The notes beneath the pieces were generated by a model. The model was given only the letters and a program-made list of their open reading frames with translations, did not search any database and had not been told where the DNA came from. Position numbers and translations under genes: made by a program. Shown in pieces: positions 1 to 64,000 of a stretch of DNA of 64,000 bases. Each line of letters begins with the position of its first letter. The first letter of the stretch is position 1. This stretch comes from Thalia democratica (taxonomy: Eukaryota): positions 33,852,001-33,916,000 of the forward strand of contig OZ241829.1 of assembly GCA_965202585.1 (NCBI GenBank), given 5' to 3'.

Positions 1-489
1 TGCTATAATAATAAACAAAGAAAGCTGTTTGCTTTAAATATATTAGGTGAAAAAATTTACTCATCTTTTCAACTACTATTTTAAAAAGCAAGGAAATAAA
101 AGATAAGCGTTATGCATTTTCTATAAACATAGTTAAATAATCCAGGAAAAGTTTAACTTTTTTTTCTTAAACAATGTAAATTACTTGTTGTTTTAGTGCT
201 TTTATAAAATGCTTTTAAATATTTTACAGTCAATAAATTATTTATACAATTAAGCTTAAAATAATTTTTGTTTTTTTGATTTATTCACAAAAAAAGCATA
301 AACTAGTATTTTAAAAGTGTAACTTTATATTTAAATCACATAGATAAAAACAAGTTTATGTATTGAGTTTATCTATTTCTAAGTTCATACTTTTCAACTA
401 AACAACACAACTTATTTTTATACAAAGAAAGTTTTTAACGTGCAAAATTTAACTTTATAGCAAAAAATTTATTAAATCTTTTGTTGCAG

Positions 490-614
490 GTCTCATTTGG
501 TTGAAAAACAAACAAACAGCTGCTGTCTATGGTTGGAAAATTCCAATAAGTTACTCATTTCTATGTGTTTATTGTATAAAGTGTGAGCAATTAAATTTCA
601 CTAAAAAGCTTTGA
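490..614 (+). CDS. Possible exon of a gene lying left of the window
   Basis: Strong acceptor TCTTTTGTTGCAG ending at 489, followed by an open frame GLIWLKNKQTAAVYGWKIP..stop at 614. No homology recognised. Confidence 0.2.
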
Positions 615-1960
615 GTTTTAGTAAACGTAAAACATATTGAATATAAGTAATAGTGTTGATTTCTTGGAACCGTGGTGAATTAAAAAAGACTAAAGCAACA
701 GTTCAAACAAAAAGTTAGAAAATAATGTAAAAACTTTCATTAGCAACTTCTGATGTAGTGAATTTTTAAGTTTTGTTTACAGCTGTTATTTATATTTACC
801 CTAATTACAGTAAACTACAAATATTCTTGATGATGGTTTGTTTGCTTAGGTTCTGAATTTTTAATTTTTAAAAAATGTATATTGATAAATCTTTAATTAC
901 AGTCTATTATCAAGCTTAATATTATTAAAGTCTATTAAGAATTTTTTTTTATTTGATTGAAAATTCCTTGTTAGTTATTTCCAACTAACATTTTGTTGTA
1001 ATTCTCTACATGTAAGTATTTTTCAGCTAAATTGAAAATATTTTTTATAAACGAAATATCTCTTACCAAGTGTTTTTGTTTAAAGTTTTGGGACTGTCTT
1101 TTTAATAATTTTAACCAATTATTATTTGTCTTACAAAATATAGATACAAGTTTTTGTATAGTTTTAAAACATTACTTTACTGTTTTTAAATTTATTAAAC
1201 TGATTTTTTTCCAACACACACTAAATTGTAATTTGTTAAATCTCAACTTATTAAAACTTTTTACTTGTTTGTTGTCAGGCAATATAATTTGAAAAATACT
1301 CATAGTTACAATCCCTAATATTTAAATAGTTTTTTTAAAGTGTCTCTTTATCTACATTCATAAGTATCTCGTTTTTAATGAGTTCAATAGAAAGAAATTA
1401 TAATATTTTTGAAAATTTAAATGTATGATATCATATTATATTACATTACCTTTTTACAAGCTATCATATTTAGTAAACACAAACAAAACGGAATACTATA
1501 GTAATTCAATAGTTACTAAGTTTTCATTTGAGATTTTTACTCAGGTTTATATATTTTTTTAAACTGTTAGTTTCAGAAGTAAACATAAATAATTTCTTTT
1601 TCAAACTTTAATAAACACTGCACTACGCCAGTACAAAATAATGGAGTTGATCTGCCTACGAAAAAACTAAGTCTCAGAATTGAATATTGTTGATTGTCGT
1701 ACGGTACAGTTTAGTGTTTATTATTGAATGATAACGTTGAAAATATCTCAGATTTGCTCAAGACAGCCAAAACAACTTCTAGTTATTTGAAACTGCACAT
1801 AACTCTGCAAAAAATATTTTGCCAATTTTGTAATTAATTCAAAAAATAAATATGCAAAATACTTTGCATTAAAGTTTTTCCATTTAGTATTAGAAGTAAC
1901 TAGTATGCAAAATGATTGAAGAAAATATTATTATATATAAAATTTAAAGCAATACTATCA

Positions 1961-2788
1961 CAGTAACTTGCCGCTTAGGTAGGCACAGCGCATAAGTGCG
2001 TACCTGAGAAATTTTGATCTCTATTTACCTACTTTAAGCCTAATGCATGGTTGTTTTTATTAACATCGCTTTTTTATACAATTTTTACATCTATGTTTTT
2101 ATCATGGGGTACGTAAATGTCAATTACAATATTCATGATTTTCGTTTATAAGAGTTTTATATTCAGGGTTGCCACTTTACCTGGAACTTAAGAAATTTTG
2201 AAAAAAACCTGGAATTTTAACAATTTTCACATGTTAAGTAGTAAAATTTCGATTTGACTTAAAAGATCTATCATACAAATAATTTTTTTGTCATCATCAA
2301 AAAATAATTTTATAAAAAAACATATTTAAAGTAGCCTAACAGTATCTTTTCAATGTTTTTATACTATTTAACAAATTTTCTTAACTTCAAGTTAATTTTA
2401 AACTAAAAATAGACCCAAAAATGTGTACTTTTAAAAAACTGAAAGAAATTTGGAAAACCTAAAAATTTTTTTGAAAAAACGAGTGGCAACCCTGTATAAC
2501 ACTTTTAATATTTTTTAGTCATTGGGTATGAAAATTTAAGTTTCACTCTTGGTTATTTTCGTTTAATAAATAAACTGTAATTTGTTTGTTTAGGATATGA
2601 TATGGAGTTGTTAAGTTTTTTTTTTGTTTCCTTTAGTTTTAACTCATTTAGGTTTACTGCAGCATAATTTATTTTAGGTATAATACTTTTGCATTACTAC
2701 TTTCGGGTTTAAATTTAAAGTAAAACAAGAGCATCTTTCGGCCAAAACCGCCTACCCAAGAAATGCGTACCTAAGCGGCAGATTACTG
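1961..2788. mobile_element. Non-autonomous Tc1/mariner (pogo/Tigger-like) MITE
   Basis: ~25-bp TIRs CAGTAACTTGCCGCTTAGGTAGGCA / TGCGTACCTAAGCGGCAGATTACTG, CAGT termini, TA on the right flank (left flank is CA). Confidence 0.7.
2164..2494. mobile_element. MITE with CAGGGTTGCCA termini (hAT-like), nested in the Tc1-like MITE
   Basis: Perfect 13-bp TIR CAGGGTTGCCACT / AGTGGCAACCCTG. No clean TSD. A related left end begins at 63887. Confidence 0.75.
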
Positions 2789-3087
2789 TATATACAATGT
2801 CAGTTACTACAATGTTTTCTTAAACAAAAGAATAAGTTTTTAAAGCTTTTTACTGCTAAATAAGTTATAAAATAGTTTCAGTAAGGGTGTAGTAAGTCTA
2901 AGTTGTTCTTAAGTTAACTAACAGTTTAAAATATATAAAACTGGCTGCTTTAATGTCATTAAATAATTACATTTTATGTCAAAGTTGCAGTTTATTAAGA
3001 ACCTGTAAAACTTATAAAAAATATTTTTTTCAATGCCTTATTTCTTTATGGTTTGTTTAAGCCAGATCTGATCATTTTCAATACACT

Positions 3088-3175
3088 AAAATCGATAACC
3101 AAAAGGTTTTTTCGTGCACCAGGTCCTAGGACCAAATATTTTGAGCGCTTTTATTTTTGTCATTCAGTAAACAAT
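3088..3175 (+). mobile_element. SINE-like repeat family copy (5'-truncated)
   Basis: Shares TCGATAACCRAAAGGTTTTT-TCGTRCACCAGGTCCTAGGACCAAATATTTTGAGCG with five other loci. Confidence 0.7.
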
Positions 3176-3829
3176 AACTAACATCATTTCTCATTATATA
3201 CTTTTTACATCAAAATATTTGTCTACCCGATTAATTCAATCATGTTTGATTCTCATACAAAAAGTTTCAGTAGTATAACTCATATTTGAAAGGTTTCAAA
3301 ATAAAAAACCGACACAGAAAGCTTATTGCCGGTTTAAATTAATTTTAGGTTCATTCGAGTGATGGTTTTAATTTAATTTGAGTTTTTTTTGTGATAAATT
3401 GTGACTATTCTTAATTTATTACTGAAAAAAAAAACATATATATTGTTTGTTTCGAAGAACTGTTGTTTTGGAATGTATAATTGGACATTGCTTGCTTTGG
3501 AATCGTTGAATATTTTGGTTGTTAAAGTTTGAATTTTTTCAGTTTGTGCCATGTATGAGTTTTATGTTTGTTATAACACTGTAATTTGTTTTTTTCTTTT
3601 TATGTTAGTGTCTTTCAATTTAAGTGGCTTAGGTTTTAATGTCTAGGTCCTTCATTTGACAATAACTTCAAAAAAAAAAACCTCTACATACCTTTATGAT
3701 ATATATATATTTGTAAAACTAAATATATTCCATTTGTTTTCTAAATACTACTTGGAAATTCTTGTGACTTATGATAATTTATTATTCAATTTGTTAAGTT
3801 GTTAAAAGTATTGCCATTTTTCTTATAAC

Positions 3830-4096
3830 CATCTGACCTAATGTCATTAGGCTCTGACCTAGTTATATTGTTACAAACATGTCTAGTGTTATAACTATCT
3901 GACCTAAAATCATAACGATTTGACTTACTGTTATTATGGCTACTATAACCACCTGTTGTCAGTGTTATACTAATGTGACCTACGGGTATAACAATCTGAC
4001 CTAATGGCATTGTAAGGATCTGACCTAGTAAGGTTGTAGCCGTCTGACCTAATACAATAATAAGGTGCAGGTCTACTGTCGTTATAACTAAAAGAT
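3830..4096 (-). repeat. Degenerate 21/24-bp tandem repeat (TAGGTCAGA core on the minus strand)
   Basis: Exact TGACCTA at 3834, 3855, 3900, 3976, 3997, 4021, 4045, plus variants; spacings mostly 21 or 24. Confidence 0.85.
3970..4096 (-). CDS. Candidate terminal exon (RSDxYN repeats) of the fucosyltransferase gene
   Basis: Minus strand shows a T/C tract, a CTAAC branch-like motif and a CTTTAG acceptor. A phase-2 start matches the 12-nt exon and reads SFSYNDSRPAPYYCIRSDGYNLTRSDPYNAIRSDCYTRRSH-stop. The link across a 2.7-kb LINE-containing intron is inferred. Confidence 0.35.
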
Positions 4097-4599
4097 CTAA
4101 AGTGGTTATGTGGTGTAAACGACATGTTAGGGAAGCGAATAGGGAAAAAAAAAAAATGTTATAGTATTATTAATACGCTACTAAAAACTAAATTATTTAG
4201 TTTTGTTACTGTTTGCTGTTTAATTATAAACTGGTTGGGTCGGCTTATGATCAAATGCGACAAAATCTATTTTAGTTAAAACACCCTATGAGTAAGTATT
4301 TTATAACTTAATAGTATTAGAAAACTCGAATACTAATTAAATAGTAAATAACTAATTTTAACTTAAAAAAATTAAATGCTACAATAACTTTCAAACAACA
4401 AAATATTCATTATTATTTAAAACTACAAATAGTAATTTAGTTTATATGCTTATGTTACAGCAAAGTTCAAATAAGTACAACACACACTACGATTTATTAT
4501 TACGTCTTAAAACTACAAACAAAAAGTAGAAAGTATAATACAGTTACTTTCGAAACAGTAAAAAATGTACACAACAAGTAATTACTATTTTTTAAGAGG

Positions 4600-6020
4600 C
4601 TAAATAAAAATACAAGAAAAACTCTTACTTTGACAACAACTGGAAGTAGACGAACATTCACTGTGCATTAAACTCATACAAAGAAATTGAGATAAATCGT
4701 TCCGAATTTAGTAGATAGCTGCTAAGTTATTTGAACTTCAACGAATAAAAGGCGACGTGACAAAAGAAACAACTTCGAACTCGAAAAATGAAGCGGATAA
4801 TGTAGCGAATGAAAAGGACACGAAAAAATCTACGTCTCGCAGAAAATAACAATTTTTGACTTTCTAAGCATCGAAAAGAAAGTCTTTTTTCAGCTGAAAA
4901 CGCGTTTATATGTCGAATTGCTTTTCTTTCGATGAAAATTTCCATTTGCAGGAAACTACAAAATATCTAATTAAGCGCTTGTTTAACACGCTTTTCAAGA
5001 CTGGTAAATGTATTTTTTTAATATGATGGAAGATACTCGAAAGAATATAAGCTTCTCAAAAGGACAGATGGAGGGCGATATCCTCACAGTCTTATGTACA
5101 GAACTTACCATTGTGATTGAAAACTGATAAGAAACTTTAAGCAGAGATGTTTTTACGGAGTACAAAACTATTTATAACAATAATCTTTACTATTCTTATA
5201 TTAAAAGCATAGAAAATAGTTAAAGTTGATGAGTAAAAAAAGTATAGCTGCCTTCTAAAAGACCTATGTACAGACCATTAATACGTTTGATCATAGGAAT
5301 AGTTCAAGACAGTATAAATTCACCCCGGGACAGCGATGACTTTTGGGTTTGTTTAATTCCGAAAAGTGGCAACACTTATTAGAGTATATTGTGTATTTGA
5401 TTATGTATGACTGTATAATAAATCAAAAGTCCTTACAACACTTGAATTTTGAGTTTAGAGTAATAAATAAATGAGTTGCCTCTTATCATTGAATCTCATT
5501 TTGAAAAAAATCTTTGAACCGTTGAAAAAGTTAGATTAAAATAACTCATTGTTTCAATTCTATTGAGTTCTAAATGCTGAAAAATCTTTCTAATCACACT
5601 ACTTAAGCGTAATATATTTATATTGCAATAGATACGTAGAATTAGTTGTTTCTTTTTAGTTTCATTGCTGAGGTTTTGCACTTTTGGAAGCATGTGACCT
5701 CAAAATTGAAGAGCTGATCAATGTTTTACGGAGAACTTTTGTTTGGCAATCACCGTGACAGATTGGTACAAAGTTAGAAATTAAGAAAACTTCTCGTTTC
5801 TCTTGTACGAAGAAATGAAGCCTGATTTGAAGGTAAACGTGATAAAAACAGCAGAGTTTTTGGGAAAAAGTGAAATCTTGTTAAAAGATGATGGAAAGCG
5901 TTGGAAAGAAATTTTTGATAAATGTAGCTTCAAATTAATGAACAAATGTAAAGAAATTGACTTAAACAATAAAAAGTGTTATTTCTCATTCAGGAAATTT
6001 TGTACATTTTTTATTTGAAG
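4600..6020 (+). pseudogene. Decayed CR1/L2-like LINE reverse transcriptase
   Basis: Colinear, frameshifted RT-like motifs: ETTKYLIKRLFNTLFKTGK..WK (from 4952), WRAISSQS, SSRQYKFTPGQ, YDCIINQKSLQHL, SMFYGELLF (degenerate FADD), FKLMNKCKEI. Many stop codons. Confidence 0.55.
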
Positions 6021-6796
6021 AAAACTTTTTCTTTTATAGTTAAAGTTAATTTAAAAGTACATTACCGTTAATTTATTTTCATAATGTTTCTAACGTTGTA
6101 TAGGTCAAAGGACATTTAGAATTCCTTTATATCAGTTTAAAGTGATAAAAAGTTCAAACCAGTACTAATTTTTCAACCTTAGATAATGTTGTTAATTTTT
6201 GTGGTCATAAAAATTAAACTAAATTTAACTCGCATGTCCAATTTCAAATTTTTTAATTGTAATGCTTAGAAAACTAAAAAAAAAGTTCCACTTAAATATG
6301 CTTAAAACACTGTTTTACAAGGTGGTATGCTGTAAAACAAAAGTTCTATAAACAACGAAAAAATTTTTTGCAGCTTGAACAAAAAAAGCAAAAAAAAAAA
6401 ACTGTTTGTCAACATGTTTTAAAATAAATTGGTACAGCTAAAAACTCAAGCGTTTAGTGTACTTTAAAATTAATATACCTAACTTTAATTCACTTTTTTA
6501 CTAACAATTTATAAACAAAACTAAGTGTTTCAAAAGAAGTAACAAAAATTTTTGTAAAACATTTTGAAGTTTGATAAAAAATCTAATAAAATAGCTTTTT
6601 TTACAATATGCTTCAATAAAATTATATATAGTAAAAGAGTCACAAAATGATTGCACCTTAGAAATTAATTAAGGTACTGTAACATAACTAAACTTTTTTA
6701 GTAATTTTTATGTACTGTTTTTTGTAGCTTCAGTACTTTCTATTCACGAAAGCAGACTTTATCCACCAACTTTTGACCTCAGTTTTCCAAACTTAC

Positions 6797-8589
6797 TTGA
6801 AAAATAATCTGTGTAGAATTTAGTATGTTAACATTTTTACAGGTATTTTATATATAGATTTTATTTATATTCATTAGTAGAAAAAAAGTTTTACAGTTCA
6901 AAAAACGATTTTTTTTTAGCTTTTTAGATGAAACTCGTGCTATAGTATATTGAACGACAAAAAAAGACGCTTAACATATTTAGTCCTAGGACCTGGTACA
7001 CGAAGAACCTTTCGGTTATCGAGTCGCACACCACGGATACCTTTTAACGTCTTATCCAGGACAGTTGTTTAGATAACTAAAACTAACAAACTTTACTGCA
7101 TTTAGTCAATACCTTATAATTGGAAACATTCCATTTTTACTAAACATAGTTTCTGAAGTTTAATTTTAATTTTCATAGGTAATTAGCAAATCAAAGTAAA
7201 ATTGAATTAAAGTTATTATTTATAGTTTTTTTTTTCGAACCAAATCGTCGAATCATTTAAAGTATATTAACAAAAAATAAAACTGGATAAGCATTTAAGT
7301 TTTCTTATTAAAACTTTTTTGTGTTAATAACTCTAAGTAAAACAACACATTGCACCAAAAATTGATTTTATTTTTAAACAATTTTAAAAACTTATAAACA
7401 ATCTATACTATACATATTATAAAATTCCTTGGAGATTAATTCAAATTATACATACTACATTTTAATGATAGTTTATGCTTTAAGTAAAAAAAAATACAGC
7501 TTATATCTAGAGACATAGTTGAAATTACTTTTATAATATAAGGCTTTGAAGAATAAATTAGTTTTGAACAAACAAATTTGATTTACCTGAACTGTTGCTT
7601 GGTTGTTATTTCCTTTTTCAAAGATAAAATACTTGGTCATAAAGCTTTGTTTGCTGGATTTAACTGAAAATACAGTATTCTTTTTAAGCTAATGTTTAAA
7701 AAAAGGTATCTTTCTATTTAATTTCCTTAATTTAAAAAAATAAACTTACTCTTTTTTGTAAACATGTTCTTAATAGAAATTAAAAGGTATTCACCATTAA
7801 AACCAAAGCTAAAATAATTTGTTGTCTTTGTTAGTTTCAAGGAGTTAAACTTATTAAAAGTTAAATGTGTTTTTTTACCATGAAAGTTTTAACTAAAAAT
7901 TTCGTTGAACATTTAATGTTCAGAAACATTTAGTTTAAGATATTGATACCTTAAAAGGTTATAAACTATTATTTGTATTTATGTAAACTGTACATTTGTA
8001 AAAGTACTTACAACTGACGGCAACCCTTCTAATTTAGATGATTCCTGTAAAATAAAATAAAAAGAAATTTTTTTTTGATAGTTTACTCAGTTGAGAACTT
8101 TTAAAATAGATTAAGTAAAGTTTGCAAAAAGTATTATAAAAAAAAAAAGATAAATAACCATGAAAAAAATAGAAAAATTTAGAATCAAAATTTTCTTATA
8201 ACAACTTTAGTGTAAATACAAATGTTTGCTTTAAAGTGTTTTCAAAGTTTATCTGTATTTTGCTAAAATAAGTAAAATTAAGATGTATAGTAAGTTTTTT
8301 TAAAATACTTTTTAAAAGTTGAAGATGCCATTTTTTCAAAATCAATCTTAAAAGATTAACTTGAGTAACAATTAAGCTAAAATGAAAAAAAAACATTTTT
8401 TTTATTAAATCTTATAAAGTATTTATAAAATATAGCTTCTTTATTTAGAAACAGAAGTACTCGTATAACAAACTGTTGAAGGTTTTACAAAAAAATTAGT
8501 CAAACCTGCTCTTTTGCTAGTTTTTTAGCATCTTCTATCAGTTGTAATACGTTTATCAATCGGGAAAACAAGTCGTTAGACGATTTTTG
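6797..8589 (-). CDS. Putative C-terminal extension exons 10-16 of the fucosyltransferase gene (function unknown)
   Basis: Phase-compatible GT-AG exons 8506-8589, 8012-8044, 7795-7849, 7587-7663, 7456-7477, 7113-7152, 6797-6808. They encode QKSSNDLFSRLINVLQLIEDAKKLAKEQ-ESSKLEGLPSV-FNSLKLTKTTNYFSFGFNV-KSSKQSFMTKYFIFEKGNNNQATVQ-HKLSLKCK-TMFSKNGMFPIIR-LFF. Donors are GTTTGA, GTAAGT, GTGAAT, GTAAAT, GTATGT, GTATTG, GTAAGT. No homology recognised. Confidence 0.55.
6951..7061 (-). mobile_element. SINE-like repeat family copy
   Basis: Reverse-orientation copy including the 5' TGTCCTGGATAAGACGTTAAAA segment; lies in an intron of the predicted FUT extension. Confidence 0.7.
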
Positions 8590-8907
8590 CTGAATAGAAA
8601 TATTTTCATGTTAACTACCAATGATAAGTTTTATTTCTATACATTTTAAAACAGTTCAAAATTCTTTAAAGTTTTGCATCCGATCGTTTTCAATTATTAG
8701 TGCAAAAAAAAGGCATTAATGAGAATAATCATACAGGTATAACAATTCGAGCTATACTGAGAAGTAAATAGCTTTTTATACTTGAATGAAAAAAACTGGT
8801 ATGTACACAACTAAATTTCATGTCAAAATTTAAGACATACAGCTATTAAAACAGTTTTATCAAAATTAAAGTACATTGAAAACTACTTTACAAAAAAAGT
8901 AAAAAAC

Positions 8908-11900
8908 CTCAGGCTCCAGACACTCTTCAGCTTCGCCGTAGACCCAGTCGTGGATCGACCCGACGACCATCCGCTCCCCGAACTCGCTCTCACCGTTGGC
9001 GAACTTCCTCCCCACCCTCAGATCCCCGTCATCTTGCAGCTTCAGGCACAGCTCGCACTCGCTGTTGGGCAGGTTGAAGCCGAACAGGTTCTCGGGGGGG
9101 TCCAGCCGCCACCTGAAGTACTCCATGTAGGCCTGGTCGTTCAGGTCGAGGTAGTGGAGGTAGTCGATCAGGTTCTTGCGGTCCGGGTAGTCGTCGACGA
9201 AGATGAAGCTCTTCCTCGGTAGCACGGCTTCGTAGCTTTCCTTTGGTTTTTTATTTTAAACTCGCACAACTGTATTGTCTTGGTTATTATAACTACGCGT
9301 TATTGAGTTTTAAAAGTTTTAAAACAGGGTTTCCCAAACTTCTTTTTAAAATTGCCCCCGTTAAGAAATAAAAATGGCTTTTGCCCCCTCCAACAAGATT
9401 ACCATTTAAAAAACCTAAGACCTTTTTTTTTTTTGCTTTTCATCTGCAATTCAAGAATATCTAGTGTAAGTTTCAAAATTACTAATAAATACACCTGAGA
9501 CTTTTTTTTTTGCTTTTCATCTGCAATTCAAGAATATCTAGTGTAAGTTTCAAAATTACTAATAAATACACCTGAGACTTTTTTTTTTGCTGTTCATCTG
9601 CAATTCAAGAATATCTAGTGTAAGTTTCAAAATTTTAAAATTCCCCCCTCCCCTTTTGCCCCTTTACTAATTATTGCCTTCCAACTTACTAAAATCGCCC
9701 CCAGGGTGGCGGTACTGCCCACTTTGGGAAACCCTCTTTTAAAGTGTAAAGCTATGCGTTAATAATTCTGAAACAGCTAGTTTAGATTTTAAAGTGTGCA
9801 GAGTAATTTTTCTCCAAACCTTAGTGGCACCGTAGACAACCGGCACTGCGCCGCTGGCGAAGCTCCGGAAAAGTTTCTCGGTAATGTAGTCTGTGCAGTT
9901 GTGCGAGTTTTCGAAAGCAAGGTAGAACTTGAAAGTGGAAATGAACTTTTCAACTTTTTTTCCGGTAAAGTCGCTACGAGGACTCACTTCAGGGGCGTCC
10001 GGAAAACATTTTCCTCTTTATTTTTGTTTTTTGTTATAAAAAAGTTTTATACGATTAAATTAATGAATTATTGAGGAGGCTTTTGATAATTTTTCATGTG
10101 AAAACAAAAATTTTAATATTTAGAAATAGGTTATAATTTACTTTACATTCAACTAAATAACATATAATGTGTTATAAACTATCAGTATATATCAATTAGA
10201 ACAAATTAACTGCATACATAGGAACTTTTATCATAGCGAGTTAGTACGTATTATTGCAACATCTTGGTAACATTTAACCGCCCACCTGCGGTCCACTTCC
10301 AGACCCATGTCGACCAGCTTCTGCACGAGGTCCCATCGCTTGGTGGCGCCGTGCGATTTTTTGCAGTTGGAGACAATCCACGTGACCAGGCCGGTCTTGT
10401 TTCGCACCAGTGCTTCCAGCGCCGCACCAGCATCAGGGTTTTCGTCCCTGATGGTTTTGGCGACGTCGTAAATTTTGCCGTACGGAAAGTACGCGCTGCT
10501 GTCCCGTCTGAAAAAGTGTATTGAAATAGGGGAACTTTAAGGTAGATAATGTAATTGAGCTCCTAGGATAAGTTGGGTACGTTGACGTTGTCGCTTGAAA
10601 CCGTTTGTGAAGGAGTTTTTATTAAAACGTAACTGAAAGTATGTAACGCACGCACTTGAAAAATAATTCAAAAGGAAACAATAAACATACTCTGAACGCT
10701 AACAAAGGCATGAATGGTATTCAATGGGCTTTTAAGTACTTTTTGATTAAGTGTTAAATATAAACGATAAGATATGGGTGGTGTGAATAATGATGGTTTT
10801 TTATAAGCAAACTAACAAATAAGATTATTTAGCAACCAAAAAAAAATTGTGTTCGTAACATAAGCAAAAAGTTTAGTTAGATTATTTTTACTACCATTTT
10901 TAAGTCATTTAAAACTATTTGGTGAAAATATGATGATAATTAATAACAGTATAATTTTTTTATTAAAATCGGTTTAAAATTATTTGATTTTTTCACCTAA
11001 ATTAATTTATAGATTGTTTGATAAAGGTACAAAAGCTACTCAGTAAAACAAAAACTACTAACAAGGGGTATTTTTTTGCTGGGTTCTAAGTCGTTTTTTC
11101 ATTAAATTAACAAACTAAGCTACTTAATATCAAAATTTTAAAAAGTTCTGGCATTATGTTATTTGATTAAGAATTATTTTGATCTGCTTTCTTTGACTAA
11201 AAACGTTTTTTTTAATAAATAAATACATTATTAAAGTAGTATTTGTGTGAAGTATACTTAGTTTTTGATCACTTAGACAAAACTAGTATTGTTTTATTTT
11301 TCTTCTTCTGTTAGACTTACTTTTGAGCTATGCAAGTATTAATCATTTATCTAACTAATTTTACTCATTCTGTTTAAAACTAATACTTTTATATACTAAA
11401 ACAGGATGTGGTAAACTGCAGCCTGTAATGTACTTTTTAGCTAGATTTTTTTTTTTATTCAACATAAAAAAAATATTTTTGTTTTGCAAAAGCTTTCATT
11501 TAGGCTCATAATCTGATAATTAGTAATTAGAAGAGCCTTCTTATTGCATATTTTTTCACAATTATGGTTTAGAGTAGTACTTTTCTAACAACTACTAAAA
11601 TTTTTCTAGATAGGTGCGGCCCACGAAAGACTTTATTCTAAACAGTGCAGCCCGCGAAAAAAGTTTTCTAGGAAAACTGACTCGTTACTTATAAAACGAT
11701 ACCGACCCCTGTACTAAAAAATAAAAATAAAATAAAAACGTTATTTGGTCTCAAAAGTATATATACTTATACAAATACGATTAAACATTGCATAAAACCT
11801 TGGTGACAGTGTCAAATTGAAATATTCATCGAACTGTCTTAGATCACTTTTTTGGTGTTTTATTGTTGCAGCACTTTCCAAAGTCAGAAACCCGTAGTAT

Positions 11901-14900
11901 TGACCTGGTAACCTTTATACATATTTACATGCATTAATCTATTAAAAATAAAAATCATAAAAATTTGTAAGTTGCAACGTTTAATAACTTTAAAATAAAT
12001 TTTTAAAATATGCAAACTAGTTTAAGTTGTTTTTATATTCGTGATAATCTTACATTAAAATAAATATAATTCAAATAGTTCATAACTAAAGAATCTTTTA
12101 AATACGTCTTGAACATTTAGGTGTTACTTTTATTGTAAATATTAAAACTATTGAAAATTATTTTGTTTTTTGCAGATCAAAAGAAAAAAAAAAGCAGTAT
12201 ATAGTTTAATAAAGTTTTCTAACATATAAATAACTCAATAAAAAGTAACTACCTTGGTTTCAAAGGTAAGGTAAATTTCTTAAGCTCTTTGAAGTGAAAT
12301 ATAACAGCTTTTGTTCGGGTATTTTCAATCTGCAACAATTAGTAAAATATAAAAACTAAAAATGCAAAAGTTAACAATTTACATTACTATTTTTTAAACA
12401 ATTAGACACTGTTTGTTTCACAAAAGTAAAAAACTAAAAAAAAATCGTTATCCTAATCTATAAATTTAAAAAAAATTTTAAAATAAGGAAACTTAAAAAA
12501 CAGGATGCATGGTTTCGAAGTAAAGTAATTATAGCTCATGTGTAAGTGTATAGTTAATAGTGTATCAGTTTAACAATTTAATAATTTAGTTATATAATTT
12601 ATGGAACATAAGCACTATTACGCAAATTTTATTCACCTAAATATGAGTGATAAATACACCATTAAACGATTATATTAAAAAAAGGTATATAAAAAGTGCA
12701 TTACTTGACAGATTGCAGTTTTTCATAAAAAATAGTTTATAACTTATAAAAAAAAACTTTGTGGTCAAAAAACATAAACTGTTACAATTTTTTGTTTGTT
12801 TCATGCTTTAGATTTAAAAGATATTTTATGTTAGGTTCCTGTACAGCCCATGAATTTGGCTTAAAGTTTACGGAAAAAAACGCAGTATTGCAAGCGTTAA
12901 AACTTTGCGACATGACATATTTTATTATTAAACTACTTGATGTCATTGAAAAAAAATCTGATGAAAACTGAAACTTACCAGGGTCCGGTCATCCGTGACC
13001 CGGCAACCACCGCATTCAGGGGACAAGATTTGGTTCCTTCCTTCGCCAAACGGTCGATACCAGTACAGGATGTTCTGAAAGATTTCATTAATATTCGGCA
13101 CTCGACTATTGAGTTCAAACGTAGCTAGCTGCATTTTCGCACGCAGAAGATTTTCGTTAGCATAACTACTTTGTGAGAGTTAAAACTTTGTCAAATATTA
13201 AATGAGTTTGACTAGTAAAAGTTAGGTGTTACTTAACAGTAAATTATTTCGCTTAGTTTTATATTGTAAATTTTCTGCAAAAAAAAAATCATAAGCGTAT
13301 AAAAGTCGCTTAAGTTAAGTGTGTAAACTAGAATGAAAATTGGTAAACGTTTACAAATTTTAAATTTATTTGTACATCATCAAAATACCTACTTAGAATT
13401 TAGTTAGAAAGTTATTTATAGTTTAAGTCCTTCAACTAATTTTTTATGTTTGTTTGTAAAATAACTTTATTTTTAGTCAGGATAAAGCTTAAAAAACAGA
13501 ATTAAACTATGTGTAACTTAATAGTCCTTTTCTAACAAAATCTATTTTAATACTGTATTTATAAATATTATCAAACAATCGACAGCATTTCTTTTGTAAC
13601 GCAATGTTTAAGAATAATTTGCTAGGTTAAAGTGTCATAGTTATACTGTAGGTTAGTGAAAGTTAGCTAGATTTTACGAACAAAGTTACTAACGATTGGT
13701 ATACTTTCCTCCACAGTTTTCGAATCAAATATTTCCTGAAAAATTTTAGTATGTATTAATTACACAAATATAACCTCAAGTGTGTAAACTTAAGTTAAGT
13801 GTGTAAACTAGAATAAAAATTGGTAAACGTTTACAAACTTTAAATTTATTTGTACATCAGCAAAATACCTACTTAGAATTTAGTTAAAAGGTTATTTATA
13901 GTTTAAGTCCTTCAACTAGTTTTTTATGTTTGTTTGTAAAATAACTTTATTTTTAGTCAGGATAAAGCTTAAAAAACAGAATTAAACTATGTGTAACTTA
14001 ATAGTCCTTTTCTAACAAAATCTATTTTAATACTGTATTTATAAATATTATCAAACAATCGACAGCATTTATTTTGTAACGCAATGTTTAAGAATAATTT
14101 GCTAGGTTAAAGTGTCATAGTTATACTGTAGGTTAGTGAAAGTTAGCTAGATTTTACGAACAAAGTTACTAACGATTGGTATACTTTCCTCCACAGTTTT
14201 CGAATCAAATATTTCCTGAAAAATTTTAGTATGTATTAATTACACAAATATAACCTCAAGTGTGTAAACTTAAGTTAAGTGTGTAAACTAGAATAAAAAT
14301 TGGTAAACGTTTACAAACTTTAAATTTATTTGTACATCAGCAAAATACCTACTTAGAATTTAGTTAAAAGGTTATTTATAGTTTAAGTCCTTCAACTAGT
14401 TTTTTATGTTTGTTTGTAAAATAACTTTATTTTTAGTCAGGATAAAACTCAAAAACAGATTTAAACTATGTGTAACTTAATAGTCCTTTTCTAACAAAAT
14501 CTATTTTAATACTGTATTTATAAATATTATCAAACAATCGACAGCATTTATTTTGTAACGCAATGTTTAAGAATAATTTGCTAGGTTAAAATGTCATAGT
14601 TATACTGTAGGTTAGTGAAAGTTAGCTAGATTTTACGAACAAAGTTACTAACGATTAGTATACTTTCTTCCACAGTTTTCGAATCAAATGTTTCCTAAAA
14701 AGTTTTAGTATGTATTAATTACACAAATATAACCTTCCGCGTAAATTCGCACGTTAAACGTAACCAAAAGTGCGAAGTTGTGCGAATATAGCAGATTTTA
14801 CTTTAGAACTTACTTTAGAACTAGTACTGTTCATCAGACATATTTGTCACTGTTTATATGTTTATCTTTTGTTATTTCAAATTTAAATCTAAAAATAAGA

Positions 14901-17136
14901 CTCTTAGTAATAAAAAAAGCAATTGTTATATGACTGGCTGGCAAAAGTTACATAAAAATAAAACTTCACAAAATTTTAATTAAAGTAATTATCAAAGTAT
15001 TTGTCATATACAATAAAGTTACATGTTAAAAAACAAGGTTTGTTTTGAAAAGAATAAAAGTGTACTTCAAATAAATTTAAACGCTACATTTCTGTAAATC
15101 TAAGAAATACTACTGATATTTAAAAAATAAAAATCTGTTGAAAGTATTTTTTCAATACAAATTTACTAAACTTAACACTTTAAAATTCTTTCGGTTTATA
15201 ATGTTTATAGAAGACTTAATTTAAAATACTTCTGTACTCTTTGGTTCTAAACCGGTATTTAATTTCGGATGTGCAAATATAACTGTTATATAGATTTAAC
15301 TATTATTAAAGTTTTATTAAGTCTTTAAAGTATTAGAAAGTTTAAATGCATTAGTACTAAAAATATAGCAGTTTTTATCTTAAAAAACAAACTTTGAATT
15401 TTTGTTTTTAAGAAACATCTTTCAAACTTCAAGAAATTTTATTTAATTTATTAATGATAAAGACTTTTTATTTGGTTTTTTACGTAACTGTTTATTAACT
15501 TACACACTTTAGTACTATAGTTATAACTGTATGCTGTTTAAATCATTATTTATAATTTAAGAAAAAAAGACTAACGACAGGTAAGACTTCTTCCCCAGCT
15601 TGTACTTTTAACATTCCCTAGAAAAAAATATCAATTACTTATCTAAGTTAAGTGTTGATATATTCTAATATTATTTAGTAAATTACAAACCACTTAAACA
15701 AAAAATGTATTAACAGAAAATCCAAATTTTTGCAAATGTGTGCTTACTTGATATTTCCTAATTTTGTTTATGTAATTTTTTTAAATTTATTTAAATTCAG
15801 TTGTTTTAGTATTTTTTTACTATTATATTTAAGAAAAAGTTTATTTACATAATCTAAAAAATTGAGTTGTTTATACTTTCAGAAAAAAATAAAGTATTGA
15901 ATTTGTATGAAACATTTTTAAACTTAAACAATAATTTTAATCAGTTTGCAATATTTAAATTAATAACAGTTTTAAAAAACAAAATGCAAGAACAATTAAA
16001 CTTTATTATTTAGTGTTTACTAAAAATATGCATTAATTTTGTTTAGAGAAAATAATTTTATTAAGATTGCTACTTCTGAGTATTAAGATTAGGTTGTAAG
16101 TTTGTAAAAATTGTTCAAACTTTAAGAAGTAAAAAAGTACTAATCAATGGTTGTAATTCCTCTCATGGTACTTTACTTTATACTCTTTGAAAAAAAATTA
16201 AGTTGCATAAGTCAAATACATATTACTGATAATAAATAAAAAAATTGAACAGTGTTAATAAAAATAAGTAAATCAATTTGAACAGACTAATTTTATGATA
16301 ATATTAATCAAACCTCTTCTAAAATTTTTCTAGCTCTTTCTACCCCAGAATATATGTTTCCTTTTTGTTCATGGTTTTCTAAGTTTAGCTGAAAGTAAAC
16401 AGACAAAATTTCTATTTAAGTAAATTTAGTGTTTAGATAATTGTATAATAAACAATTAATTGAGTGAAATCATTACCAAGTTTTAGAATAAAAGAATAAA
16501 AAAACAAAAGTAGGTTTAAATAACAAACAAAGTAAAAGTTTAAAATAAAATACTTACATATATTACAAGTTTTGCTTTTTAGCTTTACTTTTACTTTGTC
16601 AATATAAATATTTTTTTTTTTTACTAAATTGTTTTTTTACTTTAAACTAAATATGTTGTATTTAAAATTAATAAATACAGGTTAATAAGAATCGTTGCTT
16701 GCAATTAAAGTTTTAAGATTTAAATTTTTATTTATAGTTAGTTTAAGGTTTTTTGTAGTTCAATTTCTTTAAGCTGATTATACTAGCTTAATTAAACTAA
16801 AAGTTTTAGTTTTCTAGTTAAAATTTTATTTTTGATAACAAATTAAACATTTAAAAAAACCTGTGCTGCAGGTAGTATACTTTTATTTTCGTTGTAAGTT
16901 AAAGTTTTCGGTGAAAAGTACCTTTCTATTCTCCAGCTCTCTAAACCTAGCTATGTAAAAAAATTAAACGTTAGTTAAAGTTTTAATATTTTCTTAGTAA
17001 AGAACATAACAAAAAAATAGATTGTTTATTAAGTTGGTCAACGAACCTCGTTATCGGGCAAATTTGAGTTTTCAAACAGTAAAACTAATATCACACACAA
17101 AAATGTGCAGGCTAGTAGCTTGAGATGAGTTTTCAT
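8908..17136 (-). CDS. Alpha-(1,3)-fucosyltransferase, GT10 family (FUT4/7/9-like), type II membrane protein; core exons 1-9
   Basis: Exons (minus strand): 17047-17136 (MKTHLKLLACTFLCVILVLLF, signal anchor), 16861-16950, 16314-16388, 12979-13074 (NILYWYRPFG..CGGCRVTDDRTL), 12253-12329 (KAVIFH), 11799-11912 (PGQYYGFLTLES..FNLTLSPR), 10286-10507 (RDSSAYFPYG..VTWIVSNC), 9820-10015 (FKFYLAFENSHNCTDYITEKL..VPVVYG, the alpha-1,3 motif), 8908-9240 (SFIFVDDY..YLHYLDLNDQAYMEYFRWR). All introns are GT-AG and phases join in frame. If the donor after 8908 is not used, the frame reads on to a stop at 8866. Confidence 0.9.
9325..9736. mobile_element. hAT (Charlie-like) MITE in FUT intron 8
   Basis: TIR CAGGGTTTCCCAAA / TTTGGGAAACCCTC. 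The 8-bp flanks TTTTAAAA / TTTTTAAA differ by one base. Confidence 0.75.
9418..9633. repeat. ~80-bp tandem repeat, about 2.7 copies, inside the hAT MITE
   Basis: TTTTCATCTGCAATTCAAGAATATCTAGTGTAAGTTTCAAAATT occurs three times, nearly identical. Confidence 0.9.
11402..11711. mobile_element. hAT-Charlie-like MITE (CAGGGGTCGGCA family) in FUT intron 6
   Basis: Ends CAGGATGTGGTAAACTGCAGCC / ACCGACCCCTG; perfect 8-bp TSD TACTAAAA on both sides. Confidence 0.85.
13311..14735. repeat. Tandem triplication of a 480-bp unit in FUT intron 3
   Basis: Units start at 13311, 13791 and 14271 (TAAGTTAAGTGTGTAAACTAG); adjacent copies differ at only a handful of sites. Confidence 0.95.
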
Positions 17137-17400
17137 TTTGGAACAGCTTCATTGAAAAAACTATAAGCTACTTTTTGTAGAAACTTTAAAACTGTTTTTG
17201 GTATTTAAAGTAACGTATTTTAAAGTCTTTTTACTAAGCATTTATTATAAAGAAAATTATAAACACGACATAAGTATAGTCATTATATGTTATTTTGTTT
17301 TTTATTCTTTCATTTTGTTGATTGTTTTATTTCTTAATTTTTGAAAATTTTAGATTAAGAAAATTAATATTTTAGCTCGTAAGAAATTGTAAAAGCATGT

Positions 17401-17490
17401 GGTTTATGACTCGATAACCGAAAGGTTTTTCGTACACCAGGTCCCAGGACCAAACTTTTTGAGCGCTTTATTTTATCGTTTAATAAACAA
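17401..17490 (+). mobile_element. SINE-like repeat family copy, ~265 bp upstream of the FUT ATG
   Basis: GACTCGATAACCGAAAGGTTTTTTCGTACACCAGGTCCCAGGACCAAAC..GAGCG. Confidence 0.7.
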
Positions 17491-18924
17491 TATACATTTA
17501 TTTGATCAAAGTAGTTTATACTCATGGCAAGTGTTGTTTCTAACTATATTAAAAATGTTCTCAACATTTTTGTTTAAGTTAATAAAACTATAATTTTCAA
17601 AAAGGCTACTTTTGTATATTTTAAAATTAAAATAGTTCCTTATAACTACACTGTATTGTTAATAATAAAAATAAGTACGAATAAAAATATCTAAACTTCA
17701 AAACACACTTTTTTTGTTGTTACTATTATAATAGTTGAAATTCAAACCATCTTTTTTAAATATAGATTAAGTAATTTTAGTTCTATAAAAGTTATTAAAA
17801 TTAAAACAAATTTTACTTTTAAATGTTTTATAGTTTTTAGAAATCAGCTAAACTTATATTATATATTATTTCGTTTCCTAAAATATATTTTGTTTATATA
17901 CTTGACGTTGTACTTAACAAAACTTAAAACTATCATTAAAAAAATGTTTCTTTTCAAACAAAAAAATTGAATATTTTCTTATTTTATGTTTTTAATAGAA
18001 AAGCTAAGTTAAACAAAAAAAACCAACTCAAAACTGAAATAGAACCAATTAGAATAATGTTTATGGTGATTTCTTTCCCTGAGCTACTTTCTATGTAAAC
18101 TAAAAAGTTGGTAATAATACAACACCGCCTACGGCTGTAGAAGACTTAACACGTTTCTTAGAGAAAATATTTGTTCATAGACTATTTTGATACATCAAAA
18201 AGTAACAGAAACAAAAAACAAATCTTAAAACAAAAATAAAGGTGTTTCATATAAATTTTTATAGTTAGTTTAGTACTCCATACTTAGGTTTGAATTTTAA
18301 GTTTTTGAACGCTTACTATCTTAAATTTTAAACCTGACAATGTAGTTTTTATAACCTTAGTACTTTTTTTGTATTAGTATTGAAATTTTAAAAGAATGAA
18401 TTGAATAAAATATAGTATAAGTTTTATTTTTATGTTTAAAAACTTATAACATGATTATCAAGTATTAGAAACGTTTATAGTGTTAAAAAAGTTAAAGTAA
18501 ACAACCAGTCAGAGCTCAACAAGCAAAGCATCGTTTCATTTGATAAATATTTTCGTTTTTAAATCTTGACTCTAAAAACATAGTAAGCATCTTGAAAAAT
18601 AACAAAAGCAAGCGTTTATTTATAAACGTAACCGTCATCAGCTTAGGCAATTAAAAAAAGCTTTTTTAACTATCTTGTTTGAAATTTTATCTCTGCTTAT
18701 ACCATAAAATTTATTTCTCAGTGTATTACTTAAGTATTAAGTTACGCAAAAAACTTAAAACACAAACTTACAGTATCAAAAACAAAGGTTCCAGCCAGCA
18801 CTTAAAAAAATAAATTTAAAAAATGTTTTATTTTTAATAAATTATAGAACTTTAATTTCTATACAATCCTTAGTAAATATACAAAGATGTACTTGTTACT
18901 GATCCTTAATTTCAGTAAAATGTA

Positions 18925-19480
18925 CTTTTAATTTTATAGGGCTGGTAGCGGTGCCAAAGCATGAGCGTAGAAAACAAAAATTTGGTCAGTAATGTCTGCG
19001 GATCTTTGGCAGAGTGAGCAACAAACTCAGTGTCGTCAATAAAAAGCTTTGCTTTCAGATGTGGAGGACAGTAAGCGTCCGTCAAAACTCGCATGCTGCT
19101 AAATTCAAGCTGATGTGCAGAATTTATGCATTGTGACATCATAAAAACGGAAACTCTTTTGAAGTTGGAGCAACGATGCCACCTTGCTTTATTTGTCGAT
19201 TAATCGTAAAAGAACCAATAAAGTTGCTATCAAAAAGGACGATTGCCATAGAGATGGAGTGAAAGGACTTTGCAAGGTTAAGATGCTCATAGAGCAGCGA
19301 AAATTTAAAAATCCTGAGCAGACCTTTTCTTCTCAACAGATTGACAGGTCTATAGATTAAGTAAGGTCGATGACATCAATATAAAAAGGCATGTTTTATA
19401 TTTTTGCATTTAGCCCCCACTTCAGCATGAGTGTAAAAGCTTTGCCAGCGATACCAAGTAAAAAATTTTTACTGTATTTA
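18925..19480 (-). pseudogene. RTE-clade (BovB/RTE-1-like) LINE, RT domains 1-5, decayed
   Basis: LLGIAGK, NMPFYIDVIDLT, RKGLLRI..KSFH..FTINRQIKQGGIVAPT, LFIDDTEFVAHSAKDPQTLLTKF follow the RTE RT consensus order. Confidence 0.8.
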
Positions 19481-21194
19481 TTTTAGTATTGCCTGAAAAA
19501 CTTGTTGTTATAGGAGGCGATGATCGTACGAACACCAAGTTTCTGCGAAAATACTTATTTGTTTTTAATTTACCTGTGGTGCTGAGTATATTTATTGTAG
19601 TAAAAGGGACCTGGGGTACGGTACTACTGTTACTTCTTAAAGGGGTTTACTAAGTACACATACTAACCATAAGTAAATTGTCATCAGATTTACCTGACTC
19701 TCTAACTTTTTTTGCTAAACGCATTGAAGGCTTTAACTTTAAAGTAAGATTATGTTTTAAATCTGTAACTAGTTTGCCACTACTTTCTTATTTTTCTTGA
19801 TTTAGCTTAGAAAAAGTAATCTTAATCTATAAATATCGCTTAAAAAAAGTTTTGCGAGCAGTTATATAAAAGCTTTACTTTATCAGAAGAAGAATGACCA
19901 GTTAAACAATCACGACAGAAAAATTGCACTGAGAAATAAAAATACAACAAACATGAAAATCTACAGAATATCACCAAGTTCTTTCAAGGTTTTTAGAGTA
20001 TAGCGCTGGTAAGAAAATTAAAACACTATAGCGAAGAACTATAGTATTTAAACAGTTTTTTAACATTGTTAAGCTTTTATAACCTCGTTTTTACAATCTA
20101 TTTTAACTCTTTTACGCCAAACAGTGGATAATCTTAAGAAAAAAGAAAGCATTGACTTAGTTACATCCAAGCTTAAAATATCAATTAATTTATTATTTTC
20201 AAGTTTATCTTTTAAACAAAACTAGTTTTAATCAATATACTTGAGGGTTGTAGGATAGTAAGTGCTATGTTTTTGATTTATAATTACGACTATGTTAAGT
20301 AATACTAATTATTAATAAGTTGAACAGTTTCAAGGGATTGTAATGTTTTAAAGTGTTTAGTATCCAGTACATACAAATAAACAACATTATAAGTATAATT
20401 AAGATAAATATAAAGTACTAATTTGCTTAAAATAACTTTGGGTTTGTATTTATCTAAAATCATATTTTCTAATTTAGATTGTTCTAAAATTTAAATTAAA
20501 AACAAAATATACATTCAGAATTTTATAATTTTAGTTGGATCAAAACGTAGTGTTTAAAACTCTTGTGAGTTTACTTAAGGTTTTAAGTCCTTTAATTCAA
20601 TTTAAAAATTAGCTTAAACTTATACCCTTAATTATCTTACGTATTTTTAGAGATTTTTGTTAATTTAGAATCAAAACTAATAATAAAAAACATTTCAATT
20701 TAAAATCTCATATCAAAAAGTATATGTAACATTAAAAATCAAAAGTTACCTTTTTTTCTGTTCTTTGAATCCGAAAAAAAACTACAGCATATTAATCTTA
20801 AGATATTAACGAGTTAATTTACGAAGACAACTAAGAACAAACTAACGAAACTTTGAATTCAATTTAATAACTTTCAAAGTTTCGCCTTGCATAACTGACC
20901 CATTCGCAGTAAGCGTGTACCCCGGTTCTTGTTTTATTGTGTTACTTTAATTTATTTGGTTTATTAATTTGTGTGTAGACCAGTGTCATACCAATGTAGT
21001 GTTTTATAGTCGAAAGTGTTTAAAAATATAATAAGTAAATATTAGAAAGGCTTCATAGAATAGTATGCACATGAATTTTAATCTTCGTTTTTGTATAAAG
21101 TTTTTATTAAGTGAGAATGCATAAAGTTAAAAACAATTATAAAATTAAGATAATGTGAATCTTTGTTATTATATTCCAAGTAAAATGTTTAGAG

Positions 21195-21500
21195 CAGGAA
21201 TCGGCAAAGCTATGCCATATAATAAAAATGCGGCCCGCAAAAATGTTTTTATTATAAATACGATGTGGTTCGTAAAAAGTAAAACTTCGGCCAACAAGAG
21301 GTAAAACGCAGCCTGCGATCATGTAAGATTTTTAAACTTACCCAAGCTACTTTGGGGTTTGTAATGAAAAGTAAAAAAGAAGTCATGAAATAAATTGACG
21401 AGAGGTTTAAAAAAAAATAACTAAAACTAAAACTACAGCCCGCGAAAATTTATATTTTTGAAATACGGCCAACGACTATCACATGCCTACCGACCCCTTG
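21195..21500. mobile_element. hAT-Charlie-like MITE (CAGGGGTCGGCA family)
   Basis: Ends CAGGAATCGGCAAA / CTACCGACCCCTTG; internal GCGGCCCGC and CAGCCCGCGAA motifs shared with the copies at 11402 and 53825; flanks GTTTAGAG / CATTAGAA. Confidence 0.7.
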
Positions 21501-21544
21501 CATTAGAAGCTTATTTAAACTATAACTTTTAAGAAATTGACATA

Positions 21545-22280
21545 TTATTTGACTATCGGCTCAAATGTTTCTTCAAACACATAATTGGACAAAAAATCAG
21601 TTGTAGCATAGGTAAGGCGTCAGGCACGTTTGCTTTTTTGACTGCAATAGTTTGAAATAAGCAAAAGCTATGTATTTCCACAAAGGCTAATGTTTGTTGT
21701 GTTGTATGCAGTTTTCTGCTATGCCGTAGCAAAACAGAGAACTCGACAAACTTGCAGGAAAAGGAACATATTTCAACTACGATGCCTACTTAGGTATTGC
21801 CCGATGAATAGTTAGTTACTCAATTAATTTTTGTTTTCTCATTAGCTATTAACTTCAAAGAAGTGGTGTCACTAACTTTGGGAAACCCTGCTCTAGAAGA
21901 CAACAATTTTTTTTTGACTTCTATTACACTATTGAAATATAAAAACAGTTCCGGAGAAGATGTGACAGCTGCAATTGTGACGGCTGAGTCAACTGAAGAT
22001 CGTGAAGATGGCTCAAATGAAGATCGTGGTTGAAGATCAGAAAGAAATTGTTGATTTCGTTGAAGGGTTAACAACTGCCGCATGCAATGGACTTGAAAAG
22101 AATATCAATTTCCATTGCAGAAGTCAGCTGATGAAACACCTTAGAGCTACTGAGGACCTGCTGCAGAGTAAGGAGCTGAGGGGGGCAGCAAAAGTTGTCT
22201 TGAAACGATGCGAGCTCCTAGAAGTTGCAGGAAACAAAAGATGAACGCAGAACTCCGCAGCTGCAGCAGAAGTTCTTAAA
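21545..22280 (+). pseudogene. RTE-clade LINE, RT domain 7 and C-terminal region, decayed
   Basis: YLTIGSNVSSNT-LDKKISCSIGKASGTFAFLTAIV-NKQKLCISTKANV..SFLLCRSKT..QEK and FQLRCLLR match the RTE pattern YLGS..RIGKAS..FARL..VW..LT..TK..Y..LLYGSE..FHLRCLRR. Confidence 0.7.
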
Positions 22281-24109
22281 ATAACAAAGATAAATGTCAA
22301 CTGCGTGTTAAATGTTTAATGTCAATAAAATGCCTCTCGTTTGAATTATATTGTTACACTTTTCTGATATTTATATATAAATCATTACTTAATGTTAAGC
22401 TTTAAATGCATAAGTTTGCTAAATAAAAGTAACTCACTAGACCAGTATGTTATTTATGAAAGACTTGTTAACATATATAAGAAATATATCTTAAGTATCA
22501 AGAAAAAAGTTTTTCTTATTTTAGCTGTACAAACTTAAATAAATTAATAAAGTACATGTAATTCTTTATTGTTTTTTATCTACAAAGTTTATAAGTTGAC
22601 AATCTTTGATTCAATTTAAGTGTAAAAGGAAAACTTAAATGCGCCAGTGCTAAAATCATAAATGACATAAATTTATTAAAGAAGTGTTTTTTATTTGGTA
22701 AAATAAAAATATTTTAAGTTTGATTTTCAAAAACAATAAAAGGTTTGATAATACCAATTCGATCACCAAACAATAAGCTTTCGGTAGACTGATACCCGAG
22801 TTTTGTTCTTTTTTTTTTTGAAACTCGTCAGTCAGGACAACCGAAAAGCTTGCAATCGTCAATCTGAAAACAGTTTATAATGTTTTATCAAAATACAAAC
22901 ATCGTATACAAAACCAATAGGTAGAACTTTAAACTACATAAATTAAAAACTTGCATAATTTTTCAGTACTTTGTTTGTGTCAAAAAACTTAATCAATATT
23001 AAAATACCTAAAAAATATGAAAGTAAATTTTCAAAAATAAGTTTATACAACCAAGATTAAATTGTATTTTACATTCTATTACTCTATTTTGATAAATTAA
23101 AGTCAAGTTTCACTACAGACAAGTTTTCTTTGTTTATGTCTGTATTTTTAATAACTTTTTTATTACAGTAATAACACACAAAGTTTACTTTACTTTCATT
23201 TATTGTTTATTAAACATGGTATAAAAAAACTAGACTTATAAATATCGTCAAAGGACCTGGCTTTACCATTTACAACAAATATAACAAAATTATAATAAAA
23301 GTATAAAAAATTGAATAAATATTTCAGTTTTTACTAAAAACTTTTTTCACGTAGTTAAAAGAGATAAAGCTATAATAGTACAAACTAAAGAATAAGTGAT
23401 CTATGGTCCATACTTAAAGCATAGACTATAAATTAAAAGTTCATGAAATATAAGTAAGCGTATATGCTTGTGTGTTTAAAATTAATGCAGACCTTAAAAA
23501 ATTACAATGATGTTGTATTTATTAAACAAAGTCAAAAAGTATAAAAAGATCAAGCTGTAATTGCTTATAGACATTAATTTATAAATGTGTAGTAAAAGTA
23601 TTTTTTCCAAAGTTACTATAATAAATTAAAAGGTTCTTTTTTTCTAAATTAGTTTTTTCAATTTCAAAACTTACCTCTTTAGTTTTTAAAGTTGTTAATC
23701 ATATGTATGTTTCAACCACTTGGTATTGATTTTGAAACCTTCGACTCCGGGAGTTTTCGAAGCCATCGTTAGGGATCCTACGCCATTATGCCACATATTT
23801 GTATTTATATTGATGATTTTTATGTTAGTTTTTGACTTTTAGATAAATAATAAGTTGAACAAACTTACTTTTGTCTTTTATGATTTTGCACTAAGTTAAA
23901 TTGTTTTGCAAGTTTAGTTATCGTTAATAATATACTAAATAAAGTTTTACTAATTTAAATAATTGAATAAAATACTCAATAACTAACTTTTACAGTTGTA
24001 TATTAAACGTAGTTATAGAAAACATCGGCGAAGGTCTACTAGATGTTCTTGAGTTAATATGAAGACTTAAAAAATGGTCTAATTGACTGATCGTCTAAAA
24101 TAAAAAACG

Positions 24110-24190
24110 TTGAAACTACAATTACGGTCCGCAAAGATTGTTATTTAAAAACTTTTTGCTCCAGACTAGCAAATGCCTGCCGACCCCTAG
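24110..24190. mobile_element. Right-end fragment of the CAGGGGTCGGCA-family MITE
   Basis: CGGTCCGCAAAGA..GCCTGCCGACCCCTA followed by GTTTAGAG. Confidence 0.55.
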
Positions 24191-24619
24191 TTTAGAGTAA
24201 TTAAAACCATTTTTTAGGTTTTAATGCTAGCAATAAAGTTTCTAGCTTTTCTTAGGTAATTAATTTTTGTTTTTTGGTCACTTGTTCAAAATGAAAGTTT
24301 TTACTTATTATATAAACAAAAATAAAGTCTGCCTCGTTAAGACTTGTTGACAATAAAAATTTTTATAAAGAATACGTATAAAAAATAACAGTAGACTCCT
24401 TGGAAGTAAAACGAAAGTAATTAACAGTGCAGTTTACAATAAAGTAACTAATGACTAAAACTCAAATATAAAATATATGTAAAATAAAGTTTTTTAAATT
24501 TAGGTATTTTAGAAAGTAACAAAAACATCAGTTCAAATTATAATTAACTCTAATTGAAATATCAGTAGAAAACTTGTCCAAAAAGCAATCTTAAAAAAAA
24601 AAAATACTAAAATAAGGAG

Positions 24620-25150
24620 AAAAGAAATGATCATCAAATTAAATGCTTTACAGACTTATATGTAATTGTAGCTTGTCTTTGAGATCAAACAAAACACCTT
24701 GTATTGTTTGACAGATATTTTGAAAATATTTTGAAATCCTTCAAAAATGATTATAGTTTTTCATAACTACTACTACGGCAGCTTTGTGTTATATAAAATT
24801 TTCCTTTTAAAAATAAAGATTTAGTGTATCCGCTGTCGTGAAAATTACAAGAAAAACTTAGATTATTAGTACCAACACGATACATCTTTATCTGTTAAAA
24901 CGCCTTCTTCTCCAAACAATGCTTGGTATCCATAAAAAGACGATTTATTTTATCAATAACTTTTTGTTGGAATTATTTGGTTACGAGTCAATTTGTTTCT
25001 CTGTGACAGTGGTTTTTGAAAAGTGTCAAAAAGTTTATCATTTTTTATGATTGTTCTTCAGCACTCAAATTGAAACTCAAAGCTACCTTCACATTTTTGA
25101 CGTTTTTGACACTTTGACTGGTCAATTTTTACCATGCCGCTCTACTATAA
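24620..25150 (-). pseudogene. Decayed CR1/L2-like LINE RT fragment
   Basis: Minus-strand motifs in RT order: IIKNDKLFDTFQKPLS (domain 1), FYGYQALFGE (QxGFR), QGVLFDLK (domain 2). Multiple stops. Confidence 0.45.
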
Positions 25151-28100
25151 CGAACACCAATAGAACCTTTTGAAATTTTTAAAATTTTCTTCTTTGAAAA
25201 GGTGTTAATTGTTATTTTTCAAGTTCGTGAAATAAAATTATTTAAAAAATATAACAAAACGCATTTCATTTTTCTTAAATTTATTTGAGTACTTTCGTAG
25301 TAAGGCTTATCAAAAATTGTATCTTAAACTGAAATGAAATTGAAATAAAGTTATGCTGTAGTTAAAGGTTTAAAAATATAAAATGATGTAATAGTCTAGT
25401 GTAAAAACAAACTAAATGCTTATACTATAGAACTTTGCTGTACTTATAAAACTCGTTAAACTAAAATCAAACTAAAATAAACAAGCAATAAAAATGAAAA
25501 TAAAACTACACTTAGAAAAAAAAACTAACGAGAAACTAATAGCTTTAAAATTACTTTACAAGGACCTAAAAAGTCTAGTTTGGTATACGAACTTTTTCTG
25601 CTTCCATAAACTGGGCCTTAAAGATTGAATGCATAAGGCTTCTGGAATATGTAGCTGAAAAGAGTTCACTAAAACTGTAAAATTCTTATTTTTTTAATTT
25701 TAATGAGATGCAATTTTTGCCTTAAAGATTGAATGCTATTTGTATAATAAAATTGCTTTGTGAGATCGGAATAATACTTTTTGTAGACGTTTTTGTAAGC
25801 TAAACTTTTGTTTTAACAGATGAATGATATTTTTCAGTTTGCTTTTAAAATAATTGAAGTACTGATTCATAATCTAGTCTAATACAATTTAAACTATAAA
25901 AAAATGTTCAAATTTTGCTATATTTGTAATATTATTGTTGAATTTTTCAGTTGTTTGACTTAAAAAACAATCTGTTATGTTTAATTTTTAACAATTAAAA
26001 CAAAAGAAAAAGATTTATTTTGAAACAGTGTTATGTTAGGTCACTTAATAACTTACTTTAATTTATTTTTAGGTTTAATTTTTGAACATTTAAATGTTTT
26101 ATAACATTTAATTCTTTTTTGGAGCTTAATAAAAGGGTTTTAAAAATTCAATTTTGTATAAAAAATTATATACAAACAATTTTGTCTAAATAAAATCAGC
26201 ATGCTGAAGGTTTTTAACAAACGCAGAAGGAAAGTATTTTCTTTTCTCTGAAATTTTTAAAACTTCTTCAAAAACGATTAAGTCGTTAGCACAAACAAGT
26301 TTTAACATGTGTATTTAATTCAGAACAGAGCAGTAACTTTTAGAAAATAAAAACTAATTAAATACTTTTATTAAACTAGTTTATGAACAGTTAAATTAAA
26401 AATTTTGTAATTAACTGCAAAAACCAATTATGCGTAAAGTAGTTAACAGATTAGTGATGCTTTAAAATTACACTTGTCGTATAAGCAAAAATATTAAATC
26501 AGCTGTAAGGTCAAAATTATTTACTGAAGCTGTTAAATTATTTTCAAGGTAAAAATCATCTAATGTTTTTTAATAACAAAAAAGCTAAAAATAACTTCCG
26601 AAATGCTTAATTATCGATATAAACTTTATAAAATATAAACAAAATATTTTTTTTCGTACAACTTGATTTAATAAGAATTACAATAAAATTTAGTTTTCTT
26701 CATACACTTTTTATTATTAAAGGTTGATAATTTTTTAGATCTTTAAAGGTGTAACTAATAATTAATCATGCTTTAAAAGTTAGAAATAGTTTAAAATTTT
26801 AAGGTAAGATAAAAATATTAGTATTTTACTACAACTGATAAATTAAAAAACGCGGGTATTAACTTTTTGAAAGTAAAATTTTTTAAACTGTTTTTTAAAA
26901 TCTGCTAAACTTTTTGAGTTAAAAACTCACATTACTACTTATTACCAAATGAAAACCTATTCTTAGAACTTGTTTCAAAAGTGCAAGTAAAAACAAGTCT
27001 ATAAAAATAAATAATAGAAACTATTTGTTCATTTTGTATAAAAAATGTTTTAGTTGGCCTGAAAAAAAAGGAAAAAAAAAAGTTCACATTTGTTATTCGT
27101 TTATTTCTTTTACATCAACAATTACTCTTAATATTTTTTATTTATGTATGTTTTAACAAATAAGTTTAGTAAAATTATTTTTGCCAAATTATTCAAAACA
27201 AACATTTTATTTAGTCTAAAATCAATGTAAAAAGTAAAGTTTTAAGGTCCCATAAGTCAATTTGAAAAAAAAGTTTATTTTTTATAAAAATATGGTTGGA
27301 AAACTAAACAATCAATAACTATCATTTTTATTGATGTATGTTATTTCGAGCAGATTTTCATGTAAACTGTATTTTTTTATTTATAAACGATTATATATTT
27401 AGAAAGTTTAAAACCATGAATATGGTTACACCTTCTTGTGACTGAAACATTTGTCAAGTACGTAGTACTTTTGTAATAAGACAGAGCATTTTATAAACAA
27501 AAAAATATAATTATATTAGTTTTTATTAAATATAAATAAAATTTGTTTAATTATAACTTAAAAAAAAATGAAAGCCTTTAATTAAGTATTTCAGAAACTG
27601 CTACTTCATAACTTGTTTTTATCATTACTGCAGTAATTTTAAACTAGACATAATTAAAAAACTTTATGAAAAATTACTTAACCATGTGTTAAAAAATTAA
27701 AAACCTTTTCAAGGTAAATTTTTGGTCCTTTTAGTACCTGAGTTTTTGAATTATGTACATAAAGCTTTTTTTACGAATTTTTCTAATATTTTAAACATTT
27801 TTAGATTTTAAACATATATCATACATAGTTTTGAAATTTTCTCAAAACTTGGTTTAGCGAGTATAGAAAAATAAAAACTTTTAGTATAAACAGTTATTTA
27901 ATTTTACAAATAGTTTACAAAGCTATATAGCTAAATTCTAGGGAATAAACAGTCCCTATAATTTAGGTTACAAAGTGTTTTTTATTTTTTTTTAATTCTA
28001 GGCAAAAGTTTATAGTATTAAGTCTCTAGTCTCAATAACAGCACTATTAACCAACCATTTAGTCTTTTTTCGCTGATTTTGTTCCAAAGACAGATCTATA

Positions 28101-31100
28101 CAAGGTTGAAAACAAATTTAACTATTCTGAGTGTCACCGTAATAGTTAATGGTTTTAAAAATACGCAGTAATGTCGGATCTGACGTGTAAGTTGGTTGTG
28201 GTTTCAAAAATAATTCATCAAAAGTTAGTCTACCAGACTAAGGCTGATCAATGAGTCTTTCAAAAAATGATCGTATTTTATCAAGTGCTGTTTATTCTTC
28301 GCACAACACTGTCAAACATTTCAATGTCTTAAACAGACTGTTGCTATTCATTCGAGCCTCATAATTTTTTGTTCCTTGATTATAGCCTTTTTCTGTTTAA
28401 TTCATCTTATTAAAACTTCGTATTCGTAAACTAAAGGACTTTTTAAAACGCTTTCGTTGTGTTACAAAGTACTCGTTTAACATCAAAGCCGTGACTTGCC
28501 ACAAAAACTGTGTTTGGGCAAAATACGGTTTATGGCAGAGCAAGACGGTTTGTTTTGTTAGACGAGTCGTGAACTTTGGGTAACCTCGAGCTATTGTCAG
28601 CTCATCACCTTGAAAACTATTATGATGAGTTGTTAAAACGTGATTACTGATGCGCGATTTTTGAATGAAAACCGAAAACAAGCTGCGAAAGGCAACTTTG
28701 CCAGAACCTTGCTTTTTCAAAGCTGTTCCACTATTGAACAGTTATTGCTTGACTAGAATAACATAAAAAGGCTGTTTTTACGTCAAATTTGAAGCTCATA
28801 ACCTTCTGAGTGTTAAACTGAAGCTTAAAGTTCAATATTTTCAATTAAGTACGATTGTGTAAAATATTTTTAGTTCTGCTCAAGTATCAAGTTAAACACA
28901 ACTTGTTAATGTTTTGTTATTGAAATTTGTCTCCATAAGATTTATTTGTTTTTTTCGCAGATATGTCAGTTTTATTGCAAAAAATAAAAACGTATACAAT
29001 ATTACATTTTTATCTTTTATATCATTATTAAAAGGGCATCGATTACAAGACTATAACAAACTTGTTTTACTCTTTGGCTTGTGGTCATCTAACCTAAAGT
29101 CATTCAAATTAATCATTTACATTTTAAAATACAATAGTGATCAAGTAGTAACGTTTAGTGTTTTCACAACAAGTTCCAATGATCAATTCTATATAAAGCA
29201 CTGAAAACTTTATGACATTCCTACAATAAGATTTATACTTTTGAACAATTGTAAGATATACGTAGGTAAAGTTTGAACAATATTTCAAAATTTAGAACTG
29301 TTGTCGTGCAAAAAATAATTTTCTAACATACTTACGAGTAGTGATTTAGGTAGGCTTGTAGAAGTTTAAGTATTATTTAGTTCTTGTATACTCTAGCAAA
29401 AAAATTTATAAAAATAAGTAGTTTGAACTAATTGTTTAATGATTATTGTAAGCTTTAGCTATTTAAAATAAACTAACATCTATCAGACTTAAAGTCTAAA
29501 CCGCACAAAAGTGTACTTAAACTTTAACAGAACCATTTAGTTGAAAAGCTATAGCTGAACCAATCAAATCTAAAAAGTTTTTAATGTACCTGCTGTAACC
29601 CGTAAAATTAAGTGATTTGTCGGCGATTTGTGATGAGTTTTATCAGCACTTTAGCTGCATTACGCTTGTCATTGGCTGGCGTCAGATTTTAATAAAACTT
29701 GACAACTCTGTCAATTACATGTTTACTAATAGACATAAAAAAAAATCTACGCCTTATTTTAACACACACCACTTGACTAAGTGTTAACATCAGTGTATGT
29801 ACTTTGAGTAGAAAACTGCAGATTGAACTTTTGATGAAAGGTTTACATAAATAAATTAAGCTTTTGCCTCTATCTTGAATTAAATATAAAGTTTTATGTT
29901 AAATTCTTTCTGCTGACCAAAAAACTGTTGTTAGTTAGTTAATCTTTTTAAAATAAGTAAGAAATCTACATTTTAGTTTTAAAAACTCAAATTGCTTTGA
30001 AATACTTTCTTAAAGTGTATAATTTGTTTAGTGTATAATAATTACGTTGTAAATATTTTAGACTTTTTTCTCTTTTATTTGCTGAAAACTTGAAAAAAAC
30101 AAATTCAAGTTTATCGAAAAATGCATGAATATAACATCAAAAAGCTATTCATGTTTAAAAAAATAAATTCAGATTGAAATTAAAAACCAAACGTGACGTT
30201 TTAGTAAGTTTTTTTTTCAATTTTACCTACATTAGTCCTACAGTCACATACATTCACATTTAGTTTTGACTTTTTATTCTTATAAGCATTTAATGATCGT
30301 TTTATGAAAAGTTTACCTACATTTGACAAAAAAGTTTGAAATCCCGTTTTAATGTTTGTAGTTATCAAAAATATCAATCGTATACAAAATGAATTTGTTT
30401 TGATTGATTTGCATAAAGCTTTTAAAGTTATTAGACTTAAAAAACATATAAATATGTGTAAAAAATGAATGCATGTTTGTTTTTTTATAAATTTGTTATT
30501 TTTATTTTTCTAATCTATATCAAGCATTTGTTATCAAATAATTTTATCCAGTTAATGTTACTGTAAAACATTTCAAATTCATAATACCTATACATGCCGT
30601 TTAGTTTGTAGAGTACTTGGAGAAAATATTATACATTCATTCAAATATTTAAAAAAACGGATGTATATTTTTGGTTAAGAATATTGGCGGCAATAATTAC
30701 ACTTAATGCGTAAAAGTTTGTTTATAATATATATGTTAGCAAAAAGTTGTGGTAATTTAATTAGGTATAAAATCAACATATTAATCTGATTAAGCTAGCG
30801 TACTGACTACGTTTTATTGTTAATAACTAAGCGTAAAGCTGAAACTCTTAAAAGCTTCAAAAACTAATTCTAAAATTACTTTAAGTTTTTCATCTTTGAA
30901 TTAAATTTCTACAAATTTTTATTAATTTATAAACAGGCTATGTTTTATAATTCAACCTTTTAATTAAAAATGAATCAATTCTAACAATGACAAAGTACAA
31001 AAAAAGTTCTATAATATTTTGACTATAAAACTAATTATTGTTTTAATTAAAAATCAAAGTGTAAGATGAAATTTCTGTTTAGATACTTCAAGATTTTTAG

Positions 31101-33933
31101 ACTTTTCTGACTAATAAAAAGCTCATGCTCAACTTATCTGTCGATAACGACTGATTTTAATTAGCTACTTGATGCTCCTAACTTTTTTGTTTTTATCAGA
31201 TCATAACAACATGACTGTTTAGTAAACATGAAAATGATTAGAAGATTAACTTTGATTGGTTTAAACAGTAGACATTTTAGCTTAAAAATATTATAATAAA
31301 AAAAAATTGGTTGGCTGGGTATTTGTTTATATATCTTTATTATTTATTTACGAAATATCACAATAAAGAGCTTTTGTATAAAAATATTTTGTCCAATGGA
31401 CATTTCAAATGTGGAAGCCCTTTAATAAATGAGTCTATTGTTATAAACTGTAAAATTTTTTTATAGGTATCTTTTATAGTTGTGTAAAATTGGCATAGAC
31501 TTTTTAATGTTTTAATATACTTGTAATTAAAGTATTTTAAAACGTAAGACTATAAAAATTTATACAAGTTTACATACTTATATAAATATAAGTATTGCTT
31601 GTATAGACTTTTTATATTTAGTAAAAACTCTATAGTTAAATCAATTTTGATTTTCTATGAATGAAATATTTCTTAGTAGCACAGACATTTAGAAAATTAA
31701 AAATTGAAATACGCTAATAATTCGAAAATAACGAAGGTTAAAGTTTAAAAAACTATGGTTATTATAAATAAAAAGTATTTTAGAAACTTAAACAGTTGTA
31801 AAACAAAAAATAACTTTTAAAATATATAATAATATTACTTTAAAAACTATACTTTTTATGGAAAACTTCTTTAACTTCATTTTCTAAATTGTGTGTATTA
31901 TTCAAACTGTGATTGAAAAACTATAAAATGGTTAAAATATTAGACTAAAATGGTAACTTTTGAACAATGCTTTTTTATTGGCATCTAAAAAAAAAAAACT
32001 AGTTTAAGATTATTTTTAAACTCTTACGATTTGTAATCATCTTTTGTACTTGCTTAAATGTGTACTCTGTTTTGCAATAATTTTAAACTGCGTAACTTTA
32101 AACTGAAACATGTATATTAACATTAGATCGAGCAATAAACATTAATTCAAAGATTTTAAACAAAGATCTTTTAACAAGCTTGTTTGTGATTTCGTAAATT
32201 TTAATGCATTTATTTTCAATATTTAAAAGGGGATATTCAATAAAAGTATCAAGTAAGGAACGATTAAAATAAGGTAATTTTCTATTACAATAAACCTTAT
32301 AATACAGTGTGCCTATATTTATTCATAAACAGTACTGATAAAAAATATTTTCTTTACCGGTAAAACTAAAAATACTATGCAAAACTAATCTTACAACATT
32401 AAAGTAGTTATCAGGAAAAAGAAAAAAACTATTCTTAAAGTGTACTATACACAGAGAAATAAACAAAAAATATTATAAAAACATTTATCCCCTTCTTCGT
32501 TATAAAATTTAAAAATTATTAGGTACACTATCAACATGTATTGTACACGTACTCTTTTATTTTGAAAATTACAAACAACAAACTATTTTCTTAATAGTTA
32601 TTTGTTTTACAAAATGTAAATTGAATTTTTAAAACAGTTATTTATTTAGTACTACACATTTAAAAAGAGTAAAAGCCTGCAAAATTTTGTTTTATTTTAA
32701 AAACAGACATAATCAGTTGCAGCGATTTATTTTGTATCAGAAATAAAACTTTGAAGTAGAAGCGTAAGAAACATTTTTACTGATATTTCTTGTTTATGTT
32801 TTTAAGCGTTTAAGAACCGTTTTAAGTTGCTTAAAAGTTAGACAAACAGTTTAAATTTAAAGTAGTCTGTTGAGTTAGTTGAAATTATTTTCTTGTTCAA
32901 AACATTTAGTTTTCGTTTTACTAAACATTAATAAGTTAAGAAAACCTTTTATTAATTTTTTATTAGTATATCGAACTTTTCAACTAAAATATTATTTTAC
33001 AGATGTTGGTAGTTTTAAATAAGACTTGATAATTAAATCGTTTAAGACTAAACAAAACTTTAGAATATATTGCATTATTTAAAAACAAACGAAAAATATT
33101 TGGCGCAAAAATAACATATTGCATAGATACTTTGACAAAATTAATTTTAAGAAAATTATTTAAGAAAAATAAAATTTAAGTATAAAAGTCGGAAAAAGAC
33201 CTAAGTTCAGCTTAGAAAATTAAATAAAACCTTGAAAATTTCCAATAGTTACTTATAAAAAATAAACATGCATAAAATACTACTGTTTCTGAAACTAAAA
33301 ATGTTTGTTTTTTTTAAAACGTTATCAAATTGACTAAAACATTCCTATAAAAAAATAAGTGCAAACAAATACAAAAGTACATAAATGGCTAAGAATGGCT
33401 TTAAATTTCATAAATTCACCAAGTTGAAATGAAGGCATCAATTAAAAGGTCCGTTTCTGGAAAAATAGTCAACAATAAGTCTGATTACTTTGTATAACCA
33501 CGTATACAATTAACTTTTTAAATAATGATTGCTCAGAAAAATAAACAAGTTAAAACAAAAGATGAAAGTAAAGTTATAAATTTTAGCCCAAGTTTTTTTG
33601 TTAACAAACATAAACTTACTTTATATTTTCAAACTAATAATTTTTTTATAATTGAAAATAGTAAATGCTTGTTTGGTAACAAAAATTTTAACTATCTCAC
33701 CTATCAGACGTGTCAGGTCTTTTTTAGTGTCCAGTTGAAACTTTGAACTAACTTTGAAGAAACGATAAAAAACACGACTTAAATACTTATTAGTTGAAAA
33801 ATGTTTTAGTTCCACAAAAAAAAAAACGACTTTCATCTTCGACCACCACTCTTCCGCCCCGCATCCTCTTTCATCGGAGACCCTTAAAAAACCGTTGACG
33901 CAATCAAATTACGTCACGAAGACTGGCGCGCCT

Positions 33934-36900
33934 TCAAACTGCCACCACCGACCCGCCGTTGTCCAGAAAACTTTCGTTGTACGGGGGTGGGGACCTCAGG
34001 TCAAACTGGCCCTGCCCCTGCGCACCCGGCATCACCCTGGCCCTCTCGTCAGCGGTCCGGTTGAGCGGGGTGACGAGGCGCGTCAGCTGGCCCCGCTCCA
34101 CCCCCTGCGCGCTCAGGTCCATGCGCGAGTGCCCTCTAGTGGCTGCCACGCTCTGTATAGGCAGCAGCGTGACTTGGGACGGGATGCCGTGGCTCGGCTG
34201 CTGGTACTGGTACTTTTTCGAGTCGCGCCGCCGCCGCTTCGAGTAGACCCGGTAGCCGACCAGGATGCAGACGAGGACGAAGATGACCACGCCGGCTCCG
34301 ACCACGATGCCCAGCACCATCTGGCTCTTGTCCTTGGTCTCTTTCTGGCCGCCCTTGTCGTCCCCGGCTGAAATGTTCTCAACGTTCCGGTCGATGTTCT
34401 GGTTCTTGTCCTCCCGATGGCGGTAGTTGTTCACGCCGGCTTTCTCCGACTTTCTCTTTTGGTCGTCTGCAAAAAAAGAAACGATTTCGTTTGTATGATA
34501 AGGCTGTTTGACTGTAAACAAGAGTTTAACTTTTTGCCGGTTAATGGTTTTGCTTAGAAATTAAAAATTAAATTAATATTTTCGGCATTGCCGAGCGCAA
34601 CTTTGATTTTTGAAAACTAGCTGACCGTAGAGAGTACACAAATTAAATTACCGTTTATTTTGTTATTTTGGCCCGAGTTGTGCTGGTTTTCGCTCGCACC
34701 TCTATCAGTGTTGTAGATGTTTTCGTGATTGTCCAAGACGTTATCGGTTTTCTTAACTTCTTCTAAAAATAAAGTATGATTTAAGATAAATATTATTTTG
34801 TTATAACCAAAAGAAAGAGGCAAATATCTAGCAAGCAAAAATGTCAATCAGGAGCTGAAAAAAATAACTGCTTTCGGGGCTTGTTTATAATTAAGTATTA
34901 AGTTTAATCAAACTGAACTTGGTTCTGTTTGCTAGTACTCCGCATACCGCGCTATCATTACCGATATTGCATGAGTAATGCGATTTCAAATCCATCATTT
35001 CTCGTTTTGCTTTATGACACTTTATAGCCGCTCATCTTTTCTTCAAGTGCATTTGCGAAATTGCGGATAAAATTGCACTTATGTGCATAAGCGAACGTTA
35101 TTTATTCAAGTGTTTCGGTAGTATCAGATATCAGCCGAGACGATTTATCATAAGTGAAAGACTTCAGGTATTCACACGGTGCTAATAAAAATGGTTAACA
35201 AAAGAAGTATCGATGATGTTGCAAGTATTCATTTTATTTGATACTCAATTTAGTTTACGTTAAATGCATAAATAGAATTGCTTTAAGAAAATATAGCTTT
35301 TGGCGCTTCTGATAACTGTGTTCATAAGGTAAAGTTATTTTAAACAAATAAAACTTTTTTTCAGATAAATCAAATAAAACAAAAAAAAAGCAAGTGTTTT
35401 TTACATGACTTTTAAAACCTGAGCTGTATAATTAAGGCTGAATAAATATGTTTAAGCAAAATATTAGCTTTACTTTTTCACTGAAATTTCGAAAAATGAC
35501 TGAAAACCGTTTTAGATACAAATTTAAATGAGAAGCTAAAAAAATAATACTAACTTATTTGTATAAATTGTTTTAAAAATTACCGCACTACTTGAAAAAG
35601 TCAGTAAGCCATAAAGCTAAAAAGCTTGAAAGTTATTAAACTAATTAAATAACAATTACAAGCGACCTTAAGGCGTAACTTATATTTATTTGCTAACTAT
35701 ATAGCAGCTTTCATCACTCAGTACACTTAAGACGTCATGCAAAGATAAAAAATTATTAACAATTAACAGATACCATTATTGCTTTTCAGAAATGTTATAA
35801 TTAGCTTGTCTGTATTTTACGGGATGGTTATGTCACATATAGAAAAGGAATTTAAATTTATTAAATTTTAGAAATAAAATTTTTTATGCGATGCATAGTA
35901 GTGTTATTTGCTTATTGCATAAACGTAACTTGTAAAAAATGCAATGAAACACCTACGTAATTAATTTTTTATGAGAAATAATATAAATACCATTTAAAAC
36001 TTAATGGGTGACATCAAATTGCTCAATTACCTTTGACTGTGTTTCACTCAAAATTCTGCAAATAAACAAAAACCGCTAATTATAAAGTCATCAACTTAAA
36101 ATATTTTTTAGATAACTCACAGTCTACCATATTAAGAATAAAATATAGGAAAAAAAGTACTTAAAGAAAAGTTTTATTTCAAGCACACTTAAAACATCTA
36201 TTTAAAGTTGTGTACACATTAACTGTACACGGTTTGTACAAATATTTCTTTTTATTATTCCAACAGGCATAAACAAAACTGCAGATTTCAAAATCACCGA
36301 TCACAACTTTCACTCACCATCGAACCGGTCCTGAAACTTCGTGTGGACGCGGACTTGAACTCTCATGTTGTGGGTGACGCACGACCCGCCCTGACGCTGG
36401 TTCAGACCTTCCCGGCTCCCGTCCGACGTGGCTGAATAATTATTTGCTACAATAATTTTTTTTTTTTATTAGGAAATACAAAAGTTTCGAGAACTTTAAA
36501 AGCAAATTGCGATGCAACCGTACAAAACAAAATTAGCACACGAAATTTTTTCGTTGAAAGTTGAATGCTTTTTGTTTGTTTGTGTTCGCTACAGCGCAAA
36601 ATTCATTTGGTTTTATCAAAATAAACACGAGCCATTTCGGGGTTATTTTAGTGCTTTTCATAAACAAAGTGGTGATTGATAAGTAAAATAAATCTAAAAA
36701 TAATTATTCTTTTTTTGTAAACAAAGTATATTTTTATTAGTTATAAAAAAAACTTAATTTTTAAGTTTATTGTGATACATCTTTCTAAGTACAACTTTTA
36801 ACGAGAATGTCTTTTTATATGAAAATTAATTTCTAAATTGAATTTAATGTAATTTAATAATTGACTATCATCGCTATATCGAAAAAAATTTAATACAAGC

Positions 36901-39900
36901 CAACAAGTTTTACGTTTACAACGGATCTCTAAAGACGCCAACACATTTATTATTTTACATCAAACCCTCCATAAATAGTTTTTCTTATCATGAGCATTGA
37001 TGTTTAAAGCTTAAACCGTACGGAAAATCGAAGCTAATGATTTTAATTAGCCGGAGCATCGGTAAACCTTCGAAAATCGCTGCAGACAACAGCTCATTAA
37101 TATTTAATACGGGCAGCAACCAACTCTCCATGCTGCATTTCCAATCAAGCTTGACATTTGTTTGCGACACTGCACTTGCTACGTGACTTTTTGAATAACA
37201 CAAATAAAGTTCATATCAGTGTAAATAGTAGATTTGGTGTGTTTCTTGACACAATAAAGTGTCCTGTGTGTGTGTGTACCGTGTGAGTGTTGGAGCAAAT
37301 GTGAAATTTGAAGTTTCGCTGAGATTGTCACGTCTCCGGATGTGCAAGCCATGGTCGCTTAACCTCATTAACAACAAATAGTAAGTTTTGTATTACAATA
37401 GTTTTTATACTTGCCCTGTGCGCTGATCCAGTAACAGGAAATTTAAACTAGTAATAAAGATTTTATATATGAAAAAGTACTTAAAAATTGTGAAAGTCAC
37501 CTTGCGTTATGTAAACAATTTGTTATTCAATTTAAACATTAAGTTTTCTGTTATTATTTCAGATAATACCTTGATTAAACTTAGTTTTGTACCTTTCAAT
37601 TATACGTAAAATGCTACCACAAAATTCGAGAAGCCTGCTTTTGCCTACCTGCCTCAACAAGAGCTTTCGCCTCATGATTTACGATGCACGACGTACTTTC
37701 ATGGCATCACATAAGCAGCTACCACCGTAGAAACAAAGTGGTGGCTCGAACTCAAAAGCGTTTCAGCTCTGCAAACAACCCGTTATCAATCACTTAGACT
37801 TCTCGGCATGACTTTCAGCGCGCATCACGTTCAAAATAAACAGCTACCTTATCGTCGGTAAGTGCTTGAGCAAACACAAAATTATAGGGCTTGATTGACT
37901 GCTGGGCAAATATTATGGCCCTCGATGAATGGGTATTTGTGTAATTTAATGATAGATTGACTGCCGTGAGTGACGTTGCGAGCACAAAAGTCGAAACAAT
38001 AATTGACATTGTGAGAAAATTTTTAAAGTTTGCTATTGAATTCAATTTGAAAAGTGCCTGTGCTGTTTTCGTTTTTGCAATGCAAACCGTCTTGTAACTT
38101 TCAAAACTTGAAGTTATTCTGCTCTCTTTTGTTGTTTTCATAAAAACACCCATGAAAAAACTAACAATGCGTAATGAAAATAAATCGGTGACAACTTTAT
38201 TACATTACCCTCCAGCATGTTGATTGCGCAGACAGACGTTGCAAATGTCAGGGCCCAGTCGTAAAACGCAATCAATACTGTTTAAAGTTTCAGCGCTGAA
38301 GTAACGGCGAAATTGCAGCTTTCAAAGGTACTCGCAGTCACGGTTGAACGGCCACACTCGAGATAGCGAGACGATTACGTTGCCAAGCCGGCAGAAGCAA
38401 ACAAAAATTAAGCTTCGCAAGGATATAGTCATTTTCAGTGTGCAAGTTTTGTAAATCATTTTGTGAGGTTTATTTCTTATACTAGACTCTCCCTAATCAT
38501 GATTTCAACGTTTTTTAAGGTATGAAGCTTAATGAACTGTTGAGTAAAAAAGCACTACTAAAGCACTACTTTTGAGTTTAGCTTAACTTAAACTTGTTGG
38601 ACAAAGCTTTTCTTAATGTCGCTTGGACAGTTGTTTAAATGAAAAAAACAAAAACTATGTTTTCAATAAATCATCAAAAACAGCATTGTTGTTTGATACG
38701 CTGCTCCAGTGCCAAAAAGATTATTCAAATTTAATTAAGCTAAGTCGAAACTCATCCGCAAATAACTTTTCAAGTTATTTTCATGCCCTTTCAGAGCAGC
38801 ATTCATGGTTGTGTGTGAGAGATGCAGAAAGGAAACGTCAAATTAAACAGATGACATTACCGTCGGCCGTCTCGCGGCAATTTTCTGCTACCAGCAAAAA
38901 GGGAAGCGCAGTAGTCGTCGTTTTTATTGTAAACAACAAGCATAACGTGCATTTTAAACTAATCTTTTTATGCCCACACCGCACAAAAAACATGCATTAG
39001 AGATTACGCAAGCTTACGGCCCAATAAAGTGTTCTCTGCCACTGCTAGTCTGAACCCGAGCCTTTGTTCTGGTTTGAAAGCCAAACAATAGACCTTGTTA
39101 AAAACAATTTCGAAGTTTAGACTTTTGGAAACGAATGTCAGCGCTAACTATGAGCAATAAAAGTAGCAATAAAACACGGTTATTAATTATTAAAAGTTGT
39201 ATTTTTCGATTGCAATCTTTGATGAACAGATACTGTCAAACTAAAAAAGTCAAGAAAGTATTTGCGGAAAACATTGCAAATTCATATGCTTTAAACAAAC
39301 ATCGAAAAATCCAAGTAGTTTAAAAATGGCCAAACTAATAAGAAAAATGTTTTGTTTGTATAAAATTTCAAGTTACTTTAGAGCGCAACAAAGCGTAATT
39401 ACCTACAGTATTCTAATTTCTTTAATGCTCATTTGAATGTAATATAACACAACTTCGTGTGTCATTAATCATAATAAACTTACTGTCCAACTTTTAGCGT
39501 TCGTTTAATACATAGCACGTACTGAAAAATACATTTTTTTGCTATCAAATTTTTTTTAGCTATGAAGTTGAACAATTTTTAAACTAAGTTCTTTAATTAG
39601 AATTTCCTGTTTTTTTTTTTGAAAGCTACCTTAAAGTTCTAAAAAAATCAAACTAACAAATGATGTAATACGTTTTGTCTGCTTCGAATTCCAGCGCCCA
39701 CGGTGAAGGCGAAATTTCTTGAAAGTAGAAAGTGTACTTCTTTTCGAACATGGGCGACTCACAAGTGATCAACCTCCTGCCATTAGAAGCGTTGCACGTC
39801 TTGTAACTGTGCTGGTCCACCAGGTAGATCTTGTAGTACCAGTTAGCCTGGTTGTAGTCGAGATCCCTCGTTTTAAGCGGGCAAATTATGTCCAGCTTGT

Positions 39901-42900
39901 CCTCGAGCTCAACGTCTACTGATAAATCGTGCATTTTGAACCTAATGAAAAAAAACAAATTATTTTTTTCTGTTGTAAAATTAACTCATTGATATAAACA
40001 TTCCACACTTTTGTGATGTTACGTTAGTTTAGGTTTAAAATAGCTAAAACTTGTACATAAAATGTGTAGACTAGCATTCGAATAAAAGTGTTTTTATTTG
40101 GTTTTTACAACCATGTACATTGTACAATGTTCGTTTAATCATATAAAATGGTAGTCTATACATAATTGAAATAAGCTAAATACATAAATTCGTATTTTCA
40201 AAAATGTTCAAAAGTTTAAACATTAGATTTTTAAGCAAACATATTTTGGTATTTATCATGGTAGAAGACATAGACATACTTTATAGTTTTTCAAAACCAA
40301 ATATTAATTTCATAAAACTGCTTTTTGATAAATAAAGAGGTCAAGGCAGCAATTACTTTTAAATTTAGACTCGTTTCATTAAAATTCCTTTAATATAGTG
40401 TTTTTGTCAAAATAATCGCAAGCATCACAAGTTTTGGCCATTTATTAAAATTTTGCTTGTAAAAACATGTTTGCAGTTTTTTCTTCTACTAGCAACTTTA
40501 GAAGCTAAAAAAAGCCTCTTAGTAGTTTGAAGCAATAACAACAAGCGAAGAGATACAAATCTAAATTTACTTTCATCGCGATTTATTTCTTTGATAAAAA
40601 ACGTGGGCTGCCTCTGCACCAGTCTTATTAGCGTGATGTCGGCGGAGCTTATCTCAGCAGCGAACATTTAGCGGATGACAAGTAGAAAGTTAATATTTCT
40701 GGCTTTTCATTCAAATTTGACTTGCGCAGTAGCTTTTTATCGCAAAGGTTCATTTGGGGCGGTTTGACAAGACAGCCATGGCTTTGTTTGTCCGACAGTT
40801 TTATTTTGTGAAATTTTATTTTTGTTTTTCAAGTGATTATTCAATTACAAGTCAGCATACTATAAATCTGTTAATTTTATTAAACTCGAGTATACTTATA
40901 AAAGGTTGTGATTATGTTACGAAGAAATGGATAATACTTTTTAGATGTTAGTATTAAGTTATATAAGACAGCTTTATTTTAAATAAAAAACTCTTTGCGT
41001 GTTACTGAAACTGCATATTTTGTAGTAATTTATTTTTTAATTTATAACTTGAGTAATTATTGCATTTTATTTGTATAAAATTCTAATTATAGTGCAAAAT
41101 AGCAAATTAAATATAGTTTATATACGTTTTCAAACTTTTATTTCAAGCTTGATAAGTATATTAAACTTAAATATCAGTATAGAAATGAAAATATTTCAAG
41201 TAGATAAGATCTCAATGAGTTGATAATATTTATTTAATTGTTTTCATTAGTCATTATTTTCTGATAAACTGCGGCAAAGTAGCTTTTTCTTTTTAAAAAT
41301 ATTTTTTGGATGAGGCTTTTTATCAGGTATAAAATCAAAATTGCTTATTAAAGTATTTATACAATACTAGTATAATAGCTTTTTGTTTCTACGAATTTTT
41401 TTTTTCTAAAGGTTTGAAAAAATAAACACAAAAATACGCATTTCAAGTTAATATAGTATAAAATTGATATAAAACAAATCTTGTAATGAGTATAAAAACA
41501 AAAAAAAAATTAAAGTACTTTACTATTAGTAATATTTTGGTGTACCAGAAACTCATTAAAATCAACAAAAAAACTTTAATGAAAACCTATAAAGTTCTGC
41601 TGATGTTTTAGTGTTATATACGACATTTTAGTTATACTATCAATTACAACCTGGTATATTCAATAAATAAAATTTTATATTTAAAATACTAAAAATTTTT
41701 ATTTAAAGCTACTCTGTTATATACTATTATAAAGCGCATTTATAAAAAATTTAACAGTATTTTTATTAAACTTGTTGTTAAGTCTTAAGTTTAGTCATTT
41801 GAAAAAGAAATGTGTTGCTTATAATAACTATCTGTAATTGTTGGACCTAAATAATAAATTAGAAACATTTAAAAAATTTGCTTTATATTCAAATAAAATT
41901 AATAAAGCTGTTTCAAAACTTAAAGTAATTATTTTAATGAGATGTGCCGTTAGGCTAAATACTTCAAACCTGATATCAGTTTTCTACTACTATAAAAGCT
42001 TTATTTAAGTAAAATTCTGCTTAAGTGTTTTATTAAAGAGTTAAAAAGGTATCGATAACAAACAGCAGATGCTTCTATTTTGGAAATAACTACTTCACAA
42101 CATAAAACGCTAAAATAAAAAGCTTTCTTGTACTTATATTATTTCCGTTCACAACAACGGTGTTTATACAACGAAGGGCCCAGCCGAGCTAGCAGTCTGC
42201 ATATTACCAGAGATAAGAGTATTACGGTTATTCACCGTACGCAATATCTAGGCGTTTCGGTCGAAATAATTGTTGGTGTAAACCAGATTAGCATTGTTAA
42301 TTAAGAAATCGTGATGAAAAGCTGAAGTTTAATGCCGGGCCTTGACAAATTGATTTCGTATTTCAATGCCAACACTGCCAACCGGGCAAGAACATTAAGA
42401 GCAAGCAAGAAAGATTATTTTTTGTGCATTTCAGCGCGCTGACAATGGCCTCATACAGCTACAGCAGCAGTCGTTTTAATAATCATAATCTGGAGCTTAC
42501 GCCGACCCGTAATAGCGCGTTCTGACTAATGAACTCCGCTTTTTGTGTTTTCGGATTACAAAACCGTTCGCTTCTTTTTTGTCGAAACGCTTTTCGAGGC
42601 TCAGCTTGACAAAGAAGCGAGATAATTAAAGTAGCGCTTTTGAAACTTCAGAACAAAGTTCTCCGTGGCATGAAAAGTTTTTCTTGTAACAACAAAAAAT
42701 AATTTTGCACCGTTTTAGTACATTTTAGCGTTTTAGTATAATTTATACGTTTTAGTACTCTGTGTTGTGTATTGCTTGTTTAAAGGACTTTTAGTGTTCC
42801 GTATTAAAACTTATCGATACGATTATTTGCTCTTGGAGCGGCTAAGATGCAATCTGTTCGTACCCATTACGTATCAAGTTCAATGTCTGACAATGCGGCC

Positions 42901-44463
42901 GAAAATATAAAAAGATTAAGCAAAGACCTTCCGCCTATGATAAGGGAAGAGCGAAAGCTTTAAGAATAGCGAAAAGGAAACAGCCAATATGCTGATATAA
43001 AATCTCGTTATCAGAAACCAACATAATGTACAAGCTAGAGTTTTTTCTCTCGTTCAAGAAATGAGTAATCGTAATTACATATACATCTAATCTTTTTAAT
43101 TTTATTGTGTGCTCGTGCAGTGCACGAGATAGAAGTTGATACTTAAAATATGTTTAAAAAGCTGATGAACTTCTGGGAAAAATTAGTATTTTGTTTAATA
43201 ACCCTTGTCTTTATGACTCAGTTTCTTTAGCATACTAAATTTTACCTTTAAGAAAAGTCGAAACGTACACTGAATGACTTTAAACCCATAAAAAGTTCTT
43301 GGCATTGAATATGACCTCAACTTAAAAAGCAGACCAAGTAATTTGCCACACAGAAGCGGTCATCAGGCATCCACGCCAATCAGCCCGCTCGCTTCAGACG
43401 TGACAAACCACCTCACAGCTCAGACAAAAGACCGCGCCCCTCCCACCCAATCAAGACCCGATATATGGGCGCGCCAGTCCGGGTGACCCCTGCCAAGTGA
43501 TCTGGCGTGGCCCCCTTCGACGATGATGGGGTTGGGGGCGCATCAGGTGTCAAGTATGATTGATGGCCGCGCCGTTGGCAGCCGCTCTCAGTTTTATTGT
43601 TTTAGCAACGGCAGCCCGCGCTTCCTTTGAAAGTACATTAAAAGAAAAACTTAAACAATTTTTTTTTGTTGGCAAAAACTCGCTGGCGTTGTGTTTGTTG
43701 TTGTTTGCAAAAGCAAAATCGCAAAAAAAAACGTTTTAAACACAGAAAAGGCGTCTTGCTTCAGCGACGCACGTTTGCTTTAAATTGCGGCGGGGAACGT
43801 TGCCATGGCAGCGAGTCTCATTGTTTCCCCGCCGTCTCATTTTTCCCTGCTGGCTTCTGTACATTCACCGTTGATCCGGCGTTGACAGGCGGCCTTTACA
43901 TTAGCAACATCCTCGCTCGACACGTGATGATATCGCGCGAGGCTAAGTGCCTCGATATTTGCAGTTGAATGGAAGGGATTTTTTCTTAATGAAAATAGAA
44001 AAACTGCTACTTTTTCGCCCGACTTTTGTTATTGTCGGTGCCGCAGAACGGCAAATTGGCATTGTTACGGGCTTTAGCCGCTAACAAAAGTGAATTGGTT
44101 CGGTTTAATAAGAAATGCTAATTAAAAGAATGATTGATCAGTTACAAAAAAAATTAATGATGTATTTAAGCAACTAAAATAAAAATCGTTTACAAAAAGT
44201 TAATAAAAATGCACTTAAATTTTCAATAAAAGTTTGAAGATTAGGTTAACACAACTTTATCAACCAAATAATATTACTTTTAAAAAGTTTGAAAAAAGCA
44301 TACACGCCTAAAAGTTAGTAATAACTTCAGATATAAAAAAAACTAACTTCGAATTGCTGCTGTTCCAATATATTGGCTCCAAAACTTTTCCATCTACGAC
44401 AGATTTTCCGTCCATACAAGAAATAATAACACTTAGACTTAACAAAGAGTAATAAATATCCAT
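33934..44463 (-). CDS. EFNB: Ephrin-B (transmembrane ephrin), 5 exons, 385 aa
   Basis: Exons 44348-44463 (signal peptide plus VLEPIYWNSSNSK, as in vertebrate EFNB2), 39658-39941 (DKLDIICP..YKIYLV..CNASNGRRLITC..KKYTFYFQEISPSPWALEFEADKTYYII), 36318-36431 (TSDGSREGLNQRQGGSCVTHNMRV), 34652-34762, 33934-34466 (TM segment MVLGIVVGAGVVIFVLVCILVGY, basic stop-transfer KRRRR, C-terminal VAV). All introns GT-AG, phases 2,1,1,1, total 1158 nt. Confidence 0.95.
43350..43630. promoter_or_regulatory. GC/CpG-rich promoter- or enhancer-like element in ephrin-B intron 1
   Basis: Non-coding GC-rich island with CCAAT at 43376 and 43447, GC box at 43432-43444, AGGTGTCA at 43545 and TGATTGAT at 43557. Confidence 0.5.
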
Positions 44464-44739
44464 ATTTGTTGTCAAGTTTTCAATGTTTTTCGAATATTAG
44501 ACTTTTAAATGTTATCTTTAAATAATCATTCTATATTTAAATATCAGTTTACTATTGTAACAACTAAGTCTAATAGCTTAAAATAAAAACATATTTAAGT
44601 TTTAAAGTGTTGTCTGCTTATCAAATTAGTCTAGTAAAACGCAAAAACGAATCAAACATTGCTTTTATACTTTTATTCCTACTACAATTTAAACTTTCAA
44701 AAATAAAAAATAGCCTGCTAATGTTAAAATCCATCAAAC

Positions 44740-45180
44740 TTCTATTCTGCTCTGCATGGAAGTGCTGACAACAAAGCACGCTGAAAACTCATACTAAACT
44801 TGCCAAAATTCATTAGCAAAGCATCCTTAAGCATCTCTCTTTCTACCCGAAAAATCTGTTCACAATAACGTTTGAACTGGTGCCAAGGTTCAAGAAAGCA
44901 GAGCAAGCGCGGCGCATAGGAAAGCTTGCTGTGCAGGATGCGAGCTTGCCAGGTAAATAAGTCGGCGCTGGCCGAGAAGCCGACCAAAAGAGAAAAGAGA
45001 CGGTGGAGAAAAAGAAGCTTGCGGCCGCTGGGTGGCGTTGCAGCGGCGGCGACGCAACTCGAATGAGCGCCGAAGCTTTGGTGAACCCCGTCTTGTTTGT
45101 TTGCAATTAAGTGTTTTGAATAAAAAACGATGATGCATTTGAAGTTGTGGGTAGTAGAAAAGTAAGGCAAGCTCGGTTTA
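44740..45180 (-). promoter_or_regulatory. CpG-rich region upstream of the ephrin-B ATG (probable promoter or 5' UTR)
   Basis: CpG-dense, non-homologous stretch 280-720 bp upstream of ATG 44463, flanked by very AT-rich DNA. Confidence 0.45.
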
Positions 45181-48100
45181 CAATATGAAAAAATATTTGA
45201 TAAAAAGGCACAGCATGGTTATAAAAATTCAGCTTACGACAAAGTTAACAACGAGTTTCAAAACTACTGAACTTTGTTTAAATTTGTAGTTGAGTTTAAA
45301 ACGCTTATTGTAATTAAAATTTAAAAAAAATTAAATGGAAACAGATCTGTATTTTCTTATTTTTGTTGTGTAACACCGTTAAATGCCGTTTTATAACAAT
45401 TATCGTAACCTTGTTTATACAAAAGTTTTTTTTTATAAACTTACCATGAAATTTTTAGCGTCTAAATGTCTTCATACGTCACTGTTGATGTTTGTGTTGT
45501 ATTAAACAAAAATAACAAATTTGTATTCCGTTGAATTTTTGCTGCATGAACTTATTTTTCTTGTAAGGTGCAAATTGTTTGGTTGTAAAGTAATGAAGAT
45601 TGTTAGCTAAAATAAAAATACATCTATTAAAATAGTTGCGCTGGTTATATAATTCAGTCTTAGAATAACATTGTTTATGGAACTTATCAAGTAAACCTTA
45701 AAACTTGTGTGTTTTTCTTACTATCACATTTAAAATAAATCTAAATTTAAATAAATCCTTAGTTTTTGTCAATTTACTTGGTTCAATTAATATGGATTTA
45801 TTTCATCAATTCTAAGCAAACTATTTTTTAATAAAACAGGTCTTGCTTCTTACAGCCTTGCTTTTTTTTTAGACATCAGCTACTCTTGCAGCATAATCAC
45901 AAAAATACTTTTTAGTGCACTTCTAATTATTTTATGCAAATTAAAAAATAATGCAGTAAGGTTAAACAAAAGTTCTAATGTTACTAGGCGGTGAACTTAA
46001 AAGGTAAGTGCTAGTAATTAAAAAAGAGATTAGTAAATGTTAAAACAGATTAACGCCATTAAATTATTTGAAAACTACAAAAATAAATTCATGTAAAAAT
46101 GTCTCTTACGCACGTTTTTAATAAAATTAAGTTAGTAAAAGTTGTTTAAACTTCGACTATAATCTTTTAATTGCCTAACTGAGTCTATATGTTTTACAAT
46201 TAAAGTTATAATTTAAAGCTTTTGATGCTAAAGATTTCAAAGATGTTTTGTGCATAGAAATATTTATCAATTATTGTTATACCGTATACAATTAAAATAT
46301 AAAAGTATTAAAAAGTAACATTTTCTACTGAAAAATTTAAAAAAAGTAAGAATGTTTGCTGTAACTGAAATAAGACTTTAGTATAGCTGACCTACTATTT
46401 TAACGAATGCTATGATTAAAGTTAAAATAAAACTATTCAATAACTTGAAAAGTTTATAATTTTTTACACATTTTAAGTTTTTGTATAAATTCCTCTATTT
46501 TTAATATTTCTTTAAAAATTGTTACCAATTAAAATGCACAGCTTTGTTTTATGTTTAAAAATAAAATATTAAAAACTACGTCAGCAACTTAAGTGTGAAA
46601 AATTAATTTGCACGCAGAAACACATTTATTTTAAAAGTGAGTGTCAAATGCTAAAACGAAACGTTAGCTCAAAAATACTTTTACACAAAAACACTTTTGC
46701 AGTTTTTACAAAACGTCAAACTTAGTTTAATGTTTTTTACTTACTCAAAATCTAAACAAGTACTTTTTGAATGTTCAGTAAGATTTGTGCTTAACTTTAA
46801 AAGGCTAACCTTATTCAAAAATAATATATTTAAAAAATAACCAAAAAGCGATAAATCCTAGTAACTCTTCTTCTACCAAACGTTTTTATTATTGGTACAA
46901 AATTAACAAAAATATATATACTCATGGGAAATATGACATATTGAGTGGTAATGTTTTATATATATTTGTTTTATTTGTATTATATTTGCCTAAGATTGGT
47001 ATCACCAAAATTTAATTTGTTTTTTCCTAAAGTAAAATTTGAGTGTTTTAAGGTTACTTTTTTTCTTTTAAAAATAAATAAACATAAATATATCATACTA
47101 TTGTTTCAAAAAGTGTTTTTTTAATTTTTTGCTCACCAAATTTTTAGTATACTAGTCTTTATCCTAAATATTTTAAAATTTAATGGATTATCATACAGAT
47201 TTATACATAAACTTTTACTATTATTACCTATTCAACAAAGATTTTTTTGTCTCATAAGATATTGAGTTTATATTTTTAAAGCTTAACTTAAAAGTTTTGT
47301 TACCGTTTTTAGTATAACACTCGATTATTTTGTGATTAAGTGAATATTGTGTATTATTTATTATGTTTTGTATAATTTAGTTGTAAAGTAGTCACTTTTA
47401 AAGTCATAAAATCAATTTAAATCTTATTGCTGATAGCAATAACTACATTACTGATTAACTATTAAAGTAATAAGTATTAAAAAATTTAAATTTAGGGTAT
47501 AATTATATAATTTATATATTTATATTCAAAGTTATTAAAAATTATATAAAACTTTCATCATATTGTCTTTCTTTTTTAACCAATTACTTAAGTTTTATAA
47601 AAAGGTATTGTTTTGATGAACTCGATTTTAGAGAGTGAATACAACATCTTATTAAGACAATAACGATACATACAGCTCACTTTAAACAAAACCAAAAGGT
47701 TTAATTTTTTTGTGCAATTTTTTTTTTGCAAAACCGATAAGACGTTTTCAAATATTTCGCCTGACAGCTTTTCTTTATTCATCACAAACCAATAATGCAA
47801 GAAGTTTCAGATAAGTCAGTGCAAATTTCGGATTACTGTCTGTTGCTGTGGTACGCAGTGCAGGCTAATGCTCACAATATATGTAACAATAACAAGGAGG
47901 CTCCGATGTCAGTCTTATCTGATGGTAAACTTTTAAATTGGTTGATTTAAATCAACGGGCGCAACGGGTTTGAAAAACAACAGCTTTGGGTGGGTTAAGT
48001 CACTTTTTTTTAACGTACACTTGCAAATACATTGAGGTAGAACGTTGTTTTCATACAAGCTTGATCATGTAGAAAAAATTAAAACCATGTTTTTTGGAAA

Positions 48101-51100
48101 AAAACAGAGCAATTGTGTCTTTTTTAAGTTATTTTTTATTACTTACATTTTAAAGTAACAAAAAATAATAAACAAAAATGTATTTAATAAAATATAATAG
48201 TTATGTTTTTAACTTCAAGTAGTTCTTGAGAAGCTTTAGTTATATAGTTTATTTTAAAAAGTTAAACAGCAAACTGAAAGAACTTTTTCATATTGAAAAC
48301 TTAATGTTTTCAAAACTACCTTACTGGAATAGTGACAATGCAATATACCTCTAGGTTTTTTATCTATAAGATAAAGAAAATTACCAAAAACTGTTAACAA
48401 ACATTTTTGTGTTTGTTTTGAAAAGACTGTTTTAGTTAAAGTAAAAAAATTATTATTAAAGTTCATTCAGTAGTTGATACTCATTTTACAAAAGTTAAAA
48501 AAAGTACGAATTTATTTATAAAAATATTTAGTTGATCAAAAATTAAACGACTTTTTTGTTTATTTTTAAGGTATCTTTTTTATCTGTTCATCTGTTTATA
48601 TTCATTATTTTTATTGACTGTTATACATTATTTTGAAGGTGTGACTAAGGTCTATAGGTAAGATTTTTTTATACTGCACAAAATATATTGACAAAAGTAT
48701 ATTTTTACATTGTTTGAAAACAGTATTGAAGCAATTCAAAATCAGATTTACCTGAATTTTTAAACAAAAAGTTTTTTTTTAATTTATTTCAGCAACTTTT
48801 GTGACGCCATATAGAAATTTACAAGCTTTAGTTAGTGCGAATTTTCAACAAAAATGCTTGACACATAATTTGTTTAGTTTTAGCGTGACGTTACTTTAAG
48901 CGAATTGTTTTTGTTTGCATATAAAATTACGGTTTTTAAACGAAAGAGGTAATTACTTGGCCAACTTGATTTGTTTCGGAGTTTTAACCCTTTGCTTACG
49001 AAACGTATTTGGACCTGAACAAACACAGGGTTCGAGCGTGGGTCAGGTTACCCCGCGGTGTTGGTTTAGCAAAGTCCGCGTCGTCTGCATGCGATTTCGA
49101 ATTTCAACTTCGTCATTACGTCATAATGCCGGTGTGTACACAAGCGTACATGGTATTGTCTTGTTTACTTGTATCGCGAACTTATATTGTTTTGTCTCTT
49201 TAATGATTTAAAATAAAAGGAAGTTAGGTCTTCGTTATAAATAATATTGTATTTAGAAAAATTCGCGCAATGTTATTGAAAGTATTTGACCTTTGAATGA
49301 AGGTTTTGTGCTTTTCTACGGCCGATGTTTTGAGTAAATAAACATATGATAACACTAAAATATAATTTTTGAGTAGATACAAACATTTTTGTTTGTAAGA
49401 ATTTTAATGAAAGATAATTGTTGTTTCATAATTTTGAAAAACCAGACGTTTATTCCTCTTTAATTCAAAGACAATTCATATATATATACAAACTTTGATT
49501 ATAAAGTCTGTTTTTTAAATACTTAAATACGTAAGGTATAAAATCTAATACTTTATATAAGTATGCTTTTTAATTTTATTTTAATATAACTTCAAAAAAA
49601 AAATTAAAGTTTTAGAAATAATACTGAAGTTAGATTTGAGAAAGTTTTTCAAATATAAATTAAATTTCTACAATACAGCAAACTCATAACTATAATGCTT
49701 AGTTTTGTTTGACTATTACTTTGTTATTATTAATTCATAACATTAAATTTTTATTACAAAAAATTGTTTTATCAGTAATTCAGTACTGAAAATAATTAAT
49801 TAAAATTAAATGTTTTTTATTAAGTCTATATGAAAAATTAAAAATAAAAGGCACGTACTTACGCAAATCTAAACTAAAATAGTAAAATTTTATAAATGTT
49901 TTTTTAGTGTATCTTAAACAGCCGAGCTAAATATGTGAGACTGTACATTTGTCATGTAAAAAGTTAAAAAAAAAATTATTAGAAATTAACTTGTAATAAT
50001 TTGTATTAATTACATAAAGGTTTATGATTAAGATTAAAAACTTTATAAACAGCAACTTACCATCAGTACTTTCTTTACTTTTATGCTTAAACACGTATTA
50101 AAAGTTTAACGTTGTAATAAATTTCGAAATTTATTTAATTTTTGTGTTATAAATAGTCGGCTGTGCACGTTACCTTGTTTAACATGTAATTTATGACTAA
50201 AATATATCGTTTATAATTGACCAGTGTAAACAAAACTACTAGTTTTTATATTATTTTTTACCACTAAACTGTTTTAAAATCAAATTCTAACGTTATCATT
50301 TTTACTTCAAATACCAGTCAAAGATAAAATGTTTTGTCAACATGTGCCTCAAGCAAAATAAACTTACTGAAACGGCCAATTAATTGCTTACAAAACATCT
50401 CACTGAATTATATTGGCATTTGGCTACAATGTTCTGAGAACGTTGCGCTATAAAAAATAAAAAATGACTCTTACAAGAGAATCGTCGTGTGAAATATTCT
50501 AGCTAAAGCAAAAAAAAAAACTCAACAAGTACTAAATGTGTAAAGTGATACATTTTATCATGTTATACTTTAGTAGTGCAAATATGTTGCTTAATATTTT
50601 TGACTAAACTTTTTAGAACTAAAACTTATGAAAACTTTTGCAAGATTGAGACATTTAAATTTTTCATTAGTCAGTAGCTCTAGAAAACAAAAAGTATCTT
50701 ACAAAAACTTTACTTAACTGCGTACATGAGAATAATGTTGTTTAAGCGTACTATTGTATTAAGAATAAGACTGACTGTCGATGGTTTGCAAGCAGTATCA
50801 AATACACTTTTTAAATAAAATTTAATTTGAATAAGATTTTAAACAACTGAAGATCTCGTTTTTTTTAAACGAGTGAAACATTGTATTGTAATAAAATTTT
50901 AGAAATTTATCATTGAAATAAAATTTTATACAAAAAGTTTCAGTTTTAGATTAGTGGTTTCCTTTCTTTTTTTTTAAATTTATTCTATCATTACTTTCAA
51001 TAAGTTATCTACATTGTAACTAAATTATTCTTGTGTAGCTTTTATTTTTAAAATTCGTGAGAGTTTTAACAAATCTAAATATGTAATTATGTCTACATCG

Positions 51101-52204
51101 AGTAAAGTCATTAAAAAGTGCAACTAAAATGAGCTTGTTAATTGCTTAATTATATTAATTCAATTTTCAAGCTGCGTATGTAATGAACAAACGGTCATTA
51201 ATTTGTTTTTAGATTAAATTTATGAAAATTATTTTCTGCTGTGTCTTTGCATAAATAAATTTTTCCCTGTAAGCACAAGTTCAGCCTTATTTAAATATAT
51301 TTTGATGATATTAACAATAAAATGCTTTTTAAACTATAATAAATTATTTCATACTTTTAAAGTAAATTGAAATATAATAATTACATTAAAGTATAGTGTA
51401 AAATGCTTTTTTGAGTATTACCCTGTAAAACTATCATCTTGTAGTTCAACATTCTTAAATAAAAATCAGCCTTTAAATTAATTTAAGCGATAGTAAACAT
51501 TAAAAAAACGTTTATGTATGTATATTTTAAAAACTATCAAGTATAATCAGCTTTTTTACAGATGATTTTTCCATGTTAGAAAGTCTAAATAAATTAAAGA
51601 CTTGTAAGTTTAAAAAAACAGTTTGGTTAAAATAACGTCTTGTGTTATTAAGCTTCAAGTAGTGATCTTATCATATTCGGCCGTGTAATGGTTTGAAAAT
51701 TATTCGGATCCGAACTGAATCCGATGAGTCCATGTCCAATTAATTAGAATGAATATAAGTCAAGTTTTTGTTGAAGAAACAAAACTTCTACACTTAAAAA
51801 AACTACTAAGTGTAAATTTATAACCACTATCTCCTTAAACGACATAAGCTATGAGCAAACCATCAAACAAGTCAACAGCAATATATGCATTTACAAAAAG
51901 TAATGAATAAGTAGTATTGTGAGGCGTAAAAAAAATTACGAGTAAGCTTTCTTTTTCTATATAAGTAACAAAAATATTTAAAGAAATTCCCAAAACTAAA
52001 GTTTTACCTTGCACATTTATGTTATACGATTTTTTTTATTGCATAAATAAAAGCATGCTGATTGATTTATACTCATTTCCTCATTTTCATGACCCTCTTA
52101 TTTTTCAAATCTATAAAATATTTAAAAAATAAGAACAACTAAAACAATCTATTACCATGATTTAACTTTATATAAAAGACCTAATTGAATTTTAAAATTT
52201 ATAG

Positions 52205-52320
52205 TTTATTGAACGACAAAAAACGCTCAATTTATTTGGTTCTAGGACCTGGTGCAGGAAAAACCTTTCGGTTATCGAGTCGCACACAACATGCAGACCC
52301 TTTAAGGTCTCGTCCAGGAC
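52205..52320 (-). mobile_element. SINE-like repeat family copy
   Basis: Closely similar to the 6951-7061 copy (AACCTTTCGGTTATCGAGTCGCACAC..CCAGGACA). Confidence 0.75.
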
Positions 52321-53824
52321 ATTAATCAAAAACAACATACTTTTTCAACATTTAGTAACTAACGGTGTTTTCTAATAAAACATTCAAACGTTAGACCTTA
52401 AATGGACTATAATAACTTAAACTTTGAAAGTGCTTAATTTTTTTTTATTGAGTTTAATGACGTTTTTCTCGCTAAATTAACAAGACAGTTTAAAAGTACG
52501 ACTACATTAGCAGCCTTTAAAAACTACCTTTGTCTTAGTATTCACTTAACATAAAAAAGAACAAAAAATATTATTATTAAAAAAAGAATTTTAATTAGAA
52601 AACGTTCCTCCAAACATCATATAGTTTTTAGCCAGAACTTCTTAGGTAGATTAAATATTTCATTTTATCTAGATTTTGGCCCGACCAGACCTTGATTGAA
52701 AAGAAAAACGTTCAAATCAGGTTTAGTTATTTTTTAGATCTGGTACATCACTATTTCTAAGTGATTTATGTTGTGTTTGACGTAAGAACTAGAGTAAATA
52801 AACATTATATAAAATTAAATAGTGATGATAAGTTTACGAAACCAATGACAGAGTTAGTTTTTACCAATAGTTAGAAAAATTTTTTTTTTTTTACTAAGTT
52901 AAAAAAGTAAAGTATATATAAATTTTTGTTTTGATTGTTTTTGATACGAAAACAACTTTTCTAGGTGACTGTGCACAAAAGATATAAACTTAGCATTTTT
53001 AGAAAGCGAAAACAAAAAGAAAACTGACAAAACAGTTTTTGAATTTATAGGATTTTGATGTTTTTTGCTTGCTTTACAATTTATTGTTTAAGGTAGACGT
53101 TCATGGTTTTAAGCTTAGTTTATTTCTATTTTTTAAAGTTTTAAAGCACTTCATTAGCAGAAATGACTCTAAAATAGGGTATTGATATATAATATAATGT
53201 ATTAATAAGATAGAGGACGGTATCTAGTTATAATCTCCAACAACTCAAAGCTAAAGTGTTAAGTAAATTATGATTAAAGTTTCTAAACAAACATGTAGCA
53301 AAAAAGACTCGGTATTTTTCTATTTGATACTTGTAGACTAGACTTTCAACATATGTTTCTTTTCTGTTACTAAACTTTACTATTTATTATAAACTTTTTT
53401 GGAAACCTATTTTTGCTGTACGTAGAAGTTTATTAATAGTTAAAAACAAACTAATCAATAGTTTTCTAGCGTATACCAGTGGTTTTGAAATAAGGACAGA
53501 ATTTATATTGGGATGTACGAAACTAATCTAGATGTTAGTCAAGATATAGTTAGATTTTTAATTAATATTTTGAAAAAAAATTAAAAATAAAAACAAAAAT
53601 GATGTTTTTAGAATTGGGTATCAAAATTTTAAATATAAAACATCGATTATGATCTTTTTAAAAACATAGAAAAATTAAAACTTATGTATACTTACAAAGT
53701 TTATTTTATTTAGGTGATAACTATTAAAAAAGAACTCTATTTGGTTTAAAACTCTATTGTGCATATATAACTAAGAGTTTTTCTTTAAAACTATAAAATA
53801 GTCTACATATATAAAAATACAGAT

Positions 53825-54125
53825 CAGGAGTCGGAAAACTGCCGCTCGCGGGCAACATGCGCGGCCCATGAAAGGTAAAAGTGCTGCCTGCGGAGTTTAA
53901 AACTGCGGCTCGCGAAATGTAAAAGGCGGCCCGTGAACTTGCAAATTTTTGAAAATTAAACAATACATTCTTAGATCTGAAATGAAGAAAAAATGTCGAA
54001 AGCATAATCGAAAGGAGATTTTAAAAAGGGTTAAGTTGTAATTAAAACTATAACTGCAGCCCGCGAAGATTTTTATTTTCAAAAAATATCTCGCAACTAC
54101 TAAACGACTGCTGAGCTGACCCATG
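53825..54125. mobile_element. hAT-Charlie-like MITE (CAGGGGTCGGCA family)
   Basis: CAGGAGTCGGAAAACTGCCGCTCGCGGGC..CTGACCCATG with repeated GCGGCCCG subterminal motifs. Confidence 0.7.
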
Positions 54126-54694
54126 CATTAGGATACAAAGGTGACTATTAGTATGTGTTTATATCAATAAAATATCTCTTTTTTATGAAAGAAATAGATA
54201 TATTTATGTAAAACCTACTAAAATTTAATAAAAGCAGAAAAGTAAAACACAATTTCAGCAAGTATAGACAAAAATGAAAATTTTCAATTTTCTAAGTAAC
54301 AAATTTCTGCAAATTACAATCGTTTCTATAAAAAAACTATTTGAAAGTAGAATAAAAGATCAGTTGTTAAAAACTAAGTTTATAACTAAATTACAGTTCC
54401 AAATGATGAAGTGTTTTTTTTTTAATTTCTAAAACAGTTTATAGTTTAATGAAATATTGTTAAAGTCAGCCTTTACTTTTGCATGTAAATTGTTACATTT
54501 TAACAGCATCTCGTTAGACACAAACAAAAACAGATATAAAACTTTTAATTAGAAAATTAAAAGCATTGAAGAAATTTAAAGTTCAATATAAAGATCAATC
54601 ACCGTAACAATTAAGTAGATGCTATTAACAACTTATATATTTGAATTCATTTACAAATTTATGGAGTTTGAGTTATATATATTTTATTAAACGT

Positions 54695-54770
54695 AAAAAA
54701 ATACACTCAAAATATTTGGTCCTAGGACCTGGTACACGAAAAAACCTATTGCTTTTCGAGATCAATTAAA
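54695..54770 (-). mobile_element. SINE-like repeat family copy (short, degenerate)
   Basis: CTCAAAATATTTGGTCCTAGGACCTGGTACACGAAAAAACC. Confidence 0.6.
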
Positions 54771-56984
54771 ATTCGTTGATCAATAAAAATAGTTAAAATT
54801 AACTAATTGACTTATAAAGCTGAGCGTTAAACTAAAAAAAAAAAGGTTTCTTACAAATTATAAAATATTTTTTTAACTAAATTAGAATTATTTAAACGTG
54901 TGTACTATAGTATTTATACCAAAACATTTAAAGTATAAAGTCTTGTGTTCCAAAAATTTACGATTATAATCGACTAACTTCTTTTATTTTAAAAAGTCAA
55001 AAAATGTTGAAATAATTTTTTAACAGTATGTTGAGTATTTACTAATTCTTCAATCTTTGAAGATAACAATTAAAGGACTTTCAATTTATCAATAATGAAA
55101 ACATTATAACTTTAACATTATGAAAATATATTTACAAAACAATTTTTCTTGCAAAAAAAAGAAGATTATCAGATAGTAATAAATCTTGAAAAAATATGGT
55201 TAACATGTAACATGACATTAGGCTTAACTTATATTAAAACTGTCAGTTAGCTATGAAAACAAAAACGAAAATTAAGTTCGAAACGAAAATACCTAGTAAC
55301 TCAGCAAAAGTCTTAAAACTGTTAGGCTGTTTATAAAAATTAAAGTATGTCAAGGTTAAGAAAGTGTAACAATAAAGAATGAAAAAGAACCGTCTAAAGT
55401 TACAATAAGATTATTTTAATTCTAATTATTTAAACATGGTTAAAAATTACTGGCTGGTGAGCTTATTAGGTACAAACGAATTCTAATAGACAACAGTCGA
55501 AATAAACTATAAACTATTGAACTTAACATAAGACTTAAATTTAAAATTAAAACTAGCAATAGTTTGAAAAAAACTTACAAAATAAAGTAGTAGATTAGTA
55601 AAAGATGTAATATCTTAGGCTGGTTATCAAAATAAATTAAAGCTAAGTTTTAAGAATATATCACAAGAAAGATAAAGACTTTTAAAATACTACTGTAGTT
55701 TGAAATTGAGTATTTACTTACTATTGTAAAAAAGCAGTTTTGGCATTGAAGCAAAATTTCAAAACTCATTTAAAAAAGCTTAAAACAACAATAACATATT
55801 ATGTACTTTATAGTTAAAAAAAATGTTTTAGTCTTTTCTTTTTGTTTAAACTATATTATAATAGACAGAAATTTTATCCAGCTGCAATTCGTAGTCAAAT
55901 GGAAGCTTATAACATAGTAGAACAGTTATAAACATAATTATTTAAATATAGCGGTTTTAAAACTTATAAACTTTTTCACTTAGTTTTACAACTCTAACCG
56001 CTTAATTATTTAAGCGTAAGAATCAACAAAAAAATCCTTATTTCCTTTTTTTGCAAAATACCAATCTATAGCAAATTTTATCTTCAAAACATAAGTAGTT
56101 TTCGCTTTTTCGGCTACATAATTGTTAGAACTAATGTTGTCAATTAACAATTTACTTTTTTTTAAATTTTTACATAACCAGTAGTTTTTATAAATTACCA
56201 TACCGTGTTACAGCAATAAATTTTGCCTAAACAAAGCTTTTAAATTTTAAACAAGAAATATTCGTACAAAAAATTTTAACGGAAAAACATCTGTCGACAA
56301 AATAATTAATTACTTTTAACACGCAGAAAAATAGCGATGGAGATAAATATACCTGAATCAAATCATAATTTAAAATAGTCTATGTATTTACAATAATTTA
56401 ATTTACAAAAAGAAAACGACGCTTCACCCAAAATTGGGATCTCCAGGTCTTTTTTTCCTTGTGAATATATATTTTATTTTAATTTTTCTTTATATTTATA
56501 AGGAAAAATTCGATTGTTTTGTTTTATTTTAAAAATGATGCTTTTTTTAATTTTGTGTAACATATTGCCTTGGATATATTAATAGCTACTCATACATGCC
56601 TCAAGCATGTAGTAAACAAGCTAGATTTAAACTGTTACATTATTCAAAAGCATACATTTTAGACTAAGGTAGGTTACAATCCAGTACTTAAACATGTTAA
56701 AACGAATGTTTTATGTATGTAATATAATTTTTATATACCTTTGATATGAAAAATAGTTATCTGTTTGAAAATAAATTCACGTTTTTTGATCTTTTGGACT
56801 TAAGTGAATGCTCAAATTGACTTTTACAGGAGAGTGGTTGTTTTTAATGAAATCATTTTTATGTCATTAGGCCAAATATATAATTATGTTACATATGAGA
56901 TTGATATGGAAAACAGTTAGAGTACAGTTCTGATTAGGAATCTTATTTTTGAAATGCTAGTGCACATAAGTATGACAAATTGTG

Positions 56985-57150
56985 TTATTGAAGAACAAAA
57001 AAAACCCTCAAAATATTTGGTTCTGGGACCTAGTTCACTAAGAACCTCTCGGTTAAACAAGTTGCACACCAGGGATACCTTATAACATCTTGTCCAGGAC
57101 ACTTTTAACGTCTTGTCTTGTTGCCTGATGGCAGGGGAGTCATTTTTTGA
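56985..57150 (-). mobile_element. SINE-like repeat family copy (longest 5' extent)
   Basis: AAATATTTGGTTCTGGGACCTAG..AACCTCTCGGTT..GCACACCAGGGATACC..GTCCAGGACAC. Confidence 0.6.
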
Positions 57151-57193
57151 GTTTTGTAGTGACTTTATAGTTACTCTGTGGATTGTCTAGAAA

Positions 57194-57578
57194 CTAAAAA
57201 TAAATTAAATTCAGGTCATTATTAGTCAATTTATGAATTTTCACTGCCATACATGCAGTAACTTTGTCAAATAAGACCTATAAATATTATTATGCTAAAA
57301 ACAGGTTTTTGTTGTCACTTAATAATTACTTGAAGGATTGTTTTTTAACTAAAAAGTGATTAAATTTAGGTCATCATTAGTCAGTATACAAATTTTCACT
57401 TATATACATGCAGTAACTTTGTCAAAATAGACCTATCAACATTTTTATGCTAAAAATGATTTTTAGTTCTGATGTCATAATTGCTTAGCATATTGTCTTA
57501 AAACTAAAAAGTGATTGAATTCAGGTCATTATTGTAAGAATCTGAATTTTTGCTTCCATACATCAAATAACTTTGACA
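57194..57578. repeat. Degenerate 155-bp tandem repeat, about 2.4 copies
   Basis: CTAAAAA..AATTYAGGTCATYATT starts at 57194, 57349 and 57504; CATGCAGTAACTTTGTCAAA shared by the first two copies. Confidence 0.85.
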
Positions 57579-57699
57579 GCGAGACAAAATAAAAAATAAA
57601 TAAAGAATAAAAATTTTATGACAAAATAACAAAAAAAAACTGTTTTTTTTGTTGGTTTTTTATTAACTACTGAATTTTTGATTTCAAAAAATTCTTTCT

Positions 57700-59330
57700 G
57701 ATAGAATTTTATAAATATTGCAAGGAACATCTCCTGAAAGTTTGAGATAATTATCTCAAAAAAGTAAGGACCACATAGACTTTTAGTGAAGTTGTCTTTT
57801 TTTGCCTTTTTAGTTTGCGCCTTCCATAAGGAACCCAACGTAGTATCCGACTTTCACCAGCACTACTTGTAGCTTAGTCAAAACTCAACAAAATAAGATC
57901 AAATTGTGAAAAAAGTGATTAACCCCCCTAGCCCTTAATAATAAACAGTTGCTGTCAATAACAAAATATATTTCATTAAATTAATAGAAAAGATTTACTC
58001 CTAGATGAATGCTTTCAGTGTAAACTACAAGCCAGTTTTTAAAGTATTTTGAAACTTTATTTATTTCTCAGAAATAGTAATTTTTGTTAAAAGCTTACAA
58101 TACAAATGTATGGGCTACACATTTTTTATTGTCAATTTTGTCACAAAGTTCTAAATTGACTAAAAAATTATTATTTCCTTCATTTTTTAAGCTAGAAACC
58201 TTAAATTTTTAGGACAAAATTCTTATATAATTAAGACTTTTGAAATTTAAAAAGTATTTAAAAAAAAAATAGTGCATTGATTGAAAAAAGTAAAATATTT
58301 GTCAAGAACTTACTGAAAAAAATCAAAGGAGATTGGATAAAAAAGAAAAGATACATTTTTACTGAAATAGTCTTTTTCACGTTTTCAACTTGAGTCTTTT
58401 CATAAAGAACCTGTTTAGCTCACTGATTTCTTATATCTCATAAGTTACTTTGAATTTTGTTAATCAGTAAAAAACTCTGATAGCTAAGATCTATGTTAAA
58501 AAAGGTGGACTTCCCTATTGCCTTGAAGAAATAAAAAAGATACAAGCTTTTTATGATCATTACACAGAAGAGACAATTTTTTTATAAGCAAGGACTAAAT
58601 TTCAAAATCTCCGTCTAACTATTAACAGATTTTGATCCATTCCTTAAATATTTTTATAGGCTTCTAAATTGGCTTTTATTTGTTACCAATGAATATAAAA
58701 CTAGTCTAGTTACTGCTCTACTACACGGTGCCTACAAGACAATATTACCAAGACACTTTTAGAATGTAACACAAGCGCCTAAATATGCCCAGTATTAAAG
58801 ATTGTAGTGTGAAATAATATATTATAAATTCTTTTTTAACACTTTTTAACAAACAAAGATTTATCACTTCCTAACAAATTCATTTGCTGTAAATGTTTTG
58901 CAAATCGTTTTTTGACTTGCCTTTGCTGACAAGCAAAATAATCCTTAACAAATAATAATAGTAAATTACCCTACATACCTTCAGCTTGTCTTAATTCTAC
59001 TGATGTTTGCTTTATCTTAAGGCTATAACTACCTATTTCTTCAGTTTTTACGCCTTATAGATACACTAAGTCAGTTATGGTGATGCATTTTTACTTTTTG
59101 AGATACAAGAGGTTCTTTAAGCTTTTTTTTCATTGTCTTTTAAAATTTACAATGCATAAGTACAATTTTTTGAATTTTAGGGGCACCAGATACACTCTTA
59201 ATTGGTTATCCCTACAAAGAAGGTTAATAAGGGATGCTTTTGATGAAGCTGTTTTAATCTACTTAAAGAAGAAGTTGATTTTTTTCTACCACTTCAGAAG
59301 AAATTTTTAGCTGTTTCTTTGTTATTTAAA
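57700..59330 (+). pseudogene. Decayed CR1/L2-like LINE RT
   Basis: GGLPYCLEEIKK (GxFPxxLK), IFYKQG..PSNY-QILIHSLNIF (domain 1), YFLRYKRFFKLFFHCLL (domain 2), FRGTRYTLNWL, in colinear order with stops and frameshifts. Confidence 0.6.
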
Positions 59331-60027
59331 AATGTTTTTATATATTTAAAGAGAAGTATTGCAAACTTTCAGAAAATGTTGTAAATATTATTTTTTTTAG
59401 ATCTTTTTACTAATATATATCAATACTTATTTTTGAAGATTTAGTACAAAAATTTTTAAAAGATTAGAAAACTATGTCTTCCATACCTTCTTTATATATA
59501 AACTTGTATAAACTTTATATATAAGTTTATTACTTTTAGTTTTTGTGATTTCAATAACTTTAGTTTAAAAGGGGGTTAATTTTATAAGTTTAATCAAATT
59601 TATAACCTATGAAAAAAATAGAAAATAAATGTGCATATATCAAAAATCCTTTCAGTCTTTAAATCAAATAATGAAGTTGTACAATAAGTTAATACTGATG
59701 AAAATAAATTAAATGGAATATAAAATCATCAATTTCAATAATTATTTTAAAGTTAACTTGACATTTTGGTAAAAAATTGATACTGTATATTATTTGATTG
59801 TTTAGTGTATTTCACTTAAAATTTAGTTATAACTTAAGGTACCTAATAAAATAAAACATTGTTTTGTTATAGAATTAAACAAAATAAAATAGTTATAATT
59901 TACAGTTAAACATTAAATTAAAATTTTATTTATATTGCAAAAGCTTACAGTTTAGATTTTTTTTTACAAGCATTACTATAAAAGTATACTTAAACTTTTA
60001 GCTTATTTAATTTATATATAAAAACTA

Positions 60028-60759
60028 ATGAGACTCCCATTCTCAACTTTCTTGTTCAGAAAACAATTCAACTATGAAAAGGCATACAACTTGCAAAAGC
60101 TGTTAGTTGAAAGCAAGCTGAAAGCCACTGGGCCAACAAAGCCAATAGTGCTGCTCGTGGAGCATTCCCCAGTGTACACCATAGGCAGAAGAAGTCACCT
60201 TTACAACGAGGCTGAAGAAAAGAGGCTAAATGATCTTGGAGCTGACTTCTTTCGAGCGGACAGAGGAGGCTTGATCACTTTCCACGGACCAGGTCAGCTG
60301 GTTGCTTACCCAATATTCAGTTTGGACGAGCAGAGGTATGGGGTTAAAACATACGTGGACATGCTGGAAGAAACAATAATTTCCTTGCTTCACAAACAGT
60401 TCAATATCAAAGGTGAAAGGTCCCCTCACACAGGTGTTTGGGTGGGAAACAACAAGATTTGTGCTATGGGAATAAGTGTGCACAGGCAGAAAAAAGTTGT
60501 TTCTCATGGTCTTGCTCTCAATTGCAACACCGACATGAAGTGGTTTTCTCACATAGTTGCTTGTGGTATACACGGGAAAGGTGTTACTTCCTTATCTATA
60601 GAAAAAGATTTTAATGTATCATTATTAGATGTTGTTGATCCTTTTGTTCAAAGTTTTGAAAGCATTTTTAAATGGGAATCTCAGAACAAAACTGTTGAGC
60701 TGGACTCAAATTTAGACAACTTGGAAATTTTAGACATTATATCAAAACGCATTAGCTAG
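60028..60759 (+). CDS. LIPT2: Octanoyl-[ACP]:protein N-octanoyltransferase (lipoyltransferase 2, LipB family), single exon, 243 aa
   Basis: LipB motifs: LLVEHSPVYTIGRR, DRGGLITFHGPGQLVAYPI, TGVWVGNNKICAMG, SHGLALNC, WFSHIVACG..GVTSL. Confidence 0.95.
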   Translation: MRLPFSTFLFRKQFNYEKAYNLQKLLVESKLKATGPTKPIVLLVEHSPVYTIGRRSHLYNEAEEKRLNDLGADFFRADRGGLITFHGPGQLVAYPIFSLDEQRYGVKTYVDMLEETIISLLHKQFNIKGERSPHTGVWVGNNKICAMGISVHRQKKVVSHGLALNCNTDMKWFSHIVACGIHGKGVTSLSIEKDFNVSLLDVVDPFVQSFESIFKWESQNKTVELDSNLDNLEILDIISKRIS

Positions 60760-61270
60760 AACCTATTGTTATTATTCAATCATAAATACTTTGATGAAAA
60801 GTTGCTAGACTTTAACTTGAGAATATTAAACTTATTTATGTTATATAAAATATGCTTAAAGCATGGCTACTTTAAGCTTTACAGTTGTTTTTTATTAAGT
60901 TTTTTATTTTTTTTAGTTTTTGTATTGACTCTCATTTATTAAATATATAGATACCTTAAAAATGATTTAGTTCTGTTAGTCAAAATAATAATTTAAAAAT
61001 TTAAAGTTGTTATGTATATTAAAGAAATTAAGTTAAAATAAGAATAAGTATTCATCAATAAACTAATTATTTTCTACTTATCTTTCATAACCCATTTTTA
61101 TGAAGTTAATTTATTAGTGTTTAGTATATAGAAAATTTTGTTTCTTTAGTTATTAAAATTAGACATCTTTGACGATTAGGAAATTTTACTACACCTTCTG
61201 AAGAACTAAATCATGTTTTTCAGTTCTACTTAAAAGTTATAGAAAATTACTTTTATTGCATGCAACCATA

Positions 61271-61296
61271 ATTAAATAAAACTACTCAGGTTAAAT
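61271..61296 (+). promoter_or_regulatory. Candidate poly(A) signal plus trans-splice acceptor between LIPT2 and TMEM67
   Basis: AATAAA at 61275-61280, CTCAG ending at 61289, ATG at 61297. Confidence 0.4.
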
Positions 61297-63538
61297 ATGA
61301 AATGTAGTCACAAAAACTCGAAGTTTCTGATAAAAGTATTATTTTTATCATTAACCCTGATAACACCAATATGTAAAGGCCAGCAGTATTCTTTTCGATT
61401 CACGCAATCAAGCGATTGCAATGCAACAAATTTCTACAATCCAGCGACATTTCAGTGTGAAAATTGTCCTATAGCAAACACATTACCCGTGACTGATAGT
61501 TAGTACTTTTAATAGAATTAACTTCTTTATATTTAGTTTTTACAATTTCAATGAGGGCTTGAGTCTATTGAGTTTTTAAGATTTCAATGAAAACATTTAT
61601 GGTTTGATGATCCAAGTAGTATGATCAAAATTTAATCTTAACTTTAGCTTTTTTCACAGCCTTTTAATGTTCAGACTTTGGCTCTGATGGCTTTGCCCTA
61701 TGTTTTCTACTTGGTATATACTTTAAGCTTTCAAATAAGAAACAATAAAAATTTTCCTTCTAAATATGTTGTGAACTTTTTAAATCCTAATTTTTTTTTT
61801 TAAATTTTGTATTGTTTCAATAGTATTAATTTAATCAACTTCAATTTATTTCAAATTAAATAAACTTATCTAAAATTTATTGCTAAATGATTTTAATTAT
61901 AGTTTTTTATAATCATTTACTTTACGTTTGTATTCTTATTTAATTAAGTTTATAGTTGTTCTTGAAATTGTATCTTTAAAATTATTATGTTAAAGTTGTA
62001 AAGACTTTTAGTTTTTATATTATGCTAAGTTTTTATGTTATTTTAAATACTCAAACTCATGTTTATAGAGTCAAGATGTGAGTGTCAAGGAAATGCGAAA
62101 ACAAATTTTGAACCAATTTATGACGGGTTAGGAGTGAGGCAGCTTTTTTCTTGTACCCCTTGTTCTACTGGACAAGTATGATAGTTTTTTACGGTTGAAA
62201 ATATATAGTTTTATATAAAAAAAATTTCAATGAAAATGATTTTTTTTTATCATTAAAGAAAAGCTTTTATTTTTTAGTAAATTTTGATATTTTAATATGT
62301 TTGAATGCATAATCTGTATTAAAGGTATGTCTATGAATTTGTTACTAAGATATATTTATAACTTATAAACATTTTTTTCGTAAAAATTTTGTTTTTTAAA
62401 ATTATTTTTGTTTAGCAATAACATAAGTAAAACTAAAAAATTAAATATTAAGGTAGTGTCCAGAGATAAAACTGAATGCATTATCCCAGCTATTTGTACA
62501 AATGATCAAAGTTTAGGTGAGACTTGCTTTATTTTGATTAATCTAAATATTGTTTTAGTTCATTGATTCATTCAAAAATTTATTATTCGTTGTTATGAAG
62601 TTTTTAAACTTGAATAAAATCTCCAGGGTGTAATAACTTTGATATTTAGGGAGTATTTTTATAAATTTAAAGCTAAAAATTTAAATTTACAGGTTAATTT
62701 TAAGTGGAATGAATTTCATAAATATTAATTAAAAATGTTGTATGTTTACATCTAAACTATTAAAATATTCAAGTGAGTTTTTATTTATTGTTGTTGACAC
62801 AGTTGAAAGGCTTGATAATGGGACCGCTCTGACAACAGCGTTTTGTGAGTCTTGCACTTCTGATACAGGCGACCTCGGTGAAACTTCCAACTCAGCGTTT
62901 GTTTTTACCACTTGACAATTTTTTATTTGAGTTTTATAAAATAGTATTCAATAAAACCAAGCTTTAAAAATAAACCCAATAGTAAAGTACGATTGTTCAG
63001 AAAACTGATATCAGTAGCAAACTATGGATAATTTATCTTCTGTCCATTTTCACAGGTGCACGTTTTGTCAAACTTGTGGCTGCACCCAAATAAAAGATGA
63101 AGTTTGTATTAACCCATCAATAACACCTGACTTATACCAACCTCTTGTTAGTTTTAATAAATTACTTGAAACTATTTTAACATTGTGCCTAAATGTAGTA
63201 TTCTTTATAGTAAGTTCTACAACTTGAGTTTTACCACTATTTATTAAAGGTAAGCTGTTTTTGAATATAAAAATATATTTTATAACTTTTGTTTGTATAG
63301 TTAATTATTTCATTATAATTATCTTTTTTTGTTTCATTAAAGTAGGTGAATTTAGTTTTTTAGTGCTCAAATTAACTTCATTTTTAAAGTCTACTTGTTT
63401 ATTTTACTTGAAAACAAAATTGCTATATATTAAATTATTGTATTGGCAGTAAAAAGCTAAATTTTTTTTAATAATGTTTAGAAATCTTGGTGGCAACGTA
63501 CAAAAGGATTAGCAGCATTCTATGGCTGTAATGCACTT
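61297..63538 (+). CDS. TMEM67: Meckelin (TMEM67), exons 1-6; gene continues beyond the window
   Basis: Exons 61297-61498 (signal peptide plus QYSFRFTQSSDCNATNFYNPATFQCENC), 62069-62175 (SRCECQG..CTPC), 62453-62516, 62803-62896 (VERLDNGTALTTAFCESC), 63056-63146, 63482-63538 (SWWQRTKGLAAFYGC). GT-AG introns in frame. The Cys-rich pattern matches the meckelin N-terminal extracellular domain. Confidence 0.85.
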
Positions 63539-63886
63539 GTTAGTTTTTTTATAAGCTTTTATTAACATATCAAAACTGTTAGTACTGAACTGAAAAAAAA
63601 TGTACAAATGTTTACACTGTAAGATTATTAAATTACTTATTACAACACTATGGGCATAGTTAGGGTTCCAAGTAATATTTACGAAAAATATTAAAACTTT
63701 GCAGTTTTTTTTTGATTAAATTAAAGTTTCATATACAAACCTTTTGAGTGTAATTTTTTCTAGTTTTATCAAAAATTAGAAAGTTAAAAAGTCTTTTTTT
63801 AATGTTTTTTTGCTAAGTTCCTAACAGTTTCAACATTCTTTTTCATGATTAAGAATATTGTTAATAAGAAATAGAATTTTAATGTG

Positions 63887-64000
63887 CAAGGTTGCCAAAA
63901 AGTCTGGAATCCTAGAAAAACCTGGAACTTGAGAAAGTTTAAAAAATAATAGAAAAACCTAAAATTTCGAACAAAATTATTAAAAATATGGAAAACTAGG
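63887..64000. mobile_element. Left end of a CAGGGTTGCCA-family MITE, truncated by the window edge
   Basis: CAAGGTTGCCA..CCTGGAACTTGAGAAA resembles the 5' part of 2164-2494. Confidence 0.5.

Follow-up and report, generated by a model that had tools for sequence, protein, structure and literature searches.

The gene described here lies on the minus strand of contig OZ241829.1 of Thalia democratica, within the window (the whole 64,000-nt stretch of DNA that was analyzed), and encodes a GT10 fucosyltransferase. Three of its exons match Pfam PF00852: taken singly, two score 53.1 and 61.3 bits against a gathering cut-off of 23.9, and the third, at 19.9 bits, is under the cut-off when taken alone. 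The spliced model matched P0023, P0020, and P0018 in blastp with E values of 1e-68 to 1e-82, was collinear with full-length homologs over residues 20-363, and shared 37-41% identity with them over this range. The alpha-1,3-FucT motif (F..FENS....Y.TEK) is present in the spliced model as FYLAFENSHNCTDYITEK. The Pfam matches and the collinear full-length homologs bear out the GT10 assignment of the original prediction, which had been made from the sequence without database searches.

The features of the locus are collected in Table 1. For the exon nearest the N-terminus, the coding sequence may start farther upstream, with an in-frame ATG (13134-13132). No hydrophobic segment was found at this ATG, and tblastn with the homologs did not locate an upstream exon or an N-terminal transmembrane exon; the model starts approximately 50-100 residues short relative to the homologs. 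RNA contigs (X1) cover most of the remaining exons. In the 77-nt upstream exon, X1 depth was 12.4 at 12285, and the depth of the bin was equivalent to approximately 79 nt of cover. Record 5 of X1 joins 10507-10286 to 10015-9819, and these to 9239-9015. Donors of the GTTT type are present at other RNA-confirmed introns of this gene. The last catalytic exon has a GC content of 0.60 and a GC3 of 0.90, and the PF00852 domain ends at about residue 70 of 108 within it.

Table 1. Features of the GT10 locus, with positions in the window and the evidence for each.
Feature	Position	Strand	Evidence
N-terminal-region GT10 coding exon (NILYWYRPFG...)	12979..13074	-	tblastn with homolog P0018; stop-free in-frame chain; GTAAGT donor after 12979
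Coding exon, 77 nt, GC 0.31	12253..12329	-	tblastn with P0020 and P0018; X1 RNA; in frame
Coding exon, 114 nt	11799..11912	-	tblastn with P0018; X1 depth in bin 11773-11971; in frame
Coding exon, 222 nt, start of Pfam GT10 C-terminal domain	10286..10507	-	X1 record 5; PF00852
Coding exon, 197 nt, FENS...YITEK motif region	9819..10015	-	X1 record 5; PF00852, E 1.2e-16
Last catalytic exon (332 nt), ending in phase 0 with ...ECLEPE	8908..9239	-	X1 records 4 and 5; PF00852, E 4e-14
Intron GT..AG, 318 nt, with in-frame read-through stop inside (ORF boundary 8866)	8590..8907	-	Exactly skipped by X1 record 4
Tail exon 1: 28 codons in 84 nt, phase 0 at both ends, GC 0.35	8506..8589	-	Joined directly to 8908 in X1 record 4
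Tail exon 2, 33 nt, 11 codons	8012..8044	-	X1 depth bookkeeping (junction inferred)
Predicted 55-nt exon, without RNA support	7795..7849	-	X1 depth 0 over entire bin 7793-7991
Tail exon 3, 77 nt: 8 codons, TGA 7639-7637, 50 nt of 3' UTR, GTAAAT donor	7587..7663	-	X1 depth bookkeeping (junctions inferred)
Predicted 22-nt exon, without RNA support	7456..7477	-	X1 depth 0 at 7469
Predicted 40-nt exon, without RNA support	7113..7152	-	X1 depth 0 at 7114 (one site tested)
Predicted 12-nt exon; might at most belong to a 3' UTR exon	6797..6808	-	X1 depth 0 at 6813, above 0 at 6744 and 6757 (contigs unplaced)

On the minus strand, the catalytic coding sequence ends with ...CLEPE at 8908 and is directly followed by GTTTTT, and GC content falls from 0.605 (9001-9200) to 0.255 (8601-8800). 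A donor after CLEPE and an abrupt drop in GC had both been noted in the original prediction; both are in the sequence, and the RNA showed that splicing does take place from the GAG|GT donor at 8908. Record 4 of X1, a spliced contig of 375 nt at depth 14 from a marine metatranscriptome, aligns to 9013-8908 and continues at 8589-8505, with tail exon 1 at record positions 107-191 differing by three letters. The predicted junction 8908|8589 is thus present directly in an RNA contig, and, as had been proposed, the protein runs on past the stop position of most relatives. Together, these data show the GT10 identity of the gene, its three upstream catalytic junctions, and the junction 8908|8589. The RNA evidence comes from one metatranscriptome and from an organism approximately 2-3% diverged from the window; the contigs carry no abundance information and leave room for minor or alternative isoforms.

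Two further tail exons were placed by X1 depth. Tail exon 2 has a strong acceptor (a pyrimidine run and CAG) and a GTAAGT donor; depth at 8018 was 14, equal to that of record 4, and was 0 at sites 8319, 8327, and 8454-8475 of the flanking intron. For tail exon 3, depth was again 14 at 7597, and the bin 7594-7792 corresponds to 70 nt at depth 14, which places the start of cover at 7663. X1 had no depth in the intron bins or at any of the tested sites within introns. The bin 7992-8190 shows more depth than the 33-nt exon accounts for, and we provisionally attribute this surplus to other AT-rich contigs. As the predicted 55-nt segment is skipped, the 77-nt exon is entered in phase 0 and reaches a TGA after eight codons; with that stop, the three RNA-supported exons give a tail of 28 + 11 + 8 = 47 aa, not 108 aa. 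Tail exons 2 and 3, and hence the 47-aa length, are inferred from the depth value of one contig and from bin arithmetic. At least one further junction probably follows tail exon 3 in the 3' UTR. Approximately 75 nt of record 4 have no placement; their acceptor may be that at 6808 or that at 7040, the latter within a high-copy repeat.

The first 21 residues of the tail have a hydrophobic moment of 0.45-0.48, and tail exon 1 is predicted to encode a moderately amphipathic helix. No transmembrane segment was found in the 47 aa (maximum Kyte-Doolittle 19-residue mean, 0.61). The GC3 of the tail is approximately 0.30 by hand count, against 0.90 in the catalytic exon. DNA and protein searches of the genome revealed no other copy of the 84-nt exon, and the tail did not resemble the tails of the 155 GT10 homologs collected. 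Among the close paralogs in the genome, nine of ten end directly at the ECL motif or one residue later, and the best full-length homologs stop 1-3 residues after this motif (counted from residue 363 of the model); the present gene has ECLEPE and a GT donor where these relatives stop. In the 20 kb around the closest paralog (L002), tblastn of the tail gave chance-level matches only, and no homologous tail exon was found within approximately 15 kb downstream of that paralog. Scans of JGI metagenomes yielded no match to the 84-nt exon, searched as a degenerate pattern, and no relatives of the last catalytic exon. In a protein homolog search, the 108-aa exon retrieved only six ORFs, all from ENA genomic sequence, and no protein derived from a transcript that carries the tail. 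Rfam gave no match over 6400-10000.

We consider it likely that the gene is a GT10 paralog in which the ancestral stop was replaced by a donor and three exons came to encode a 47-aa tail. The stop after ECL would have given way to ECLEPE and a functional GT donor at 8908|8907, and splicing would add three short exons of AT-rich sequence (8589-8506, 8044-8012, and 7663-7587) to the mRNA. The tail would comprise about 24 residues of moderately amphipathic helix, a short proline-containing linker, and eight more residues, and would be lumenal if the enzyme is a type II Golgi protein. The tail is real and lineage-specific; any function is putative. Its role, if it has one, would most likely be self-association of the helix or packing of the helix against the catalytic domain; equally, the tail may be a young, nearly neutral addition from non-coding DNA. 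A bolder version, which we hold to be rather doubtful, is that a duplicate of a GC3-rich GT10 paralog lost its stop to a donor and acquired three mini-exons that arose de novo from AT-rich non-coding DNA and encode a new lumenal amphipathic helix for oligomerization or substrate targeting, as an independent eukaryotic counterpart of the Helicobacter GT10 helices.

A different reading of the same RNA is that the exons are real and the tail is functionless, arising by recent stop loss and exonization of non-coding DNA or by splicing into a non-coding transcription unit downstream, possibly with the transcript as a target of nonsense-mediated decay. The contrast in GC3, the uniqueness of the 84-nt exon in the genome, the lack of a similar tail among the 155 homologs and of a homologous exon downstream of the closest paralog, and the probable junction after the stop all favor this reading. 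However, the stop lies 50 nt before the end of its exon, a spacing that nonsense-mediated decay usually tolerates. Moreover, the frame is open across all three junctions through a clean helix-forming sequence, and organism B, a second organism seen in the DNA runs, has a single listed difference in the 33-nt exon, 8018 C>G, which leaves the encoded amino acid unchanged. We regard a functionless tail as unlikely in its own right, although this reading is compatible with the stop-loss explanation preferred above and is in part the same.

It was also considered whether the main protein reads through the donor and ends at the 8866 stop with 13 extra residues, the spliced tail being minor or noise. 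The ORF 8866-9225 is open, and rare or alternative forms are dropped by contigs. However, X1 cover in the bin 8788-8986 corresponds exactly to 8908-8986, with no X1 RNA past the donor. The related ENA contigs L016 and L017 keep the GAG|GT donor. Within the last catalytic exon, they show 8 mismatches in 332 nt with zero gaps (in comparison with a relative, five non-synonymous and three synonymous changes, so that dN/dS is not low). After the donor, they show a frame-shifting 1-nt indel and 8 mismatches with 4 gap columns in 107 nt. The stretch just 3' of the donor diverges like an intron in these contigs, and the indel breaks the read-through frame right after the donor, so this frame is not conserved as coding; both contigs run out approximately 100 nt past the donor, short of the tail exons. 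Read-through as the main form is improbable. A short isoform ending at the 8866 stop through intron retention, as proposed in the original prediction, found no supporting RNA contig; it may occur as a minor form.

The original prediction had seven tiny exons forming a 108-aa lumenal module. The AG..GT segments of 84, 33, 55, 77, 22, 40, and 12 nt are in the sequence and do chain without a stop to approximately 108 aa (323 nt), and the 84-, 33-, and 77-nt segments match the RNA-supported exons, which account for about 47 aa. However, when the same 2.1 kb was shuffled 20 times with its composition preserved, each of the 20 shuffles also allowed a chain of seven or fewer AG..GT exons without a stop, covering 513-644 nt; as chains at least as long arose in every shuffle, the predicted chain alone is no evidence. 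X1 depth was 0 over the 55-nt exon and at the sites tested in the 22- and 40-nt exons (7469 and 7114), and the bin 7395-7593 holds only approximately 12 nt of cover at depth 14. In addition, the later segments have a background-like GC of 0.08-0.25, and the final exon ends at another donor with no stop. For the sampled RNA, the seven-exon model is largely refuted, and we give it almost no chance of being correct.

The results have several implications. In annotation of the Thalia democratica genome, the model of this GT10 gene should run past the first in-frame stop downstream of 8908. As to method, a chain of very small AG..GT exons in DNA of 23% GC has no value unless RNA backs it. The locus would offer a clean and datable case of a conserved enzyme that gained a C-terminal tail through stop loss and recruited non-coding sequence, in which old and new exons contrast sharply in composition (GC3 of 0.90 and approximately 0.30, respectively). 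The tail is a lineage-specific add-on and, if functional, would be a new accessory module in an otherwise very uniform enzyme family.

Compared with animal GT10 alpha-1,3/4-fucosyltransferases (FUT3-7/9-type and invertebrate FucT), the present enzyme shares the PF00852 domain, the FENS...YITEK motif, and overall collinearity. Most of these enzymes stop 1-3 residues past ECL, whereas the present gene adds PE and 47 aa through three extra exons. That GT10 enzymes stop soon after the domain is accurate for most relatives, but several distant GT10 proteins carry tails: P0028, P0038, P0040, P0045, P0056, and P0095 continue from the domain through ECL into an extra 46-119 aa. Their tails combine a basic end with a hydrophobic run that resembles a transmembrane segment, whereas the present tail has no hydrophobic run, and blastp of the 47 aa against such hydrophobic tails (P0040/P0095-like) detected no similarity. 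In Helicobacter pylori, GT10 alpha-1,3/4-fucosyltransferases carry C-terminal heptad repeats and two amphipathic helices, and this C-terminal region tethers the enzyme to the membrane, with effects on its stability and structure (PMC4202792). The present enzyme resembles them in having a catalytic domain followed by a non-catalytic C-terminal tail, for which an amphipathic helix is predicted here. Tandem heptads of the H. pylori type (DDLR.NY; PMC4202792) were not found in the 47-aa tail. The two tails differ in that they share no sequence similarity, that the present one would have a single helix rather than two basic ones, and that it would reside in a eukaryotic lumenal context. We regard the likeness to the H. 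pylori enzymes as one of analogy only, not homology.

In the 802 Mb assembly the GT10 gene is encoded on the minus strand, and the surrounding genome is very AT-rich (non-coding GC ~0.2–0.25). Homologue-guided mapping with an in-frame check yielded a six-exon chain that runs without a stop from 13074 to 8908. Pfam PF00852 (GT10 fucosyltransferase family) matched three of the exons, with two of the matches exceeding its gathering score, and the spliced model, which contains the FENS...YITEK motif, is collinear with full-length GT10 proteins (37–41% identity, residues 20–363, E 1e-68 to 1e-82). These results established the GT10 fucosyltransferase identity put forward in the original prediction. 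The N-terminal 50–100 residues of the homologues, including the transmembrane anchor, were not found by this mapping. A tandem array (480-nt unit, 3.0 copies, 98% identical) lies just upstream of the first mapped exon.

Exons of the GT10 gene, proposed tail segments and neighbouring features in the window
Feature	Position	Strand	Evidence
GT10 exon	13074-12979	minus	homologue-guided mapping, in frame
GT10 exon	12329-12253	minus	homologue-guided mapping, in frame
GT10 exon	11912-11799	minus	homologue-guided mapping, in frame
GT10 exon	10507-10286	minus	homologue-guided mapping, in frame; X1 record 5
GT10 exon	10015-9819	minus	homologue-guided mapping, in frame; X1 record 5
Last catalytic exon	9239-8908	minus	homologue-guided mapping, in frame; X1 records 4 and 5
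84-nt segment	8589-8506	minus	X1 record 4
33-nt segment	8044-8012	minus	X1 depth
55-nt segment	7849-7795	minus	
77-nt segment	7663-7587	minus	X1 depth
22-nt segment	7477-7456	minus	
40-nt segment	7152-7113	minus	
12-nt segment	6808-6797	minus	
Tandem array	13309-14735		
MITE-like element	9318-9743		
SINE-like repeat	~6965-7063		
ORF, 243 aa, no intron	60028-60759	plus	

The last catalytic exon ends in ...ECLEPE at 8908 in phase 0 and is followed by GTTTTT, with GC falling from 0.605 to 0.255 inside 400 nt, as had been predicted. Two ENA metagenome contigs of a close relative (P0001, 95% amino acid identity) were aligned with the window. The exon showed 8 mismatches and no gap columns over 332 nt; just past the donor (8802–8907), 8 mismatches and 4 gap columns were found in 107 aligned columns. 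GAG|GT is retained in both contigs, and the gap columns include a frame-shifting 1-nt indel, so that the two organisms have different read-through peptides, as an intron would give.

Splicing was evaluated using the single RNA run covering part of the stretch (X1, contigs of a marine metatranscriptome from 2016), whose source organism is ~2–3% diverged from the window; its contigs were placed on 6400–12350. Record 5 (668 nt) joins 10507–10286, 10015–9819 and 9239–9015, so the exon structure of the catalytic part is confirmed. Record 4 (375 nt, depth 14, minus strand) matches 9013–8908 (106 letters, 2 differences) and continues immediately on 8589–8505 (85 letters, 3 differences), skipping exactly the 318-nt GT..AG interval; the first predicted junction, 8908|8589, is thus shown directly. 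Bin 8788–8986 holds 79 nt of cover (8908–8986), indicating none beyond the donor in X1. The remaining 184 letters were read via per-site depths: depth was 14 at 8018 (33-nt exon) and 7597 (77-nt exon), bin 7594–7792 holds 70 nt at depth 14, placing the start of cover at the predicted acceptor 7663, and depth was 0 at every intron site listed. Most simply, record 4 reads 8908|8589, 8506|8044 and 8012|7663, the latter two inferred from depth values. With the 55-nt segment left out, translation reaches the 77-nt exon in phase 0, which gives 8 codons before TGA (7639–7637), 50 nt from the exon end. The tail is therefore about 47 aa (28+11+8), with two of its three junctions resting on depth values. 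Cover ends near 7587–7582 and ~75 nt of record 4 has no placement, and a further junction, lying in the 3' UTR after the 77-nt exon, is likely.

The original prediction was thus partly confirmed as an observation and partly supported in its interpretation: an unannotated spliced C-terminal extension exists, with three exons and ~47 aa rather than seven exons and 108 aa. All seven AG..GT segments are present and chain without a stop for ~108 aa, but chains of such length are readily reached by chance. When the longest stop-free chain from the 8908 donor was sought (up to 7 AG..GT exons of 12–120 nt, introns of at least 60 nt), the real 2.1 kb gave 650 nt and 20 composition-matched shuffles gave 513–644 nt; at only 323 nt, the proposed chain is statistically weightless. 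The 55-nt exon was unsupported, X1 depth being 0 throughout bin 7793–7991, which contains it, and so were the 22- and 40-nt exons (depth 0 at 7469 and 7114).

That GT10 enzymes end soon after this domain held for most relatives. Among at least 64 GT10-like matches in the genome, nine of the ten closest paralogues spanning the whole last exon have ECL plus at most one residue and then a stop; the closest, L002 (62% identity), has ECLE and then GTGGGG. The best full-length homologues terminate 1–3 residues beyond the same point, as do most library representatives aligning through the motif. A minority of distant GT10 proteins bear 46–119 aa tails with a hydrophobic segment, unrelated to the 47-aa tail. 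Six such proteins from other organisms (P0028, P0038, P0040, P0045, P0056 and P0095) carry a transmembrane-like run and a basic end after ECL, and may form a subgroup of GT10 that is membrane-anchored at the C-terminus; P0028, P0040 and P0095 are similar by eye immediately after the motif. DNA and protein searches of the genome found no second copy of the 84-nt exon, and no exon homologous to the tail was found in ~15 kb downstream of L002. Elsewhere in the genome (G000:C5:10.62–11.72 Mb), ~15 short matches to only residues ~24–71 of the last exon, most containing an internal TAA, resemble GT10-derived fragments or pseudogenes arranged in a dispersed or tandem array.

GC is 0.30–0.39 in the tail exons, and tail GC3 is ~0.30 (hand count) versus 0.90 in the last catalytic exon. 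As AT-richness is shared by two of the conserved exons further upstream (GC 0.31 and 0.38), composition alone cannot tell coding from non-coding here. Last-exon GC3 is similarly high in L002 (0.93) and 0.46–0.70 in other paralogues, against a background of ~23% GC, while exon GC within the gene spans 0.31–0.60; GC-biased gene conversion and codon-usage selection are possibilities.

Repeats also lie in and around the gene. The MITE-like element, in the intron between 9819 and 9239, has 21-nt terminal inverted repeats (95% complementary), encloses a 77-nt unit repeated 2.7 times and occupies the same place in the related contigs L016/L017; DNA-run depth of ~1e5 indicates very high copy number. 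The short, GC-richer SINE-like repeat, without an Rfam match, reaches extreme copy number (summed contig depth 6e5–8e5 in DNA runs) and is abundant in the RNA run, with many contigs breaking at 6964/6965 and 7062/7063. The intronless 243-aa ORF looks, from its sequence alone, like an octanoyl/lipoyl transferase candidate (LipB/LIPT2-like).

The tail is lineage-specific and probably young, and would have arisen when the ancestral stop was lost and a new donor used. Its first 21 residues have a hydrophobic moment of 0.45–0.48, its net charge is +1, and no transmembrane-like stretch was found in the 47 aa. We read it as one predicted helix of moderate amphipathicity, with a short proline-containing linker and a short end after it. 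Self-association or packing through a lumenal helix is our best guess for its role; there is a substantial chance that the tail is close to neutral. Although it lacks their heptads and shares no homology with them, the nearest functional analogy is with the C-terminal tails of Helicobacter pylori GT10 enzymes, which consist of heptad repeats and an amphipathic helix (PMC4202792).
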